Shown: positions 1 to 64,000 of the stretch, in pieces | Layout of the letters: every line of letters starts with the position of its first letter | How positions within the stretch are numbered: the stretch's first letter is position 1 | From: the human T2T-CHM13v2.0 reference genome, Homo sapiens | Length of the DNA: 64,000 nucleotides | NCBI RefSeq assembly: GCF_009914755.1 | Contig: NC_060935.1 | Reading direction: 5' to 3' (one strand) | Translations under genes and position numbers: made by a program | The notes under the pieces: model-generated | Told to the model about the DNA's origin: nothing | Databases searched by the model: none | What the model saw: the letters and a program-made list of their open reading frames with translations, nothing else

Positions 1-724
1 CTTGTTCTAGCACTCACCAAATTCCAGATAAGAGACACGAAGTTCTCCAGTAGTACTTTTCAATCTCTCATCAACAAACTTAAGATTAGTTCCTTCTTTC
101 CTTATGGAGGGAGGGGTAAAAGAATACTCTGAGAGATAACTTCAAATATTCCTCTCCACCAACCTCCAACTGTCTCTCTCTTTCATACCCTAAAAAAGTT
201 GAAGGCTTAACGCTTGTATGCCATCTCTTGATCACCTCCATGTACGTCCTCCCTAATGGTGTAGCACCTCAGTTTAGAATGTGGAGGTACATGGCAAATA
301 TTGTTTTATTTTTAGATTTCAGGTAATATTTCTATGGTATGACATTAGTATAGAGACAATAATCTAACTGAACTTTTGGGAAGTTGAGTCAAGGAGTGTA
401 AGCTTAAAATAATGTACCATAATATTTATGAGTCTGCTCCACTAGAGCATATTATTATTCATATACTCATATTATTATGAGTTCATGATAATTATGAGTC
501 TGCTCCACCAGACTCATCATTCAATTATTTCTTTTTCTTTTTGAACATTCTAGTAAATTTAAGAATATACTTCTGGAAATTCATTGTTATAAACTTTATT
601 GTTTTACACTATAGCAAATGAGGGCAATGCCCACTACATATTCTTTTAACTTATCATTTCAGGGCATGCTGACATCTGACAGCCATCTTTTGCAACAGAA
701 CTTTCTTTGGCTAACATGCCAGTT

Positions 725-1477
725 ATGCCCACTTGCCCAGAAGATCAGAATGGCCTAAGATACTAATGTGCCCTACACCAAGCCGCCTTAATTGATAATT
801 GATGAGAATTGGTGTGTAAAAACCCCTAGATTTCTGATAGAGTTTGGATGTTGTCCCCTCTAAATCTCATATTGAATTGTAATCCCCAGTGCTGGAGGAG
901 GAGCCTGGTGGGAGGTGACTGGGACATCGGTGTAGATCCCTCATGGCTTGGTGCTGTCCTCCCAATAGTGACTATTCACAAGATCTGATTGTTTAAAAGT
1001 GTGTGGTACCTTCTCTCCCCTACTCTCTCTCACTCCCTCTCTTGCCATGTGACATGTCTGCTCCCGCTTTGCCTTCACCACCATAAATAAAAGCTCCCTG
1101 AAGCCTCACCAGATCTGAGTAGTTGCCAGTGCCAGGCTTCCTGTACAGCCTGCAGAACTGTGACCCAATTAAGCCTTTCTTTATAAATTACCCAATCTCA
1201 TGTATTTTTTATAGCAATGTAAGAATGGCCTACACAATCTCTTACATCGTAGTTGAGGTATACCTCTGAGATACATGTTCTACTCTTTCCAAGAATTCCT
1301 TAAGAAGATTAGGAATCAGTTGCCCACAATAAGACAACTCACTCGTTATTGAGTCTTTTCTTTGTCTGTTTCCCTCTTGCAAATTCTACTAGTTTCTCCT
1401 GGAATTACTTCCTAAATATATTACGTATTCAAATTCTTGCTCAGAATCAAATTCTGAGGGAACCCACATTAAGATAA
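725..1477 (+). mobile_element. Old ERVL-type LTR (LTR16-like), split by an MST insertion
   Basis: The 3' end ctcagaatcaaattctgagggaacccacattaagata resembles the LTR16 terminus. Sequence on both sides of the MST looks continuous. Boundaries are approximate. Confidence 0.4.
835..1236 (+). mobile_element. MaLR solo LTR (MSTA/MSTB-like)
   Basis: Starts tgatagagtttggatgttgtcccctctaaatctcat and ends tatagcaatgtaagaatggcctacaca. 5-bp TSD atttc/atctc. Confidence 0.85.
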
Positions 1478-1487
1478 ACTGATTGTT

Positions 1488-2950
1488 CCTCAGCAAAAAA
1501 ACAAAGCTGGAGGCATCATGCTACCTGAATTCAAACTATATTACAAGGCTACAGTAACCAAAACAGCATGGTACTGGTACCAAAACAGAGATAAAGACCA
1601 ATGGAACAGAACAGAGCCCTCAGAAATAATACCACACATCCACAAACATCTGATCTTTGACAAACCTGACAAAAACAAGAAATGGGGAAAGGATTCCCTA
1701 TTTAATAAATGGTGCTTGGAAAACTGGCTAGCCACATGTAGAAAGCCAAAACTGGATCCCTTCCTTACACCTTATACAAAAATTAATTCAAGGTGAATTA
1801 AAGACTTAAATGTTAGACCTAAAACCATAAAAGCCCTAGAACAAAATCTAGGCAATACCATTTAGGACCTAGGCATGGGCAAGGACTTCATGACTAAAAC
1901 ACCAAAAGCAATGGCAACAAAAGCCAAAATAGACAAATGGGATCTAATGAAACTAAAGAGCTTCTGCAGAGCAAAAGAAACTACCATCAGAGTGAACAGG
2001 CAACCTACAGAATGGGAGAAAAATTTTGCAATCTACCCATCTGACAAAGTGCTAATATACAGAATCTACAAAGAACTTAAACAAATTTACAAGAAAAAAA
2101 CAAACAACCCTATCAAAAAGGGGGCAAAGGATATGAACAGACACTTCTCAAAAGAAGACATTTATGCAGCCAACAGACACATCAAAAAATGCTCATCATC
2201 ACTGGTCATTAGAGAAACGCAAATCAAAACCACAATGAGATACCATCTCACCCCAGTTAGAATGGTGATCATTAAAAAGTCAGGAAACCACAGATGCTGG
2301 AAAGGATGTGGAGAAATAGGAATGCTTTTACACTGTTGGTGGGAGTGTAAACTAGTTCAACCATTGTGGAAGACAGTGTGGCGAGTCTTCAAGGATCTAG
2401 AACTAGAAATACCATTTGACCCAGTGACCCCATTACTGGATATATACCCAAAGGATTACAAATCATGTGACTATAAAGACACATGCACACATATGTTTAT
2501 TGCAGCACTATTCACAATAGCAAAGACTTGGAACCAACCCAAATGTCCAACAATGATAGACTAGATTAAGAAAATGTGGCACATATACACCATGGAATAC
2601 TATGCAGCCATAAAAACGGATGAATTCTTGTCCTTTGCAGGGACGTGGATGAAGCTGGAAACCATCACTCTGAGCAAACTATCACAAGGACAGAAAACCA
2701 AACACCACATGTTCTCACTCATAGGTGGGAATTGAACAATGACTACATATGGACACAGGGCGGGGAACATCACACACTGGGACCTGTCGTGGGGTGGGGA
2801 ACTGGGGGAGGTATAGCATTAGGAGAAATACCTAATGTAAATCACGAGTTAATGGGTGAGCAAAACAGCATAGCACATGTATACCTATGTAACAAACCTG
2901 CACGTTGCGCACATGTACCCTAGAACTTAAAGTAAAAAAAAAAAAAAAGA
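1488..2950 (+). mobile_element. 5'-truncated L1PA (L1PA4-6-like): ORF2 C-terminal remnant, 3'UTR and poly(A)
   Basis: ORFs 1518-1796 and 1875-2564 translate to the L1 ORF2p C-terminus ([13 protein letters not shown]..., [25 protein letters not shown]) and are interrupted by a stop. G-rich 3'UTR and A-tail. Probable TSD aactgattgt/aactgtttgt. Confidence 0.95.
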
Positions 2951-3029
2951 AGAACTGTTTGTAATTGTTTTCCCTTGCCTGAAAATTGTCTTTGAATTCA
3001 TGCTGTCTCTGCCTACTTTGGAAGTATTG

Positions 3030-4420
3030 CTCTGATACCAAAGGCAGAGAATGACACTACAAGAAAACAAAATTACAGGCCAATTCATCTAATGAACATA
3101 GATGTAAAAATTCTCAACAAAAATATGACCAAACCAAACTCAACCGAACATTGAAAAGATCATTCACAATGATCAATCTGGGATTTACTTCGAGGATGCA
3201 AGGATGGTTCAACGTGTGCAAAACAGTAAATGTGATATGCTGCATTTATACAGTGAAGCTTCTGCATAGCAAAGGAAATAATCATTAGAGTGAAAAGACA
3301 ACCTATAGAACGGATACAAATATTTTGAATCATACATCTAATAAAGGGTTAATATCCAAAATATATCAGGAACTCAACTCAATAGCAGGAATAACCTGAG
3401 TAATACATGGGGAAAGAACCTAAATTGACATTTCTTAAAAGAAGACATAAAAATGGCCAACATGTATATGAAAAGGTTCTTAAGATTCATAGTCTTCAGG
3501 GAAATGGAAATCAAATGAGATATCACCTTACATGAGATATCACCTTCCGTCTTTTAGATTGGCTATTATCCAAAAAACAAGATATGAAAAGTGTTGGTTA
3601 GGAAATGGAAAAAAGGGAGCTTTTGCACACTGTTGGTGGAAATGTAAATTGGTACATTTTACATTGTACCAATTTAAGCAGTATGGAAGTTCCTCAAAAA
3701 GTTAAACATAGAACTACTGTATGATCCAGCAATCCCAATCTGAGTGTACACCCAAAGAATATAAAATTAGTATGTTTAAGAGATATCTGCACTACTGTGT
3801 TCATTGCAGCATTATTCTCAATAGCCAAGCTATGGAATCAACCTAAGTGTCCATCAATGAATGAATGGATTAAAAAATGTGATATATATATATAGATATA
3901 GATATATATAGATACACACACACACACTCAGAATAGAAAGTCTTACCTTCTTTAAAAAAGAAGGAAATCGTATAATTTCCAACAACATGAATGAATCTGG
4001 GGAACATTATTTTAAGTGAAATAAGCCAGGTATAGAAAGAAAAATATCACATGATCTCATTTATATGCAGAACCTGTAAGCTGAATTTACAGAAACAGAG
4101 AGTAAAATGGTGGTTACCAAATGTTGAGGTAGGGGGATTTGGGAGATGCTGGTGAAAGGACACAAAACTTCAGTTAGACAGGAGGAATAAGTTCAAGAGA
4201 TTTATTGTAGATCATGGCAATTATAGTTAATCAGATTATATTGTGTGCTGGAAAATTGCTGAGAAAGTAGATTTTAACTTTTCCTAATGCAAAAAAGATA
4301 AGTATGTGGAGTAAAGCATATGTTAGTTGGCTTGATTTAGCAATTCCATAAAGTATACATATTTCAAAACATCATGTTTTACTACATTAAGACATACATA
4401 TTTTGTCAATAAAAATAATA
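3030..4420 (+). mobile_element. Older L1 (L1MA/L1MB-type): ORF2 fragment and 3' end, with internal deletion near 3255
   Basis: ggatgcaaggatggttcaac and gatgtaaaaattctcaacaaaa ORF2 motifs jump directly to aagcttctgcatagcaaagg. L1M-type 3'UTR follows. Confidence 0.85.
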
Positions 4421-4499
4421 AACAAATGTTTCATTTCTAAAAGGAAATAATAAAATAAGATTTTTTAAAAAGGCTTTTTACTATTTATCCATATAGCAG

Positions 4500-4730
4500 C
4501 CAAAATGTTTTAAGCACAGTTTACTAAGCTGTGGTCTCAGTACCTGATATTAATTATCTTATTTAATCTACCCAACAATATCACAAGAGCAGGCCAGTAA
4601 ATATCACCACTTTTAACATCAGCAGACTAAGGTACAAAGAGTTTAATTTAGCGTTCAAAGATGCATAGATGACCAAAGGAAGAGAGGGATTCAAATGCGG
4701 GCACTCTGGTCTGCTTTCTCATCACTACTC
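4500..4730. mobile_element. MIR SINE fragment
   Basis: Degenerate MIR core (ttatcttatttaatctacccaacaa...gactaaggtacaaagagtttaa...ggattcaaatgc). Confidence 0.5.
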
Positions 4731-5321
4731 TAAAATATTCCCTCATAGCAAGGAAGAAGATTCACCAAATTTCAAATGGAAAAAACACAGGACCTTCATC
4801 ATCATGGACATTTAAATTCAGTAAAATGCATATATGTGCAACAAAAAAGAAAAATTTATAAGTGATTTTTGATTTATTCTAATTTTTTTAATTTTCTCGG
4901 TTTTTATAACAAAGTTGGATTAATTTTATAGATTAGCTTTATCTTTTATTTTTTATGGTTTAGCTTTATAGATTAAATAATGTAATATTATTTCTATAAA
5001 GAAAACAAGAATTATTGTGTTTTGACAAAGCACTATTCTCAAGAATAATAACACCTATGTAAGCCAAGATATTTTGGGAATTCTGCATTCAACAAATTTA
5101 AGTTCCCAAATTTTGCTATAAATCTTCCCACACTGATGAGTAGAATAAAAAAAATAAGGCTTATTTAGGCTAGCTAGAAAGCAAATTATAAATTTTATAC
5201 TTCCTTTTCTATGGAAACACACATGTACATACACTCACCTCAAGAATATAACCTCTTTCAATTGTTTTAATGTTTAAAAACACATTCACATATCTGCAAG
5301 TCCACATTTTAAAAAACTTAG

Positions 5322-5913
<592 letters not shown>

Positions 5914-6345
5914 TAACTGCTCAAATAATCATCTACTTAATAAACAGGAAGTCTAATATATCTTCTGAAAATTCTTCCCTCTGTTAGTAGTTTAAGAATC
6001 TGCTTCAAAGGGAGTAGTCCTCCTCTGATGCTGAGAGGCTATTGGAATTTGGTCAGTCCAAAACTACTGCTGCTTCTCACTGCTATGTGATGTTAAAATG
6101 GAAAGCTAATCCCCTACCATGTCTACTTGGTAATGTGTCAGGACGATGCCTACCACAGAGTGAGTCTACAACACCCATTCAAGGCTTTTCCCCCATCTGG
6201 TTATTTTTATAACATGGGTTTCCAAAGTCAGGATGATGTGTGCCAAATGAGTTTAACTCAAGATCATTGTACACACCAGATTCACAGTTGAAAATAAAAG
6301 TAAAATTTAAAAAATGTATCTATCATCTCAGAGTACAGTATTGAA

Positions 6346-6411
6346 GAATGAGTGAGTAGAGAATTTTATTTGGAGCAGGAATGAGTGAGTAGAGAATTTT
6401 ATCTGGAGGAG
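6346..6411. repeat. 33-bp tandem duplication in the OR2AG2 3'UTR
   Basis: gaatgagtgagtagagaattttatttggagcag followed by gaatgagtgagtagagaattttatctggaggag (2 mismatches). Confidence 0.9.
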
Positions 6412-6441
6412 GAATGGTGAGAGGCAAGCCATGATCCTTCC

Positions 6442-7392
6442 CTAGAGCGTGGAATGTGCCAGCAGTATGTATTTTCCCAGGACCCTCCTCAAGGCCCGCA
6501 TGACCTCCTTATTCCTCAGGCTGTAGATGAGTGGATTCAGGGCTGGAGTGACAATTGTGTAGAAAACAGAGATGATGTTGTCTTGTTTGGGGCTGTGGAA
6601 GGAACTGGGCAAGACATACATGAATGTGGCAGCTCCATAGAACATCCCGACCACAATCAGGTGGGAAGAGCAGGTGACAAGGGCTTTCTTCCTCCCCTCA
6701 TTTGATGGCATACGAAGCACAGTGAATAGGACTAGTGTGTAGGAGGCCACAATGGCAGAAATGGGGAGCAAGAGGAAAGTCACACCTGTCACGTATATTA
6801 TAAGCTCATACCTGGAGGTATCAGCACAGGCCAACTTCAGCAAGGGTGGGATCTCACAGAGCAGATGCCTGATTTCCCAGGACACACAGAAAGGGAGGTG
6901 CATAGTGTACATGGTATGTCCTATAGCAATCAGGGATGCCAGGATCCAGGATGTGGCCACCATGATCCAGCAGACTCTTGGGCTCATGAGGGTCATGTAT
7001 TTCAGAGGATGACAAATGGCCACATACCTGTCATAGGCCATGAAGGCCAGTAGGAGGTCCTCAGCGCTACCCATTGTCAGTGCCAGGAACATCTGAAGTG
7101 CACAGCCTCCAAAGGAGATAGTGTTTTCTCTGCGCAGAAAGTCCGCAAGGGCCTTGGGAGTGACAACAGATGTGAACAGGAGGTCCATGAGAGAGAGCTG
7201 CCCAAGCAGGAGGTACATGGGCATGTGGAGCCGGGCTTCTATGGTGATGGCCAGGAGCAGCAGACCATTGCTGGTCAGTGCCAACATGTATAGGATTGTA
7301 AATGTAGCATAGAGCAGTTCAGGAGACCCACTGTCATTCAGAATCCCCACCAAGATGAAGCCGCTTCCCAAGGTGGAGTTCCGGAGCTCCAT
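6442..7392 (-). CDS. OR2AG2: Olfactory receptor family 2 subfamily AG member 2 (316 aa, class II OR, 7TM GPCR)
   Basis: MELRNSTLGSGFILVG start with N-glycosylation sequon; LHMPMY, MAYDRYVAICHPL, KALVTCSSH, PALNPLIYSLRN motifs. Collinear with OR2AG1. Start placed at ATG 7392 rather than the track's 7491. Confidence 0.95.
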   Translation of the reverse strand: MELRNSTLGSGFILVGILNDSGSPELLYATFTILYMLALTSNGLLLLAITIEARLHMPMYLLLGQLSLMDLLFTSVVTPKALADFLRRENTISFGGCALQMFLALTMGSAEDLLLAFMAYDRYVAICHPLKYMTLMSPRVCWIMVATSWILASLIAIGHTMYTMHLPFCVSWEIRHLLCEIPPLLKLACADTSRYELIIYVTGVTFLLLPISAIVASYTLVLFTVLRMPSNEGRKKALVTCSSHLIVVGMFYGAATFMYVLPSSFHSPKQDNIISVFYTIVTPALNPLIYSLRNKEVMRALRRVLGKYILLAHSTL

Positions 7393-7410
7393 GATGTGTT
7401 TTTTTAGTTG

Positions 7411-7425
7411 CCTAGAACCAAATAT
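7411..7425 (-). other. Putative splice acceptor of the OR2AG2 coding exon
   Basis: Minus strand reads tttggttctag|gcaac, 19 nt before the ATG. OR2AG1 has the same position and sequence (ttgttctag|gtg, 20 nt before its ATG). Confidence 0.7.
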
Positions 7426-8583
7426 ATTATCAGTGGAAGCTTTTCTAAAGGTGTTCACTCTAGCTTTGGATTGTTCTAGGTCACTGTGCATTGGCCAATA
7501 GGAATCCCATAATATGATATATTTTCCATTTCTTAGTATGCCTCTGATTTCTGAATGCTTTTATTGAAATAAACCATCAGCTAAACTGGTATCAGGTATT
7601 TTGACATGTTGTTAATAGTAATCATTTAGAAATCCCTTCAAATAAGGTATCCTGAAGAATAAGCCCAAGCAAACATCTTTGTAGATAGATGAAAGCATCT
7701 CTTTCTTCACAATGAACAAATATACTGGGGATTGGTTTAAGATCTAGCTATTTTTCTGCTTAAAATGTAGTTGGAATTCCAATTCAGTTTTTAAAATTTT
7801 ATTTATAAAAAACCTCTTTGCTGTCTTCTCCCTTAAACCAGTCTCATTGTTGTTGATTACTTTCCTCAGTAGGAGAATCTCTGGGTTCTTGGGCTGCTTG
7901 ATCACCTGGACTCTTCAAGTGCTGCTCTGCTGGAGGGAAAGAGAATTCTGGGCTGAATTTAACAGTCATGGCGGTATCGATTCTAGAGGTAAATCTAGAG
8001 GAACAGTACAAAAGGTGTTTGCTGAGATAATAAGATGTTTTCTCAGAAACAGGCAGGAATAAAGGCAATACATGAGATTTGTGGTGGCATGGCAGGTGTT
8101 TGTGTTTAGGGCACATGATACAAGGGGTGAGCTACAAAGGAGGAGACATTGTAGAAACGGCCCAAAGCAATAGCGTTACCTGTGAGCCACAGCAACACAC
8201 ACAAGGTGAGAAGAAGATTTCTCCCCACAAATCTTAGGAATACAAGGAAAATGGTGTTTCTGCTGAACCCTGAATCCATATGATAGCTCTGCTGCTAGGG
8301 GTTGGGGAGGAGGAGTGGAGTGTGAGGTCCATGTGGGACAGCGTTCACTTGGCTTGCTTTTTGTGAATGCAGTTTTTTCACAGTCGGATGGAAGACTTAG
8401 GAGGCCTTTTGGAAGAGACAAATAATTCTTGATCAAATTATTCATCTTTCCCTTCCATAATCTGCACCTACTTCTCCAACTATCCATTTATGTCCCTATC
8501 CTGGTCAACTCAGAGTTAGAACCTTTAAGTGGTAAGGTCATACAAAAACCTGACATTGGAAGGCGCATCTGATCCTGCTCCTT

Positions 8584-8830
8584 TCATTCATTCAATAAAT
8601 ATTTACTAAGGACCTATGATATCTCAGGCACTGCACTTGGGCAACTGTGTAGATGTGAAAAATCGATCCCACAAACACCTACATACATCCAGTGAAAAAA
8701 AAATACATGAAAGAAAATACACTAGGAGAACATATAAGTGAGTTTTCAGGAAAGGATTCACCAAGGAAGTGGTATACAGACTAAAGGCTGAGGATAAATA
8801 GGAGGTGGCTAAATCAAAATGGGTCAGGAT
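8584..8830 (-). mobile_element. L2 LINE 3' fragment
   Basis: tcattcattcaataaatatttactaaggacctatg...caggcactg is a typical L2 3' end. Confidence 0.65.
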
Positions 8831-10050
8831 ATAATTAAAAAAAAAAAAGTGAGGGATGGTACCGTGAAAGTCAGAACCTTAAAATACAGTACATGAATGT
8901 CCTCCTTGCACTTTTGCCCAGTGAAGTCTGGACAAGAAACCCCCAGAAAAATACCCTGTATAAAACTGTGTTTCACCACGCAATGTAGTCTAAGAATTTT
9001 CTCCTGCCTTACAAAATCAAAACTATAATTTTAACCTAGGAACCACTGACCCACTGACCGGAAAACCTTATTTGTCTGTTGACAACAAAAACACAAGTCC
9101 AAAGTCAATTCTAAGCACTATTTCTGCTAAATATTAGATTTGAAATGCCTTCATTTTTCTTGAATAAAAAGATGAATGGACAGGTAAATAAAAGGAGGAA
9201 CATAATTAGCTGGGCACATTCTTCTAGCTTCCTGCACCAGATGTTTGGACAGGATTTCAAAGAGAAGAAAAATCAGGGCTTGGGTAAGGTGGTGTAACCA
9301 GGACTCAGGATCCTACATACCTACCTCCTCCCTCTGATACGGGACTATTGTTTTCCCTTCTTTCCATTTACTGAGTTCTCTCTGGGGTCATCTAAAGGGA
9401 AAGGCCAGAGAACACACACTGGGCCTACAGAGGAAGAGCTTCATTCTGGAAAACTGCTGGTGGTTGCGGGTATTTCAAACCAAGAGAAGTCAGCAGAGGC
9501 TGATATTAAGAGGCATTGCTATAGTTTATGGAAAATGGTCAGTCAATTAACAAGGTAGAGCTAAATTTTTGGAAGTATATTTTATAAGTTTTTCTTTTTC
9601 ATCTCTGCTCAGTATATTTATTTTTTGTATTTACTTCATTTGGCTTTTTGTGTGGCACTGGACTTAGCGCCAAGCAGTCCTGCAGGGGAAAGGCACTTCA
9701 GCATATTTTAGATAGTCCTCCTTTGAGGTACTATTCATTTGGGGACTCACATCAAACTACTGGAGGCCAGGAAAATCTAGATGTAACAAAGGTAAGTACT
9801 GAGACTTTTACCAGGAGGCCATCATCAGGAATTCTAGGAACTCACGGCTGGCCAATGGCATAGAATTATTTTGGTTGTTCCTACATGTGCAAGATGGGTA
9901 CATGTACAAGGTTGATAAGATATAGATGGGAGTGAGTGAATCATAAAGCCTGAGGAACTAGAGAATCTGAGAAGGAGAGCAGTGTAAGGTCTTGACCCTG
10001 TTTCTCAGGACTTCCAGACTTCCCATATTGCCTTGAAACGGAGACAGAGC

Positions 10051-10420
10051 CCTTACCTCATATGGGAAGGGGCATAGCTTCCAGGTAAAGAGGTTCAAGA
10101 AGCCAAAGAAAGAAAAGTTGCTTCTTCTGGCCAGGATGAATGTAGGTGTGTGTATGGCTGTCTCTAGGATCAGAGATCAAAGGCTCCTCCAGTCACTGGC
10201 ACTGCAAGTCCTCTCTGGAAGTAGAGATAGATGCAGACAGGCAGCTGAGAACCTAGGGCAGGATCCTGCAGAAGTGAGGAGCTGAATCTCTTCCAAAGTT
10301 CTCTCATTCACTGTCCTTGCGAGAAAGTCCTTACTGCTTTGGAATGGTTCTAGCTGAGTTCTTAAGTCCAGGTCCTCAGATTTCATATATTCCCCTCATG
10401 CTGTGTTTCATGATAAAAGA
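10051..10420 (-). other. Putative 5' non-coding exon of OR2AG2 with donor GAG|GTAAGG at 10057/10056
   Basis: Aligns to OR2AG1 21450-21910, including the same donor (tgag|gtaagg). The 5' boundary is uncertain. Confidence 0.55.
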
Positions 10421-10544
10421 GGAGCACAGCAGGAATGTGAGAAAAGAGGTATAAGAAGAGCTGCTTAAAAGAGACCCACCAATGCCCAGCCTTACTGTCT
10501 CTGCGCCAACAGTGAGGCCTGTCCTGGGGGAGGGTTCATAGTCT

Positions 10545-10640
10545 CACCCTCTCAGCTGACATGACCTCCCCTGAAAATATTGCTCCAGGAAATGGGATTT
10601 TAATAAATCCCCTTGGGCATGTCTCCTGGCCCGCCATTTC
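10545..10640 (-). promoter_or_regulatory. Putative OR2AG2 promoter module (O/E-like and homeodomain-like sites)
   Basis: Minus strand cccaaggggatttatt...attttcaggggagg is conserved with OR2AG1 cccatgaggattaatt...atttccagggaag. Confidence 0.55.
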
Positions 10641-11459
10641 TTCAAACTTTACCACCAAATGAGCTCTGAACCTTGAGGCCTTGTTCTGCCCCCCATGGGC
10701 TTGCTGTGTCTCACCACTCATTGGAGTCTAAGATCTTTCTCCTGCCTTACAAAACCAAAACTATAATTTTAACCTAGAAATCACTGACCGGAAAACCAGA
10801 CAGAGGCTGTTTCTGACAAAATAGATAGTGTCAGTAACCAATCTGAAAAGCAACACCTCCCTGTCCAGCCCTCTGTCCAAAATATAAAGTCTGTCTCATG
10901 GGTTCTATAGATGCTGCCACTCACATATCCCTCTTTGTGCCACTAGCCTGGGCTATTACCAACTAGAGGGAGTTAACTATGCTTCTGTTAATATCAGGTC
11001 TTCCTTCACTGAGCTTTAATGAGGATCCAGCACTAATTTATTTTTCAGTTCTTTGTTTCTCCTTTCTACTCCCTCTTGTGTGTGTTCATTTGTTCATGGG
11101 CCTACATATTCTGTGATCAGTCAGCTGAGCTGCTCAGAGCTTTGGGATGATGACACAGCACCTGCTTGCACTCACTTCTGCTTTTAGTTCAGGCTTTCCC
11201 ATCTCTCACCCAATTCTGTGCTTAATCTTCCTCATTCTTTAGTATCTCTTTAATCAGCCATTTCACCAGGAAATGCTGAAAATTTCTTCCGGAGTTATCA
11301 TATCTTTTCTCTTTGAACTTAAAAAAAATAAAAATAAGTTTCCAATTTCTGTTTATATAAAATATATACTCAAAATTATTTCAGAAGTGCAACAGAAGAA
11401 CTAATATAAAAATCTTTTTATTTTTTAATTATAAAAGGAATGTACTGAAAAGACGGTTT

Positions 11460-11820
11460 TAAACATGTAAATTATAAGAGCAGCATTATTCACAGTACAA
11501 TAAAAATCAGAAACGACCTTTATGCCCATCAACAGTGGAATAGATAGATATGCACCAAAGGGTTACTATGTAGGAATCTAAACAAAGGAACCAGAGCATA
11601 CAACAAAAAAAGCAACTTAGGAAACTAATATTAAGGGAAGCAAGAGACACCTTAGGATTATATATCGTGGTACTTCTTTTACAGTGTTAAGAACTTAAGT
11701 GAAAATAAACTTCCTATAAATATGTGTACATTCAATAAAACTACATATAAATGAAGAAAGAAAATGATGGACATGAAATTTGCGTTAATAGTTATAGTGA
11801 AAGGAGGCAGAGAGCTGGAC
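11460..11820 (+). mobile_element. Ancient L1 (L1ME-type) 3' fragment
   Basis: agcagcattattcacag...atgcccatcaacagtggaatagatagat L1M 3' motif. Confidence 0.55.
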
Positions 11821-12357
11821 TGCTAACTGTGGTCGAGTCCAAATCTTCTACTACTTGCCACACGACAGCCAATAAGTGGAGAGAAAAGGTGTTGGGGCAA
11901 GGAAGACAACTTTATTTCAGAAAGCCAGCAAACTGAGAAGATGGTGGACTAACATCCTAAAGAACTATCTAAAGTTGATTAATTTTTAGGCTCCTTTTAT
12001 GTTAGAGGGAGGGGGAAAAGGGATGGGGCTAAGACCAGGAGGTGACTGGTGAACACAGATGTCTGGGCATCAGCAAAGGTCTGAGGAGGTGGCAAAACTT
12101 CTTTGTTCATGGTCAACTACTTGTCAAGTCCACCTTGTTTCTATAAATCTTTAATCATTGTTACTTGTATGCATACTTCCTTACCTCCTTGGGGGTCTGT
12201 TTCAAAAATGAGAGAGTCATTAGTTCTAAAGTTAAAGTATAATCTAAATTCTTTTTGTGATTGGCTTGGTCCACAGTAGGAATGAGCAAAGGCAGTTAGC
12301 TTGTGAGGTCAGAAGTAAGATGGCATCAGCTACATTAGATTTCTCTCACTGTTTCAT
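11821..12357 (-). mobile_element. ERV1-class (MER4-group, LTR8-related) solo LTR
   Basis: TG...CA termini. Minus strand starts tgaaacagtgagagaaatctaatgtagctgatgccatcttacttctgacctc, and there is an aataaa near the minus-strand 3' end. Confidence 0.65.
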
Positions 12358-13344
12358 GACCTTATGGGAAGGTGAGGATATTATCAAGGTCCTAGCTTGC
12401 ATTCTGGGAGCTGAGTTTATGGTAATAATCAATTAGTCCCTACATACCTGACATTCAACCTTTCTTTCTATTTCATAGGTAAAAGTAAAGATCACAGATG
12501 ATTAAGTTTCTCAGATGAAAACTTTCTTACACCTTTTCATTGTCTTATATAGGAACTATTTTTACTCCTCAGCCTTTTATTTCAGAGGAGTAAGTTCTCC
12601 TTCTCCACTTTAGGGTTGCCTTCTCCAATTATTACTGAGATTCCTCCTTTTACATCTTCATTCCCTATTCTCTCTGCCTTTACTCCTTCATTTATGTATT
12701 TTTCTTGTATCCTAATCCCTCTCTCAATCCTTTGGTTTAGCTTTCAAAGATGATCATGACTTCTCTGCTCAGAAAATAATCCCTAGGTTTTCCTTTTCTT
12801 TCATACTATTTCTCTAAATTCCTCTCATTTTTGTAATAGGTTCCTTTAAAAATTTTTAGTTGAAAAGTAAAAATTGTATATATTTATCGTGTACCACATG
12901 ACGTTTTGCAATAGGTATACATTGTAGAATGGATAAATTGAGCTAATTAACATTGGCATTGCCTCATACATTTATCTTTTTTGTGTGGTAAGTACACTAA
13001 AATATACTGTGAACAATTTCAAGAATATAATACATGGCTACTAACTGTAGTTACTATGTTGTACAATAGATCTCTTAAACTTACCCTTCCCGTATAACTG
13101 AAATTTTGTATCCCATGACCAACATCTTCCCAATGTCCTGCACCTCTACTGTCCCCTGGTAACCACCATTGTACTCTCTGCTTTTGTGAGTTCAACCCTT
13201 TTAGATTCCACATATGAAGAGAACATGTAGTATCTTTCTTTCTGAGTTTCGCTTGCTTTACTTGACATAATATCCACCAAGTTCATCTATGTTGTCACAA
13301 ACTATAGCATTTCCTTTTTTTAAAAAAAGCTAAGTGGTATTCCA

Positions 13345-13345
13345 A

Positions 13346-13410
<65 letters not shown>
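13345..13410. repeat. Perfectly self-complementary compound microsatellite A(TG)12(TA)8(CA)12T
   Basis: Counted directly from the sequence. Confidence 0.9.
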
Positions 13411-13416
<6 letters not shown>

Positions 13417-13876
13417 GACATTTTCTTTATTCATTCATCAGTTGATGGACACTTAGGTTGATTTCATAGCTTGGCTATTGAGAATAAGGATGCTATTAAC
13501 ATGAGAGTGCAGATATCTCCTCCACATGCTGATTTCCTATCCTTTGGGTATATACCCAGTAGTAGTATTGCTGGATCATATGGTAGTTCTATTTTTATTT
13601 TTTTAAGGAACCTCCATACTGCTTTCCCTAATGTCTGTACCAATTTACATTCTCACCCACATTGTTTAAGTGTGCCCTTTTCTCCATATTTTTGCCAACA
13701 CTTGTTATCTTTTGTCCTTTTGATGATAGCCATTCTAACAGATGGGAAGTGATATCTCATTGTGGTTTTGATTTGCATTTTCCTGATGATTAGTAATGTT
13801 GAACATTTTTCATATACTTGTTGGCCATTTTTATGTCCTCTCTTGAGAAATGTCTTTGATTTTCTTTCCTCATTCC

Positions 13877-14174
13877 TTTTTTCTTTTTTTTTTTGAGACG
13901 GAGTCTCCCTCTGTTGCCCAGACTGGAGTACAGTGGTGCGATCTTGGCTCACTGCAACTCTGCCTCCCAGATTCACACCATTCTCCTGCCTCAGCCTCCC
14001 AAGTAGCTGGGTCTACAGGCGCCCGCCACCACGTGCGGCTAATTTTTTGTATTTTTAGTAGAGACGGGGTTTCACTGTGTTAGCCAGGATGGTCTTGATC
14101 TCCTGACCTTGTGATCTGCCCGCCTTGGCCTCCCAAAGTGCTGGGATTACAGGCGTGAGCCACCGCGCCCAGCC
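13877..14174 (-). mobile_element. Alu (AluY/Sc-like) inserted in L1
   Basis: Reverse-complement Alu with ttagccaggatggtc diagnostic. TSD ctcattc(c/t)ttt. Confidence 0.95.
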
Positions 14175-17100
14175 GCTCATTCTTTAATCAGACTGTTTTC
14201 TTACTATTGAGTTTCTTACATATTTTGGTTTAAATCTCTTATCAAATGTATGGTTTGCAAATATATTCTCTCATTCCATAGGTTGTCTTATCACTTTCAT
14301 AATTGTCTCCTTTGCTGTGCAGAAGCATTTTAGTTTGATGTAGTCCCATTTGCCTATTTTTCCCTGTGTTTTTGGGGTCATATTAAAAAAATCTTTGCTC
14401 AGACCAATGTCATGGATCTATTCTCCTATATTTTATTCTAGTAGTTTTACAGTTTCAGGCCTTACATTTAAGTCTTTAACCCATTTTGAGTTGAGTTTTT
14501 TGTATGTGGTATAAGATAGGGTCTAATTTCATTTTTCTGCATGTGGATGTCTACGTTTTCTAACACTCCTTACCAAAAAAACTGCTCTTTCCCCGTTATG
14601 TTTTCCTGGCACCTTTGTCAAAAATCAATTGACCAAAGCTGTATGGATTGATTTATAGGTCTCTATTTCATTCTATTCCATTGGTGTATGTGTAGGTTTT
14701 TATGCTATCATCCTGTTTTCATTACTATAGTTTTGCAAGCATATTTTGAAATCAGGTAATGTGATGCCTCTGGCTTTGTTCTTTTTGCTCAAGATTGCTT
14801 CTGTTAGTTGGGGTCTTTTGTGATTCCATATGAATTTTATAATTGTATTTTATATTTCTGTATAGAATGTCATTGAAATTTTTGTAAGGATTGAATTGAA
14901 GCTATAGATTGCTTTTGGTAGTATGGATATTTTAACAATATTAATTTTTCCAATTTATGAACGTGGGATATATTTCCATTTTCTGTATCTCCTTCAATTT
15001 CCTTCATCAATGTTTTATAGTTTCAGTGTACAAATCTTTCACATCCTTGGTTAAATTTATTTTTAAGTATTTTAATTTGTTTTATTATTTTATTTTGTGG
15101 CTATCTTTAATCTTTTTTATCATTTATTTTATCTTTAATTAATTTATTATTTTATGTTGTGGCTATTGCGGATGGGATCATTTCCTTAATTTCCTTTTCA
15201 GATAGTTCATTTTTAGTCTATAGAAATGCAAGTGCTTTTTATACATTGATTTTGTATCTTGCAACCTTACTGAATTTTTTAGTTCTAACAGTTTTTTTTA
15301 GTATTTTGGGTTTTTTATATAAATGAGCATTTACAAATAGAGAAAATTTACTTTTTTCTTTCCAACTTGAATGCCTATTTCTTTCTTTTGCCTGATTGCC
15401 CTGGCCAGGACTTCCAGTACTATGTTGAATACAAATGGCAAGAGTGGGCATGCTTGTCTTTTTCCTGATACTGGAGGAAAGATTTCAACTTTTCTCCACT
15501 AAGTATGATGTCAGATGTGGGCTTGTAATATATGGCCTTTATTATGTTGAGGTACATTCTTTCAATATGTAATTTGTTGAGTTTTTCTCATGAAAAGATG
15601 TTGAATTTTATAAAATGTCTTCTCTGCATATATCAAGATGATCATACAGTTTTTGTCCTCTAGCCTATAAATGTGGTGTATTATATCATTTATTTGCATA
15701 TATTAAGTCATCCTTGCATCACTGGGATAAATCCCAGTTGATCATGGTGAATGATCCTTTTAATAGGCTGTTGAATTTTGTTTGCTGGTATTTGGTTGAG
15801 GAGTCTTGCATCTATGCTTATCAGAGATATTGGCCTGTAATTTTCTTTTCTTGTATTGTTCTTCTCTGGTGTTGGTATCAGGGTAATACTGGCCTTGTAA
15901 AATGAGCTGGGAAGTACACTCTCCTTTTAATTTTTTTTGAAAGATTTTGAGAAAGATCAGCATTAGTTCTTTGTTAAATGTTTCAGTCTTGGTAGGTTGT
16001 ATGTGTCTAGGAAAAACTTCATTTTAATGATTATATAATATTTTATCAGATGAGTTCTCTAGCATATATGTAGGCATTTGCTGACATTTAGTTTTACTCC
16101 TCCAAATATTCTTATATGAGGGTCTAATTTTATCTTAGATCAAATTTCTAAAAGTGAAATTACTGTGATAAAGATCAAGACTCTATTTAAAATTCTTATT
16201 ACAAAGAGCCAAATTGGTTTTCAGAAAGTTAGAAACACTTTGTTTTCTGGCTAGCATTATGTGAGAATGCCCGCCTTACTATGTTATTTCTAATTCTGTC
16301 TTATCTTTGCTAATTTATTAAATACTTCAAGGAAATAAAACAGATGTTTTAATTTACATTATTTCGTTTTTTATAATGATGTTGTGCAGATCTTTATAGA
16401 TGAAAGTCACAAGTAATTTAACACTTATGTATGTGGCAATTTTTTTCAGTTTTTTAATTTAGCTACATGGTAGGATTTGTTAGATAGGGAAGTATCACAA
16501 TATTTATGTAGTTATAAAAATCTATATTATTCTTTAAAATTTTCAGAGAATTTTACTCTTAAAATTTTCATTCTTATTTCAGAAAATACTTACATATCTT
16601 TCTTTTACATATGCTTAAAAATTTTGTTAATGATATTTAACTTTTTATTTCATCTCCAAATTATTTAGCTGTATTATGTATGTTGAGACTTTATTATGTT
16701 TTCAAATATTTTCTTGTTAGCATTTTTAGTAACCTTTAAAAATATATTATTATTTATTGTAATTGCTTGACCATATACTGACTTCTTATACATATAGTAA
16801 TGAAGAGTTTTTCTGAGCTAGCTCTCTAGTTCCAGTAGTCTCTCAAGGCTCTCCTTTTCTGTTTCTCATCACTGACCTTTCATTATGTTTTATTACCTGT
16901 TATTTCTGATAAGCTTTTCATTCATCTGCCAAATGTCAAAAAAATCCCATTATTATAATCATTGTGGTTATATTTAACTCATAAATTAATTTGGGAATGT
17001 TGGCTCTTTGCAATATTCAGTCTTCTGCACCAAGAACACAGTGTCTTGCACAGCCCTAATACAACCTCTTTCTTATTCTCTGAAAATACCATTTTATACC

Positions 17101-17600
17101 TTCACTCTCAGCTTCTGAAATTGCCTCATACATCAATGGAAAACCAGAAGCAATCATACAGGACTTCCTCATTTTCCACTACCAATTTACCATACATCTT
17201 CACATAGCTTTTCATCTTTGAAAATGCCTATAAGAGGCCAAATCCTCCACTAATGCTCTTCATATATTATTCTCTTAATACCCAAAGAAATTGGTCTTGC
17301 AATTACCTGATTCTCTTCTACATCATCTCTCTACTGGAAAATTACTATAGGTTACACACATGCTCCAATATCTTCTATCTAAGGGAAGTCTTCTGTCTAA
17401 ATTACATTTCCCTTACAGTTCCCCCAATTCTCACAGCAAATCACCTTGAAAGATGTGTCTAAACCCAAAGTTTCCACATCCTTTTCTACCATCTATGGCT
17501 CATGCCACTGTAATCAGTCTTCTCTGCCCTCAGCACCACATTACTGCAATTGTGCTTGTCAGATTCAGCAATAATGTTCCTACACCAAACTCAGTATCAC

Positions 17601-17603
<3 letters not shown>

Positions 17604-17652
<49 letters not shown>

Positions 17653-17944
17653 TTTATTATACTTTAAGTTCTAGGGTACATGTGCACAACGTGCAGGTTT
17701 GTTACATATGTATACATGTGCCATGTTGGTGTGCTGCACCCATTAACTCGTCATTTACATTAGGTATATCTCTTAATGCTATCCCTCCCCACTCACCCCA
17801 CCCCACAACAGGCCCCGGTGTGTGATGTTCCCCTTCCTGTGTCCCAGTGTTCTCATTGTTCAATTCCCGCCTATGAGTGAGAACATGCGGTGTTTGGTTT
17901 TTTGTCCTTGCGATAGTTTGCTGAGAATGATGGTTTCCAGCTTC
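17604..17944 (-). mobile_element. Heavily 5'-truncated young L1PA 3'UTR (L1PA3/4-like) with (TA)n/poly-T tail
   Basis: ttattatactttaagttctagggtacatgtgcacaacgtgcagg...ctgagaatgatggtttccagcttc. 20-bp TSD accaaactcagtatcacttc at 17584-17603 and 18008-18027. Confidence 0.95.
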
Positions 17945-18082
17945 AGAATGATCCAATTCTGTCAAACGTGGCTGAATGTGTGAGCAGGATGAAGATAAAG
18001 AAGTGATACCAAACTCAGTATCACTTCTTTATCTTCATCCTGCTCACACATTCAGCCACGTTTGACAGAATTGGATCATTCT
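17945..18082. repeat. Perfect 65-bp inverted repeat with 8-nt loop
   Basis: 17945-18009 is the exact reverse complement of 18018-18082. Confidence 0.95.
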
Positions 18083-18434
18083 CTCCTTTTGGGAGCATCA
18101 TTTTTTACTCTCAGGCCACTACAACCAACAGGTTTTCTAAGTACTCCACTGGATTCAGTCTTTACTTGGCCAACTTCTTCTCTTCAACGTGACATCTAAA
18201 TATTGAAGTGGCTTGTGGCTCCATTCAAGCCTCCTTTCCTTCTCATTCAATATTCTCTGGCAATTTCATCATCCCATAGGTTTAAATACATATCAACTCC
18301 CAAGGACATGACTTCCTCTGAAGCACAAACTCATTTAGCTAATTGCTGATGTGACCTTTCTGCCTGGATGGCTAGTAAGCACTTCACTTTTAATCCAAAA
18401 CTGAGTGTTTGATTCAGTCTCCTAAAATTTGTTA

Positions 18435-18821
<387 letters not shown>

Positions 18822-19589
18822 TTAATGCTGTTGAACTGTACACCTTAAAAATGGTTAAGGTGGCCCACAGATAAAAGGATGGTTCAGCATACACATCAAA
18901 CAAGGTGATACATCATATCAACAGAATGAAGATTTCTTGTAATCTTATATATTTCAACAAGATAGACATGTTCTAACATTAACTATTCTTCAAATGCCTT
19001 TTGAATCAGATTTACTATCTCGCAAACTTTCTTATTAAGTTAACATATATATCATTCTATATTTGTGGGCATCATATTTGTAGCTTTCCAAAAATTATAT
19101 TTTGACACAAAGACTTTATGACTCAAAGTTTATGACTCACGTGTCTGACAAAGAAAATGATTTTTTTTATTTTTTATAAACTGTTAAGTGGGAATTTTCA
19201 TATCATTACCTATGATGACAAATGAGTATAAAAGGGCTTAGAGATTAAAAGCTATATTCCATAGTAAATAAAATAAATCTTTATAATTTACATATCTCAA
19301 AAAATTTTTAAGCAATTTTGTAAGAACATTTTCAATGTTACCATGTAGACAGCACTTAATTGTGATAATGTTTTCAGTCTCCAGCTCTAAGCATGTATGC
19401 ATGTATGTGTTTTCTTAGATGACTTTCTGTTTGGAATTGTACCTCCTTCTTTATTGGCATGAATAATCCTGTTTCCTTTAAAAAACTCTTATTTTTTCTT
19501 TGCATGTTAATTGGGAAGACTTGAAATGTAAGGCCTCAGGCAATATTTCATCCATTTTGAGTTAAAATTTAAAAAGCCTATTCTTTACA

Positions 19590-20225
19590 GCTTAAAATAA
19601 TGCAAAATGGAAATAAAATTGGGAATGCAAAATGGTTCAGTCAATATGGAAAAGTCTGGCAAAGTTTTATAAACCTAGACATACACTTACCACATAACCA
19701 ATCAGTTTTACTCTGAGGTATTTTCCCAAGTGAATAGACAATTTATATTCATGTCAAAACCTGTACATGAAAGTTTATGATGGCTTTTTCATAATCAACA
19801 AAATAGGAAACAACAGAAATGCCCTTCAACTGGTGAATGGATAAACAAACGATGATAGATCCATACAATTGGGTACTATTCAGTATTAAATGAGAAAGGA
19901 CTGCTAGTAGATACAAGAATATGGATGAATCTAAAACATATTATTCTAAGTGAATGAAGCTAGGCTCAAAACGTATGATGTCATTTATATGACATTTTGG
20001 AAAAGACAAAATAATAGTGACAGTAAACAGATCAGACAGTTGGCAGGGGCTTGGGAGGGGGAGGGGAGGAATACAAACAGGCACCTGAGAATTCTTGTGG
20101 CTGATGAAACTTCTGTGTCTTGATTTTGGTGGTGGTCTCAAGACTATATACATTTGTCAAAACTTGTAAAACTGTATACTAAAAAAGGTGAATTTTACTG
20201 TATGTAGATTGCACTTTAATGAATA
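19590..20225 (+). mobile_element. Old L1 (L1MC/ME-type) 3' fragment
   Basis: tgggaatgcaaaatggttcagtca...aatgcccttcaactggtgaatggataaacaaa...actatatacatttgtcaaaact. Confidence 0.75.
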
Positions 20226-21149
20226 ATGAAAAAAGGAAATTATAGTGTTAAATAAACGAGGATGAAGCTTTTAATATTCTGCTTCTACAGACTTCAAGTA
20301 CCCATAGGAAAATTCCACTCATGTTATTATTTTTGTGAAGAATTTTAGTTTTACTCTTTTAAAAATATAAACATATTTTATTATTCGTGAATTAAACTAG
20401 CCAATTCACTTATTGAATCAATTTCTAAGTTCATTATTTCTCCTTGTATACATTTTCTAGGTGCCACTTTTCTCCTTGCTGAAATTATTTTATTGGGAGT
20501 GTTTGGGGATAAATACTTTCCAATGTCATTTTTACTTTGTCCTAATTCATTAATAATGGCTCAGCTGTGCCTGGAATCATAGGTGTGCAGTTAAGTTTCC
20601 TCAGCACTTTTGAATATATTTCTCCCTTGTCCTATTGCTGCTATTGATAGTCCACTATTATCTAGTTGTCTTTACTTAGTGGGTAATCTGTCTTTTATTT
20701 CTTGGAGAATATAAAATGTTTTCATTGATATTGATACTCTTCAAGTTCAGTACTGTATGAATTCCTTTTTGTTTTCGTGCCCAATACTTAGAAAACTGTC
20801 TATTTACTCTTTAAGCATCACTGGTGGAAGAACACAGTAACACCAAGACATATAAGCCATACTGGATTGCCAAAGGTCAATGAGGGGAAGACCTCACATT
20901 TACAGACTCCTCAGGGAGCAGTCATATTGAATAGGAGATAGTCCAGGGTAAAAGGATCATAAAGAAGGAAGCAGCATGCCACATAAGTAAGGAAAGCCAC
21001 CTTATTTTCTGGGACAGAGGGCTGGCCACATAAGGAGACTTTGTGTCCTGCTCTATTTAGTTAATTTAGAAACAAGCTATCAGTGCCTCCCTTGTGGAAT
21101 AGAAACATAGAGCCTAGGAGCTTATTTAGTGAAAGAAGAATATAGGAGT

Positions 21150-21240
21150 ACCAGGCCAGGAAACACACCCATGAGGATTAATTGTCATCCTGATCTTGGG
21201 CCAGCATTTCCAGGGAAGCCATTTGAGTTGAGAGGATAAG
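21150..21240 (+). promoter_or_regulatory. Putative OR2AG1 promoter module (O/E-like cccatgag, homeodomain TAATTG, O/E-like ttccaggga)
   Basis: The motifs are adjacent and conserved in the paralogous OR2AG2 upstream region. Confidence 0.55.
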
Positions 21241-21449
21241 TCCCTCGGAACATAGGGGTAAAATAGAGGGAAGAGATCATGGATCAAAAGACAGGGCAGC
21301 CTCTCTCAGGACAAGGCTCTGGCTCACCTTTGGCTCCAGGGAGAGTGAGGCAGGGGACAACAGAATCTCCTTTGGGCAGCTCTTTCAATATCGACTCAAT
21401 ATCTACTTCCTCCAGGACCCTGCAGCTTTTATCTTTGCTCCCTGACCCC

Positions 21450-21887
21450 AGCAAGAATGAAGGAAAGTCTGAGTATCTGAACCCAAGAACTCAGTCTGGT
21501 AACTGCTCTAGGGCTAGAGGGGCTCTCTCCCTGGCAACCTGTATGAAAGTAGTTGCTACTAGTTCTTCACAGGTGTGAGAACAAGAAAGTAATCTTCTTC
21601 CTATATAGGAAACTACCCAAATTCTGTATTAGCTGTCTGCCTGCATCCACTGCTATCTCTAGGGTAGACCTGCAGATAAGTGGAAGGAATAGAAGGGCCC
21701 TGACATCTGATCTCACTAGTACTTTTCAGACACTTAACCCAACTTGGCAATATTAAACCAACTGAACACTGCTGAAGAAAGCCACGTCCTTTCTTCCCAT
21801 TTCGACTGGAACATCCTTGAACTTCAAACAATCCCTAGGAAAGTCTGAGTGGTCGGACAGCTAAGCTTCTCACAACCTGAGGTAAGG
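21450..21887 (+). other. Putative 5' non-coding exon of OR2AG1 with donor GAG|GTAAGG at 21881/21882
   Basis: Consensus donor, homologous to the OR2AG2 10051-10420 region. A second donor-like site (tag|gtaagc) lies near 21923. The 5' boundary is uncertain. Confidence 0.55.
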
Positions 21888-23447
21888 ACTTTGTATTTAT
21901 TTCAGGGGAAGGTGTGCCTCTAGGTAAGCTGAGTAGGAAAAATGGAGTCCAAAGCATACCCTAAGAACTTGAACTACTCGGTCTGCCAGATTCCCTAGTA
22001 TAATGTTTGGGCTTCATAGCCTGTTCCAATTTGTCTATTCTTAATTTTCTGAACCCGAAAAGAGAACCAATAAGGACTGTGCTACAGCCCAGGCATGGGT
22101 ATCTGCTTCCTGGTGGAAATCGCAATACTTGTCTTTAGACCCTGTGTGCTCTGCTGGCTCCCGGTAACGCATTTTTGCATCTATCAGATGATGAATATCC
22201 TAAAGGGCCATCTAAAAAGTGATGATATGTCCATTGCATGTTCTTATACCTTTTAACCATTAAGGTACTAATGGCCCCATAAGAGGCTAGTGGAAACCAG
22301 TGAAATATGAAAACATAGATGCCATATATGGGGAAATGATTGACAAAGGATGCTTCACTTCAAAATCTTTAACTGCATGTTCACAGTTGGCTTTATCTAT
22401 CCAGTTTCACAATGCACATAGACTCCTGTCAATCTTAGGCCCTTGTCCTTCTCCTTGGCTTCTCCATGGGATTGGGTACCACAATGCCAACAGCTGCTTT
22501 CTGGAAAAGCAGTTCCTCCCTATTCCTGTGGTCCTTCTACCAAGTTTAAAGGTTCTGGCCCTGCAGAAGGGAGAGTGAACATCTGGTCAAAGGCAGGAGA
22601 GGGGATAGAATTATTGAGCATAATTACAGCATATAATAGATGCTCTCTTGCTCCCTTTCACCATTTCTCCCAAACACAAACATCCTGATCTTCCTAGGAA
22701 AGCCCTCATATGTTATATTTCAGAGCCCTTCCAAGCTCACATCTTAATATAACCTGTTTTAAATAAACACATTTGTATTGACCCTAAAGTATTTAGCTCT
22801 AAATGCAACATCTTCTCAAACACAACATTCTCTTGTCTCAGGCAGTCCATTATCCCTTCTCTCTCAAGCTTCTGTAGAACGTGGGGCTGGCCAAGAGAGA
22901 AGTAACTAAGGTGGACAAGTTTTAGCCTACTAATGAGGCTTTCATCTACTGCCTTGAGTACTGCAAACAAATGTGGCTGTAAGTTCTACGGAAAAAGAAG
23001 TGAAAGTGCTTTATTGAAAACCAGTCTCTGTACCTGTTTGGAATTTCATATCAAAACAAGTCTATGAAGAAAACTAACTGGATAGTTACAAGGATAATCA
23101 AGGATTTGTGTGGCAGAATATTTCTTTAATCTTAAGAGAAAGATAATTTTTTGCTTTTGGAAAGATACATGTTCAGGTTTAATGTCCTAAATAAGATTTT
23201 ATGTGTGATCTCTTAATGTTTAGTTATTACTGTGATGTCTGTTCTCCATTTAGATGGAACTTTTATCAAAATACAGTGAGAAGTCAGACATTCAGAAATC
23301 GAGAGGCAAAGTCAGTTATCAGTGGAAAGGGTAACATCTCAGTGGATTCATGTCCTAAGAAGCCTCTGATATTTCAAAACTAGAGTTCATCTTAGCAAAA
23401 ATTCATGAAGTATCCATCTTGTTCTAGGTGATGAAAGAAACCACAGC

Positions 23448-24398
23448 ATGGAGCTCTGGAACTTCACCTTGGGAAGTGGCTTCATTTTGGTGGGGATTCT
23501 GAATGACAGTGGGTCTCCTGAACTGCTCTGTGCTACAATTACAATCCTATACTTGTTGGCCCTGATCAGCAATGGCCTACTGCTCCTGGCTATCACCATG
23601 GAAGCCCGGCTCCACATGCCCATGTACCTCCTGCTTGGGCAGCTCTCTCTCATGGACCTCCTGTTCACATCTGTTGTCACTCCCAAGGCCCTTGCGGACT
23701 TTCTGCGCAGAGAAAACACCATCTCCTTTGGAGGCTGTGCCCTTCAGATGTTCCTGGCACTGACAATGGGTGGTGCTGAGGACCTCCTACTGGCCTTCAT
23801 GGCCTATGACAGGTATGTGGCCATTTGTCATCCTCTGACATACATGACCCTCATGAGCTCAAGAGCCTGCTGGCTCATGGTGGCCACGTCCTGGATCCTG
23901 GCATCCCTAAGTGCCCTAATATATACCGTGTATACCATGCACTATCCCTTCTGCAGGGCCCAGGAGATCAGGCATCTTCTCTGTGAGATCCCACACTTGC
24001 TGAAGGTGGCCTGTGCTGATACCTCCAGATATGAGCTCATGGTATATGTGATGGGTGTGACCTTCCTGATTCCCTCTCTTGCTGCTATACTGGCCTCCTA
24101 TACACAAATTCTACTCACTGTGCTCCATATGCCATCAAATGAGGGGAGGAAGAAAGCCCTTGTCACCTGCTCTTCCCACCTGACTGTGGTTGGGATGTTC
24201 TATGGAGCTGCCACATTCATGTATGTCTTGCCCAGTTCCTTCCACAGCACCAGACAAGACAACATCATCTCTGTTTTCTACACAATTGTCACTCCAGCCC
24301 TGAATCCACTCATCTACAGCCTGAGGAATAAGGAGGTCATGCGGGCCTTGAGGAGGGTCCTGGGAAAATACATGCTGCCAGCACACTCCACGCTCTAG
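23448..24398 (+). CDS. OR2AG1: Olfactory receptor family 2 subfamily AG member 1 (316 aa)
   Basis: MELWNFTLGSGFILVG start; LHMPMY, MAYDRYVAICHPL, KALVTCSSH, PALNPLIYSLRN motifs. Intact ORF. Acceptor ttgttctag ends at 23427. Confidence 0.95.
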   Translation: MELWNFTLGSGFILVGILNDSGSPELLCATITILYLLALISNGLLLLAITMEARLHMPMYLLLGQLSLMDLLFTSVVTPKALADFLRRENTISFGGCALQMFLALTMGGAEDLLLAFMAYDRYVAICHPLTYMTLMSSRACWLMVATSWILASLSALIYTVYTMHYPFCRAQEIRHLLCEIPHLLKVACADTSRYELMVYVMGVTFLIPSLAAILASYTQILLTVLHMPSNEGRKKALVTCSSHLTVVGMFYGAATFMYVLPSSFHSTRQDNIISVFYTIVTPALNPLIYSLRNKEVMRALRRVLGKYMLPAHSTL

Positions 24399-25674
24399 GG
24401 AAGGATCATGGCTAGCTTCCAGAATTCCTTCTCCTGAGAGTCAAAAGATTCATGTTATGAATCAAATACTAATGGTAAAACCAATACAGTGCAGAGTATA
24501 GCATTTAATAGAAAAGTGAAGGAATGTAACTGGATTTGTCAAATGCTCTTTAAATCTTCTCTCCATGAAGTAATTTATAGGGCATGATTTACACTATCTA
24601 AAATTACTCTTCACTCTATTTAAAATTTAATCTTTATTTTCCCAGGAAGGTATTTAGTTAAATGGGTTCCCACCTTGGGACATGACCCCTAACCTTCGAA
24701 GTTTATATTGGATCAGGGAAAGGAAAAGAACCAGAGAAAGGAAAGTTTCAAGTGGGTGGTGTAAGTAAAACCCAGACATCAAAGGGGGAGATGTCTTGAG
24801 ATTTGCACAAATTTAGACCAACTGACCTTATTAAAAGGTTATATAGACTTCTTGTCTAATGCCCCAACTGGTAGTAGTTTGCTTGTATTTGCATTGTACT
24901 TGCTCTTTTTTTTCTTTCTAAACATCAGCCATATGAAACACTCTAACAAGTGTCTTTGCTTGTTTGTTTTTGTTTGTTGGTTTTTGACATGGAGATACTT
25001 TATAGTTCCTAAAATGCAATTATTAATAAAATGAAGAAAATAGGAGGTGAAGGTAGTCCATAAGCAAGGTTCATGATAAACAACTTTGCTTATTTCTTGC
25101 TAATACAAAAACAAACAAGCAAAATAGTGATTTTCCATTATCCAAGGCTATCTTGTAACATTCCAACCATTGCAGTGTTCACATGCATGGTGGGTGTGGA
25201 TATTTAAGTCAGTGTGTCTGTGTGTTTGTGCTAAAGATGGAGAGGACAACATAATGCATTTTCTCACCAGCTTAATTATGCTGCACTACTATTAGTTTGT
25301 CTATAAGTCTGAGAATATTGAAAACAAAAGATGTGAACAAAAGCTGTGAGTTGCATTTTGAAGATTAAAAATAATATAAAATGATATGGCTAATTACATG
25401 ACACTCTTTTGGGGGATATTGCTGTTTGAAGATTCGCTAACGCTTTTTAAATCAATTCCTATAGTAATTTAAAACAGTAACTGAGACTAGGTTCAGAAAG
25501 TATAGTAGTAGTATATCATGTTTGGAAGGCAAGGCTGAGTAGAGATAATTCCTACACGTATTTATATGAATTTCCTTCCATTTTAATACAGGCATGCATT
25601 TTACTGAGTTGATGTGTGTGTGTAAAACAGATTTTTTTAACCTACAAGCATATAGTTATTTTTCCTATATTATA

Positions 25675-25940
25675 TAGTGGCAGTATACAGCACTGCAAAG
25701 AGTCTAGGGTCAGCTATCAGCGTACAGAAGTTAGAATTGAATACACCCCACTTATTTCTATAACTTTTAGCATATTACTTAACCTGTTTGTGCCCAAGTC
25801 TGCAAGTTTGCAAAGTGTAAGTTGACATTAACAATAAGACCTACTTTGTAGTGTTGTGAGGATGAAACAAGTTAGTAAATATAAATATAAAGACATCTTT
25901 ATACTTGTAATCAGCATGTGTCGTATAATAAGTATTTAAT
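25675..25940. mobile_element. MIR SINE
   Basis: ttacttaacctgtttgtgcccaagtctgcaagtttgcaaag...gttgtgaggatgaaa MIR core. Confidence 0.55.
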
Positions 25941-26062
25941 AAATTTAACACCTACAGAATAAATGGCCCTGAAAATACTGTTGAGTGATGGTATAATGTT
26001 ACATCATATGGGTGTTTTGTAACATTATTAGCTATTTTATCATTGTTTTACCTTTAACATTG

Positions 26063-26064
<2 letters not shown>

Positions 26065-26098
<34 letters not shown>

Positions 26099-26125
26099 CT
26101 CTGTGTGTGTGTGTATGTGTGTGTG
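26065..26125. repeat. (TG)n microsatellite
   Basis: Seen directly. Confidence 0.9.
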
Positions 26126-27229
26126 AAATCAATAATGTCAATCTCTTGGATGTGTGACTTTTTTTCTATAGAAAATTCCTATGAGTGAAATTACTCGAAC
26201 CAAGGTTAAAAATCTGTTTAATACTCTTCATATGAAAAGACAAATTGTTTTCTTAAAATGTTAAATATTTTGCATTCTTACCAGCAACATATAAGTGTAC
26301 TTAGCCCACTACATATTTTTTCATGTTAAATTTTACATATAAGTAGTCTTCACTAATTGATAAGGTATAAAATTTGCCTATTTTAATTTGCTTAAGTAAC
26401 TTGTCCACAGTTTTCTTATTGATTTGTTGAAGTTTTTTTACAGGTTAGGAACACGGAGACTTTGTTATATTTGTGGTAATAACTTCTTTTCAATTTGTTA
26501 TTTGGCTTCTAATATCTGCATGGCAGAGATTTTTAGAAAGAGAAATATTTAAAATATTTGTATAGTGAAGGATATCTTTTATTTTTTTTTCCAGTGATTT
26601 TTACTGTTAGGATATAATTTTCTATTCTCATTGACGTCTTTGCTGTGCATCATACAGTTCAATTTAGGTAACAATTTATATATTTTATGTGTTTTGTCAC
26701 TCTATATGTTTAACTTTAACAATAAATGTCAAACTTATCTTTACATGTGAAAATGATGATATTTCAACTTTTGTCAAAGGTACCATTTTTCTAGCAATAT
26801 TTTAAAGTAATCCTTTCATTTTCTATTATTTTACTACCTTCATCAGACATGTTCTAGTAAGCTATATTTTGGCTAACTCTTCAGTTCTAGCTTCTTTCTC
26901 CTCTTTACTCTTTTGGAAGACATTTGATTCTATCATTCACATCTTAATAGCTCACTTGTAATTTGATTGTGAATATATTTAACTGATAAATTAATTTGTA
27001 ATTTGAGCATTTTTTACAATACTCAGCCTTGCCTTCCTGAACATGGTGCATGACTATACTTCTGGAACCTAGTCTCAGTCAGTTTTAAAATGAACATTCC
27101 ACACCATCATTCTAAGCTGATGCCTTGCCTCACACTTCACTAGAACAGAAGCAGTTGGCTACAAAGCCCTCTTCAAATCCTCCACATATCTGTGCCTGCG
27201 TGTACACTTCCTGTTTTCCCTCATTATAA

Positions 27230-27320
27230 CTGCTTGAACCCGGGAGGCAGAGACTGCAGTGAGCCGAGATTGCACCACTGCACTCCAGCCTGGGCAACAG
27301 AGTGAGATTCTGTCACAAAA

Positions 27321-27375
<55 letters not shown>
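27230..27375 (+). mobile_element. 5'-truncated Alu right-arm fragment with (TAAA)n tail
   Basis: gcttgaacccgggaggcagag...gagtgagattctgtc followed by a (TAAA) array. Confidence 0.9.
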
Positions 27376-27916
27376 AGTAAGAAGTCTTTGCATGACTCCA
27401 ATCCCCCTCAGTAACTGTAGCATTATTTTCAGCTTCTCTTCACAGGAAAAAAAAAAAATACAAAGGGAACACTTATGCCCATTTTCTCCTCTGCTGATCT
27501 TCTATTCGCATCTTAACACACTTTCAATCAAGCTCTGGTCTCTTTCTATGGACCTGTTCTTTGTGAAAATTATCATTAATGTGCTAAATAAAATGTCTAC
27601 CTCCATATTCTCCTTCATCAACCTTTCAGCAACATTGATATAATTGACCTCACCCTTCTGTTGGGAAATTTTTCTTCTTTTGGCTTCCAGACACCACACA
27701 ACTCTGGCTTGCTTCTTTAATCCCTAACCTTTTTTGCCTTATTGGATTCGTTTTTCTTTCTGAATGTTTCCACATTCAGATGATACAAACATGGACTTCC
27801 CTGTCTTCTCAATCAAGAATCTCTTCCTGAGTAATTTCATCCACTTACATAGATTTAAGTTCTGTCCATATGCTTTTGAGTCCCAAAGACCTCACTACTT
27901 GTATAATCCACAGACT

Positions 27917-28109
<193 letters not shown>

Positions 28110-28110
<1 letters not shown>

Positions 28111-29003
28111 CAACGAGATATCACGTCTTGCCTGTTAGTATTATTTTTGAAAACCAAAAAAGTCAAAGCAAAACAAGTGTTGGTAGGTATGGGGAGAAAA
28201 TGGAACCTGTGTACACAATTCATGGGAATGTAAAATGGTACAGCCATTATGGAAAACAGTATGGAGGTCTAAAGATTCAAACTATTACTACTGTATGATC
28301 CAAGATTCCCACTTCTGACTATATATCCAAAGGTAATTAAATCGCTGTTTCCAAGACATATTTGCACTCCATGTTTATTGCAGCATGATTCACAATAGAC
28401 AAAATATTGGAAACAACCTAAGAGTCTATCAACAGACCAATGGATAAAGAAAATGTGGTCTATTTATACAATAGAATATTATTTACCCTTAAAAGGGAAG
28501 GACACTCTGTCATTTGCAATGAAATAGACCAACCTGGAGGACATTATGCTATGTGGAATAAGCCCAACACAGAAATACAAATGCTGTCTAATTTTGCTTA
28601 ATGCGGAAGCTAGAAAAGAGTCTAACTCAGTAATAGAGAGTACAGTGGTGTTTGCCAAGGGTTTGGGGTGACTGTGGGAGGAAATGAAAAATATTAGTCA
28701 ACAGATACAAACTTTTATTTTTAAGATGAATAATTTCTGAGGTTCCAACATATAGCATGGTGACTGAAGTTAATAAAAATGTGTACTTGAAATTTGCTGC
28801 AGAAGTAGATGTCACGTGTTCTCACAACACACACGCACAGAGGGTAAGTATGTAAGGTGATTGATATGTTGCTCTGTTAATTAGCTTGCATGTGGTCATC
28901 ATTTCACAGGGTATACGTATATCAAATCATCACACTGTATACCTTAAATACATTCTAGTCATATTTGTCAACCATATCTCAATAAAGTTGGAAAAAAAAG
29001 AAA
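28110..29003 (+). mobile_element. L1MA/MB 3' end
   Basis: gagatatcac...gggaatgtaaaatggtacagcc...aatcatcacactgtataccttaaata...ctcaataaagttggaaaaaa. Confidence 0.85.
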
Positions 29004-30179
29004 ACTATGGGCAAATTATACATAATAATAAACATAAAAAATCATTTGAAAACATTTCTAAAGCTGCTTTGTCTTCATTACAGGAATGTAAAATATTACC
29101 TCTGCTGGAATATGAACTACACCCAGGATTTGAATAGTACAAATTAGATGAGACGACTTGCAGTGTAGAGCCCTCTAGGCTTTCAGCCTAGAACAGGAAG
29201 GAACGCAGAGTAATGACAGCAAACAGTGAAGCTATAGGATAATAATTCCTCCTCAGTGACAAGAGGCCCCACCACTGCTTTGGACTCCAGGAAGCACTCA
29301 GACATTAACATCTGTGAAGTGTGCCCTGCATGCTAAGAAAAGGGTGAACTGACAGACCCTTCTGTCCATCAAGTCATCCACAGCCTAGTTATTTCTGTCT
29401 CTGCTGCTAATTGTGCCAAAAGTAACCATAAAATCTGGAGTCAACTGCTAGAAGTTTTGCAAGAACAAAGGCCAAGGAGATGCACTTGTGTCTTGGTGAG
29501 TAGCCAAAGTTAGCTGCAGGGAGCTGAAGCAAGGGACTGAAAAAATGAGAAGTCTTAGAAAATGTTCTCCAGTCCTTGAGGATCTGAAGGCCTATGTGTG
29601 ACTGATATTTGGTGGAGAAGAACGGACCTAGCTCTTTCCCCACTCCAACCAACCAAAATCTTTGTTGAAAGGCATATTGTGTATTGTCACTAATTCTGGG
29701 AAGGCGGGGGCCATTGGTTTTCATGAAGTGTGACTATGAAACATGAAAATCACACAAGGCAATCTTGATCTGAGGAATGCTTCTAAGAGAAAATGAATAC
29801 ACCTGCCCTATAGGCCCGCTTCTCTACCAAGCACACGGAGATGTCCACTTATTCTTGCTGGCACCAAATGGTGATATTCAAAAGAGCTGGCATAATTTTT
29901 TAGAGTTGCTAAGTATATAAAGCACTAACTTTATCAATTTTGTTAATTATACTTCACTTCATCTCTGTCTTATCAATTAGCTAAATAAAAACAGCATCAA
30001 TTCATGAATATCATGATAATAAAAAAATTCAGGTAAATATTCAAAAAAGTCAAGTGTTAGCTGTACATATTATTGTAACTATAAAGGAAGGGAAAATATA
30101 TCTTTATTTTATGAAAGCCAGTAAAATAAATCAAACTTCTCTTAAAATATTTGGTAAGGAAAAACTAACAACGTGTTTC

Positions 30180-30480
30180 TTTTTAAAATAAACTTCTAAA
30201 TTTTGGAACAATATTAGGCTTACAGAAAAATTGCAAAGATGCTAAAGAGAGTTTTTCACACACCCATCTCTCAGTTTGTTTCTTCTAATATATTCATCCT
30301 TCATTAGCATACATACTTGTCAAAATAAGAAACCAAAATTGATACATCACTGTTAAACTATTCAGATTTTGCCATTTTATTCAGATTTTATTATCTTTTC
30401 TGTTAGTATTACTTTATGTTCCAGGGTCCAATCCAATATACCGTACTCCATATAGGTATCTTGTCTCTTTGACAAGCTTT
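30180..30480 (-). mobile_element. Old L1 (L1MC/MD-like) 3' fragment
   Basis: ttttggaacaatattaggcttacagaaaaattgcaaagat motif. Confidence 0.5.
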
Positions 30481-31029
30481 GATCTGATATTTCTCAGTCT
30501 TTACTTGTTCATAACTGTAAGGGTTTTTTAATGAAGGGAAATAGGGTTTACAGAGCTGCAGAACAATTGTTATTTTTAAAATGCTGTTTATCAAGAAGGA
30601 TTTTTGTTTCCTGATCCTGGTCAATGTGATGTTTTAGCAAACAGTGAAATACACTGGCTTATTAGTCTCAAATAAAAATTGTTAATCACAATCTAGAATT
30701 CACCTGTACAAGGTTTGTAGTGGACAAAAAATTAAAATAAGGACAAAAAGGAAAATTAAGAATGTGCTGTGAAGAAACTTAAAAGGCAGACTGAGAAATC
30801 TGGAGTTTACTCAACATTGGAAACCACTAGACACCTGGAGCACAGAAGTCATTTATATTAATCCTCACTTGCCTGTAGTTGTTAGTTGCCTCTGGCCACT
30901 CTGAATAACCCGGGTAGATCCAGTACTCCCACCTCTTGTACTGATGCAAGAGACTAGAAGCTTCTCCAGATACTGTATTAGCAAAGGGGAATTATAAAAG
31001 ACTTGTATTATCTAAGCAATACTTTGAAA

Positions 31030-31240
31030 GACCGGCAGATTACAAAGATGGTCGAAAACAAACAGGATCAAATGGAACAAGGATAAAATAAAGTTCTACA
31101 TCTACGTTTATGGGAAAAATCAGTTACATAAATGGAGGATGGGGGATACTTAATCTGATAATCAATACTTCACATGAAAAAGTTTACAAAGTTTTGTGAC
31201 CTCAATTTCAATATGAGTCCTGAGGGTCATATGTTCACTA
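31030..31240 (+). mobile_element. CR1/L3 ancient LINE fragment
   Basis: aacaaggataaaataaagttctacatcta...aaaaatcagttacataaatggaggatggggga resembles L3/CR1 ORF2. Confidence 0.45.
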
Positions 31241-33146
31241 AAAATTCAGTCCCCGTCTGGAGAGGTGTCAATCTCACCATAGTACATGGGACTCAAACTC
31301 ATTCGTGGTTTATTGAAAGGTGAGTATGTGAGGAATACTGTGCTAAACCCTATTCCAATACTTGAAATCAGAATTAGAGGTGTTTTAAAGCATTGGAAAA
31401 TAAAAGAAAAGCACAATGAAGAAATTCAACATTATGCTTTTACTTCCTATTAACTCGAGTTAACTTATAAAAGAGTTTATAAAAGAGTTGTAATAACAAT
31501 GCCTAGAGGAGGACTCTCCCATCCCTGATCACAACCCCATTTCAGAAACTTCTTCTACGGGGACACTTCGACAGTAGATTTTTGATGAACTTTATATCCA
31601 GTCATTTAAAAAATTATTACAACAAGATACTTATACTGTTTAGGCACAAATAGATATGCACATTATATTAAAACTTTTAATAAGTATGGGCTAGCAAATA
31701 ATGCATGATATCCTTGGTAATATCCTTTTGTAAATTTTATTAAGTAACATACAGCAATAAAGTTAGATCCCACATCTTGAGCAACAGTTGGATCCATATC
31801 TGGAGATAGAATCTTCACTGTCTTCAGAGTTCTGGTTGTCGGGTGACAGTAGGGAGCTAAATTTCTGAAAATCATACTGACATACCCTGTATCCATCTCC
31901 CTGTCCAGATAAATAAAGTTATATATAATATGGGCTAAGAAAAAAAGCATTTAAATAAATATATTGATGGCAATGCTTAGCCACAGAATGCAATTTACAG
32001 GTGTAAGCAGTCCAGCATTATCTAGCCAGCATTTTAGTCATATTCCTTCTAGTCTTGTTTAAACAAGCAAATATGGCTGATATTTTTGATACTGTTATAT
32101 AACATAATATTTTTATTAAGTTAGAAATATTTTTTCTTTCATTAACTCTATTTAGATCACTTTATTTCAATTTCTGCATAGTTTTCCATGTAACATATGA
32201 GCTACAATTTATTTGACCAGTGCCCTGTTTGCGAAAGTTGAGCATATTTTGCTTATTTCCTTTCCTTGTTTCTGTATTTATAAGTAAAAGTGTCTATCTG
32301 CACAAATCTTTCCGAATCAGAATGGTTGCAATATTTTTAGGATTTGTAATACATATTTTCAAAATTTTTTTCTGGCAAGGCTGAGCCAATTTGTATCTCT
32401 CTGCATACTAGTAAAGTATGAGGGGTTTACTTCCTGCACCTGCCAACCCCACATATAGGCATGACACACATGCCTTGCCTACATGGTTCCAAACTATATT
32501 CATTCATTATACATATTCATAGCCATCATGCACTAGATACTGTTCCTGCCCATGGTAATAAAAGGATGTAAAAGAAAATCTGATCCTGTCACCATGGTGC
32601 TTATAGTCTAATCAGGGAGACAGAGTATTGATGAAACAACTGCACTCAGCCACTAGTTCAATGTGGACACTGACCACAGTAAATTTGAAAATAAACCTAG
32701 AAACCATTATGTTTTGATAGGTGATATGTTCCCAAAACAAAAATTCCTAGTTTCTTATCTCCTTGCCTTGTAACACACGCTAGAATGATATCTCCTGGGC
32801 CTCTGCTACCTAATAGAGATCTTATCAAAAAGTCTTGTGTTGCTTTTCCGTAATGAAGCCTGTGCTTCCTTGATTGGAACCTTGTCTATGCAAATTACAA
32901 AGGGACAGACAATAGTGGACCCAGCTCTATCCTGTATTTTATGGCCCTGTCCTGCAGAAATCCATTTTCTAGCTTGCAACCTATTCCTCTCTCTCCTCTT
33001 GGACTAGTTAAAGAAAGTATTCCTAGTTCCATAGTGATGCCTTTGAAACTCTGGCCCCCAATTTAGGCCCTAAGAACTCCACTGGACTTCATAGAACACA
33101 TTGATCCCAAGTTTAATAGCATTTTATCAGATTTCACACATCCCTT

Positions 33147-34130
33147 CTATACATTTCTGCTAGCTTTCTTGGGGTCAGGATCCTGGTGCTGGTACAGGTG
33201 CAGAGTACAGCATAGGGCTCTCTTGACCTCTTGATTGCGCAGGCAGTAAATGATGGGATTGAGCAATGGTACAATGACAGCATACAGTACAGAGACCAAC
33301 TTGTTGGTGTCAAAAGCTGAGAGTGCCTTTGGCCGAGCATAGATGAAGATACTGGCTGCATAGAAGATTATCACAACAGTGAGATGAGAGGCACAGGTGG
33401 AAAAGGCCTTATAGCGTCCAGCAGCCGAAGGAATGTGCATCACAGCACCAGTAATGGCCACATAGGAGGCCCCAGTGACAGAGAGTGGCCCTAGAAGAAT
33501 AAAAATGGCCAGGATGAAATCTGTAAGCTCTGCTGTGGACATATCAGTGCATGAGAGGTTGAGCAATGGAGAGACATCACAGAAAAAGTGGTTGATGATG
33601 TTGGGGCCACAGTAAGAGAGGCCAGAAATAAGAAAAACTTTGACCATGGAGATGCCAAAACCTCCAGCCCAAGAGCCAGCAGCCATCTGCACACACAGCC
33701 GGCCACTGACAATGACTGGGTAGTGGAGAGGATAGCAGATGGCCATATAGCGATCATAGGCCATAACAGCGAGAAGGACACACTCAGTGCAGCCCAAGCC
33801 AAGGAAAAAGTAGAGCTGTGTCATGCATCCCTCAAAGGAGATTAGCTGTCCATGATCCTGTTTGGATCCAACAAAGCCAGCAAGCATCTTGGGAATAGTG
33901 ACAGTGACATACCAGATCTCCAGAAAGGACATATTAGCTAGAAAAAAGTACATGGGTTTGTGGAGGGTAGAATGGTTCCTAATTGCCATAATGATGAGTG
34001 TGTTCTCAGTCAGCACCAACACATAGGCCAGCAGCAAAAGGGCAAACAATAGTACCTGTAGTGGCGCAGGAGCAGGGAAGCCCAGCAACACAAACTCACT
34101 CACTCTCCCACTATGGTTCCGCCACTCCAT
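33147..34130 (-). CDS. OR6A2: Olfactory receptor family 6 subfamily A member 2 (327 aa; orthologue of the rodent aldehyde receptor I7/Olfr2)
   Basis: [19 protein letters not shown] start; [40 protein letters not shown] motifs; I7-type ECL1 insertion SKQDHGQL. Intact ORF. Confidence 0.95.
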
Positions 34131-37100
34131 GTCATTGGTCTCTCTTACTGCTCTTCAGGAGATGAGAGTAGAGAGTCTTCAGTAGGCCACAACAAGAACC
34201 CAGCCTTTCTCTTAATGGGCTTATATTGGTCGAATACCACGTAAGGAGTTCATGTAATTAATCACTGAGCTGAGGCCACTGCTCTCTTCTTTAATCTGGA
34301 AATGAGCTAAGGCAAACATACAAAAATAAATGTTTTTTTTTTTTTGGAAACAAGATAGGAAGGAGTCTGTTCTGACCTTTGGAGAAGCATGCATTGAGAT
34401 GCACTGGGGAAAAATGACACTATTTTGTCCCCAAAGAACATAGATCAAAACCAAAAAATTGAAAGAGTCTCGGCTGCCCTAAAATGAGAGTTTGTCTTTG
34501 AGTTGGATCATGACTCTGTTTTGAGGAAATAAGTTACACAATGGAGGAATAACAATCATATATAACACAATTGAGTTATTATTAGCACAGGCACTGTTAT
34601 TATTGCATGCACTGCTGTAAAACATTTGCAGTATTAATTCGCTTGATCTTAACAACAATCTTGTGGGCTAGTACTACTAATAGCTACAACTGTATGCCTA
34701 AAAAAACTGAAATATAGATTTAAGTGACTAATTCTGGGTTGCAGAAATAGCAAGAGGTGGAACTGGGAAGTCAGGACCTTGGAGCTTCCAAAATATTTAG
34801 GTGATGTAAAGGAGGGACTGTACAATACATCTTGGATGTACAGCTGGGAGAGAGAATCTTTGAGATCAGTTACAGAAACAGTTCCTTCCTGCCAGGAGGA
34901 AAGAAAGACAAAAGCAGAATACCAGAAGGTCACAGTACCTGTAGAGTGGAAGTCTGCAGAACCCAGTACTTACAAGGAAGACATGAGATTCACTAGGAAA
35001 TCAGATTAGGAAATGGATGCTGGATGGCAGAAAGACTAAGAATTACAAGATGCTGGAAGTTGTACTAAGTATCTTGAAATGAGGATAGAGTATCTTCCTT
35101 TAACATTAAGGCCCATATAAAAACATACATTTACTAGGATACTGTTTGTTTACCTTGGTATCAAAGATAAAAATTTCCCTTTCCCTTTAAAAACTTCAAG
35201 CCATTTTTGTGTCTCATGTAGACAAGAAGTTGGGATTTTTACATGGGAGTTGATATGAAGGAAGGGTTATTTTTACCCTGTTCCCCTGTACAGATATAGC
35301 ATTGGGAGAGAGTGTGGAGTTTAGAAAGGAGAATGGGGTAGAGTCAGCTGAGCATCTGGGTGCGATTTCTTCTCAGATTTCTTACCTTTTAGTCTTAAAT
35401 CTGTCCCTATGAGGTTAGTGGGGGCAGAATGTGCTCACAAATTAAAACAACCTGCTAATAATTTTATGCCTGACTTTCTCTTCTCTGTATGCTCTGCTAT
35501 CATTACTTGAGCATTACTCAGTACTTGAGCCCTTGAATTTCTCTTAATACTGTAATGCAATTACAAAATACCTATGACCCTGGCTTTCATTTCCCATCAC
35601 TCCTATTCTTACCATTCACACCCACAATTTTATTTATTTCAAAATTGATGGTTGATCGGCAATGCTCTAGACCATGGGCTAAGAGTTGTGGTATATAAAG
35701 GTTCACAGACACATGCTGAGTCTTCAGGATCTTATAATCTAGTTATAGGGGCATATCTTCACCTTCTCATCCCTGAAAGTTTAAGCTACATGCCTGTCCC
35801 AATGCCATACATGTACATACATAGATAAGTGGGAACATCAAACCTACAATTGCTGTTTATGACCTTAGCCTTGATCCTTTCTCCTCAATACCTACCTCAT
35901 AAACCCTTCTTTTTGCTTTTGATCCTTTTGGCCTCGGACCTTCATTCATATCCTTTGGTCACTTCAACCTTCATGTCTGATGCTCTGCATACTTGAAAAT
36001 AATAGCCTTTCACACATGGACTCCCAACTGATTTTTCTGCTTATAGTCTTACCCTTAAAGGTGAGATCTTAGCTCAAAACTGACCATTTTACTCTCCTTA
36101 AAACTTGTCCATAGTCCCTTTGTGTACACAATAAATGCTCAAATCATTTAGCCTACAGGTACAAGGCCTATAGGCACTTCATGATTTTGCCACTGCTTCC
36201 ACCTAAACCTTATTTCTTACCACAGTCTACACTGTATTTTATACCTTGCAGCTCTCAGCGCACACCATGTGTATCACCTCATAGCTTTCCTCATGCTGCA
36301 ATCTCCATGAGCATGGCTACATCCTATTTAGCCTTCAAGTCTTGGTTCATAAGGCTTCTATCCATAGAGACATTAGGTACTTTTTTTTTTTAAACTTTTC
36401 CCTTCACAGGTTCAGTGAGATTCCTGTGGTTACTTGTCTCATTAGAGTCCATGAAAGTCTATATATCATTTTGCTTGCTACATCCCTGCAGCTATTGATC
36501 AGGTGGATGTAAAGGAGGACCTCTGTAGCTGAAGTGGTTCCACACGTCCTTAATGGTGGAGTATGGAGTGGATATAATTCCATGGATGTCACAGGAGTTC
36601 CACAAATCTACTATGTCTAGAATAACCTTTCCCAAGCAAGTTATTCCTCTATTACAATAAATGGCATTAGCTTTCATACAGTCGCCTATGCAAGCCATCT
36701 GGAAGTTTCCTAGATATTCTGTACCCATCCACCCTTTCCCCCAACACACATCCCACACTTAACTAATCCAAGTTCTAGCTAAAATGCCTCTTTAATTATC
36801 TCTCATATCAGTCCCTTTTCTTCTGTCCTATTTCTACTGCCTTCCTCCTAGTTCCTCACAGCAGGTCATTGATATTCCTTGATTTAACTATTTTGATAGG
36901 ATCTTACCTGGTCTTTTTTCCTCCAGCCTGTACCCTCATCAATATAACTCCCACTTGTTTTCAGAGTCATATTTCTGTATAGAAACTGCTGACAACAAGA
37001 GCATCCAGTTTTTGAGAACACATACAAAATCCTCCAGTAAAGAATCAAAATGTATTTCCTTTTAGCTGTTATACAGCAATCTAATCATTGCCCACTATTT

Positions 37101-38949
37101 AACTTTTTAAAAACACGTCATGACGTTATATAACTCTGTAACTTTAAACATGTTTCTGTCAAAAACACCCACTCTCTTCCTAGGAATTTTTATCGTAATG
37201 TTTTAGTCCCTTAGTTATTACCCCTCCAAAATTACCCATATTTCTATACACTAGATTATTTGTTGCAGCATCTATCTCTCCTTCTGACAGTAGTTCCTGT
37301 TATAAGGTTTCACTTACTGATTATTAAAGGTTTATAATGTGGTTGCATGAATGCATGGCAAAAAGGAGAAAGGTATGATGTGGGCAGAACAGATGAATTG
37401 CAGATAACAGGAATGGAATATAAAGAAAAAAGTATATAAAAAGGATTTTGGTGGAAATGGTCAGGAATAGAGAATTTAAGTGGCTAACTGAGAATATGAC
37501 AGAGTTGGAATTATATGCAAGTAAAACATGCATTGATTGTAGATCTGCAGGGACCAGATAAAACATGAGGAAGTTAGATGAAGTGCAAGAAGATTGGATT
37601 TACATGAATAAGAGATATAATATTTGGGTAAAATGAACTTGCTATATAGACAATAAACCAATGAGAGATAAGGTGGAGATAACTAGAATGTTGAAAGGAT
37701 AGACTGGAAATGGATGATCAAAAATACTGTAGGGAGAACAGGTATATTATGAATAAATAAAGGACCAGCTATGAGAGGAAAAGATAAAGAAAGTGATATT
37801 AGTCTAAGTATCAACAGAATTAATATATGTGGAAAATATTGAGAGGTTTGGGATTTTATTAGGTATAGAGAGGAATAAGAAGATGGCTATATTAGACATA
37901 AGTAAAGAAAACTTGGGATAATTGACCACTTGAAGAGGAATCAGCAGATAACAGAATCCACTCACTTTATTCAGATGTCACTGACTCATCAAGGTCCTCC
38001 TGAGATGGCTGGGTTGGTTAGGAGAGGATTTAAAATGTATGCAAAAAAAGTTGAGTCATCGGGACTAAGAAAGATGATACAGAGATTCCACTTTCTCTTC
38101 CTCCCATAGATAGAGAACACTGCCAAGCTAGGAAAGATTCCTTTATCCTGTACCTCAATCCCTCAGTCCCCATTTTTCCCTCCTCCTTCTGATGCTTTGA
38201 GATGTCTCTGAGGCAGAAGCTCAAGAGACCAAAAGAGATACAAGAGAGAAAAAAAGGCTGGGGCAGAGGACAGGGAAGGGGAATGTTTGGAAAGCTCAGG
38301 CCATAGGGTTTTGTCAGGAAGTTTCATGAAAGAGAGAATGTCAAGATACCCCTACGAACTCATACTTCCCTCTCTTGCCTTCCTGTTCCTTGTCAGTCTC
38401 CCCTTTCTATCATGTCATACTCCTGTTCAAAAGAAAGACACGGGCTGATATTCTAACTCAGATATATAATTTTGGGCAATTTATTTAACCTCTTTGGCCC
38501 TTACATTCCTAATCTACATAATAGGATTCATATGCCTGACAGGATTGTTGAGAGGAGTAAATGTCATTAATATATGTACAGATCCTGGAACATGACAGGG
38601 GCTCAACAATACTAGACAGTTCCTTCTTTATCTCCTGATGCCATATAGGTGACACTCATTAACTCCATGATGTCATACAAGGAGCACTGAATTGAGAGTT
38701 AGGGTTTCTGGGTTTGAGTTCCATGTTTGCATTGGATTTTTTTTTTTAATTTGGGGTTTTGTTGTATATGTTTGTTTTCCATATAATGATATCTATATAT
38801 ATTATGAAAATAACATACATGATAAGCATTTTAAGTTTGTGACAAGATTTGGCACCCTACTCAATCCACAGTATTCTGTGTCATATTGAGGTCCAGCAAA
38901 TTAATTACATGGGATTCACAGTCACATTGTAATTCACATCTGTAATGAA

Positions 38950-40768
38950 AGTAAATACTTTCATTACAAAAGGAAAAAAAAAATTAGCCAAAAGAAAGCA
39001 GCTACAGGCCCCATGAAAGTCTGAAACCTAGCAGAGAAGTCTTTTAACCTTAAAGTTCCAGAATAATCTCCTTTGACTCCATGTCCCATATCCAGGACAC
39101 ACTAGTGTGAGGGCTAGGTTCCCAAGGCCTTGGGCGGCTTCACCCCTGTGGCCTTGCAGGGTCAGCCCCCACAGCTACTCTCATGGGTTGGTGTTGAGTG
39201 CTTGTGGCTTTTCCAGGCACATGATGCAAACTGCTGGTGGCTCTACCATTCTGGGTTCTGGAGAAGGGGACCCTCTTCTCACAGCTTCACTAGGCAGTGC
39301 CCATGTGGGTTCTCGGTGGTGGCATCAACCCCACATTTTCCCTCTGCACTTCCCTAGTAGAGGTTCTCTGTGAGGGCTCTGCTCCTGTGGCAGGCTTCTG
39401 CCTGAACATCTAGGCTTTTCCATATATCCTCTGAAATCTAGGTGGGGGCTCCCAAGCTTCAACTCTTGCATTCTGTGCACCTACAGGCTTAACACCACTT
39501 GGAAGCCACCAAGGCTTATAGCTTGCACCCTCTGAAGCAGTGGCCTGAGCTGTACCTGGGCCCCTTTTAGCCATGCCTGGAGTTGAAGCAGCTGGGATGA
39601 AGGGAGCACTGTCCCAAGGCTGTGCAGAGCAGTGGGAACCTGGGTATGGCCCTTGAAACCATTCCCTCCTAGGCCTTTGGGCCTGTGATGGGAGGGGCTG
39701 CCACAAAGGTCTCTGAAATGCCTTCAAGTCTTCTCATTGTCTTGTCTATTAGCACTTTGCTCCTCTTTACATATGCAAATTTCCACAGCCTGCTTGAATT
39801 CCTTCCCTGAAAATGGACTTTTCTTTTCTACCACATGGTCAGGCTGCAAATTTTCCAAACTTTTATACTCTGCTTCCCTTTTAAATATAAGTTCCAATTT
39901 CACATCATTTCTTTACTCACACATCTGAGCATAGGCGATTAGAAGCAGCTAGACTACATCTTGAACACTTTGTTGTTTAAAAATTTCTTCCAGCAGATAC
40001 CCTAAATCATCACTCTCAAGTTCAAAGTCCCACAGATCCCTAAAGCAGGGGAACAATGCAGCCAACCTCTTTGCTAAAGCATAGCAAAAGTGACCTTTAC
40101 TCCAGTTCCCAATAAGTTCTTTATTTCCATCTGAGACTTCCTCAGCCTGGACTTCAACATCCATATCACCATCAGCATTTTGGTCACAACAATTTAACAA
40201 GTCTCTAGGAAGTTCCAAACTTTCCCTCATCTTCCTGTCTTCTTCTGAGCCCTCCACACTCTTCCAACTGTCAGGCCTCTGAGCCCAGGCTAAGCCATCA
40301 TATCCCCTGTGACCTGCATGTACACATCCAGATGGCCAGTTTCTGCCTTAACTGATGATATTCCACCACAAAAGAAATGAAAATGGCCTGTTCCTGCCTT
40401 AACTGATGACATTATCTTGTGAAATTCCTTCTCCTGGCTCATCTTGGCTCAAAAGCTCCTCTACTGTGCACCTTGTGACCCCCACTCCTGCCCGCCAGAG
40501 AACCCCCCTTTGACTGTAATTTTCCTTTACCTACCCAAATCTCATAAAATGGCCCCACCCCTATCTCCCTTTGCTGACTCTCTTTTTGGACTCAGCCCAC
40601 CTGCACCCAGGTGAAATAAACAGCCTTGTTGCTCACTCAAAGCCTGTTTGGTGGTCTCTTCACATGGATGCGAGTGAAACCAACTTCTGCCCACTACCCA
40701 GTTCCAAAGTTCCTTCCACATTTTCAGATATCTTTATAGCAATGCCCCACTTCTCAGTACTAATTTTC
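38950..40768 (-). mobile_element. MaLR internal sequence (MST/THE1-int), truncated, 3' LTR missing
   Basis: atctcctttgactccatgtccca...ctctgcacttccctagtagagg...ccccacttctcagtactaattttc, directly abutting the MSTA LTR. Confidence 0.85.
40269..40679 (+). mobile_element. LTR7 (HERV-H) solo LTR
   Basis: tgtcaggcctctgagccca...gccttaactgatgacatt...gaaataaacagcc...gtgaaa. 5-bp TSD ccaac at 40264-40268 and 40680-40684. Confidence 0.93.
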
Positions 40769-41637
40769 TATATTAGTCCATTCTTGCATTGCTATAAAGA
40801 AATACCTGAGACTGGGTAATAAAGAAAAGAGGCTTAATTGGCTCATGGTTCTACAGTCTGTACAGGAAGCATGACACTGGCATGTGCTCAACTTTTGGGG
40901 AACGCTCAGGAAACTTACAGTCATGGTGAAAGGTAAAGGAGAGCACACACCACATGGTTGGAGTAGGAGCATGAGAGAGAGGGGAGGGGAGGTGCCTTAC
41001 ACTTCAAAACAACCAGATCTCCTGATAATTCACTCACTATATAGCACCAAGGGGGGGATAGCGCTAAACCATTCATGAGAACCCTGTCTTCATGACCCAA
41101 TCACCTTCCACAAGTCCTTACCATTATAAATAAAGTTTTGGTGCCACAAAAGAAATAGCACTCGAATATAAAATTTTCTTTTTAATTCTCAGCAAGGCAA
41201 GTTACTTCTATAGAAGGGTCCAACCTTACAGATGGAGCAATGGTGAGCACACACTTGGACAAGGGAGGGGAAGGGGTTCTTATCCCTGACACATGTGGCC
41301 CCTGCTGCTGTGTCGTTCCCCTATTGGCTAGGGTTAGACCGCACAGGCTAAGCTAATTCCAATTGGCTAATTTAAAGAGAGTGATGGGGTGAGTGGTTTG
41401 GCAGGAAAAATGGTTATGACAGAGCAGGTAATCGGAATGAGTCAGGGTGGAGTAGGTAATTGAAAAAGGTTGCTTTACAAGGAAGTTAAGTTTAAAAGTA
41501 GAAGGTAAAGAATCGAACATACTGACATGTTGATTCTTTGAAAAGAAATTTAGAACTCATATCTAACATTACCTTCAGCACTGAGGATTACATTTCAACA
41601 TGAGATTTGGGCAGAGACACAGATTCAAACTATACCA
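40769..41637 (-). mobile_element. MSTA 5' LTR, interrupted by LTR10
   Basis: tattagtccattcttgcattgctataaagaaatacctgagactggg...tttcaacatgagatttgggcagagacacagattcaaactatacca. Confidence 0.85.
41122..41568 (-). mobile_element. LTR10A/F-like (HERV-I group) solo LTR
   Basis: Minus strand starts tgttagatatgagttctaaatttcttttcaaagaatc. 4-bp TSD ttac. One AP-1 site TGAGTCA at 41437-41443. Confidence 0.8.
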
Positions 41638-43007
41638 GTGCTATTTTCCAATTTACAGCAAGTAACCATAAACCAGATTTGCACCTACTAAAGTCTAGGT
41701 ACCTTTATGAGAGCAATAATTACACAATTAATTATTTTATATCTTCCCTATTAAGTTATTTAAGGTTTCTTAGCACTCAACACATCACTAGCTTGTAGTA
41801 GAGGCTCAAAATCTTATTGAAACAACAGTTTATTAAAGAACTTTGGGTGACTTGGTGTGATTACCGTCCAGAACTATAAATGGTGGAATAGCTGCAAAAG
41901 AGGCCAGAAAAGTAAAATGAGGCAGTTTACAGAATAATTTATGATTTGATAAAAGGTTATTATTTTATTCCATAGGTGATGAGGAGTCCTCAGAAGGTTT
42001 TGAGTTGATGTAGATATAGATTTCAATTTGAAAATATTTCCCAACATTAGTGAGAAAGATGAGTTAGAGATGAAAACCTAGAGACAGAGATGACACAGGC
42101 TACTCTGTACTAATATTACTACTATTGCAGTAGTCTAAATGATAACTGTCAAGGATTCAACTTAAGATAATGTAAAAGAATGGGAATTAATAGATATAAG
42201 AGAAATATACAGAGAAGAGTTCATAAGATTTGGTGGACAATTAAGTGGAAGAGATGATGGAGATGAGCTTATGAGTTATTTCAACACACATTAATTTGTT
42301 ATATCATTCTTTGTTTAATGAATGAATATAATATTTACTGAGTTAGCACAATGACAGCAAAATACAGAGTAAAAAGTCTTATTTTTGGCTCAACTATAGA
42401 TAGTGGTGCCTTATACTTTAAAACAACCAGTTGTAAACTGTTTCAACAAGTTATGAAACATGACAATAATAATATGCATTTGTGTGCTTATGTCAAGCAT
42501 CCAATTACTTGATTGTATTATCTCATTTAATACTAATAATTATAATATGAGAAAGTTAATATTATACCATATTATAGATGAAGATACTATGTCACAGCAG
42601 TAAGTAATCTGCTCAAGATCATACAATAAGTAATAGAAACAGATTTTGAGTTCACATTCTGACTCAAGACCCCAAACTCAGATTCACCATACCATACCAC
42701 CTTTTGAGTAATCAGCTGCTAATTATGTTAGAGGACACTAGAGTAGAATTTATATTAGGGACATTTAACACTTAAGTTAAAAAGGAAGGAGGATTTCTGG
42801 TTCTCAAAAGTGACAGCTGAGCCAGTGTTACAGACTTGAAAAGCTGCATTTTTAAAACTACGCTAGGTTGAGAATAAAAGAAAACTTAATATTCATTTGT
42901 AAGATCTTTATAATATGTTTCATATAATTGAAGAAGTAGTTGATATTTGAAAGAATGGAAGCAGAATTTTAGCACCAGCATTTCCTGATCTTAAGAACAC
43001 TGTTACT

Positions 43008-43118
43008 TGCTGAGGACAGTGGCTTAGACCTGTAGTCCCAGTGCTTTGGGAGGGTGAGGTGAGAAGATCACTTGAGACAAGAATTTGAGACAAGCCTGTG
43101 CAACACAGCAAGGTCCTG

Positions 43119-43166
<48 letters not shown>

Positions 43167-43342
43167 TAAATTAGCTGGGCATGCTGGCTCATGTCTGTAG
43201 TCCTAGCTCCTTGAGAGACTGAGGAAGGAGGATTGCTTTAGCCCAGAAGTTTGAGTCTGCAGTGAGCTATAATCGTGTCACTCCATCTCTGCATTCAGCC
43301 TGGGCAACAGAGCAAGATGCTGTATCAAAAGAAAAAAAAAAA
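43008..43342 (+). mobile_element. AluJ with (CA)n in the central linker
   Basis: Diverged Alu dimer with J-type gaggattgctt...agctataatc. Confidence 0.85.
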
Positions 43343-46300
43343 CAAAACATAACTGCCAGCATTAACAATTCCCCATCCGCTTGTCTTCCTATTACAAGTT
43401 TTTTTGTTTTGTTTTGTTTTTGTTTTTTGGTAAGTGGGGCAAGAGATTAAACTGGCTCAGCTTAGTTCAAAGTCCACTCCAATATCTGGCTTGATTCAGT
43501 CAATTATGGCAAAAAGAGTCTTTGCGGTTGGGGCAAGTAAGAGATTTACATGGTATTAATACATATTGGAAAAAGGTTATGAGAATGAAATGCACACACT
43601 GCATTATATATGGATGTTTTCTAAAATAAAACATCAAAAATTCACTTATATGTCCACCAATGTAGGAAGATTAATTTTCAGTTGCTCATCTTAACCTCTA
43701 TCCAGATTGTTTTTATATCATTTGGTTATAATATGTCTCAAGAAAAATACTGTAAACTTACTATTAATTTTAAAACAATCAATTTTTTTTCAAACCATGA
43801 CTATTTTTTATGTTGGTCATTTTATAGACTGGGCAATAGTTGGGTATATTTCAAAGTATTTTAACTTATTACATAAGAATGTGCTTTTAATGACCATAAC
43901 AGCAAAGAAAAATGTTACCTTTATTTACACTAGAATAATTATTTTCTTTAAGAAAGTATTTACCAACTCAGTAAAAAATTACTTCTGTATTTATTAAAAA
44001 CAAACAACAGAAAAGGAAGTGTGTATTCACACTAAACTCCCTTTTCTTCTTTAACCTTTCATGTGCTGGAGAATGCTCTTCTGTTATGGTGCTGTTCAGC
44101 ACCTTTAGAGCAGAAACTTGTTTAGGTGTCTTTTTTTTCCTGCATTAATGGGAGCTTGTAAATATCTTTTACATGAAGTATCCTCAAGGAAGAGAAAGCA
44201 CGGTGAAGGAGTTGTCCTCAAGAGTCACTATCGATATTGTCTAAGTGGTCTGAAAATTCTAACTTTGAAGTTTCTCTATGATCCAAACACAATCTAAGTG
44301 AAATGATTTCCAGTTAAGTCATCAGAAGTTTGCCTATTGGTATGTTTGTTCATTCATGTGTTATTTATTTGCTTTATATTCCTTTCAATTTCTACTTTAA
44401 AATGTTTTGTAACTTTACTAGTGGCTATGAATGTAATTAATTTTTGGAAATCAATTTTATATTAGGTATATTTTCAGTCTCTAGAGGAAAAATGCTATTT
44501 TTTAAATATAAGTTTATTTATCACAGTCAGTTGTTTTAAGCTGGTTATCTTTATCTCTATAAATTCTGTAAAATCTGATTGTAATTTCATACATTTCTCC
44601 TTAATAAAATCTTCTCTAATATTAACCTTTATTTCATTGAATAAAGTAAATCCCATTGAATCTAACTTTTTAGATTATTCTTTTTAATCAGTAAAAATAC
44701 TATCTTTTTTTCTTTTTCAACTTTTATTTTAGATACAGGGGTTACATATGTGGGTTTGTTACATGGATATATTACAGCAGGTACTACGCATAGTAACCAA
44801 TATGTAGTTTTCCAACCCACATTCACCTTCCTCCCTCCTCCCTCTAGTAACCCACAGGGTTTATTGTCCCCATGTTTATGTTCATGTGAGCTCAAGATTT
44901 AGCTCCCAATTTTAAGGGAGGTATTTGATTTTCTGTTTCTGCCTTAATTTGCTTAAGATTATGGCCTACAGTTCCATCCATGTTACTGCAAAGAGCATTA
45001 TTTCTTTTTTCTGGCTGCATAGTATTTCATGGTGTATATGTACCACATTTGCTTTATCTAATCCACCAAATTGATGGACACCTAGGTTGATTTTATGTTT
45101 TTGCTATTATGAATAGAATGGCAATGAACATACATGTGCACATGTCTTTTTGGTATAATGATCTATTTTCCTTTTGGTATATACTCAGTAATAGAATTGT
45201 TGGGTTCAATAGTAGCTCTGTTATAAGTTCTTTAAGAAATCTCCATAATGTTTTGTACAGTTGTTAAACTAATTTACATTCTCACCAAGAGTGTGTAAGC
45301 ATTCCCTTTTCTCTGCAGCCTTATCATCACCCCTTGATTTTTTTTTTTTTTTAACTTTTTAATAATGGCCATGCTGACTGGTGTGAAGTGGTATCTCATT
45401 GTTGTTTTGATTTGCATTTCTCTGATGATTAGTGATGAGCACTTTTCCATTATGTTTGTTGGCCTCTTGTATGTCTTATTTTGAGAAGTGTTTGTTCATA
45501 CACTTTGCCCATTTTTTAATGAGGTTATTTGTCTTTTGCTTGTTGATTTAAGTTCCTTATATATTCTGGATATTAGACATTGACAGATGCATTGTTTGCA
45601 AATATTTTCTTTTATCCTGTAGGGTGTCTGTTTACTCTATTTATAGTTGCTTTTGCTGTGCATAAAGCTCCTTAGTTTAATTAGGTCCAATTTGTCCATT
45701 TTTGTTTTTGTTGCAGTTGATTTTGGGAACTTGGCCAAAAAATCTTTGTGAAGGCTGATGCCAAGAAGGGTATTTCCTAGGTTTGTTTTTAGGATTTTTA
45801 TAGTTTGAGATGTTAAATTTAAATCTTTACCTTGATTTGATTTTTGTATATGGTAAGAGATAGGGGCCCAGCTTCATTGTTCTGCATATGACTATCCAAT
45901 TTTCCCAGCACCATTCATTGAATATAGTGTCCTATCTCCAGTGTCTATTTTTGTCAAGTTTATTAAAGACCAGTTGGTTGTAGGTTATGTGGCTTTATTT
46001 CCGGGTTCTCTATTCTGTTCCACTGACCTATGTGTCTGCTTTTGTACCAGTACTATGCTGTTTTAATTACTATACTCTTGAAATATAGTGTGAGGTAAAG
46101 CGATGTGATGATGTCTTCAGCTTTGTTCTTTTTGCTTGGGTTTGCTTTAGCTAGTTGGACCCTTTTTTTAATTCCATATGAATTTTAGGATTTTTAAAAT
46201 TCTGTGAAACATAATGTTAGTAACTTGATAGAAATCAAATTGAATCTGTATATTGCTTTGGGCAGTATGTTCATTTTTTAAATATTGATTCTTCTAATCC

Positions 46301-48426
46301 ATGAGCTGGGATGTTTTTCCATTTGTTTGTGTCATTTATTATTTTTTTCATCAGTGTTTCATCATTCTACTTCTAGAGATCTTTCACTTTCTTGGTTCAA
46401 TGTATTTCTAGGTATTGTGTGTGTGTGTGTGTGTTTGTGTGTGGGTGTGTGTGTGCATGTGTGTCTATCATAAATGAGACTGAGTTTTTGATTTGGTTCT
46501 CAGCTTGAACATTATATAAAAATGCTACTATTTTTTGTATGTTGATTTTGTGTGTCTAGAAACATTACTGAAGTCATTTATCAAGTCTAGTCTTTTGGAG
46601 GAGCCTTTAGGCTTTTCTAGGTATAAGATCATGTCATCAGCAAACAGATAATTTGATTTTTTCTTTTCCAATTTAGAGGTCTTTTTCTTTCTTTCTTTTG
46701 CCTAACTTCTCTGGCTAGGACTTTAAGTACTATTTTGAATAAGAGTGGTGAGAGTGGGCATCCTTGTCTTGTTCCAGTTCTTAGAGAGAATGCTTTCAAC
46801 TTTTCCTCATTTAGTATGATGTTGGCTCTGAGTTTGTTATATATGGCATTTATTATTTTAAGGTATCTTCCTTCTATGCCTAGTTTCTCAAGAGTTTTTG
46901 TCTGTGGATTTTATTGAATGCTTTTTCTGCATCTATTGAGATGGTCATATGCTTTTTGTTTTTCATTCTGTTTATGTGGTGAATCACATTTATTGATTTG
47001 TGTATGTTGAACCATGCTTGCAACCCAGGAATAAAACCCACTTGATTATGATGCATTATCTTTTTGACATACTGTTGAATTCAGTTTGCTGGTATTTTGT
47101 TGTGGATTTTAGCACCTATGTTCATCATGGATATTGGCCTGTAGTTTTCTTTTTTTATTGCATGCTTGCATGATTTTGGTATCAGGGTGATACTGGTTTT
47201 GTAGAATGAGTTAGGGAGGAATTCCTCCTCATCTTTTTGGAATAGTTTTAATAACATTGGTACCAGCTCTTCTTTGTAACTCTGATAAAATTCAGTTGTT
47301 AATCCATCTGGTCCTGGGCTTTTTTTGAGAGATTTTAAATTACTGATTCAATTTCATTACTCATCATTGGACTTTCAGGATTTCTATTTCTTCCTGGTTA
47401 AATCTTGGGAGATTTTATGCTTTCAGGAATTTATCCATTCCTTCAAAGTTTTCTAGGTTGTGTCTATAAATATGCTCATAGTAGTCTCTGATAATCTTTT
47501 GTTTTTCCATGGTATCTGTTGTAATGTCACTTTATTATTTCTGATTGTGCTTATTTGAATCTTCTCTCTTTATTGATTACTCTAGATAGTGGTTTATCAT
47601 TTTGTTTATCTTTTCAGAAATTCAACTTCTCATTCCATTGATTCTTCTTCTCATTATTTTTTTTTTAGTTGCAACCTCATTTAGTTTTGCTCTGGATCTT
47701 TGTTATTTCTTCTTCTGCTCGCTTTGGGTTTGGTTTGTTCTTGCTTTTATAGGTTTTTGAGGAGTGAAATTAGGTTGTTAATTTGAGATCTTTCTATCTT
47801 TTTGATGCAGGTATTTAATGCTATAAACTTTCCTCTTAACACCACTTTTGCTATATCCCAGAGGTTTTGGTATGTCATCACTTTATTTTAATTCATTTCA
47901 AAAAATTGTTTATTTCTGCCTTTGTTTTGTTGTTTACCCAAAGGCCATTCAAGAGCAAGTTGTTTGGTTTTCATATATTTGTGTCATTTTGAGAGTTCCT
48001 CTTGGTATCAATTTTTAATTTTATTCCACGGTGGTATGACAGGATAGTTGTGAATATTTTGAATTTATTCATTACGGCCAAGCATATGGCCTATTGTGGA
48101 GAATGTTCCATGTACAGATGAGAAAAATATATATCCTGCAGTTCTGGGGTTGAATGTTCTGTAAATGTGTTAAGTTTATTTGGTCTAGAGTGCAGTAAGT
48201 ACACAGTTTCTTTGTTGATTTTCTACCTCAGTGATATGTCTAGGGCTGTTGGTGGGATGTTGAATTCCCTCACTGTTATTGTATTGCTACCAATTCCTTT
48301 TCATAGGTTTCATAGTATTTGTTTTATGAATCTAGGTGCTCTGGTGTTGTGTGCATATATATTTAGAATTGTGATATCTTCTTGTGGAATCAAACAATTT
48401 ATCATTATATAATGACCTTGTTTGTC

Positions 48427-48743
48427 TTTCTTTCTTTTTTTTTTCTTTCTTTCTTTTTTTGAGACAGAGTCTCGCTCTGTCACCCAGGCTGGAGGGAGTG
48501 CAGTGGCGTGATCTGGGCTCACTGCAATCTCTGCCTCCTGGGCTCAAGCAATTCTCTGCCTCAGCCTCCCGAGTAGCTTGGATTACAGGCACCTGCCACC
48601 ACGCCCAGCTAATTTTTGTATTTTTAGTAGAGACGGGGTTTTACCATCTTGGCCAGGCTGGTCTTGAACTCCTGACCTTGTGATCCACCTGCCTCGGCCT
48701 CCCAAAGTGCTGGGATTATAGGTGTGAGCCACTGTGCCCAGCC
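48427..48743 (-). mobile_element. AluS inserted in L1
   Basis: Reverse-complement Alu; TSD-like tttgtcttt on both sides. Confidence 0.95.
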
Positions 48744-48852
48744 ATTTGTCTTTTTTTTTTTAACTGTTGTTTCTTCAAGGTATGTTTTATCTGATGTAAG
48801 TACAGCTACTCATGCTTGTTTTTGTTTTCTTTTTTCATAGTAGAATTTCAAA

Positions 48853-49026
48853 GTAGAATTTCCAAGTGCATATTTAGAGTGCTTTGAAGTCTATGGAAGA
48901 AAACGAAATATCTTCATATAAAAACTAGACAGAATCATTCTCAGAAACCACTTTGTGATGTGTGCGTTCAACTCACAGAGTTTAACCTTTCCTTAGATAC
49001 AGCAGTTTTGAAGGACTCTTTTTGTA
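48853..49026. repeat. Single alpha-satellite (alphoid) monomer, A-type, no CENP-B box
   Basis: gtagaatttccaagtgcatatttagagtgctttgaagtctatggaagaaaacgaaatatcttcatataaaaactagacagaatcattctcagaaaccactttgtgatgtgtgcgttcaactcacagagtttaacctttcc...actctttttgta matches the alphoid consensus. 48853-49023 is 171 bp. Confidence 0.93.
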
Positions 49027-49530
49027 CAGCTCTTTACTTTGAACATATGGGTATTTTTATCTGTTAGTTGGGTCTTTTGTAGGCAGCAGATAGTTGGGAC
49101 TTGTTTTTGTATCCAGTTTGCCAGTCTATATATTTTAAGTGGAGCATTTAGGCCATTTACATTTAAGGTTAATATTGATATGTGAGGTTTTGTTCTTGTC
49201 ATAATGATGTTACCTAGTTTCTTTGTAGTCTCAATTGTGTAATTGCATTATAGGATCTGTGAGCTTTATACTGATGAGTGTTTTTATGATGGCAAGTATT
49301 GTCCTTTTGTTTCCATGTGAGAACTCTTTTGAGCATTTCTCATATGGCCAGTGTAACGGTGATAAATTTCCTTAGGGTTTGATGGTCTATAACTTTATTT
49401 CTCCTTCATTTATAAAGCTTACTTTAAGCTTTATTGAAAAACTCTTAAAGAATTTTTTTTCCTTAAGAAAGATAATAGGTCCTCAACCTCTTCAGGCTTG
49501 TAAGGTTTCTGCTGAGAAATCTTCTGTTAG

Positions 49531-49920
<390 letters not shown>

Positions 49921-52369
49921 TCTCTAGCTATCTTTAGAATTTTTTCCTTCATGTTGACTTTGGACAGTCTGATGACAATATACTTTGATAAGATTTATCT
50001 TGCAAAGAATCTTCCAGATGTTCTTTGAACCTGTTGTATCTGGATGTCTAATTTCTATCTAGACCAAAAATATTTTCCTGAATGATTTTATCAAATACAT
50101 TTTCCAAGGTTTTTACTTTTTATTATTATCCCTGAGTAATGGCTATTGCTCATAGATTTCGTTGCTTTATATAATTTCATATTTCCTGGCTGCATTTTTA
50201 AAAAATTCTCCTTTGTTTTCTTTTTTATATATAACTGGGTCAATTCAAAGGACCAGTCCTCAAGCTCTGAAATTCCTTCTTCTACTTTGTTTAGTATGTT
50301 GTTAAATAGTTCATCTATATTTTATAATTCCTTCAATGAACATTTCATTTCCAGAAGTTCTGTTTGGTTTTCTTTTAAATACTTACCTCTTTAGTAAATT
50401 ATTCTTCCATACTCTGAATTGTTTTTCTGATTTCCTTGTGTTGCTTTCTGACTTTCTCATAGATCTCATTAAGCTTCCTAAAATCCATGTTTTGAATCCT
50501 TTTTTTAGTCCTTTCAAAATTTTCATTTTGTTTAGGATGCATTGCTAGAGAGCTAGTGTAATGCTTTGGGGGTGTCAAAAAACTCTTTTTGTCCTGCCAG
50601 AGTTCTTACACTGATTCCTTCTCATCTAGAGAAGTTATGACCTCTGATTTTTGAACTTTATTCCATTTGAATGGTGCTTTTAACTTTTTTATTCTTTTCT
50701 CCCTTGAGGGTATGACTGTAACATATATTCTGTATGATACTTTGGCTTTGTTTCTCAGTGCTTTCAGGGGGCCAAGGCTATGTATGAACTCCTTAGTTAT
50801 AGATAGCTTTTGTGCAGTGGCTTTCTCAAATGTTGATTGTTTTAGTGATATATTGGGTATATGAGCTGACTCATTATCTTCTGTGGTGCTGGGAGTGGGG
50901 AGGTCTCAGGGAGCTTTTCCCATACCCTAGAACTATGCCCTTCTGTCAGCAGGTTTATTTGGTGGTGCAGTTCAGTCTATAGTCCAGTAGATGGCGATAA
51001 GGAGTAAGAGCGGGCTCATCTCTGATGACAAATGGAAGCACCTGCTTTGACAGAGGCGGTGGAAGGAGCTCATGGTGGGATGGGCTGATGTCTTCAACGT
51101 GAGGGGTGCCACGGTGGGACCTCACCACCTCCTTATCCTGGGCAGCCAGGAACACAACCTACATGTCTATTACATCCCTGTCACCAGGCTTGCTACTTTC
51201 AGTTCAGATAGACACTGACCCTTTTCTCCAGGTCTCAATGAAACTAGGGCCCGTGGAAAATGCCCATCTGCAGGTACCACTGAGATAGCCTTGAGGCTGA
51301 ACCTCTTTTTCTGGTTTAAGACAGGTAACTCTGTGGCTGGTCTGCATTCCATTGCAGGAACACAGCAGCTCTGTGTAGGGAGGGGGAGATGTGCTCCACC
51401 TTTATGCAATTCCAGGAGGCAGGTACACTTTCAGTGGGGGTGTAACCACCTGGAATCATGCTGGAAAGCCTCACTCTAAGTGCACTTATGCCAATTCACA
51501 GTGGGAAAAACCTTGGCTCTGTCCACAACAGTAGACTGGGGGAGTGGGAGAAGATTCCCCTCATCCATTTCCAGCCACTGGTGTTGCCTGTCTGCTTGGG
51601 CAGAACAACACTTTTCCCCTTCAGAGACAACCACTGCACCCATCACTCTTCTGGGAGGGGCACAGTCACCCACTGGACACAAGTAGGGGGCTCTCAGGCA
51701 GGAGAGAGCTTTCTATTTGGTTTCCTTTGTTCTAAAGGGTGTTTTGGTGGGCTGCACTGTGCCTTCTCCCAGCAGCAGCCCATGCTGTGAACTGGATATC
51801 CAAGGATCTTGCAACTCCCAAGGATCCCACTGTTCCCCTGTGTTCGCTGCACTTAGAGCAGCATCTGGAAAATGTTTGTTGGGGATCTAGTGGTATGAAG
51901 AAACAAAGACTGAAATTCTCTGGGCAGGATAGTAGCCCACAATCAGTGTACAACCAACACGGTGCCTACCATTTCAACTTGGGTTCAAGGGGAGTGTGTG
52001 TGAACCTGCACAAACTGGCTACTAAGTGCTGGACCCCCAGGGAGTTTCCAAATTCCTCCTGACCGCAGTGCCTGGGCTTACAAGAGCAGAGAGGCTCTTC
52101 AACAATTTGGTCCTCAGCAGCCTGTCACAAGGGTAAGGAGAACAAAGAAACTCCCACCTACACTTTCTGTGGGATTGCAAGTTCCTCAGGAGTCAATCTC
52201 TGCCAGAGTCTTGCTGCCTTCCTTTTCTGCACCTGAGCTTCTTCCTGTGGCTTCTCTGACTGGTTTTGCATTCTTCCTCAGCATTCCACTCCAGCCATGA
52301 TCACTCATCTGTAACTTTGTCTCTTCTTTCTGTAGAGAACTCACATCTGACATCCCTAGTTAGCCATCC

Positions 52370-52560
52370 ACAGTGGATGCCTTTTGTTGGAACACAGATA
52401 ATTCATAGTCTGTGCCCATTCAAAAAGTTCACCTAGCGTACCTCTTTCCCAGACTTCTTTATCACCAACATTCAAATCCTGTTCTTTCCAAGTCCCTTAT
52501 CATCCAGCCAAACCACTGCCAACTGCTGATGAATTTGTGTAGGTCCACACTTTTGACCAA
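52370..52560 (-). mobile_element. ERVL-class internal (pol/RNase H region) fragment
   Basis: ttctttccaagtcccttatcatccagccaaaccactgccaac resembles antisense ERVL pol. Confidence 0.45.
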
Positions 52561-52752
52561 AATAACAAACTTCTGAGGCATGAAACAACATGGGTGAAAC
52601 CTAAAAGCATTATGCTAAGTGAAAGAAGCCAGACACGATAGATTACCTAATGTGTGATTCCATTTACATGCAATTCAAGGAAAGGTAAAATTATAGTGAT
52701 AGAAAGCAAGTTATTGTTTGCCAGTGTCCAGGGGGCACAGCTAGAGGACTCA

Positions 52753-53402
<650 letters not shown>

Positions 53403-53419
53403 GGTTTTAAATTATTTTT

Positions 53420-54095
53420 AAAACTAAAATAAAAATTGTATATATTTATGGTATACAACATGATGTCTTGACATATGTATACATTATGAAATGATTAAAC
53501 CAGACTAATTAACATATCCATCACTTTATATACTTATTATTTTCTTGTGATGAGAACATTTAAAATTTACTTTCAGCAATGTTTAAGTATACAATACATT
53601 AATTATATGGTTTGGAAACTTGTCCCCCATAAATTTTATCCCAATATGAAATGTGATCGTCAATGTTGGAGGTGGGGCCTAGTGGGAGGTGTTTAGGTCA
53701 CTGCTCATAGATGGCATGGTGTCCCTGTGGTAATGAGTAAGTTCTCACTCTGAATTCATGTGAGATCTGGTTCCTCAAAATAGTGCGGCACCTCCCTCCC
53801 ACCCCACCTCCTGCTCCTACTCTCACTATGTGGTACATTGGCTACCCCTTTTCCTTCGGCCATGACTGTAAGCTTGCTGAGGACCTCGGCAGAAACAGAT
53901 GCTGGCACTATGTTTCCTGTACAGCCTACAGAACTATAAGCCAAAATAAACATCTTTTCTTTATAAACCACCCAGCCTCAGGTATTTCTTTATAGCAACA
54001 CTACACAAGGATGGACTAATGCAATTAATATTAGCCATAGTCACTACGGTATACACAATATATCTCCAGACCTTATTTTTGCTGCCTAACTGAAA
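53420..54095 (-). mobile_element. L1MA 3'-end fragment interrupted by an MST LTR
   Basis: aaaattgtatatatttatggtatacaacatgatg L1MA terminus, resuming after the LTR. Confidence 0.75.
53603..54023 (+). mobile_element. MaLR solo LTR (MSTA/MSTB-like)
   Basis: atatggtttgg...ggaggtggggcctagtgggagg...tcaggtatttctttatagcaaca...gactaatgca. TSD attaa. Confidence 0.85.
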
Positions 54096-54361
54096 CATTA
54101 AGATTTTATATTATGAGTAGGAAGGTCGTTAGATACTGTATATTTTAAATTAGTAAATTTTATTGCATGCAAATATTTCTAAAAAAGCAATTAAAAAGAG
54201 AAAGCACACTTAGCTCAATTTTCTATGGTGTGAATTGTGTCCTTCACTTATGATACTTTTCTACCTAATGTAGAATGGTTTACTGACTCAGTAATGGTTT
54301 GCTAACTCACAAATACCTGTATGAGTCTACTTTTGTATTTAGCATGTAATACAAGAATGCG

Positions 54362-54735
<374 letters not shown>

Positions 54736-55219
54736 TTATTGCCTAAGTTAAGATTTATGTATGATTGTAAATTAATTTCTTTTCCTCATCTCCAATTATA
54801 AACAATCACCTGTTTATTACATCTCCTTGGCAAAATAATACATAATATTGAGTCATAATGATGTCCAGTATTCCAACTGCTTTAAATGAATTGACTCATT
54901 TATTCCTCAAGATTATCCTATAGATAGATTATATTACTATCTCCATTTTTCAATGAGGATACTAAGGTACAGTGAGGATAAATAATTTGCCTCAAGGCAC
55001 ACATCTAGAAGACAGCAGAGCTGGAACTTAATCCATGCAGTCTAGCTTCAGGTTCTACAGCCTAGTCTTCTGATGTAATGCACCTCTCATATCTTCACTT
55101 CTCTTCACAATTGCAATATTACTCACGTAGTTTAGCCTCCATCTTTGATCTTGCCTGTGTATAACTCAAGATACACACTGCTGCAAAAGTGATTTCTTAG
55201 TGATATAAGCAAAAAAAAA

Positions 55220-55468
55220 AAAACCTTCAAAAATCTTCTCCTCTCTAAAAGCAATAAAAATAGTGCAAAAAATTGTCAAAACAACATTTTCAGAACTATA
55301 CAAATGAACTAAAGGCTTACAACTATGCAAGGAGCATTTATTCAATAAAATAAACTGAAAAAAACAGTAAGCTTTGCATCATTTCAAACTGGTCTATTCC
55401 CCTCCCTCTCTCTCCAGTTCTACAGTAGCCTTGAAAACCAACAACCCTGCAGCATGGTAAAACCAGCA
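55220..55468 (+). mobile_element. Old L1M 5'-end-like fragment
   Basis: ctcctctctaaaagcaataaaaatagtgcaaaaaattgtcaaaacaacattttcagaact resembles L1M 5' regions. Confidence 0.45.
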
Positions 55469-55646
55469 ACCTCTTGATTTCAAATTTTAAAGCCCTCCAT
55501 CAAAATGGGTCAGCAGAACAAGCCTTAAGCAGAGATGACATCTCAGAGATAAATCACTGCTGCTCTGGACCACGTCTACTCCTATGTACCTGCAGGACAG
55601 CAGAGACTTGAGCTGCAAAGGTGGCTGCTAGCCAAGATGAGTTTAT
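55469..55646 (+). repeat. 178-bp direct copy of 62644-62821
   Basis: Ungapped alignment with about 23 mismatches by hand count (~87% identity). Confidence 0.92.
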
Positions 55647-56176
55647 GTGGAAATTGAATCAGTAATAAAAAAATCTTTCATCAAAAAAATTTTAGGACCT
55701 GATGGCATTACTGCTGAATTCCACCAAATGTTTACAAAAAGCACTTACACCAATCCTTCTCCAACTCTTTAAAAAGAATCAAATAGGAGGAAGGATTTCC
55801 CAAACTCTTTATATAAGGCCAGCATTACTCTAACACCAAAGCTATAAAAGGACACTACAACAAGAGAAAATTCCAGGCCACTATCCTTGATAAACATACA
55901 TGCAAACTTCCTCAGCAAAATACTAGCAAACTCAATTAAACAATGCCTTAATAGGATCATCCACCATGATGGAGTGAGATTTATCTTTGAGATGTAAGAA
56001 TAATTTAACATACATAGATCAATAAATGTGACATACTACATTAACAGAATGAAGAATAAAAATATGATCATCAGATGCAGAAAAAGCATTTGACAATATT
56101 CAACACCCTTTCATAATAAAAATTCTCATCAAATTAGGTATAGAAGGAACATAGCTCAATACAATAAAGGCCCTAC

Positions 56177-57788
56177 TGATGGCAGCAGCGGCCTGTCTGA
56201 AGCAGCTGCTGCAAAGATGCCAGAAGCAGCAGGGGAGGCATGGCAGAAGGCTGCAGGCTCTAAGGAGCCAGCAGGAGCCAGGAACAGGCAGGAGCCCCAC
56301 CCACTTCCAAGCTGACCAGGTGGAAGCCCTACCCTCCCAGTCACAGTTGCAGCCACCTAACTGCAGCTGCAGACCTGGGCATCCCTGCACTCTTGGGGGC
56401 CCAGGAAGCCCCCTGCCCTGCAGGCTTGGAAGTGCATGCTCCTGCTGCCTGGCCTCTCCCTGCTCACAGGCAGAGCAAAGCTGTGGCTGAGCCTGGGTGC
56501 TGTTGCAACCTGGCCAGTTGTTCACACAATTGGGGCAGTGCTGACATGCCAGCCTCCTGTCACCTCGGCCTCCTCTGAACTTTGGGCACCAATGAGCATG
56601 GGAGGGGGACTGAGGTAGGCCTGAGGGCAGCTTGGCGCAGGCCTGCAGGCCCCTTTGGCACAAACAGCCTGGGTGCCATGGACATTATTGATGGCAACAG
56701 GAGGCAGACAGGCTCCTGGGTGGAAAGGGGCACATTCCTGGTGAAGCCCCACCTTCAAGCCAGTGACAGCCTGAAGCATGGGGGCTGGGCTGTCAGTTTC
56801 AGGTGGAGTCCACAGACCACAGTGAGAACTTGTGGTACTTTTTCTGGGCCCACTCATGGCCACGGACTTATCAGCATGCACTTCCTCCCTCTGAGGCCAT
56901 AAAATCCCCAGACTCAACCAGACTCATTGGGACAATCTGTCTGCGGATAGGAGCTACTCACTCTGGGTCTCCTCTCTGCTAAGGGCTGCATAGACATCAG
57001 TATGACCTGCCTGTAGATAGGGGCTACCCACTCCAGGTCTCCTCTGCTGACGACTACACACACATTGGAATGACCTGTCTGTGGATAGGAGCTACCCACT
57101 CTGGGTCTCCTGAGAGGTGTTCTGTTGCTCAATAAAGCTCCTCTCTACCTTGCTCACCCTCAAATTGTCCACATACTTCATTCTTCCTGGACTCAGGACA
57201 AGAACTTGGGACCCCCCAAATGGCGGGACTAAAAGAGCTGTAACACAAACGGTGCTGCTGAAACATGCCCCACCCAAGCTCACCACATTGCAGGCAATGA
57301 GGAGAAAAGAGCTGCAGCCCTTCAGGGAACCTGGATTTAGGGGCTCCAGAGTCAGGGCTGTGACGCTCTCTTTGGGGCTCTGCAGCTCCTGGCATCTCCA
57401 AGCTTCTGGGTGCCACTGTGTACCCCTTGTCTGGATGCAGGTGCCTGCAGCAGAAGCTGTATGCAGTACATCTGGTCCAGACACAGCCTCACATGGAGTC
57501 GGCACCTGTGCTAGTGCCTGGAGCTGCCTGCCCTGCCACAGCAATCAGCGTGCCTGGCTGTGCACAGTGGCTGGACCCCATGCTCACTCACCCACACACC
57601 CCTCGCCACTCTGCACCTGGCTTGCCCTTGACAGGTGTGGCATCCAGCCTGGTAGCATGAGCTGAGCACAGCCAGCCAGGCGAGTGGGCAGAATGAGCCC
57701 AGCAGACATGAGCAATACTCATGCGGAAGGTGCTGCCAGTCACAGAGGTTTCTGGCTGGCAAAACAACATCCCAAGGATCCTGTGACA
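56177..57788 (+). mobile_element. MER52 (MER52A-like) ERV1 LTR
   Basis: tgatggcagcagcggcctgtctgaagcagc...cccaaggatcctgtgaca; GC-rich; internal repeats at 56930-57115; TSD ctac/atac. Confidence 0.85.
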
Positions 57789-58209
57789 ATACATATACAA
57801 CAAACCCACAAATAACATTATACTAAATAATGAAACATTGTAAGCCTTTCCTCTAAGATGTGGAACAAGATAAGAATGCCCTCTCTTACCCTTACTATTC
57901 AACATAGTATTGGAAGCCCTTGGTAGGGCAATGAGGCAAGTGAAAAAAGGGCATCCAAATAAGAAAAGAGTAAGTGAAATTGATACTGTTTGCTAATGAC
58001 ATGATCTTATATATAGAAAGCCCTAAATTACTCACCAAAAAAACCTGTTAGAACGAATAAATACAGTAAAGTAACAGGATACAAAATTAACATGAGAAAA
58101 AAAATTAATAGCATTTCTATACTCTAACAATGAACTATCCAAAAAAGAAATCAAGAACCAATAGCTACATGAAAATATAAACTACTTAGGAATAAATTTT
58201 ACCAAGGAG

Positions 58210-58480
58210 GTTACTATGGTTTGGTAGCTTGTCCCCCAAACCTTATGGTGAAATTTAATCCCAATGTTGTAGGTGAGGCCTAATAAAAGATGTTTGGCTC
58301 ATGATGGTGGATTCCTCATTATTAATTAATGTTTTGCCTCAGAGGTGAGTGAGTTCTCACTCTTTTAGCTGATTATTAAGAAGAGCCTGATGTCTCCCAC
58401 TTCTCTCTTGTTTCCTCTCATGTCATCTTATTTCTGCACATGCGGGCTCCCCTTTGCTTCCACCATGAGTAAAAGCAGCA
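58210..58480 (+). mobile_element. Truncated MST-type MaLR LTR
   Basis: tactatggtttgg...aatttaatcccaatgttgtaggtgaggcc...caccatgagtaaaagcagc, after which L1 resumes. Confidence 0.75.
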
Positions 58481-59606
58481 ATCCCAGTCAAAATTCCAAT
58501 GTCACTTTTCAGAGAAAAAAAATCCTAAAATTTATATAGAACCACATAAAATCTCAAATAGTCAAAGCAATCATGAGCAAAATAAAAAGCTAGAGGCATT
58601 CCACTGATTTCAAACTACACTACAAAGCTAAGTAGTTAAAACAGCATGGCACTGGCATAAAAATAGACACATTGATTAACAGAACAGATTGAGAGCCCGG
58701 AAATGAACCCATGCAGGTAGAGTCAATTGATTCTTGACAAAGGTAGCAAGAATACACAATGGGAAAAGGATAATCTCCTCAGTAAATGATGTTGGGATAA
58801 ATAATCTGCATGCAGAAGAGTGAAATTGGATATTTATCTCACACCATATACAAAAATCAACTCAAAATGAATGAGACTTAAATGTAATACCAGAAATTGG
58901 AGAAGAAAACATAGGGGGAAAGCTATACAACATTGGTCTGGACAATGGTATTTTAGATTTGACCTCAAAAATAGCACAGGCAACAAAAGTAAAAATAGAT
59001 AAGTGGGATAACATCAAACTAAAAAGCTCCCACAGAGCAAAGAAAACAATTAACAGTGTGAAAAGACAACATATGATTAGGAGAAAATGTTTGTAAGTTA
59101 CACATCTGATTGGGGCTAATATCTAAAATAAGAAGGATCTCAAATTTTAAAATGAGTGAAGTGCCTGAACAGACAGTTCTCATAAGCAGGCAAAGGAATG
59201 GCTGGTATACATATGAAAAATGTACAACATTGCTAATAGTGAGAGAGATGTACATTAAAACCATAATGAAATATCATCTCACACCCATAAGAATGTTTAG
59301 TATATAAAAAAACAAAAGATAACAAGTGTTGGTGAAAATGTGGGAGAAAAGGGAATTCTTGCATACTGTTGCTGGGAATGTAAATTAGTACAGCCATTAT
59401 GAAAAATTTTATGGAGGTTTCTCAAAAAACTAAGAATAGACTTACCGTATGATCTACTTCTGGGTATTTAGCCAATAGATTTGAAATCAGTTTGTTAAGA
59501 GATGACTGCACTCCCATGTTAATGGCAGCCCTCTTCACAGTAGCCAAGTTATGAAATCAACTGAAGTGTCTATCAACAGATGCATGGATAAAGAAAATTT
59601 TGTATA

Positions 59607-59946
59607 CACTCGTGTGCTGTGTAACAATATTTCAGTTAATGTGGAACGTGTATATAACAGTGGTCCTATAAGATTATAATGTTGAATTTTTACTGCACCT
59701 TTTCTGTATTTAGATATGGTTAGATAAATAAATATTTACCATTGTGTTATAATTGCCTACACTATTCAGTACAATAGCATGCTGGTACAGGTTTGTAGCC
59801 TAGGAGCAATACCATAGCCCTGTAGTAGGCTATACCATCTAGGTTTATGTAAATATACTCTATGATGTTCACACAACAACAAAATTGCCTAACAATGCAT
59901 TTCTTAGAATGTATCCTAAGACACATTGTTAGACAATGTGTGATTG
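59607..59946. mobile_element. Tigger3a-like DNA transposon (TcMar)
   Basis: TA target duplication; degenerate TIRs cactcgtgtgctgtgtaacaat / attgttagacaatgtgtgattg; gtttgtagcctaggagcaat core. Confidence 0.8.
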
Positions 59947-60459
59947 TATATACAAAATGAAATACTACTCAGCCTTTAAAAAGAAAGAAATTCTGTCATT
60001 TGTGACATATAGATGGAATTAGAGAACATTATGTTAAATGAAATAATCCATGTACAGAAAGGCAAATACTACAGGTTCTCACTTATATGTGGAATCTAAA
60101 ACAATCAAATTCCTAGAAGCAGTGAGTAGAATGGTGGTTACAGAGGCTGGGGAGGGGAGAATGAGGAGATGATGATCAAAGCATACAAGGTCTCAAGAGA
60201 AAAAAGAGGTTATTTTTGAGATCTATTGCACAGTGTGGTGAATACAGTTAAAATGGTATATTGTACATTTCACAGTTGCTAAGAGAGTACATTTCAAATG
60301 TTCTAATCACAAAAAATGATAAGTATTTGAGGTGATGGATATGCTAATTCACTCGATTTAATTATTCTATATTGTAATAAATTATAACATCAGTTTGTAC
60401 CCCAGGAATATATACAACTATGAAAGGTCATTTTACACCAACATTTTAAAAATTAAAAG

Positions 60460-61110
60460 GAAATATTTCAAATAAATATCCTAAGATTCCATCTTCAGAA
60501 ATTAGAAATAGAACAGCAAACTGAACACAGAGTGAGCAGAAGGAATAAACTAATAAACATTTTTATATAATGATTTTTAAAATCACAGCAAAAATTAATT
60601 AAATATAGAATAGAAAATAATAGAGAAAATGTAATCAAAAGTTGGTTCTTGGAAAACACTCACAAAATTGACCAACTATTAGCTACAATGATCAAGCCAA
60701 AAAGAAAAAAAGATTCAAATTACTAAAATCAGAAATGAAAGGGGCGGGGGACATTATAACCAACTTTACCAAAATGAAACGGATTATAAGGGATGCTATG
60801 GACAACTGCATGTCAACAAACTAGAGAACCTAGATAAAATGCAAATTTCCTAAAAGACACAAAACCAAACTGACTAAAAAGAAATAAAATCTCAATAGAC
60901 CTGTAACAACTGAAGTGGTAGAATTAATAATAAAAAATCCTCCCACAAACAAAAGCCCAGGGCTAGATGGCTTCACTAGTGAATTCTAACATACTTTTAA
61001 GATGAATTAACACCAATTTTTTATAAACTGTTCCAAAAAATTAAAGAGAGAACACTTCCCAATTCACTCTGTGAGGCTAATATTATCCTGATTCCAAAAC
61101 AGAAAAAAAC
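60460..61110 (+). mobile_element. Older L1M ORF2 fragment
   Basis: caaaagttggttcttggaaaa...aaagcccagggctagatggcttcactagtgaattcta. Confidence 0.8.
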
Positions 61111-62145
61111 CTATTTGAAATTTTGTGAATAAGAATGAAACAGGTAAAATTAGTTGTATAGGTAAAAGAGGTCAGATAAATGAGAATTTTTTGGACCATC
61201 TTATAGATTTTAGATCTTAGTCTAATGAAATGGACAGTTATGAAGCATTTTGAGCAAAGAGTGGTATTTTTAAAGATAAATATGTCTACTGGGTAGATAA
61301 TTTATTGCAAGTGGCAAGAGTATAAAGAGATTAGTGTAGGACACTATGGCAGTAGTCTAGGTGAGAGCTTCTGATAGTTTAGTGTTAGACTGGTGTCAAA
61401 GACTACACCCATATTTCTGGCATAAGCAACCAGTTTGGTAGAAGTTTATTGAGATAGGAAAAAATGGGAGGATGAGCAGGGACATGACAGCAATAGAAAG
61501 GGCAAGAGCAGTTTCCAGTTTCCCAAAGAGGATATAGTATTGTATATTTAAACAAGTATAATATATACTAAAATATTCAGTAATACCACTATAAGTTACT
61601 GAACCCAACTAAATACTTGATGTGCAAGAAGTCTCAGTTCAGTGGGGAGATGGACATGTTCCTTGGACATTAGGATCCCAGGTCCTAGTGTCAAATGATC
61701 AGAAGTAGCAAATTAAGAAGTGTAAGAAGGAATGGGAGCCATGATTTGAGGGTGCCTGTGAGATGAGCATTCCATGACAAGCCAGTAGTGAGTGCAAAAA
61801 GCACAGAAGCCTAAATCTTCATGATGTACAACATCATAGGTAAGAGCATACACTCTAGAACCAAACGCCTGGGATGTAATCCTGTTTCTCTGAGTAGCTA
61901 TAAGACATAGGTCAAGCTACATGACATATCTGCCTCAGCGTTATTCTATTAAATGAGGATTAGCCACAGCACCTATTTGATGGCATTGTTGTGAGGTTTA
62001 AATACACTGAGGAACATTTGAGCACTATACAAATATTAATTATGATGATACCCATGAAGGTGATGGTGATAAGAGTAGTAATAATGATGAAATTGATAAC
62101 ATGGGAGATGAGGGTGGAAGGGTAGAAAGGAAAAAAATATTGAAG

Positions 62146-62461
62146 GGATTGGGTGCAGTGGCTCATGCCTGTAGTCCTAGCACTTTGGGATTGAGCAGGA
62201 GGCAGGAGGATCCCTTGAACTCCAGAATTCAAGACTAGCTTGGGAAACATGATGAAACCCTGTCTCTATAAAACAATACAAAAATTAACTGGGTGTGATG
62301 GCACGTGCCTATAGTCCTAGTTACTCAGGAGGCTGAGGTGGGAGGATCACTTGAGTCCTGGCGGTCCAGGCTGCAGTAAGCCAAGATGATGCCACTGATG
62401 CATCTGGAGTGCAAGATGATGTACTCTCCAGCTTGGGAGACAGACCAAGACCCTGTCTCAA

Positions 62462-62516
<55 letters not shown>
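62146..62516 (+). mobile_element. AluJ with (CA)n tail
   Basis: Diverged Alu dimer followed by a (CA) array. Confidence 0.85.
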
Positions 62517-62518
<2 letters not shown>

Positions 62519-62844
62519 CTTCAGCATACAAGGCCCTTCTATATATAGAATGAATTGCAAGAAGACACAGCCTGCGAGATAGAGACCAATCAAAAGGCTT
62601 ATACAATTGTTCATAATTCACAAACTCACAGCAACACAAAACCACCTCTTGATTTCAAATGTTAAAGCTCTCCATCAAAATGGGTCAAGAGAGCAGGCAT
62701 TAGGCAGAGCTGACAGCTCAGAGGGAAATCGCTGCCACTCTGAACCACATCTACTCCTGTCTACCTGCAGGCCAGCAGGGACTTGAGCTTCAAAGGTGGC
62801 TGCTTGCCAAGATGAGTTTATTTGAAGCTATGGCTCTGCAGCCT

Positions 62845-63040
62845 CAATCATTAGCCCTCTCCCCCAGACCTGATCCCTTCTATTCACCTAAGCTTTCCCT
62901 CCACGCCCCAAGATAGGCCACTGGGAACCTCGGTAGACTGCTTCCTGAACAACAAAGTGCCTCATTAGCTACTTTTTAATGAGGTCACAGCCTGTGACTG
63001 CTCATTAATAGAGTGGTTAGTCAGCATCTCTAGGGGTAAA
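62845..63040. promoter_or_regulatory. Candidate olfactory-receptor enhancer or promoter (H/P-element or Greek-island-like)
   Basis: Four TAATGA/TCATTA sites (62848, 62962, 62977, 63002); ACTTTTTAATGA at 62971-62982; O/E-like tctctagggg at 63027-63036; non-repetitive DNA. Confidence 0.6.
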
Positions 63041-63616
63041 GGAGACTGAAGACAGAAGTCAGTGATAACAGAGCTCAGCCCAGGCGTAGCTGTGTTAGAG
63101 GGAGAAAGAACTTAGCAGAGACTCTTAGGCTTGTACTCTGATGTCTCCAGGGTCCCTTCCAGCTCTGAGACTATGATTCTGGAGAAGGACATCCAGAGGG
63201 ACCAGGTCTTTGGTGGGAAGAAGTGACAACAGAGTCAAGTGATCCAAGGTTCAGAACAGCTATTGATCTAAAGATATTCTTGAAGAAATCGAATGCTCTT
63301 TAAGTTCTCTTGGATGCTTTTGTAAATGGAATTTAGCTCTTGAAACTTTTTATAATCTTGCCTTCTATAACCACAGATTCTCTCGGTATTCCTCCATGTG
63401 TCCAAGTACAGATTCTTTGTGTTATTTTCCAAGTCTTTTAAAATTGTATTTGTCCTTGGAGTTAATTCATTGGCCCTCTTCTCTCCTCCCTGTATACTGT
63501 CCCCTAGACATCCTGTCCATTCACGGGGTTCCAACACATCACTCCTGCAGAGATGAAACTTCGGCATTGACTCATATCTTATATCTCCCACCAGGATTAA
63601 TATTGGAGCCTCCTAA

Positions 63617-64000
63617 TGTTACTGAGCAAGGGCTCACTGCCCAAAGAGCATAGAAGCCAGTACCATGTCACTAGCTTTTGAGAAAAACAGCTTTATTGCA
63701 AGTCAACTGGCAAGGAAACAGAAGGAAATGCTCAAATCTGTCTCCCTGAGCTGGGGACTGGGGCAGGTTTCATAGACAGAGTAATGAGGTGTGAATGAGG
63801 TAATGCTGGGAGGCGTGATCTGACTGGATTATGCCACGGGATGATGTCAGGGCTCAATCTGATTGGATCATGTGTTGTCTGCTTGTTAATTCCGTCCCTG
63901 TTTCTTGGACTAAGCCATTAGGTTCCACTCACGATTGTGTACTTCGTTCATCTGGGCATGCTCAAATTACCTAACTTGCAACCTAGGGTCTATGGCAACT
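63617..64000 (-). mobile_element. ERV1-class LTR (runs off the window end)
   Basis: tgttactgagcaagggctcactg...cagctttattgc (aataaa on minus strand)...gctcaaatctgtctccctgag, a MER4-group-like LTR 3' end. Confidence 0.6.

What the first reader, a model, noticed from the sequence alone, without database searches (positions are those of the whole stretch)
17584..18082. L1 insertion that copied 65 bp of its own flank in inverted orientation, creating a perfect hairpin
Seen: the structure is TSD (accaaactcagtatcacttc), tail, ~300 bp antisense L1PA 3'UTR, extra sequence, TSD. Positions 17945-18009 are the exact reverse complement of 18018-18082, which covers part of the TSD plus downstream flank. 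This gives a 65-bp perfect stem with an 8-nt loop. The site ends in cttt/at, an L1 endonuclease-type nick. Inference: the cDNA switched template from L1 RNA onto local target DNA or RNA before integration finished. The zero mismatches between arms suggest recency or homogenisation. The hairpin lies between the divergent OR2AG promoters and could extrude a cruciform or give dsRNA if transcribed.
Basis: partly seen in the sequence, partly recalled or inferred. Interest (0 to 1): 0.7.

Follow-up and report, generated by a model that had tools for sequence, protein, structure and literature searches.

The report
Old LINE-1 insertion with foldback scar
A short, broken LINE-1 jumping-gene copy between two smell-receptor genes carries a 63-base mirror copy of the DNA next to it, likely made when the cut chromosome end folded back and copied itself during insertion; this rare scar is already described and no function is evident.

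Summary
In detail: 17945-18009 is the exact reverse complement of 18018-18082 (65/65, 8-nt loop), at the 5' junction of a 289-nt minus-strand L1 3' fragment with a 20-bp TSD. It is an inherited example of a described rare class: L1 insertion with foldback inversion (inverted duplication) of the 5' flank (Nam 2023, 0.3% plus 0.1% of somatic insertions, 52-220 bp; Mendez-Dorantes preprint Fig. 4D/E, 2-bp homology, small hairpin, TSD kept). Zero mismatches do not need recency or homogenisation (P = 0.16 given the L1's own 5 differences in 289; 0.02-0.04 at the rate of its neighbours). No annotated transcript covers it and no Rfam family reaches threshold. One odd detail: the copy ends on an 8-9-nt word that recurs 13 nt inside the L1 (post hoc P about 0.0006), out of register. 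Orthologues and reads could not be checked. Real, rare, already explained; low interest.

The parts
17584..17603 (.). Target site duplication, copy at the L1 3' end (20 bp)
   Evidence: 20 of 20 identical to 18008-18027
17604..17655 (-). L1 tail: about 20 A followed by a (TA)n microsatellite
   Evidence: Sequence; (TA)4 or more follows the 3' end in 9 of 54 related copies
17656..17944 (-). 5'-truncated L1PA 3' fragment, 289 nt (L1PA4-like from recall; subfamily not tested)
   Evidence: 96-97% to the 39 other copies scored; 5 differences from the majority of 29 and of 54 copies
17923..17931 (-). 9-nt word in the L1 that matches the flank at the point where the copy ends (18075-18083 on +)
   Evidence: Last 8 nt of the copy recur 13 nt inside the L1; chance 0.0003-0.001 for a fixed end, 0.01 for any 9-mer in 100 x 40 nt; post hoc
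17945..18007 (-). Added 63-nt inverted copy of 18020-18082 (foldback arm; 65 nt with the 2 shared bases 18008-18009)
   Evidence: Exact reverse complement; 1-nt microhomology with L1 at the outer junction
18008..18027 (.). Target site duplication, copy at the L1 5' end; holds the 2-bp fold (18008-18009 with 18018-18019) and the 8-nt loop 18010-18017
   Evidence: the terminal dinucleotide has 2 possible partners in 93 nt and the nearer was used
18018..18082 (+). Original genomic arm that served as template: 10 nt of TSD plus 55 nt of flank
   Evidence: genome search returned only this place and the inverted arm
18027..18032 (+). L1 endonuclease-like site (cttt/at), inferred first-strand nick
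   Evidence: Sequence; consensus TTTT/A as stated in PMC12016303 passage; exact nick inferred

Best explanation
This is a 5'-truncated L1 insertion whose 5' junction holds a 63-nt inverted copy of its own target site and flank, likely made when the free 3' end of the cut target DNA folded back on itself through 2 base pairs, was extended by a DNA polymerase, and was then joined to the truncated L1 cDNA. Shown: TSD, tail, L1 piece, perfect arms, 2-bp fold, 8-nt loop, 1-nt outer microhomology, copy crossing the first nick. Inferred steps: (1) ORF2p nicks the + strand at or next to cttt/at and reverse-transcribes about 290 nt plus tail; (2) the other strand is cut 20-23 nt away, leaving a 3' overhang; (3) its last two bases pair with the nearest complementary dinucleotide, 12 nt from the end; (4) a polymerase (Pol theta-like, or Pol delta as in yeast; not determinable) copies 63 nt of the same strand, through the overhang and 52-55 nt into resected or displaced flank; (5) the new end is unwound and end-joined to the cDNA; fill-in fixes the inverted repeat. 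The product is most likely a neutral scar several million years old.
For: Same anatomy as the published cases: 2-bp homology, small hairpin, TSD kept (10.1101/2024.12.14.628481 passages on Fig. 4D/E; Fig. S9C legend); length inside the 52-220 bp range of Nam 2023. The copied piece is continuous only on the strand that is not nicked first (8 nt in the TSD plus 55 nt beyond). The fold point coincides with the TSD end. Pol theta extends stem-loops from two terminal base pairs (PMC11292364 abstract and section 12); yeast breaks give local foldback inverted duplications (PMC11724301 abstract). The modelled empty site has no inverted repeat above 8 nt. 0 of 38 related L1 5' junctions show such an arm, in line with a rare class.
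Against: No orthologue, empty allele or reads were available, so timing is inferred. The overhang has no stable hairpin by itself (MFE 0; +1.3 to +1.6 kcal/mol for the fold), so an enzyme must hold it. Stem-loop products were hard to reopen in vitro. The 8-9-nt homology near the outer junction is out of register and unexplained. At the mean divergence of neighbouring copies, zero arm mismatches has P = 0.02-0.04. Nam's preprint reads the same class as cDNA-primed synthesis.
Confidence: 0.75

Rival explanations
1. The L1 cDNA 3' end switched onto local DNA (upstream strand or sister chromatid) at 18082, copied back toward the target and was joined to the overhang by the 2-bp homology (first reader; Nam preprint process C).
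For: Published reading of this class; R2 cDNA ends can prime on nearby target DNA (PMC11371274 passages); a 9-nt word shared by cDNA and flank sits at the switch point.
Against: The template strand is broken at the first nick, yet the copy runs 8-11 nt past it, so a sister chromatid or a second jump is needed; only 1 nt of in-register homology at the priming point; no reason for the copy to stop one small loop from the second nick.
Confidence: 0.12
2. The L1 inserted normally and a later replication template switch (3-2-1-4 type) replaced its 5' end with an inverted copy of the flank, which would make the arms younger than the L1.
For: Short-range template switches make single inverted repeats in great apes (PMC7954356 passages); would explain zero mismatches (P 0.02-0.04 at neighbours' rate).
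Against: Such copies have median 12 nt, maximum 128; the only long perfect inverted repeat in 64 kb would have to fall by chance on an L1 5' junction; zero mismatches is compatible with the L1's own divergence (P = 0.16).
Confidence: 0.06
3. The reverse transcriptase jumped to a local plus-strand RNA spanning the empty site.
For: One such co-insertion of nearby pre-mRNA is reported; an RNA template would be continuous over the nick.
Against: No annotated plus-strand transcript covers the site (supplied table); the copy ending at a 2-bp fold in the TSD would be coincidence.
Confidence: 0.03
4. The hairpin is kept perfect by arm-to-arm correction or selection and acts as a cruciform or dsRNA source for OR2AG1/OR2AG2.
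For: Very stable fold; arms identical.
Against: Identity fits chance; intergenic, no RefSeq element; 11 miRNA-family matches over the hairpin are all below gathering score and reflect shape only; the 12 papers naming both genes do not mention it in titles or abstract starts (listing only).
Confidence: 0.03
5. Assembly or library foldback artefact.
For: Foldback chimeras are a known sequencing artefact (recalled); reads not seen.
Against: The arm sits exactly between an intact TSD and an L1 truncation point and matches a biological class.
Confidence: 0.01

Closest known systems
[quoted passage not shown] 2023, PMC10191854)
   Same: TSD, tail, truncated L1 and an inverted copy of the 5' flank; 63 nt lies in their 52-220 bp range.
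   Different: Their 4 cases are somatic; this one is in a reference assembly on an older L1PA copy. Their preprint assigns synthesis to the cDNA end; the geometry here favours the target-DNA end.
L1 insertion with inverted duplication on the reciprocal end (Mendez-Dorantes et al., bioRxiv 10.1101/2024.12.14.628481, Fig. 4D/E; Fig. S9C of version 1)
   Same: 2-bp homology at the fold, small hairpin, TSD preserved, self-annealed 3' end primes synthesis.
   Different: Cell-line and tumour cases. Here the far end of the copy coincides with an out-of-register 8-9-nt match to the L1.
Pol theta stem-loop templated insertions / yeast local foldback inversions (PMC11292364, PMC11724301)
   Same: Priming from two terminal pairs, inverted repeat left at a repaired break.
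   Different: Yeast copies are mostly 5-34 bp; 63 nt is longer; the polymerase here is unknown.
Twin-primed 5'-inverted L1
   Same: The second-strand 3' overhang primes synthesis and an inverted segment lies between TSD and L1.
   Different: The inverted segment here is genomic flank, not L1 sequence.

Membership tests
L1 insertion by target-primed reverse transcription | Target site duplication | tested here: met
   20 of 20 bp
L1 insertion by target-primed reverse transcription | L1 3' end with A-rich tail | tested here: met
   289-nt L1 3' piece, about 20 A then (TA)n
L1 insertion by target-primed reverse transcription | Endonuclease-type site at the first nick | tested here: inconclusive
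   cttt/at at 18027-18032, but the left TSD lacks the three T
L1 foldback inversion / inverted duplication class | Inverted copy of genomic flank between TSD and L1 5' end | tested here: met
   17945-18007 copies 18020-18082
L1 foldback inversion / inverted duplication class | Short homology and small loop at the fold, TSD kept | tested here: met
   2 bp, 8-nt loop, 20-bp TSD against 2 bp and small hairpin
L1 foldback inversion / inverted duplication class | Copy arose with the insertion (absent from the pre-insertion allele, present on all filled alleles) | not testable with these tools
   No primate relatives or other human assemblies are held
Twin-primed 5'-inverted L1 | Inverted segment is L1-derived | tested here: not met
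   The segment matches only the local flank
L1PA4 subfamily | Diagnostic 3' UTR positions against curated consensus | not testable with these tools
   No consensus library held; primers in PMC12432230 Table 1 lie in 5' UTR/ORF1/ORF2. L1PA4-like is from recall
Known microRNA or structured RNA family | Rfam gathering score | tested here: not met
   0 of 14 matches at E <= 0.1 reach it

The most novel reading that the evidence does not exclude
An inherited, multi-million-year-old foldback insertion in which the length of the copied flank was set by a homology search against the L1 cDNA (the copy stops on an 8-9-nt word present 13 nt inside the L1), showing that theta-like scanning tethers the two ends in the germline even when the final join is out of register; a genome-wide set of such scars would settle which DNA end primes the copy.
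Probability: 0.25. Interest if true: 0.4.

Novelty: new member of a known kind. Interest (0 to 1): 0.2.

Why it matters
Little on its own: it is a tidy example of a rare, described outcome of L1 integration. It has modest value because two papers explain this class differently and the base-level geometry here (copy crosses the first nick, starts at a 2-bp fold in the TSD) favours the target-end foldback model, and because the cases I read were somatic or cell-line while this one appears inherited. My searches listed no paper on inherited examples, but the library lacks most subscription papers, so that is weak. A systematic scan of reference genomes could count such scars and test the mechanism.

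Tried and rejected
Paralogous empty site in the human genome: none found (the tool warns that no match does not prove rarity). Orthologues: no relatives are held for this genome. miRNA or other RNA family: 0 of 14 Rfam matches reach gathering. Twin priming: rejected, the inverted piece is not L1. Recent insertion: not supported, best other copy among those scored is 97% (only 40 of 1467 candidates were scored). (TA)n tail as a special feature: rejected, 9 of 54 related copies have one. Survey for further foldbacks: 54 copies held, 38 with a 5' junction inside the fetched DNA, 0 of 38 with a perfect arm above 10 nt; 16 could not be judged and the junction calls were automatic and rough; a mismatch-tolerant scan of 29 loci gave 1 weak hit, on the 3' side of L017. 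Searches listed more copies but gave no DNA, so they were not surveyed. Subfamily test by published primers: not applicable; PMC4083085 passages gave only a broad age bracket for L1PA subfamilies. Passages of PMC12016303, PMC2912911, 10.1101/2021.12.20.472354 and PMC10415145 did not describe this structure in inherited L1s. Paper search returned nothing.

Full report
Observation. The structure is as described. Arms 17945-18009 and 18018-18082 are exact reverse complements over 65 nt with 8 nt between them; no other non-microsatellite perfect inverted repeat in the window exceeds 15 nt at spacers up to 100 nt, and none of 200 shuffles folds as well. A 20-bp direct repeat (17584-17603, 18008-18027) brackets the insert. 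Read on the minus strand the order is flank, TSD, 63 added bases, 289 nt of L1 3' sequence, about 20 A, (TA)n, TSD. The 29 nearest L1 copies all continue upstream of the truncation point with other sequence, so L1 ends at 17944 and shares one base with the added piece. The flank search returned only this locus and the inverted arm, so the added piece is local DNA, not L1.

Age and the zero mismatches. The L1 piece differs at 5 of 289 positions from the majority of the 29 nearest copies and of all 54 copies held; against the 25 copies picked by another query it differs at 7, two of them split columns. The best other copy among the 40 scored of 1467 candidates is 97% identical, which points to an older L1PA copy (L1PA4-like from recall; not tested). 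Given 5 substitutions, the chance that none falls in the 130 arm bases is 0.16; at its own rate P(no mismatch) is 0.10-0.15, at the mean rate of the neighbours (8.7 of 289) 0.02-0.04. So homogenisation is not required, and not excluded. The (TA)n tail is ordinary: 9 of 54 copies have one. It hides three bases, so the first nick may be at cttt/at (23-bp TSD) or 3 nt away.

Mechanism. On the L1 sense strand the TSD ends in a dinucleotide whose complement occurs twice in the preceding 93 nt, 12 and 54 nt from the end; the nearer one is the fold point. From there the added sequence copies 8 nt of TSD and 55 nt of flank. That stretch is continuous only on the sense strand: the opposite strand is cut at the first nick and its TSD part is the primer of the cDNA. 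A polymerase extending the folded target end therefore makes the whole piece in one run, while a cDNA switching to the upstream strand would run off at the nick and need a second jump or a sister chromatid. This argument is inference from the sequence and the standard TPRT scheme (as stated in passages of PMC2912911). The fold is not stable alone (+1.3 to +1.6 kcal/mol), but Pol theta extends stem-loops from two terminal pairs (PMC11292364, abstract and section 12 read), and yeast breaks yield foldback inverted duplications with one end made by Pol delta and the other captured by end joining (PMC11724301, abstract read). The enzyme here cannot be named.

Unexplained detail. The last 8 nt of the copy (9 with the next flank base) recur 13 nt inside the L1, and 5 nt just before match the L1 bases upstream of the truncation. 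Chance for the 8-mer is 0.0003-0.001 for a fixed end point and 0.01 for any shared 9-mer between 100 nt of flank and 40 nt of L1; these were computed after noticing it. An in-register join would have removed those 13 nt under either model, so it may mark a tethering step or be chance.

Comparison. Mendez-Dorantes et al. (passages of the 2026 version; legend of Fig. [quoted passage not shown] This locus meets every sequence feature of that class; its timing could not be tested because no relatives are held. Figures themselves were not visible, only text and legends. In my small control, 0 of 38 related L1 5' junctions had an arm above 10 nt (16 of 54 not assessable; automatic, rough junction calls), consistent with rarity. 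Later replication template switching is a real source of inverted repeats but its copies have median 12 nt (PMC7954356 passages) and it would have to hit the L1 junction by chance.

Function. The hairpin is 7534 nt from the OR2AG2 5' end and 3348 nt from the OR2AG1 5' end, outside annotated transcripts and RefSeq elements in the supplied table. Of 14 Rfam matches at E <= 0.1, 11 lie on the hairpin and 3 on the nearby Alu; none reaches its gathering score. The listing of 12 papers naming both genes showed nothing on this element (titles and abstract starts only). Cruciform or dsRNA roles are untested speculation.

Verdict. Real; a new member of a known, rare kind; most likely a neutral scar of target-end foldback synthesis (0.75). 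Interest 0.2.

Noticed in passing
window 13345-13410: Perfect 33-bp-arm palindrome with no spacer made of (TG)n-(TA)n-(CA)n microsatellite.
   Followed up: no
window 18468-18773: Plus-strand Alu with a 21-A tail, about 390 nt from the hairpin; its tail can pair with the L1 T run.
   Followed up: no
window 17656-17944: The L1 piece keeps all 5 CpG of the copy majority and has gained one (6), while the nearest copies have lost 0-4; may reflect chance, search bias or low germline methylation.
   Followed up: partly
L013, L014, L015, L016, L038, L039, L051, L052, L054 (3' ends): 9 of 54 related L1 copies have (TA)n within 60 nt of the 3' end; possibly a lineage trait.
   Followed up: no
L017 2460-2584 (L1 sense orientation): Imperfect 48-nt inverted repeat with 29-nt spacer about 670 nt downstream of that L1.
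   Followed up: no

What the first reader, a model, noticed from the sequence alone, without database searches (positions are those of the whole stretch)
62845..63040. Candidate human OR gene-choice enhancer carrying the H/P-element homeodomain motif
Seen: within ~190 bp of non-repetitive DNA there are four TAATGA-type homeodomain sites (tcattag 62848, ctcattag 62961, ttaatgag 62976, ctcattaa 63001). One lies within ACTTTTTAATGA (62971-62982). There is also an O/E-like site (cccctagaga on the minus strand, 63027-63036), a weaker O/E-like site (ttcccagtgg, minus, ~62918) and a small palindrome gtcacag-c-ctgtgac between the homeodomain sites. Established: AACTTTTTAATGA is the extended Lhx2-type site shared by the mouse H element, P element and P3 promoter. 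Clustered Lhx2 plus Ebf sites define OR enhancers, and the mouse I7/Olfr2 (OR6A2 orthologue) cluster is the one containing the P element. Inference: this 12/13 match, about 29 kb from the nearest OR CDS in the window, may be a cis-element controlling choice frequency of OR6A2, OR2AG1/2 and neighbours. It could alternatively be a distal promoter of an OR beyond the window.
Basis: partly seen in the sequence, partly recalled or inferred. Interest (0 to 1): 0.8.

Follow-up and report, generated by a model that had tools for sequence, protein, structure and literature searches.

The report
Human copy of mouse P-type element
This short stretch upstream of the odorant receptor gene OR10A5 is a true human relative of the mouse P element and P3 promoter, DNA switches that help a smell neuron pick which receptor gene to use, though its activity in people is untested.

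Summary
Every motif sits at the stated coordinate. As bare motifs they are weak evidence. TAATGA is not enriched in the window (64 found, 64.2 expected). A cluster this tight arises in 28-36 of 1000 shuffles. The 12-mer also occurs in a masked repeat.

Homology is what settles it. Mouse and rat P-element and Olfr713 (P3) promoter sequences are printed in a supplement of PMC6744719. They align without gaps to the minus strand here: 6 mismatches to the 42-nt P/P3 consensus. The next best of 124 kb has 14, and the best of 200 shuffles has 12. All three homeodomain sites and the O/E-like site keep their order.

The element has a paralogue 31.7 kb downstream, outside the window and upstream of OR10A2. 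The 53-bp homeodomain core is identical in the two copies. By synteny the paralogue, not the window copy, occupies the mouse P position. The window copy occupies the position of the Olfr713 promoter-side copy.

Function in human olfactory neurons is inferred, not shown. I file it as a new member of a known kind, of moderate interest.

The parts
62714..63622 (+). Whole block conserved with the paralogue upstream of OR10A2 (here called el1). It is the best conserved non-coding part of a tandem duplication unit.
   Evidence: 62714-63579 matches extended coordinates 94453-95309 at 85%, against 74-78% for five other colinear non-coding blocks; the alignments run to about 63622.
62797..62809 (.). 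NFI-type palindrome TGGCTGCTTGCCA, inside a 54-base run (62791-62844) identical in both human copies.
   Evidence: this pattern occurs only twice in the window, here and in the partial copy at 55622 (0.56 expected); perfect run of 54. A role as a binding site is inference.
62848..62853 (-). Outlying TAATGA homeodomain site.
   Evidence: The core is kept in the paralogue.
62918..62927 (-). Weak O/E-like site (ttcccagtgg on the minus strand).
   Evidence: Identical in the paralogue. Not within one mismatch of TCCCNNGGGA.
62961..62968 (-). Homeodomain site HD3 (TAATGAG on the minus strand).
   Evidence: Aligns to the TAATGAG of the mouse and rat P and P3 sequences printed.
62971..62983 (+). Central extended homeodomain site ACTTTTTAATGAG (HD2). 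It matches 12 of 13 bases of the motif shared by H, P and the P3 promoter.
   Evidence: The motif is quoted in PMC5638857, PMC7804114 and PMC6744719.
62984..62998 (.). Palindrome gtcacag-c-ctgtgac between HD2 and HD1.
   Evidence: Identical in the paralogue. It aligns to the corresponding spacer of mouse P, printed. PMC4721658 mentions hemipalindromes in P.
63001..63008 (-). Homeodomain site HD1 (TTAATGAG on the minus strand).
   Evidence: Aligns to the TTAATGAG of mouse P segment 700-739.
63027..63036 (-). O/E-like site (cccctagaga on the minus strand).
   Evidence: By eye, 10 of 12 bases match around the O/E site annotated in mouse P and P3. The paralogue reads TCCCCAGGGG, which is 9/10 to the consensus.
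55469..55646 (+). Partial third copy of the 5' flank of the element (87% to 62644-62821). It is cut off by L1-like sequence and lacks the homeodomain cluster.
   Evidence: It keeps the NFI-type palindrome. 'L1-like' is my reading of the sequence, not a tool result.

Best explanation
The stretch is one of two human copies of a conserved homeodomain plus O/E module. In the mouse this module is known in two copies: the P element, and the promoter of Olfr713 (P3, Or10a5).

The window copy (el1) lies 21 kb upstream of the OR10A5 coding sequence. The second copy (el2, T2T chr11 about 6,914,535-6,914,776) lies 9.65 kb downstream of OR10A5 and 6.7 kb upstream of the first annotated exon of OR10A2. Both belong to an old tandem duplication of a unit made of module, upstream exon and OR coding exon.

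Most likely mechanism: in olfactory sensory neurons Lhx2 (with Ldb1) binds the three TAATGA sites, the central one being the extended site. An Ebf/O/E factor binds the neighbouring O/E-like site. The bound module acts in cis, as a promoter-like enhancer, to raise the chance that the adjacent OR10A genes, above all OR10A5, are chosen.

Shown here: homology to rodent P/P3, synteny, gene-relative orientation, motif order and spacing, and excess conservation between the two human copies.

Inferred: factor binding, enhancer activity and target genes in humans. Also inferred is that el1 corresponds to the mouse P3-promoter-side copy and el2 to P proper.
For: Homology.
- Against the published 42-nt rodent P/P3 consensus, el1 has 6 mismatches and el2 has 5. 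The next best place in 124 kb has 14. The best of 200 block shuffles has 12 (mean 15.6).
- Against the 40-nt P/P3/H consensus the figures are 4 and 3 mismatches, next best 9, null best 7.
- By eye, against the sequences printed, el1 matches rat P at 37 of 44, mouse P at 34 of 44, mouse P3 at 34 of 44, rat P3 at 34 of 44, and mouse H at only 20 of 44.
- Across the two overlapping mouse P 40-mers, el1 matches 61 of 77 without a gap, with HD1, HD2 and HD3 at the same spacing.
- The O/E-like site matches the O/E site annotated in mouse P and P3.

Synteny.
- Mouse gene order is Olfr2, Olfr713, Olfr714, Olfr17. Human order is OR6A2, OR10A5, OR10A2, OR10A4, OR2D2 (hub table).
- Mouse P is at chr7:107047186-107048586. 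That lies between the Olfr713 coding sequence (107036157-107037107) and the start of Olfr714 (107070981), all on the plus strand.
- P lies 10.1-10.8 kb past the Olfr713 stop codon. el2 lies 9.65 kb past the OR10A5 stop codon.

Constraint.
- el1 and el2 are 85% identical, against 74-78% for the other non-coding blocks of the duplication.
- Identity peaks at 0.94-0.98 over the homeodomain cluster, with a 53-base perfect run at 62956-63008. All sites keep their spacing.
- The exact dyad TCATTAAAAAGT-N3-TAATGAG occurs only at el1 and el2 in the whole T2T genome.

Function of the mouse relatives, read as passages in papers.
- P regulates 10 of 24 OR genes of its cluster (PMC5638857).
- The extended homeodomain site, when multimerised, raises transgene choice (PMC7804114; bioRxiv 10.1101/2022.05.05.489571).
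- Olfr713, Olfr714 and Olfr2 fall in Lhx2-knockout neurons, log2 fold change -2.4 to -3.2 (Monahan 2017 source data).
Against: - No human functional data were available. I found no accessibility, LHX2 or EBF data for human olfactory neurons (searches; passages).
- Mouse P itself shows no Lhx2 or Ebf ChIP peak in bulk mature neurons. It is listed as 'Not included' among the Greek Islands. PMC8213819 says the same for Lhx2, Ebf1 and Ldb1. Binding at the human copy therefore cannot be assumed from the motifs.
- OR10A5, the gene el1 would serve, is barely expressed in human olfactory mucosa. It is above zero in 4 of 12 samples, maximum 3.0. OR10A2 is above zero in 12 of 12 samples, range 2.7-73.
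- The O/E-like site of el1 is weaker than that of el2.
- The OR10A5 counterpart of the OR10A2 exon-2 splice acceptor reads CAT instead of CAG. This hints that the OR10A5 unit is decaying.
- High identity between el1 and el2 could partly reflect gene conversion rather than selection.
- The three or four sites that distinguish rodent P from P3 do not assign the human copies to either. By eye, position 10 is P-like, position 36 is P3-like, and position 35 is neither.
- The distance to the coding sequence fits poorly with a P3-promoter equivalence: 21 kb in human against 5.0 kb from the mouse transcription start to the coding sequence.
Confidence: 0.55

Rival explanations
1. el1 is, or once was, the true upstream promoter of OR10A5, orthologous to the mouse Olfr713 (P3) minimal promoter. 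A transcription start and an unannotated non-coding first exon would lie just downstream of the O/E-like site, and it would not be a distal enhancer.
For: - The mouse P-like module upstream of Olfr713 is that gene's promoter (PMC6744719 passages; PMC4721658 figure legend).
- el1 lies upstream of OR10A5 in the same gene-relative orientation.
- Conservation between el1 and el2 continues about 590 bases past the O/E-like site, to about 63622. Mouse Olfr713 exon 1 is 559 bases long.
Against: - Expert curation from human olfactory mucosa RNA-seq gives OR10A5 a single exon with no upstream exon.
- It gives OR10A2 a first exon 6.7 kb downstream of el2, which begins without an acceptor AG as a real first exon would.
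- That exon's own upstream region shows no similarity to el1 or el2.
- By eye I saw no splice donor conserved between el1 and el2 at the end of the conserved block.
- el1 is 21 kb from the coding sequence, against 5 kb in the mouse.
- Low OR10A5 expression means a missing exon is weak evidence.
Confidence: 0.25
2. el1 is a decaying relic. It is a real homologue of the P/P3 module but no longer functional in humans. Its likeness to el2 would be kept up by gene conversion from the active copel2 that serves the well-expressed OR10A2.
For: - OR10A5 is almost silent in 12 human olfactory mucosa samples, while OR10A2 is expressed in all 12.
- The O/E-like site of el1 is 8/10 to the consensus against 9/10 in el2.
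- el1 differs from the rodent consensus at one more position than el2.
- The OR10A5-side splice acceptor is lost.
- A third copy at 55469-55646 is already broken.
Against: - The three homeodomain sites, the palindrome and the NFI-type palindrome are all intact in el1.
- They lie in two separate short perfect runs of 54 and 53 bases, with 82-92% identity between them. That pattern fits site-wise constraint better than a single conversion tract.
- The OR10A5 reading frame is intact according to the hub's table.
Confidence: 0.17
3. The motif cluster is a chance grouping of AT-rich motifs, or part of a dispersed transposon that carries them by default.
For: - TAATGA is not enriched in the window.
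- Clusters this tight arise in about 3-4% of shuffled windows.
- The same 12-mer lies in a masked repeat at 2269-2280.
Against: - The match to the rodent P/P3 42-mer is 6 mismatches, against at least 12 in 200 shuffles.
- Only 3 places in the genome match the 601-base query, all local.
- The exact dyad occurs only at el1 and el2 genome-wide. One-mismatch matches are at control level, 10 against 9.
- A very old repeat below the search's sensitivity cannot be excluded. It would predate the human-rodent split and would not change the homology.
Confidence: 0.03

Closest known systems
Mouse P element (OR enhancer between Olfr713 and Olfr714, chr7:107047186-107048586, mm10)
   Same: - Homologous sequence: 61 of 77 bases ungapped by eye, and 6 of 42 mismatches to the P/P3 consensus.
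- Three homeodomain sites, the central one being the extended site shared with H.
- A neighbouring O/E-like site.
- The same orthologous OR cluster and the same orientation relative to the OR10A genes.
   Different: - The window copy lies upstream of OR10A5, not between the Or10a5 and Or10a4 orthologues. The copy in that position is the paralogue el2, outside the window.
- The central site has T instead of A at the first of its 13 bases.
- Function was shown by deletion in the mouse (as cited in PMC5638857). Nothing has been shown in humans.
Mouse Olfr713 (P3) minimal promoter
   Same: - Equally similar in the 44-base core: 34 of 44 by eye.
- It lies upstream of the Or10a5 orthologue, as el1 lies upstream of OR10A5.
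- The O/E-like site is of the same type.
   Different: - The mouse module abuts the transcription start, 5.0 kb from the coding sequence.
- el1 is 21 kb from the OR10A5 coding sequence, and no exon is annotated there.
Mouse H element
   Same: It shares the extended homeodomain motif (12 of 13 bases) and the general layout of several homeodomain sites beside an O/E-like site.
   Different: There is no homology outside the motif (20 of 44 by eye). It lies in a different cluster, the mouse chr14 MOR28 cluster.
Greek Islands (Lhx2/Ebf co-bound intergenic OR enhancers, Monahan 2017)
   Same: It is an intergenic stretch in an OR cluster with homeodomain and O/E-like motifs.
   Different: - The family is defined by ChIP and ATAC signal and mostly by a composite motif of juxtaposed Lhx2 and Ebf sites.
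[quoted passage not shown]
- Mouse P itself was left out of the set for lack of Lhx2 and Ebf peaks.
Mouse and human J element (class I OR enhancer)
   Same: It has a cluster of homeodomain sites, including a near-identical extended site (AAACTTTTAATGA), plus an O/E-like site. It is conserved from mouse to human.
   Different: It belongs to a different locus and OR class. It has a class I-specific AAACTTTTC motif and a composite motif, neither of which was looked for here.

Membership tests
Rodent P element / Olfr713 (P3) promoter homology family | Sequence homology to the shared P/P3 core beyond the 13-base motif | tested here: met
   6 of 42 mismatches to the published consensus (el2: 5). The next best place in 124 kb has 14, and the best of 200 shuffles has 12. 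By eye, 37 of 44 match rat P.
Rodent P element / Olfr713 (P3) promoter homology family | Three homeodomain sites, the central one being the extended site shared with H, in fixed order and spacing | tested here: met
   compared with the mouse P segments 663-702 and 700-739 printed. The alignment is ungapped over 77 bases and all three sites are in register. The description in PMC4721658 agrees.
Rodent P element / Olfr713 (P3) promoter homology family | Neighbouring O/E-like site of the CCCCAGAGA type | tested here: met
   Window 63027-63036 (minus strand cccctagaga), compared with the mouse P and P3 O/E sites printed: 10 of 12 by eye including flanks. The distance to HD1 in the mouse could not be read from the printed fragments.
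Rodent P element / Olfr713 (P3) promoter homology family | Location in the cluster orthologous to Olfr2-Olfr713-Olfr714-Olfr17 | tested here: met
   together with the hub's gene table (OR6A2, OR10A5, OR10A2, OR10A4, OR2D2).
P element proper (as opposed to the P3 promoter copy) | Lies between the Or10a5 and Or10a4 orthologues, about 10 kb 3' of the Or10a5 coding sequence | tested here: not met
   el1 lies 21 kb 5' of OR10A5. The paralogue el2 meets this feature: 9.65 kb 3' of the OR10A5 stop codon, against 10.1-10.8 kb in the mouse.
P element proper (as opposed to the P3 promoter copy) | Deletion lowers the choice frequency of nearby OR genes in cis | not testable with these tools
   Only the mouse result is known, as cited in PMC5638857. 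The primary paper (Khan 2011) is not held.
OR proximal promoter | Transcription start within about 150 bases downstream of the homeodomain and O/E sites | tested here: inconclusive
   No exon is annotated at el1 or el2 (hub table; Barnes 2020 models). No conserved donor was seen by eye. OR10A5 is too weakly expressed for the absence to count for much.
Greek Islands (Monahan 2017) | Lhx2 and Ebf co-binding and accessibility within OR heterochromatin in mature olfactory neurons | not testable with these tools
   No human data are held. The mouse P interval is listed with Ebf 'No' and Lhx2 'No'.
Greek Islands (Monahan 2017) | Composite motif of juxtaposed Lhx2 and Ebf sites | tested here: inconclusive
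   The composite matrix was not available to me. [quoted passage not shown] The definition is.
H element | Homology to the core H sequence | tested here: not met
   Only the extended homeodomain motif is shared. By eye, 20 of 44 bases match the mouse H 44-mer printed.

The most novel reading that the evidence does not exclude
The mouse P enhancer may be the orphaned upstream module of an OR gene that rodents lost.

Humans still carry the ancestral arrangement of two tandem units, each made of a P-type module, an upstream exon and an OR10A coding exon (OR10A5 and OR10A2). The second module sits at the same distance past the OR10A5 stop codon (9.65 kb) as P sits past the Olfr713 stop codon (10.1-10.8 kb).

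On this reading, P-type OR choice enhancers arise as gene-linked upstream modules that are copied along with their OR genes. They become free-standing cluster enhancers when the gene decays. The human pair (el1 with a weak O/E site and a near-silent OR10A5; el2 with a strong O/E site and a well-expressed OR10A2) would be a natural experiment on how module quality sets choice frequency.
Probability: 0.35. Interest if true: 0.55.

Novelty: new member of a known kind. Interest (0 to 1): 0.4.

Why it matters
OR gene choice has been worked out almost wholly in the mouse. The 2026 human developmental atlas whose passages I read (PMC13090377) still cites only rodent enhancers, and my two searches for human OR enhancer mapping found none. 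Only a handful of OR enhancers have been validated functionally; PMC8213819 counts six, P among them. Placing its human relatives precisely gives defined human sequences to test.

There are two copies with an identical homeodomain core but different O/E-like sites, next to two paralogous OR genes with very different expression. They could be tested in reporter mice, in human olfactory chromatin data, and against human variation in this cluster.

The arrangement also offers a concrete model for how OR enhancers are born from duplicated gene-linked modules. PMC6744719 raises that idea in passing.

The finding is not surprising in kind. A conserved orthologue of a known enhancer is to be expected, and standard conservation tracks would probably show it.

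Tried and rejected
- Primary papers on the P element and the locus comparison could not be read. Bozza 2009, Khan 2011, Vassalli 2011, Lane 2001 and Markenscoff-Papadimitriou 2014 are not held. I therefore cannot say whether any of them already describes the human counterpart. That claim stays open.
- No mouse genome is available. All mouse and rat sequence came from MEME files in a supplement of PMC6744719, namely 44-, 40- and 26-base fragments. The full P interval and the P3 promoter could not be aligned, and no tree of the four copies could be built.
- I looked for similarity between el1 or el2 and the promoter of the annotated OR10A2 first exon and its OR10A5-side counterpart. Only chance-level short words turned up. 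That promoter is therefore a different element.
- I looked for a splice donor conserved at the end of the el1/el2 block and saw none by eye. No splice-site scoring tool was at hand.
- The predicted-element files of PMC6744719 list mouse intervals only. Its text says the only human prediction is on chr7, so this chr11 element is not reported there.
- Literature searches for a description of the human element found none: (0 papers). These cover only the held open-access library.
- I considered a nuclear-receptor half-site reading of AGGTCA at 62981-62986 and dropped it. By eye, mouse P does not keep it.
- I considered dating the duplication by shared Alu insertions. I saw no Alu at colinear positions in the two units, which fits an old duplication. 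I did not pursue this formally.

Full report
**The observation.**
Reading 62400-63400 confirms each item of the finding at its stated place. There are four TAATGA-type sites, at 62848, 62962, 62977 and 63002. The 12-mer ACTTTTTAATGA is at 62971-62982. The palindrome gtcacag-c-ctgtgac is at 62984-98. Two O/E-like stretches lie at 62918-27 and 63027-36.

As bare motifs these are weak evidence.
- TAATGA occurs 64 times in the window against 64.17 expected.
- At least 3 sites within 46 bases arose in 36 of 1000 dinucleotide shuffles, and at least 4 within 160 bases in 28 of 1000.
- The exact 12-mer also lies at 2269-2280 in a stretch that the hub lists as masked repeat.
- Neither O/E-like site comes within one mismatch of TCCCNNGGGA.

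**Not a dispersed repeat, but a local duplicate.**
A 601-base query (62640-63240) against the window's own T2T assembly found three places.
- Itself.
- chr11:6914394-6914974, which is 86% identical over nearly the whole query.
- A 181-base fragment at window 55469-55649.

I fetched the 60 kb beyond the window and compared the two sides. Apart from many Alu matches, there is a colinear series of blocks:

| Unit 1 (extended window coordinates) | Unit 2 | Identity | Note |
|---|---|---|---|
| 62714-63579 | 94453-95309 | 85% | the element |
| 64065-64303 | 95336-95568 | 76% | |
| 67618-67797 | 97122-97306 | 77% | |
| 71816-72871 | 101448-102706 | 74-78% | three blocks; unit 2 starts at the first exon of OR10A2 |
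| 83906-85183 | 107937-109214 | 91.6% | the OR10A5 and OR10A2 coding exons |

So an old tandem duplication copied a unit made of element, upstream exon and OR coding exon. I call the window copy el1 and the downstream copy el2. After the coding exon, the element is the best conserved part.

Identity between el1 and el2 peaks at 0.94-0.98 in two places. One is 62755-62854, with a 54-base perfect run. The other is 62953-63027, with a 53-base perfect run at 62956-63008 that holds three homeodomain sites and the palindrome. Every site keeps its spacing in el2. In el2 the O/E-like site reads TCCCCAGGGG, closer to consensus than el1's TCTCTAGGGG.

In the 124 kb examined, only el1 and el2 have at least 3 TAATGA within 60 bases. 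In the whole genome the exact dyad TCATTAAAAAGT-N3-TAATGAG occurs only at these two places. With one mismatch allowed the count is 10 against 9 for the reversed control.

**Homology to the rodent P element and P3 promoter.**
No mouse genome is on hand. However, the MEME files in Additional file 6 of PMC6744719 print three kinds of fragment:
- 44-base stretches of the mouse and rat P element, Olfr713 (P3) promoter and H element;
- two overlapping 40-base stretches of mouse P, local positions 663-702 and 700-739;
- the 26-base O/E sites of P and P3.

I scored the published consensus motifs over the 124 kb.

| Consensus | el1 mismatches | el2 mismatches | Next best place | Best of 200 block shuffles |
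|---|---|---|---|---|
| 42-nt P/P3 | 6 | 5 | 14 | 12 (mean 15.6) |
| 40-nt P/P3/H | 4 | 3 | 9 | 7 |

By eye, the minus strand of el1 matches rat P at 37 of 44, and mouse P, mouse P3 and rat P3 at 34 of 44 each. It matches mouse H at only 20 of 44. Over the two overlapping mouse P stretches the match is 61 of 77 without a gap. All three homeodomain sites and the spacer that forms the palindrome are in register. The O/E-like site at 63027-36 matches the O/E site annotated in P and P3 at 10 of 12 with flanks.

This fits the description of P in PMC4721658 (figure legend): three extended homeodomain sites, the central one identical to the H site, hemipalindromes, and stretches shared with the Olfr713 promoter. 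The element is therefore a true homologue of the P/P3 module. Its likeness to H is confined to the extended motif.

**Which rodent copy does it correspond to?**
- Mouse gene order is Olfr712-ps1, Olfr2, Olfr713, Olfr714, Olfr17. The human order is OR6A2, OR10A5, OR10A2, OR10A4, OR2D2 (hub table).
- Monahan 2017 supplementary file 1 gives P as mm10 chr7:107047186-107048586.
- The Barnes 2020 gene models give Olfr713 exon 1 at 107031174-107031732 and its coding sequence at 107036157-107037107. They give the Olfr714 start at 107070981. All are on the plus strand.

Mouse P therefore lies between Olfr713 and Olfr714, 10.1-10.8 kb past the Olfr713 stop codon. Human el2 lies 9.65 kb past the OR10A5 stop codon. 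In both species the extended site reads in the direction of the OR10A genes. This assumes that the local coordinates of PMC6744719 run along the plus strand, which is my inference.

So the positional counterpart of P is el2, outside the window. The window copy el1 sits where the P3-promoter copy sits, upstream of the Or10a5 orthologue.

The simplest history is one duplication before the primate-rodent split, with rodents later losing the OR10A2 orthologue. Neutral blocks of the two human units are only about 76% identical, and I saw no Alu shared at colinear positions. Both fit an old duplication.

This is not settled, for three reasons.
- The few positions that tell rodent P from P3 do not assign the human copies.
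- The human cores are identical to each other, which may reflect constraint or gene conversion.
- el1 is 21 kb from the OR10A5 coding sequence, while the mouse P3 start is 5.0 kb from its coding sequence.

**Promoter or enhancer?**
The Barnes 2020 models give OR10A5 a single exon. They give OR10A2 a first exon at extended coordinates 101468-101762. That exon begins without an acceptor AG and ends at a canonical donor. It lies 6.7 kb downstream of el2, and its own upstream region has no similarity to el1 or el2.

So in humans the P-type modules are not at annotated transcription starts. This favours an enhancer-like reading. On the other side, conservation runs about 590 bases past the O/E-like site, a length close to the 559-base mouse Olfr713 exon 1. 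OR10A5 is also too weakly expressed for a missing exon to count for much. I keep the promoter reading as the main rival.

**Likely mechanism, and what speaks against it.**
From the mouse literature, read as passages:
- P regulates 10 of the 24 OR genes of its cluster.
- Multimers of the extended site raise choice probability.
- Olfr713, Olfr714 and Olfr2 drop in Lhx2-knockout neurons.

By homology, el1 most likely binds Lhx2 at its three sites and an O/E factor beside them. It would then raise, in cis, the choice probability of OR10A5 and perhaps its neighbours.

Against this:
- Mouse P has no Lhx2 or Ebf peak in bulk mature neurons and was left out of the Greek Island set.
- There are no human functional data.
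- OR10A5 is above zero in only 4 of 12 human olfactory mucosa samples (maximum 3.0). OR10A2 is expressed in 12 of 12 (2.7-73).
- el1 has the weaker O/E-like site.
- The OR10A5 counterpart of the OR10A2 exon-2 acceptor reads CAT.

el1 may therefore be the weaker, or a decaying, member of the pair.

**Novelty.**
The kind is known. I found no description of the human copies in the open library. The one bioinformatic screen that covered the human genome reports only a chr7 candidate. The primary P-element papers and the 2001 mouse-human comparison of this cluster are not held, so prior description cannot be excluded.

I file it as a new member of a known kind. The most novel reading still open is that mouse P is the orphaned module of an OR gene lost in rodents, with humans preserving the intact two-unit arrangement.

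Noticed in passing
L007:535-776 (extended window coordinates 94535-94776; T2T chr11:6,914,535-6,914,776): This is the paralogue el2, between OR10A5 and OR10A2. It has the same sites at the same spacing as el1 and a better O/E site (TCCCCAGGGG). It lies 9.65 kb past the OR10A5 stop codon, which matches the position of mouse P past Olfr713. OR10A2 is far better expressed than OR10A5 in human olfactory mucosa.
   Followed up: yes
window 55469-55646: A partial third copy of the element's 5' flank, 87% identical to 62644-62821. It breaks off where L1-like sequence begins, so it lacks the homeodomain cluster.
   Followed up: partly
window 62797-62809 and 55622-55634: An NFI-type palindrome, TGGC-N5-GCCA. 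These are the only two matches in the window, and both lie in copies of the element. The one at 62797 sits in a 54-base run identical between el1 and el2. It may be a further factor site of the module. NFI sites near OR genes are mentioned in the 2025 review.
   Followed up: partly
L005:9991-10000 and L006:1-9 (extended coordinates 83991-84009), compared with L008:4018-4037: The OR10A5-side counterpart of the OR10A2 exon-2 splice acceptor reads CAT where OR10A2 has CAG. OR10A5 may therefore no longer splice to an upstream exon in the way OR10A2 does.
   Followed up: partly
window 38564-38966: Five TAATGA sites within about 400 bases, lying 450-850 bases upstream of OR6A2 exon 1 (minus strand). 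They overlap the start of the RefSeq 'enhancer' feature at 38851-39767. This may be OR6A2 promoter-proximal homeodomain sites.
   Followed up: no
window 2269-2280 (minus strand); also extended coordinate 116898 (minus strand, L009): The same 13-mer, GACTTTTTAATGA, occurs in a masked repeat in the window and again near OR10A4. This shows that the extended homeodomain motif alone is not specific to OR control elements.
   Followed up: partly
window 62465-62516: A (CA)26 microsatellite about 200 bases upstream of the conserved block, following the masked repeat at 62120-62399. It could serve as a polymorphic marker next to the element.
   Followed up: no
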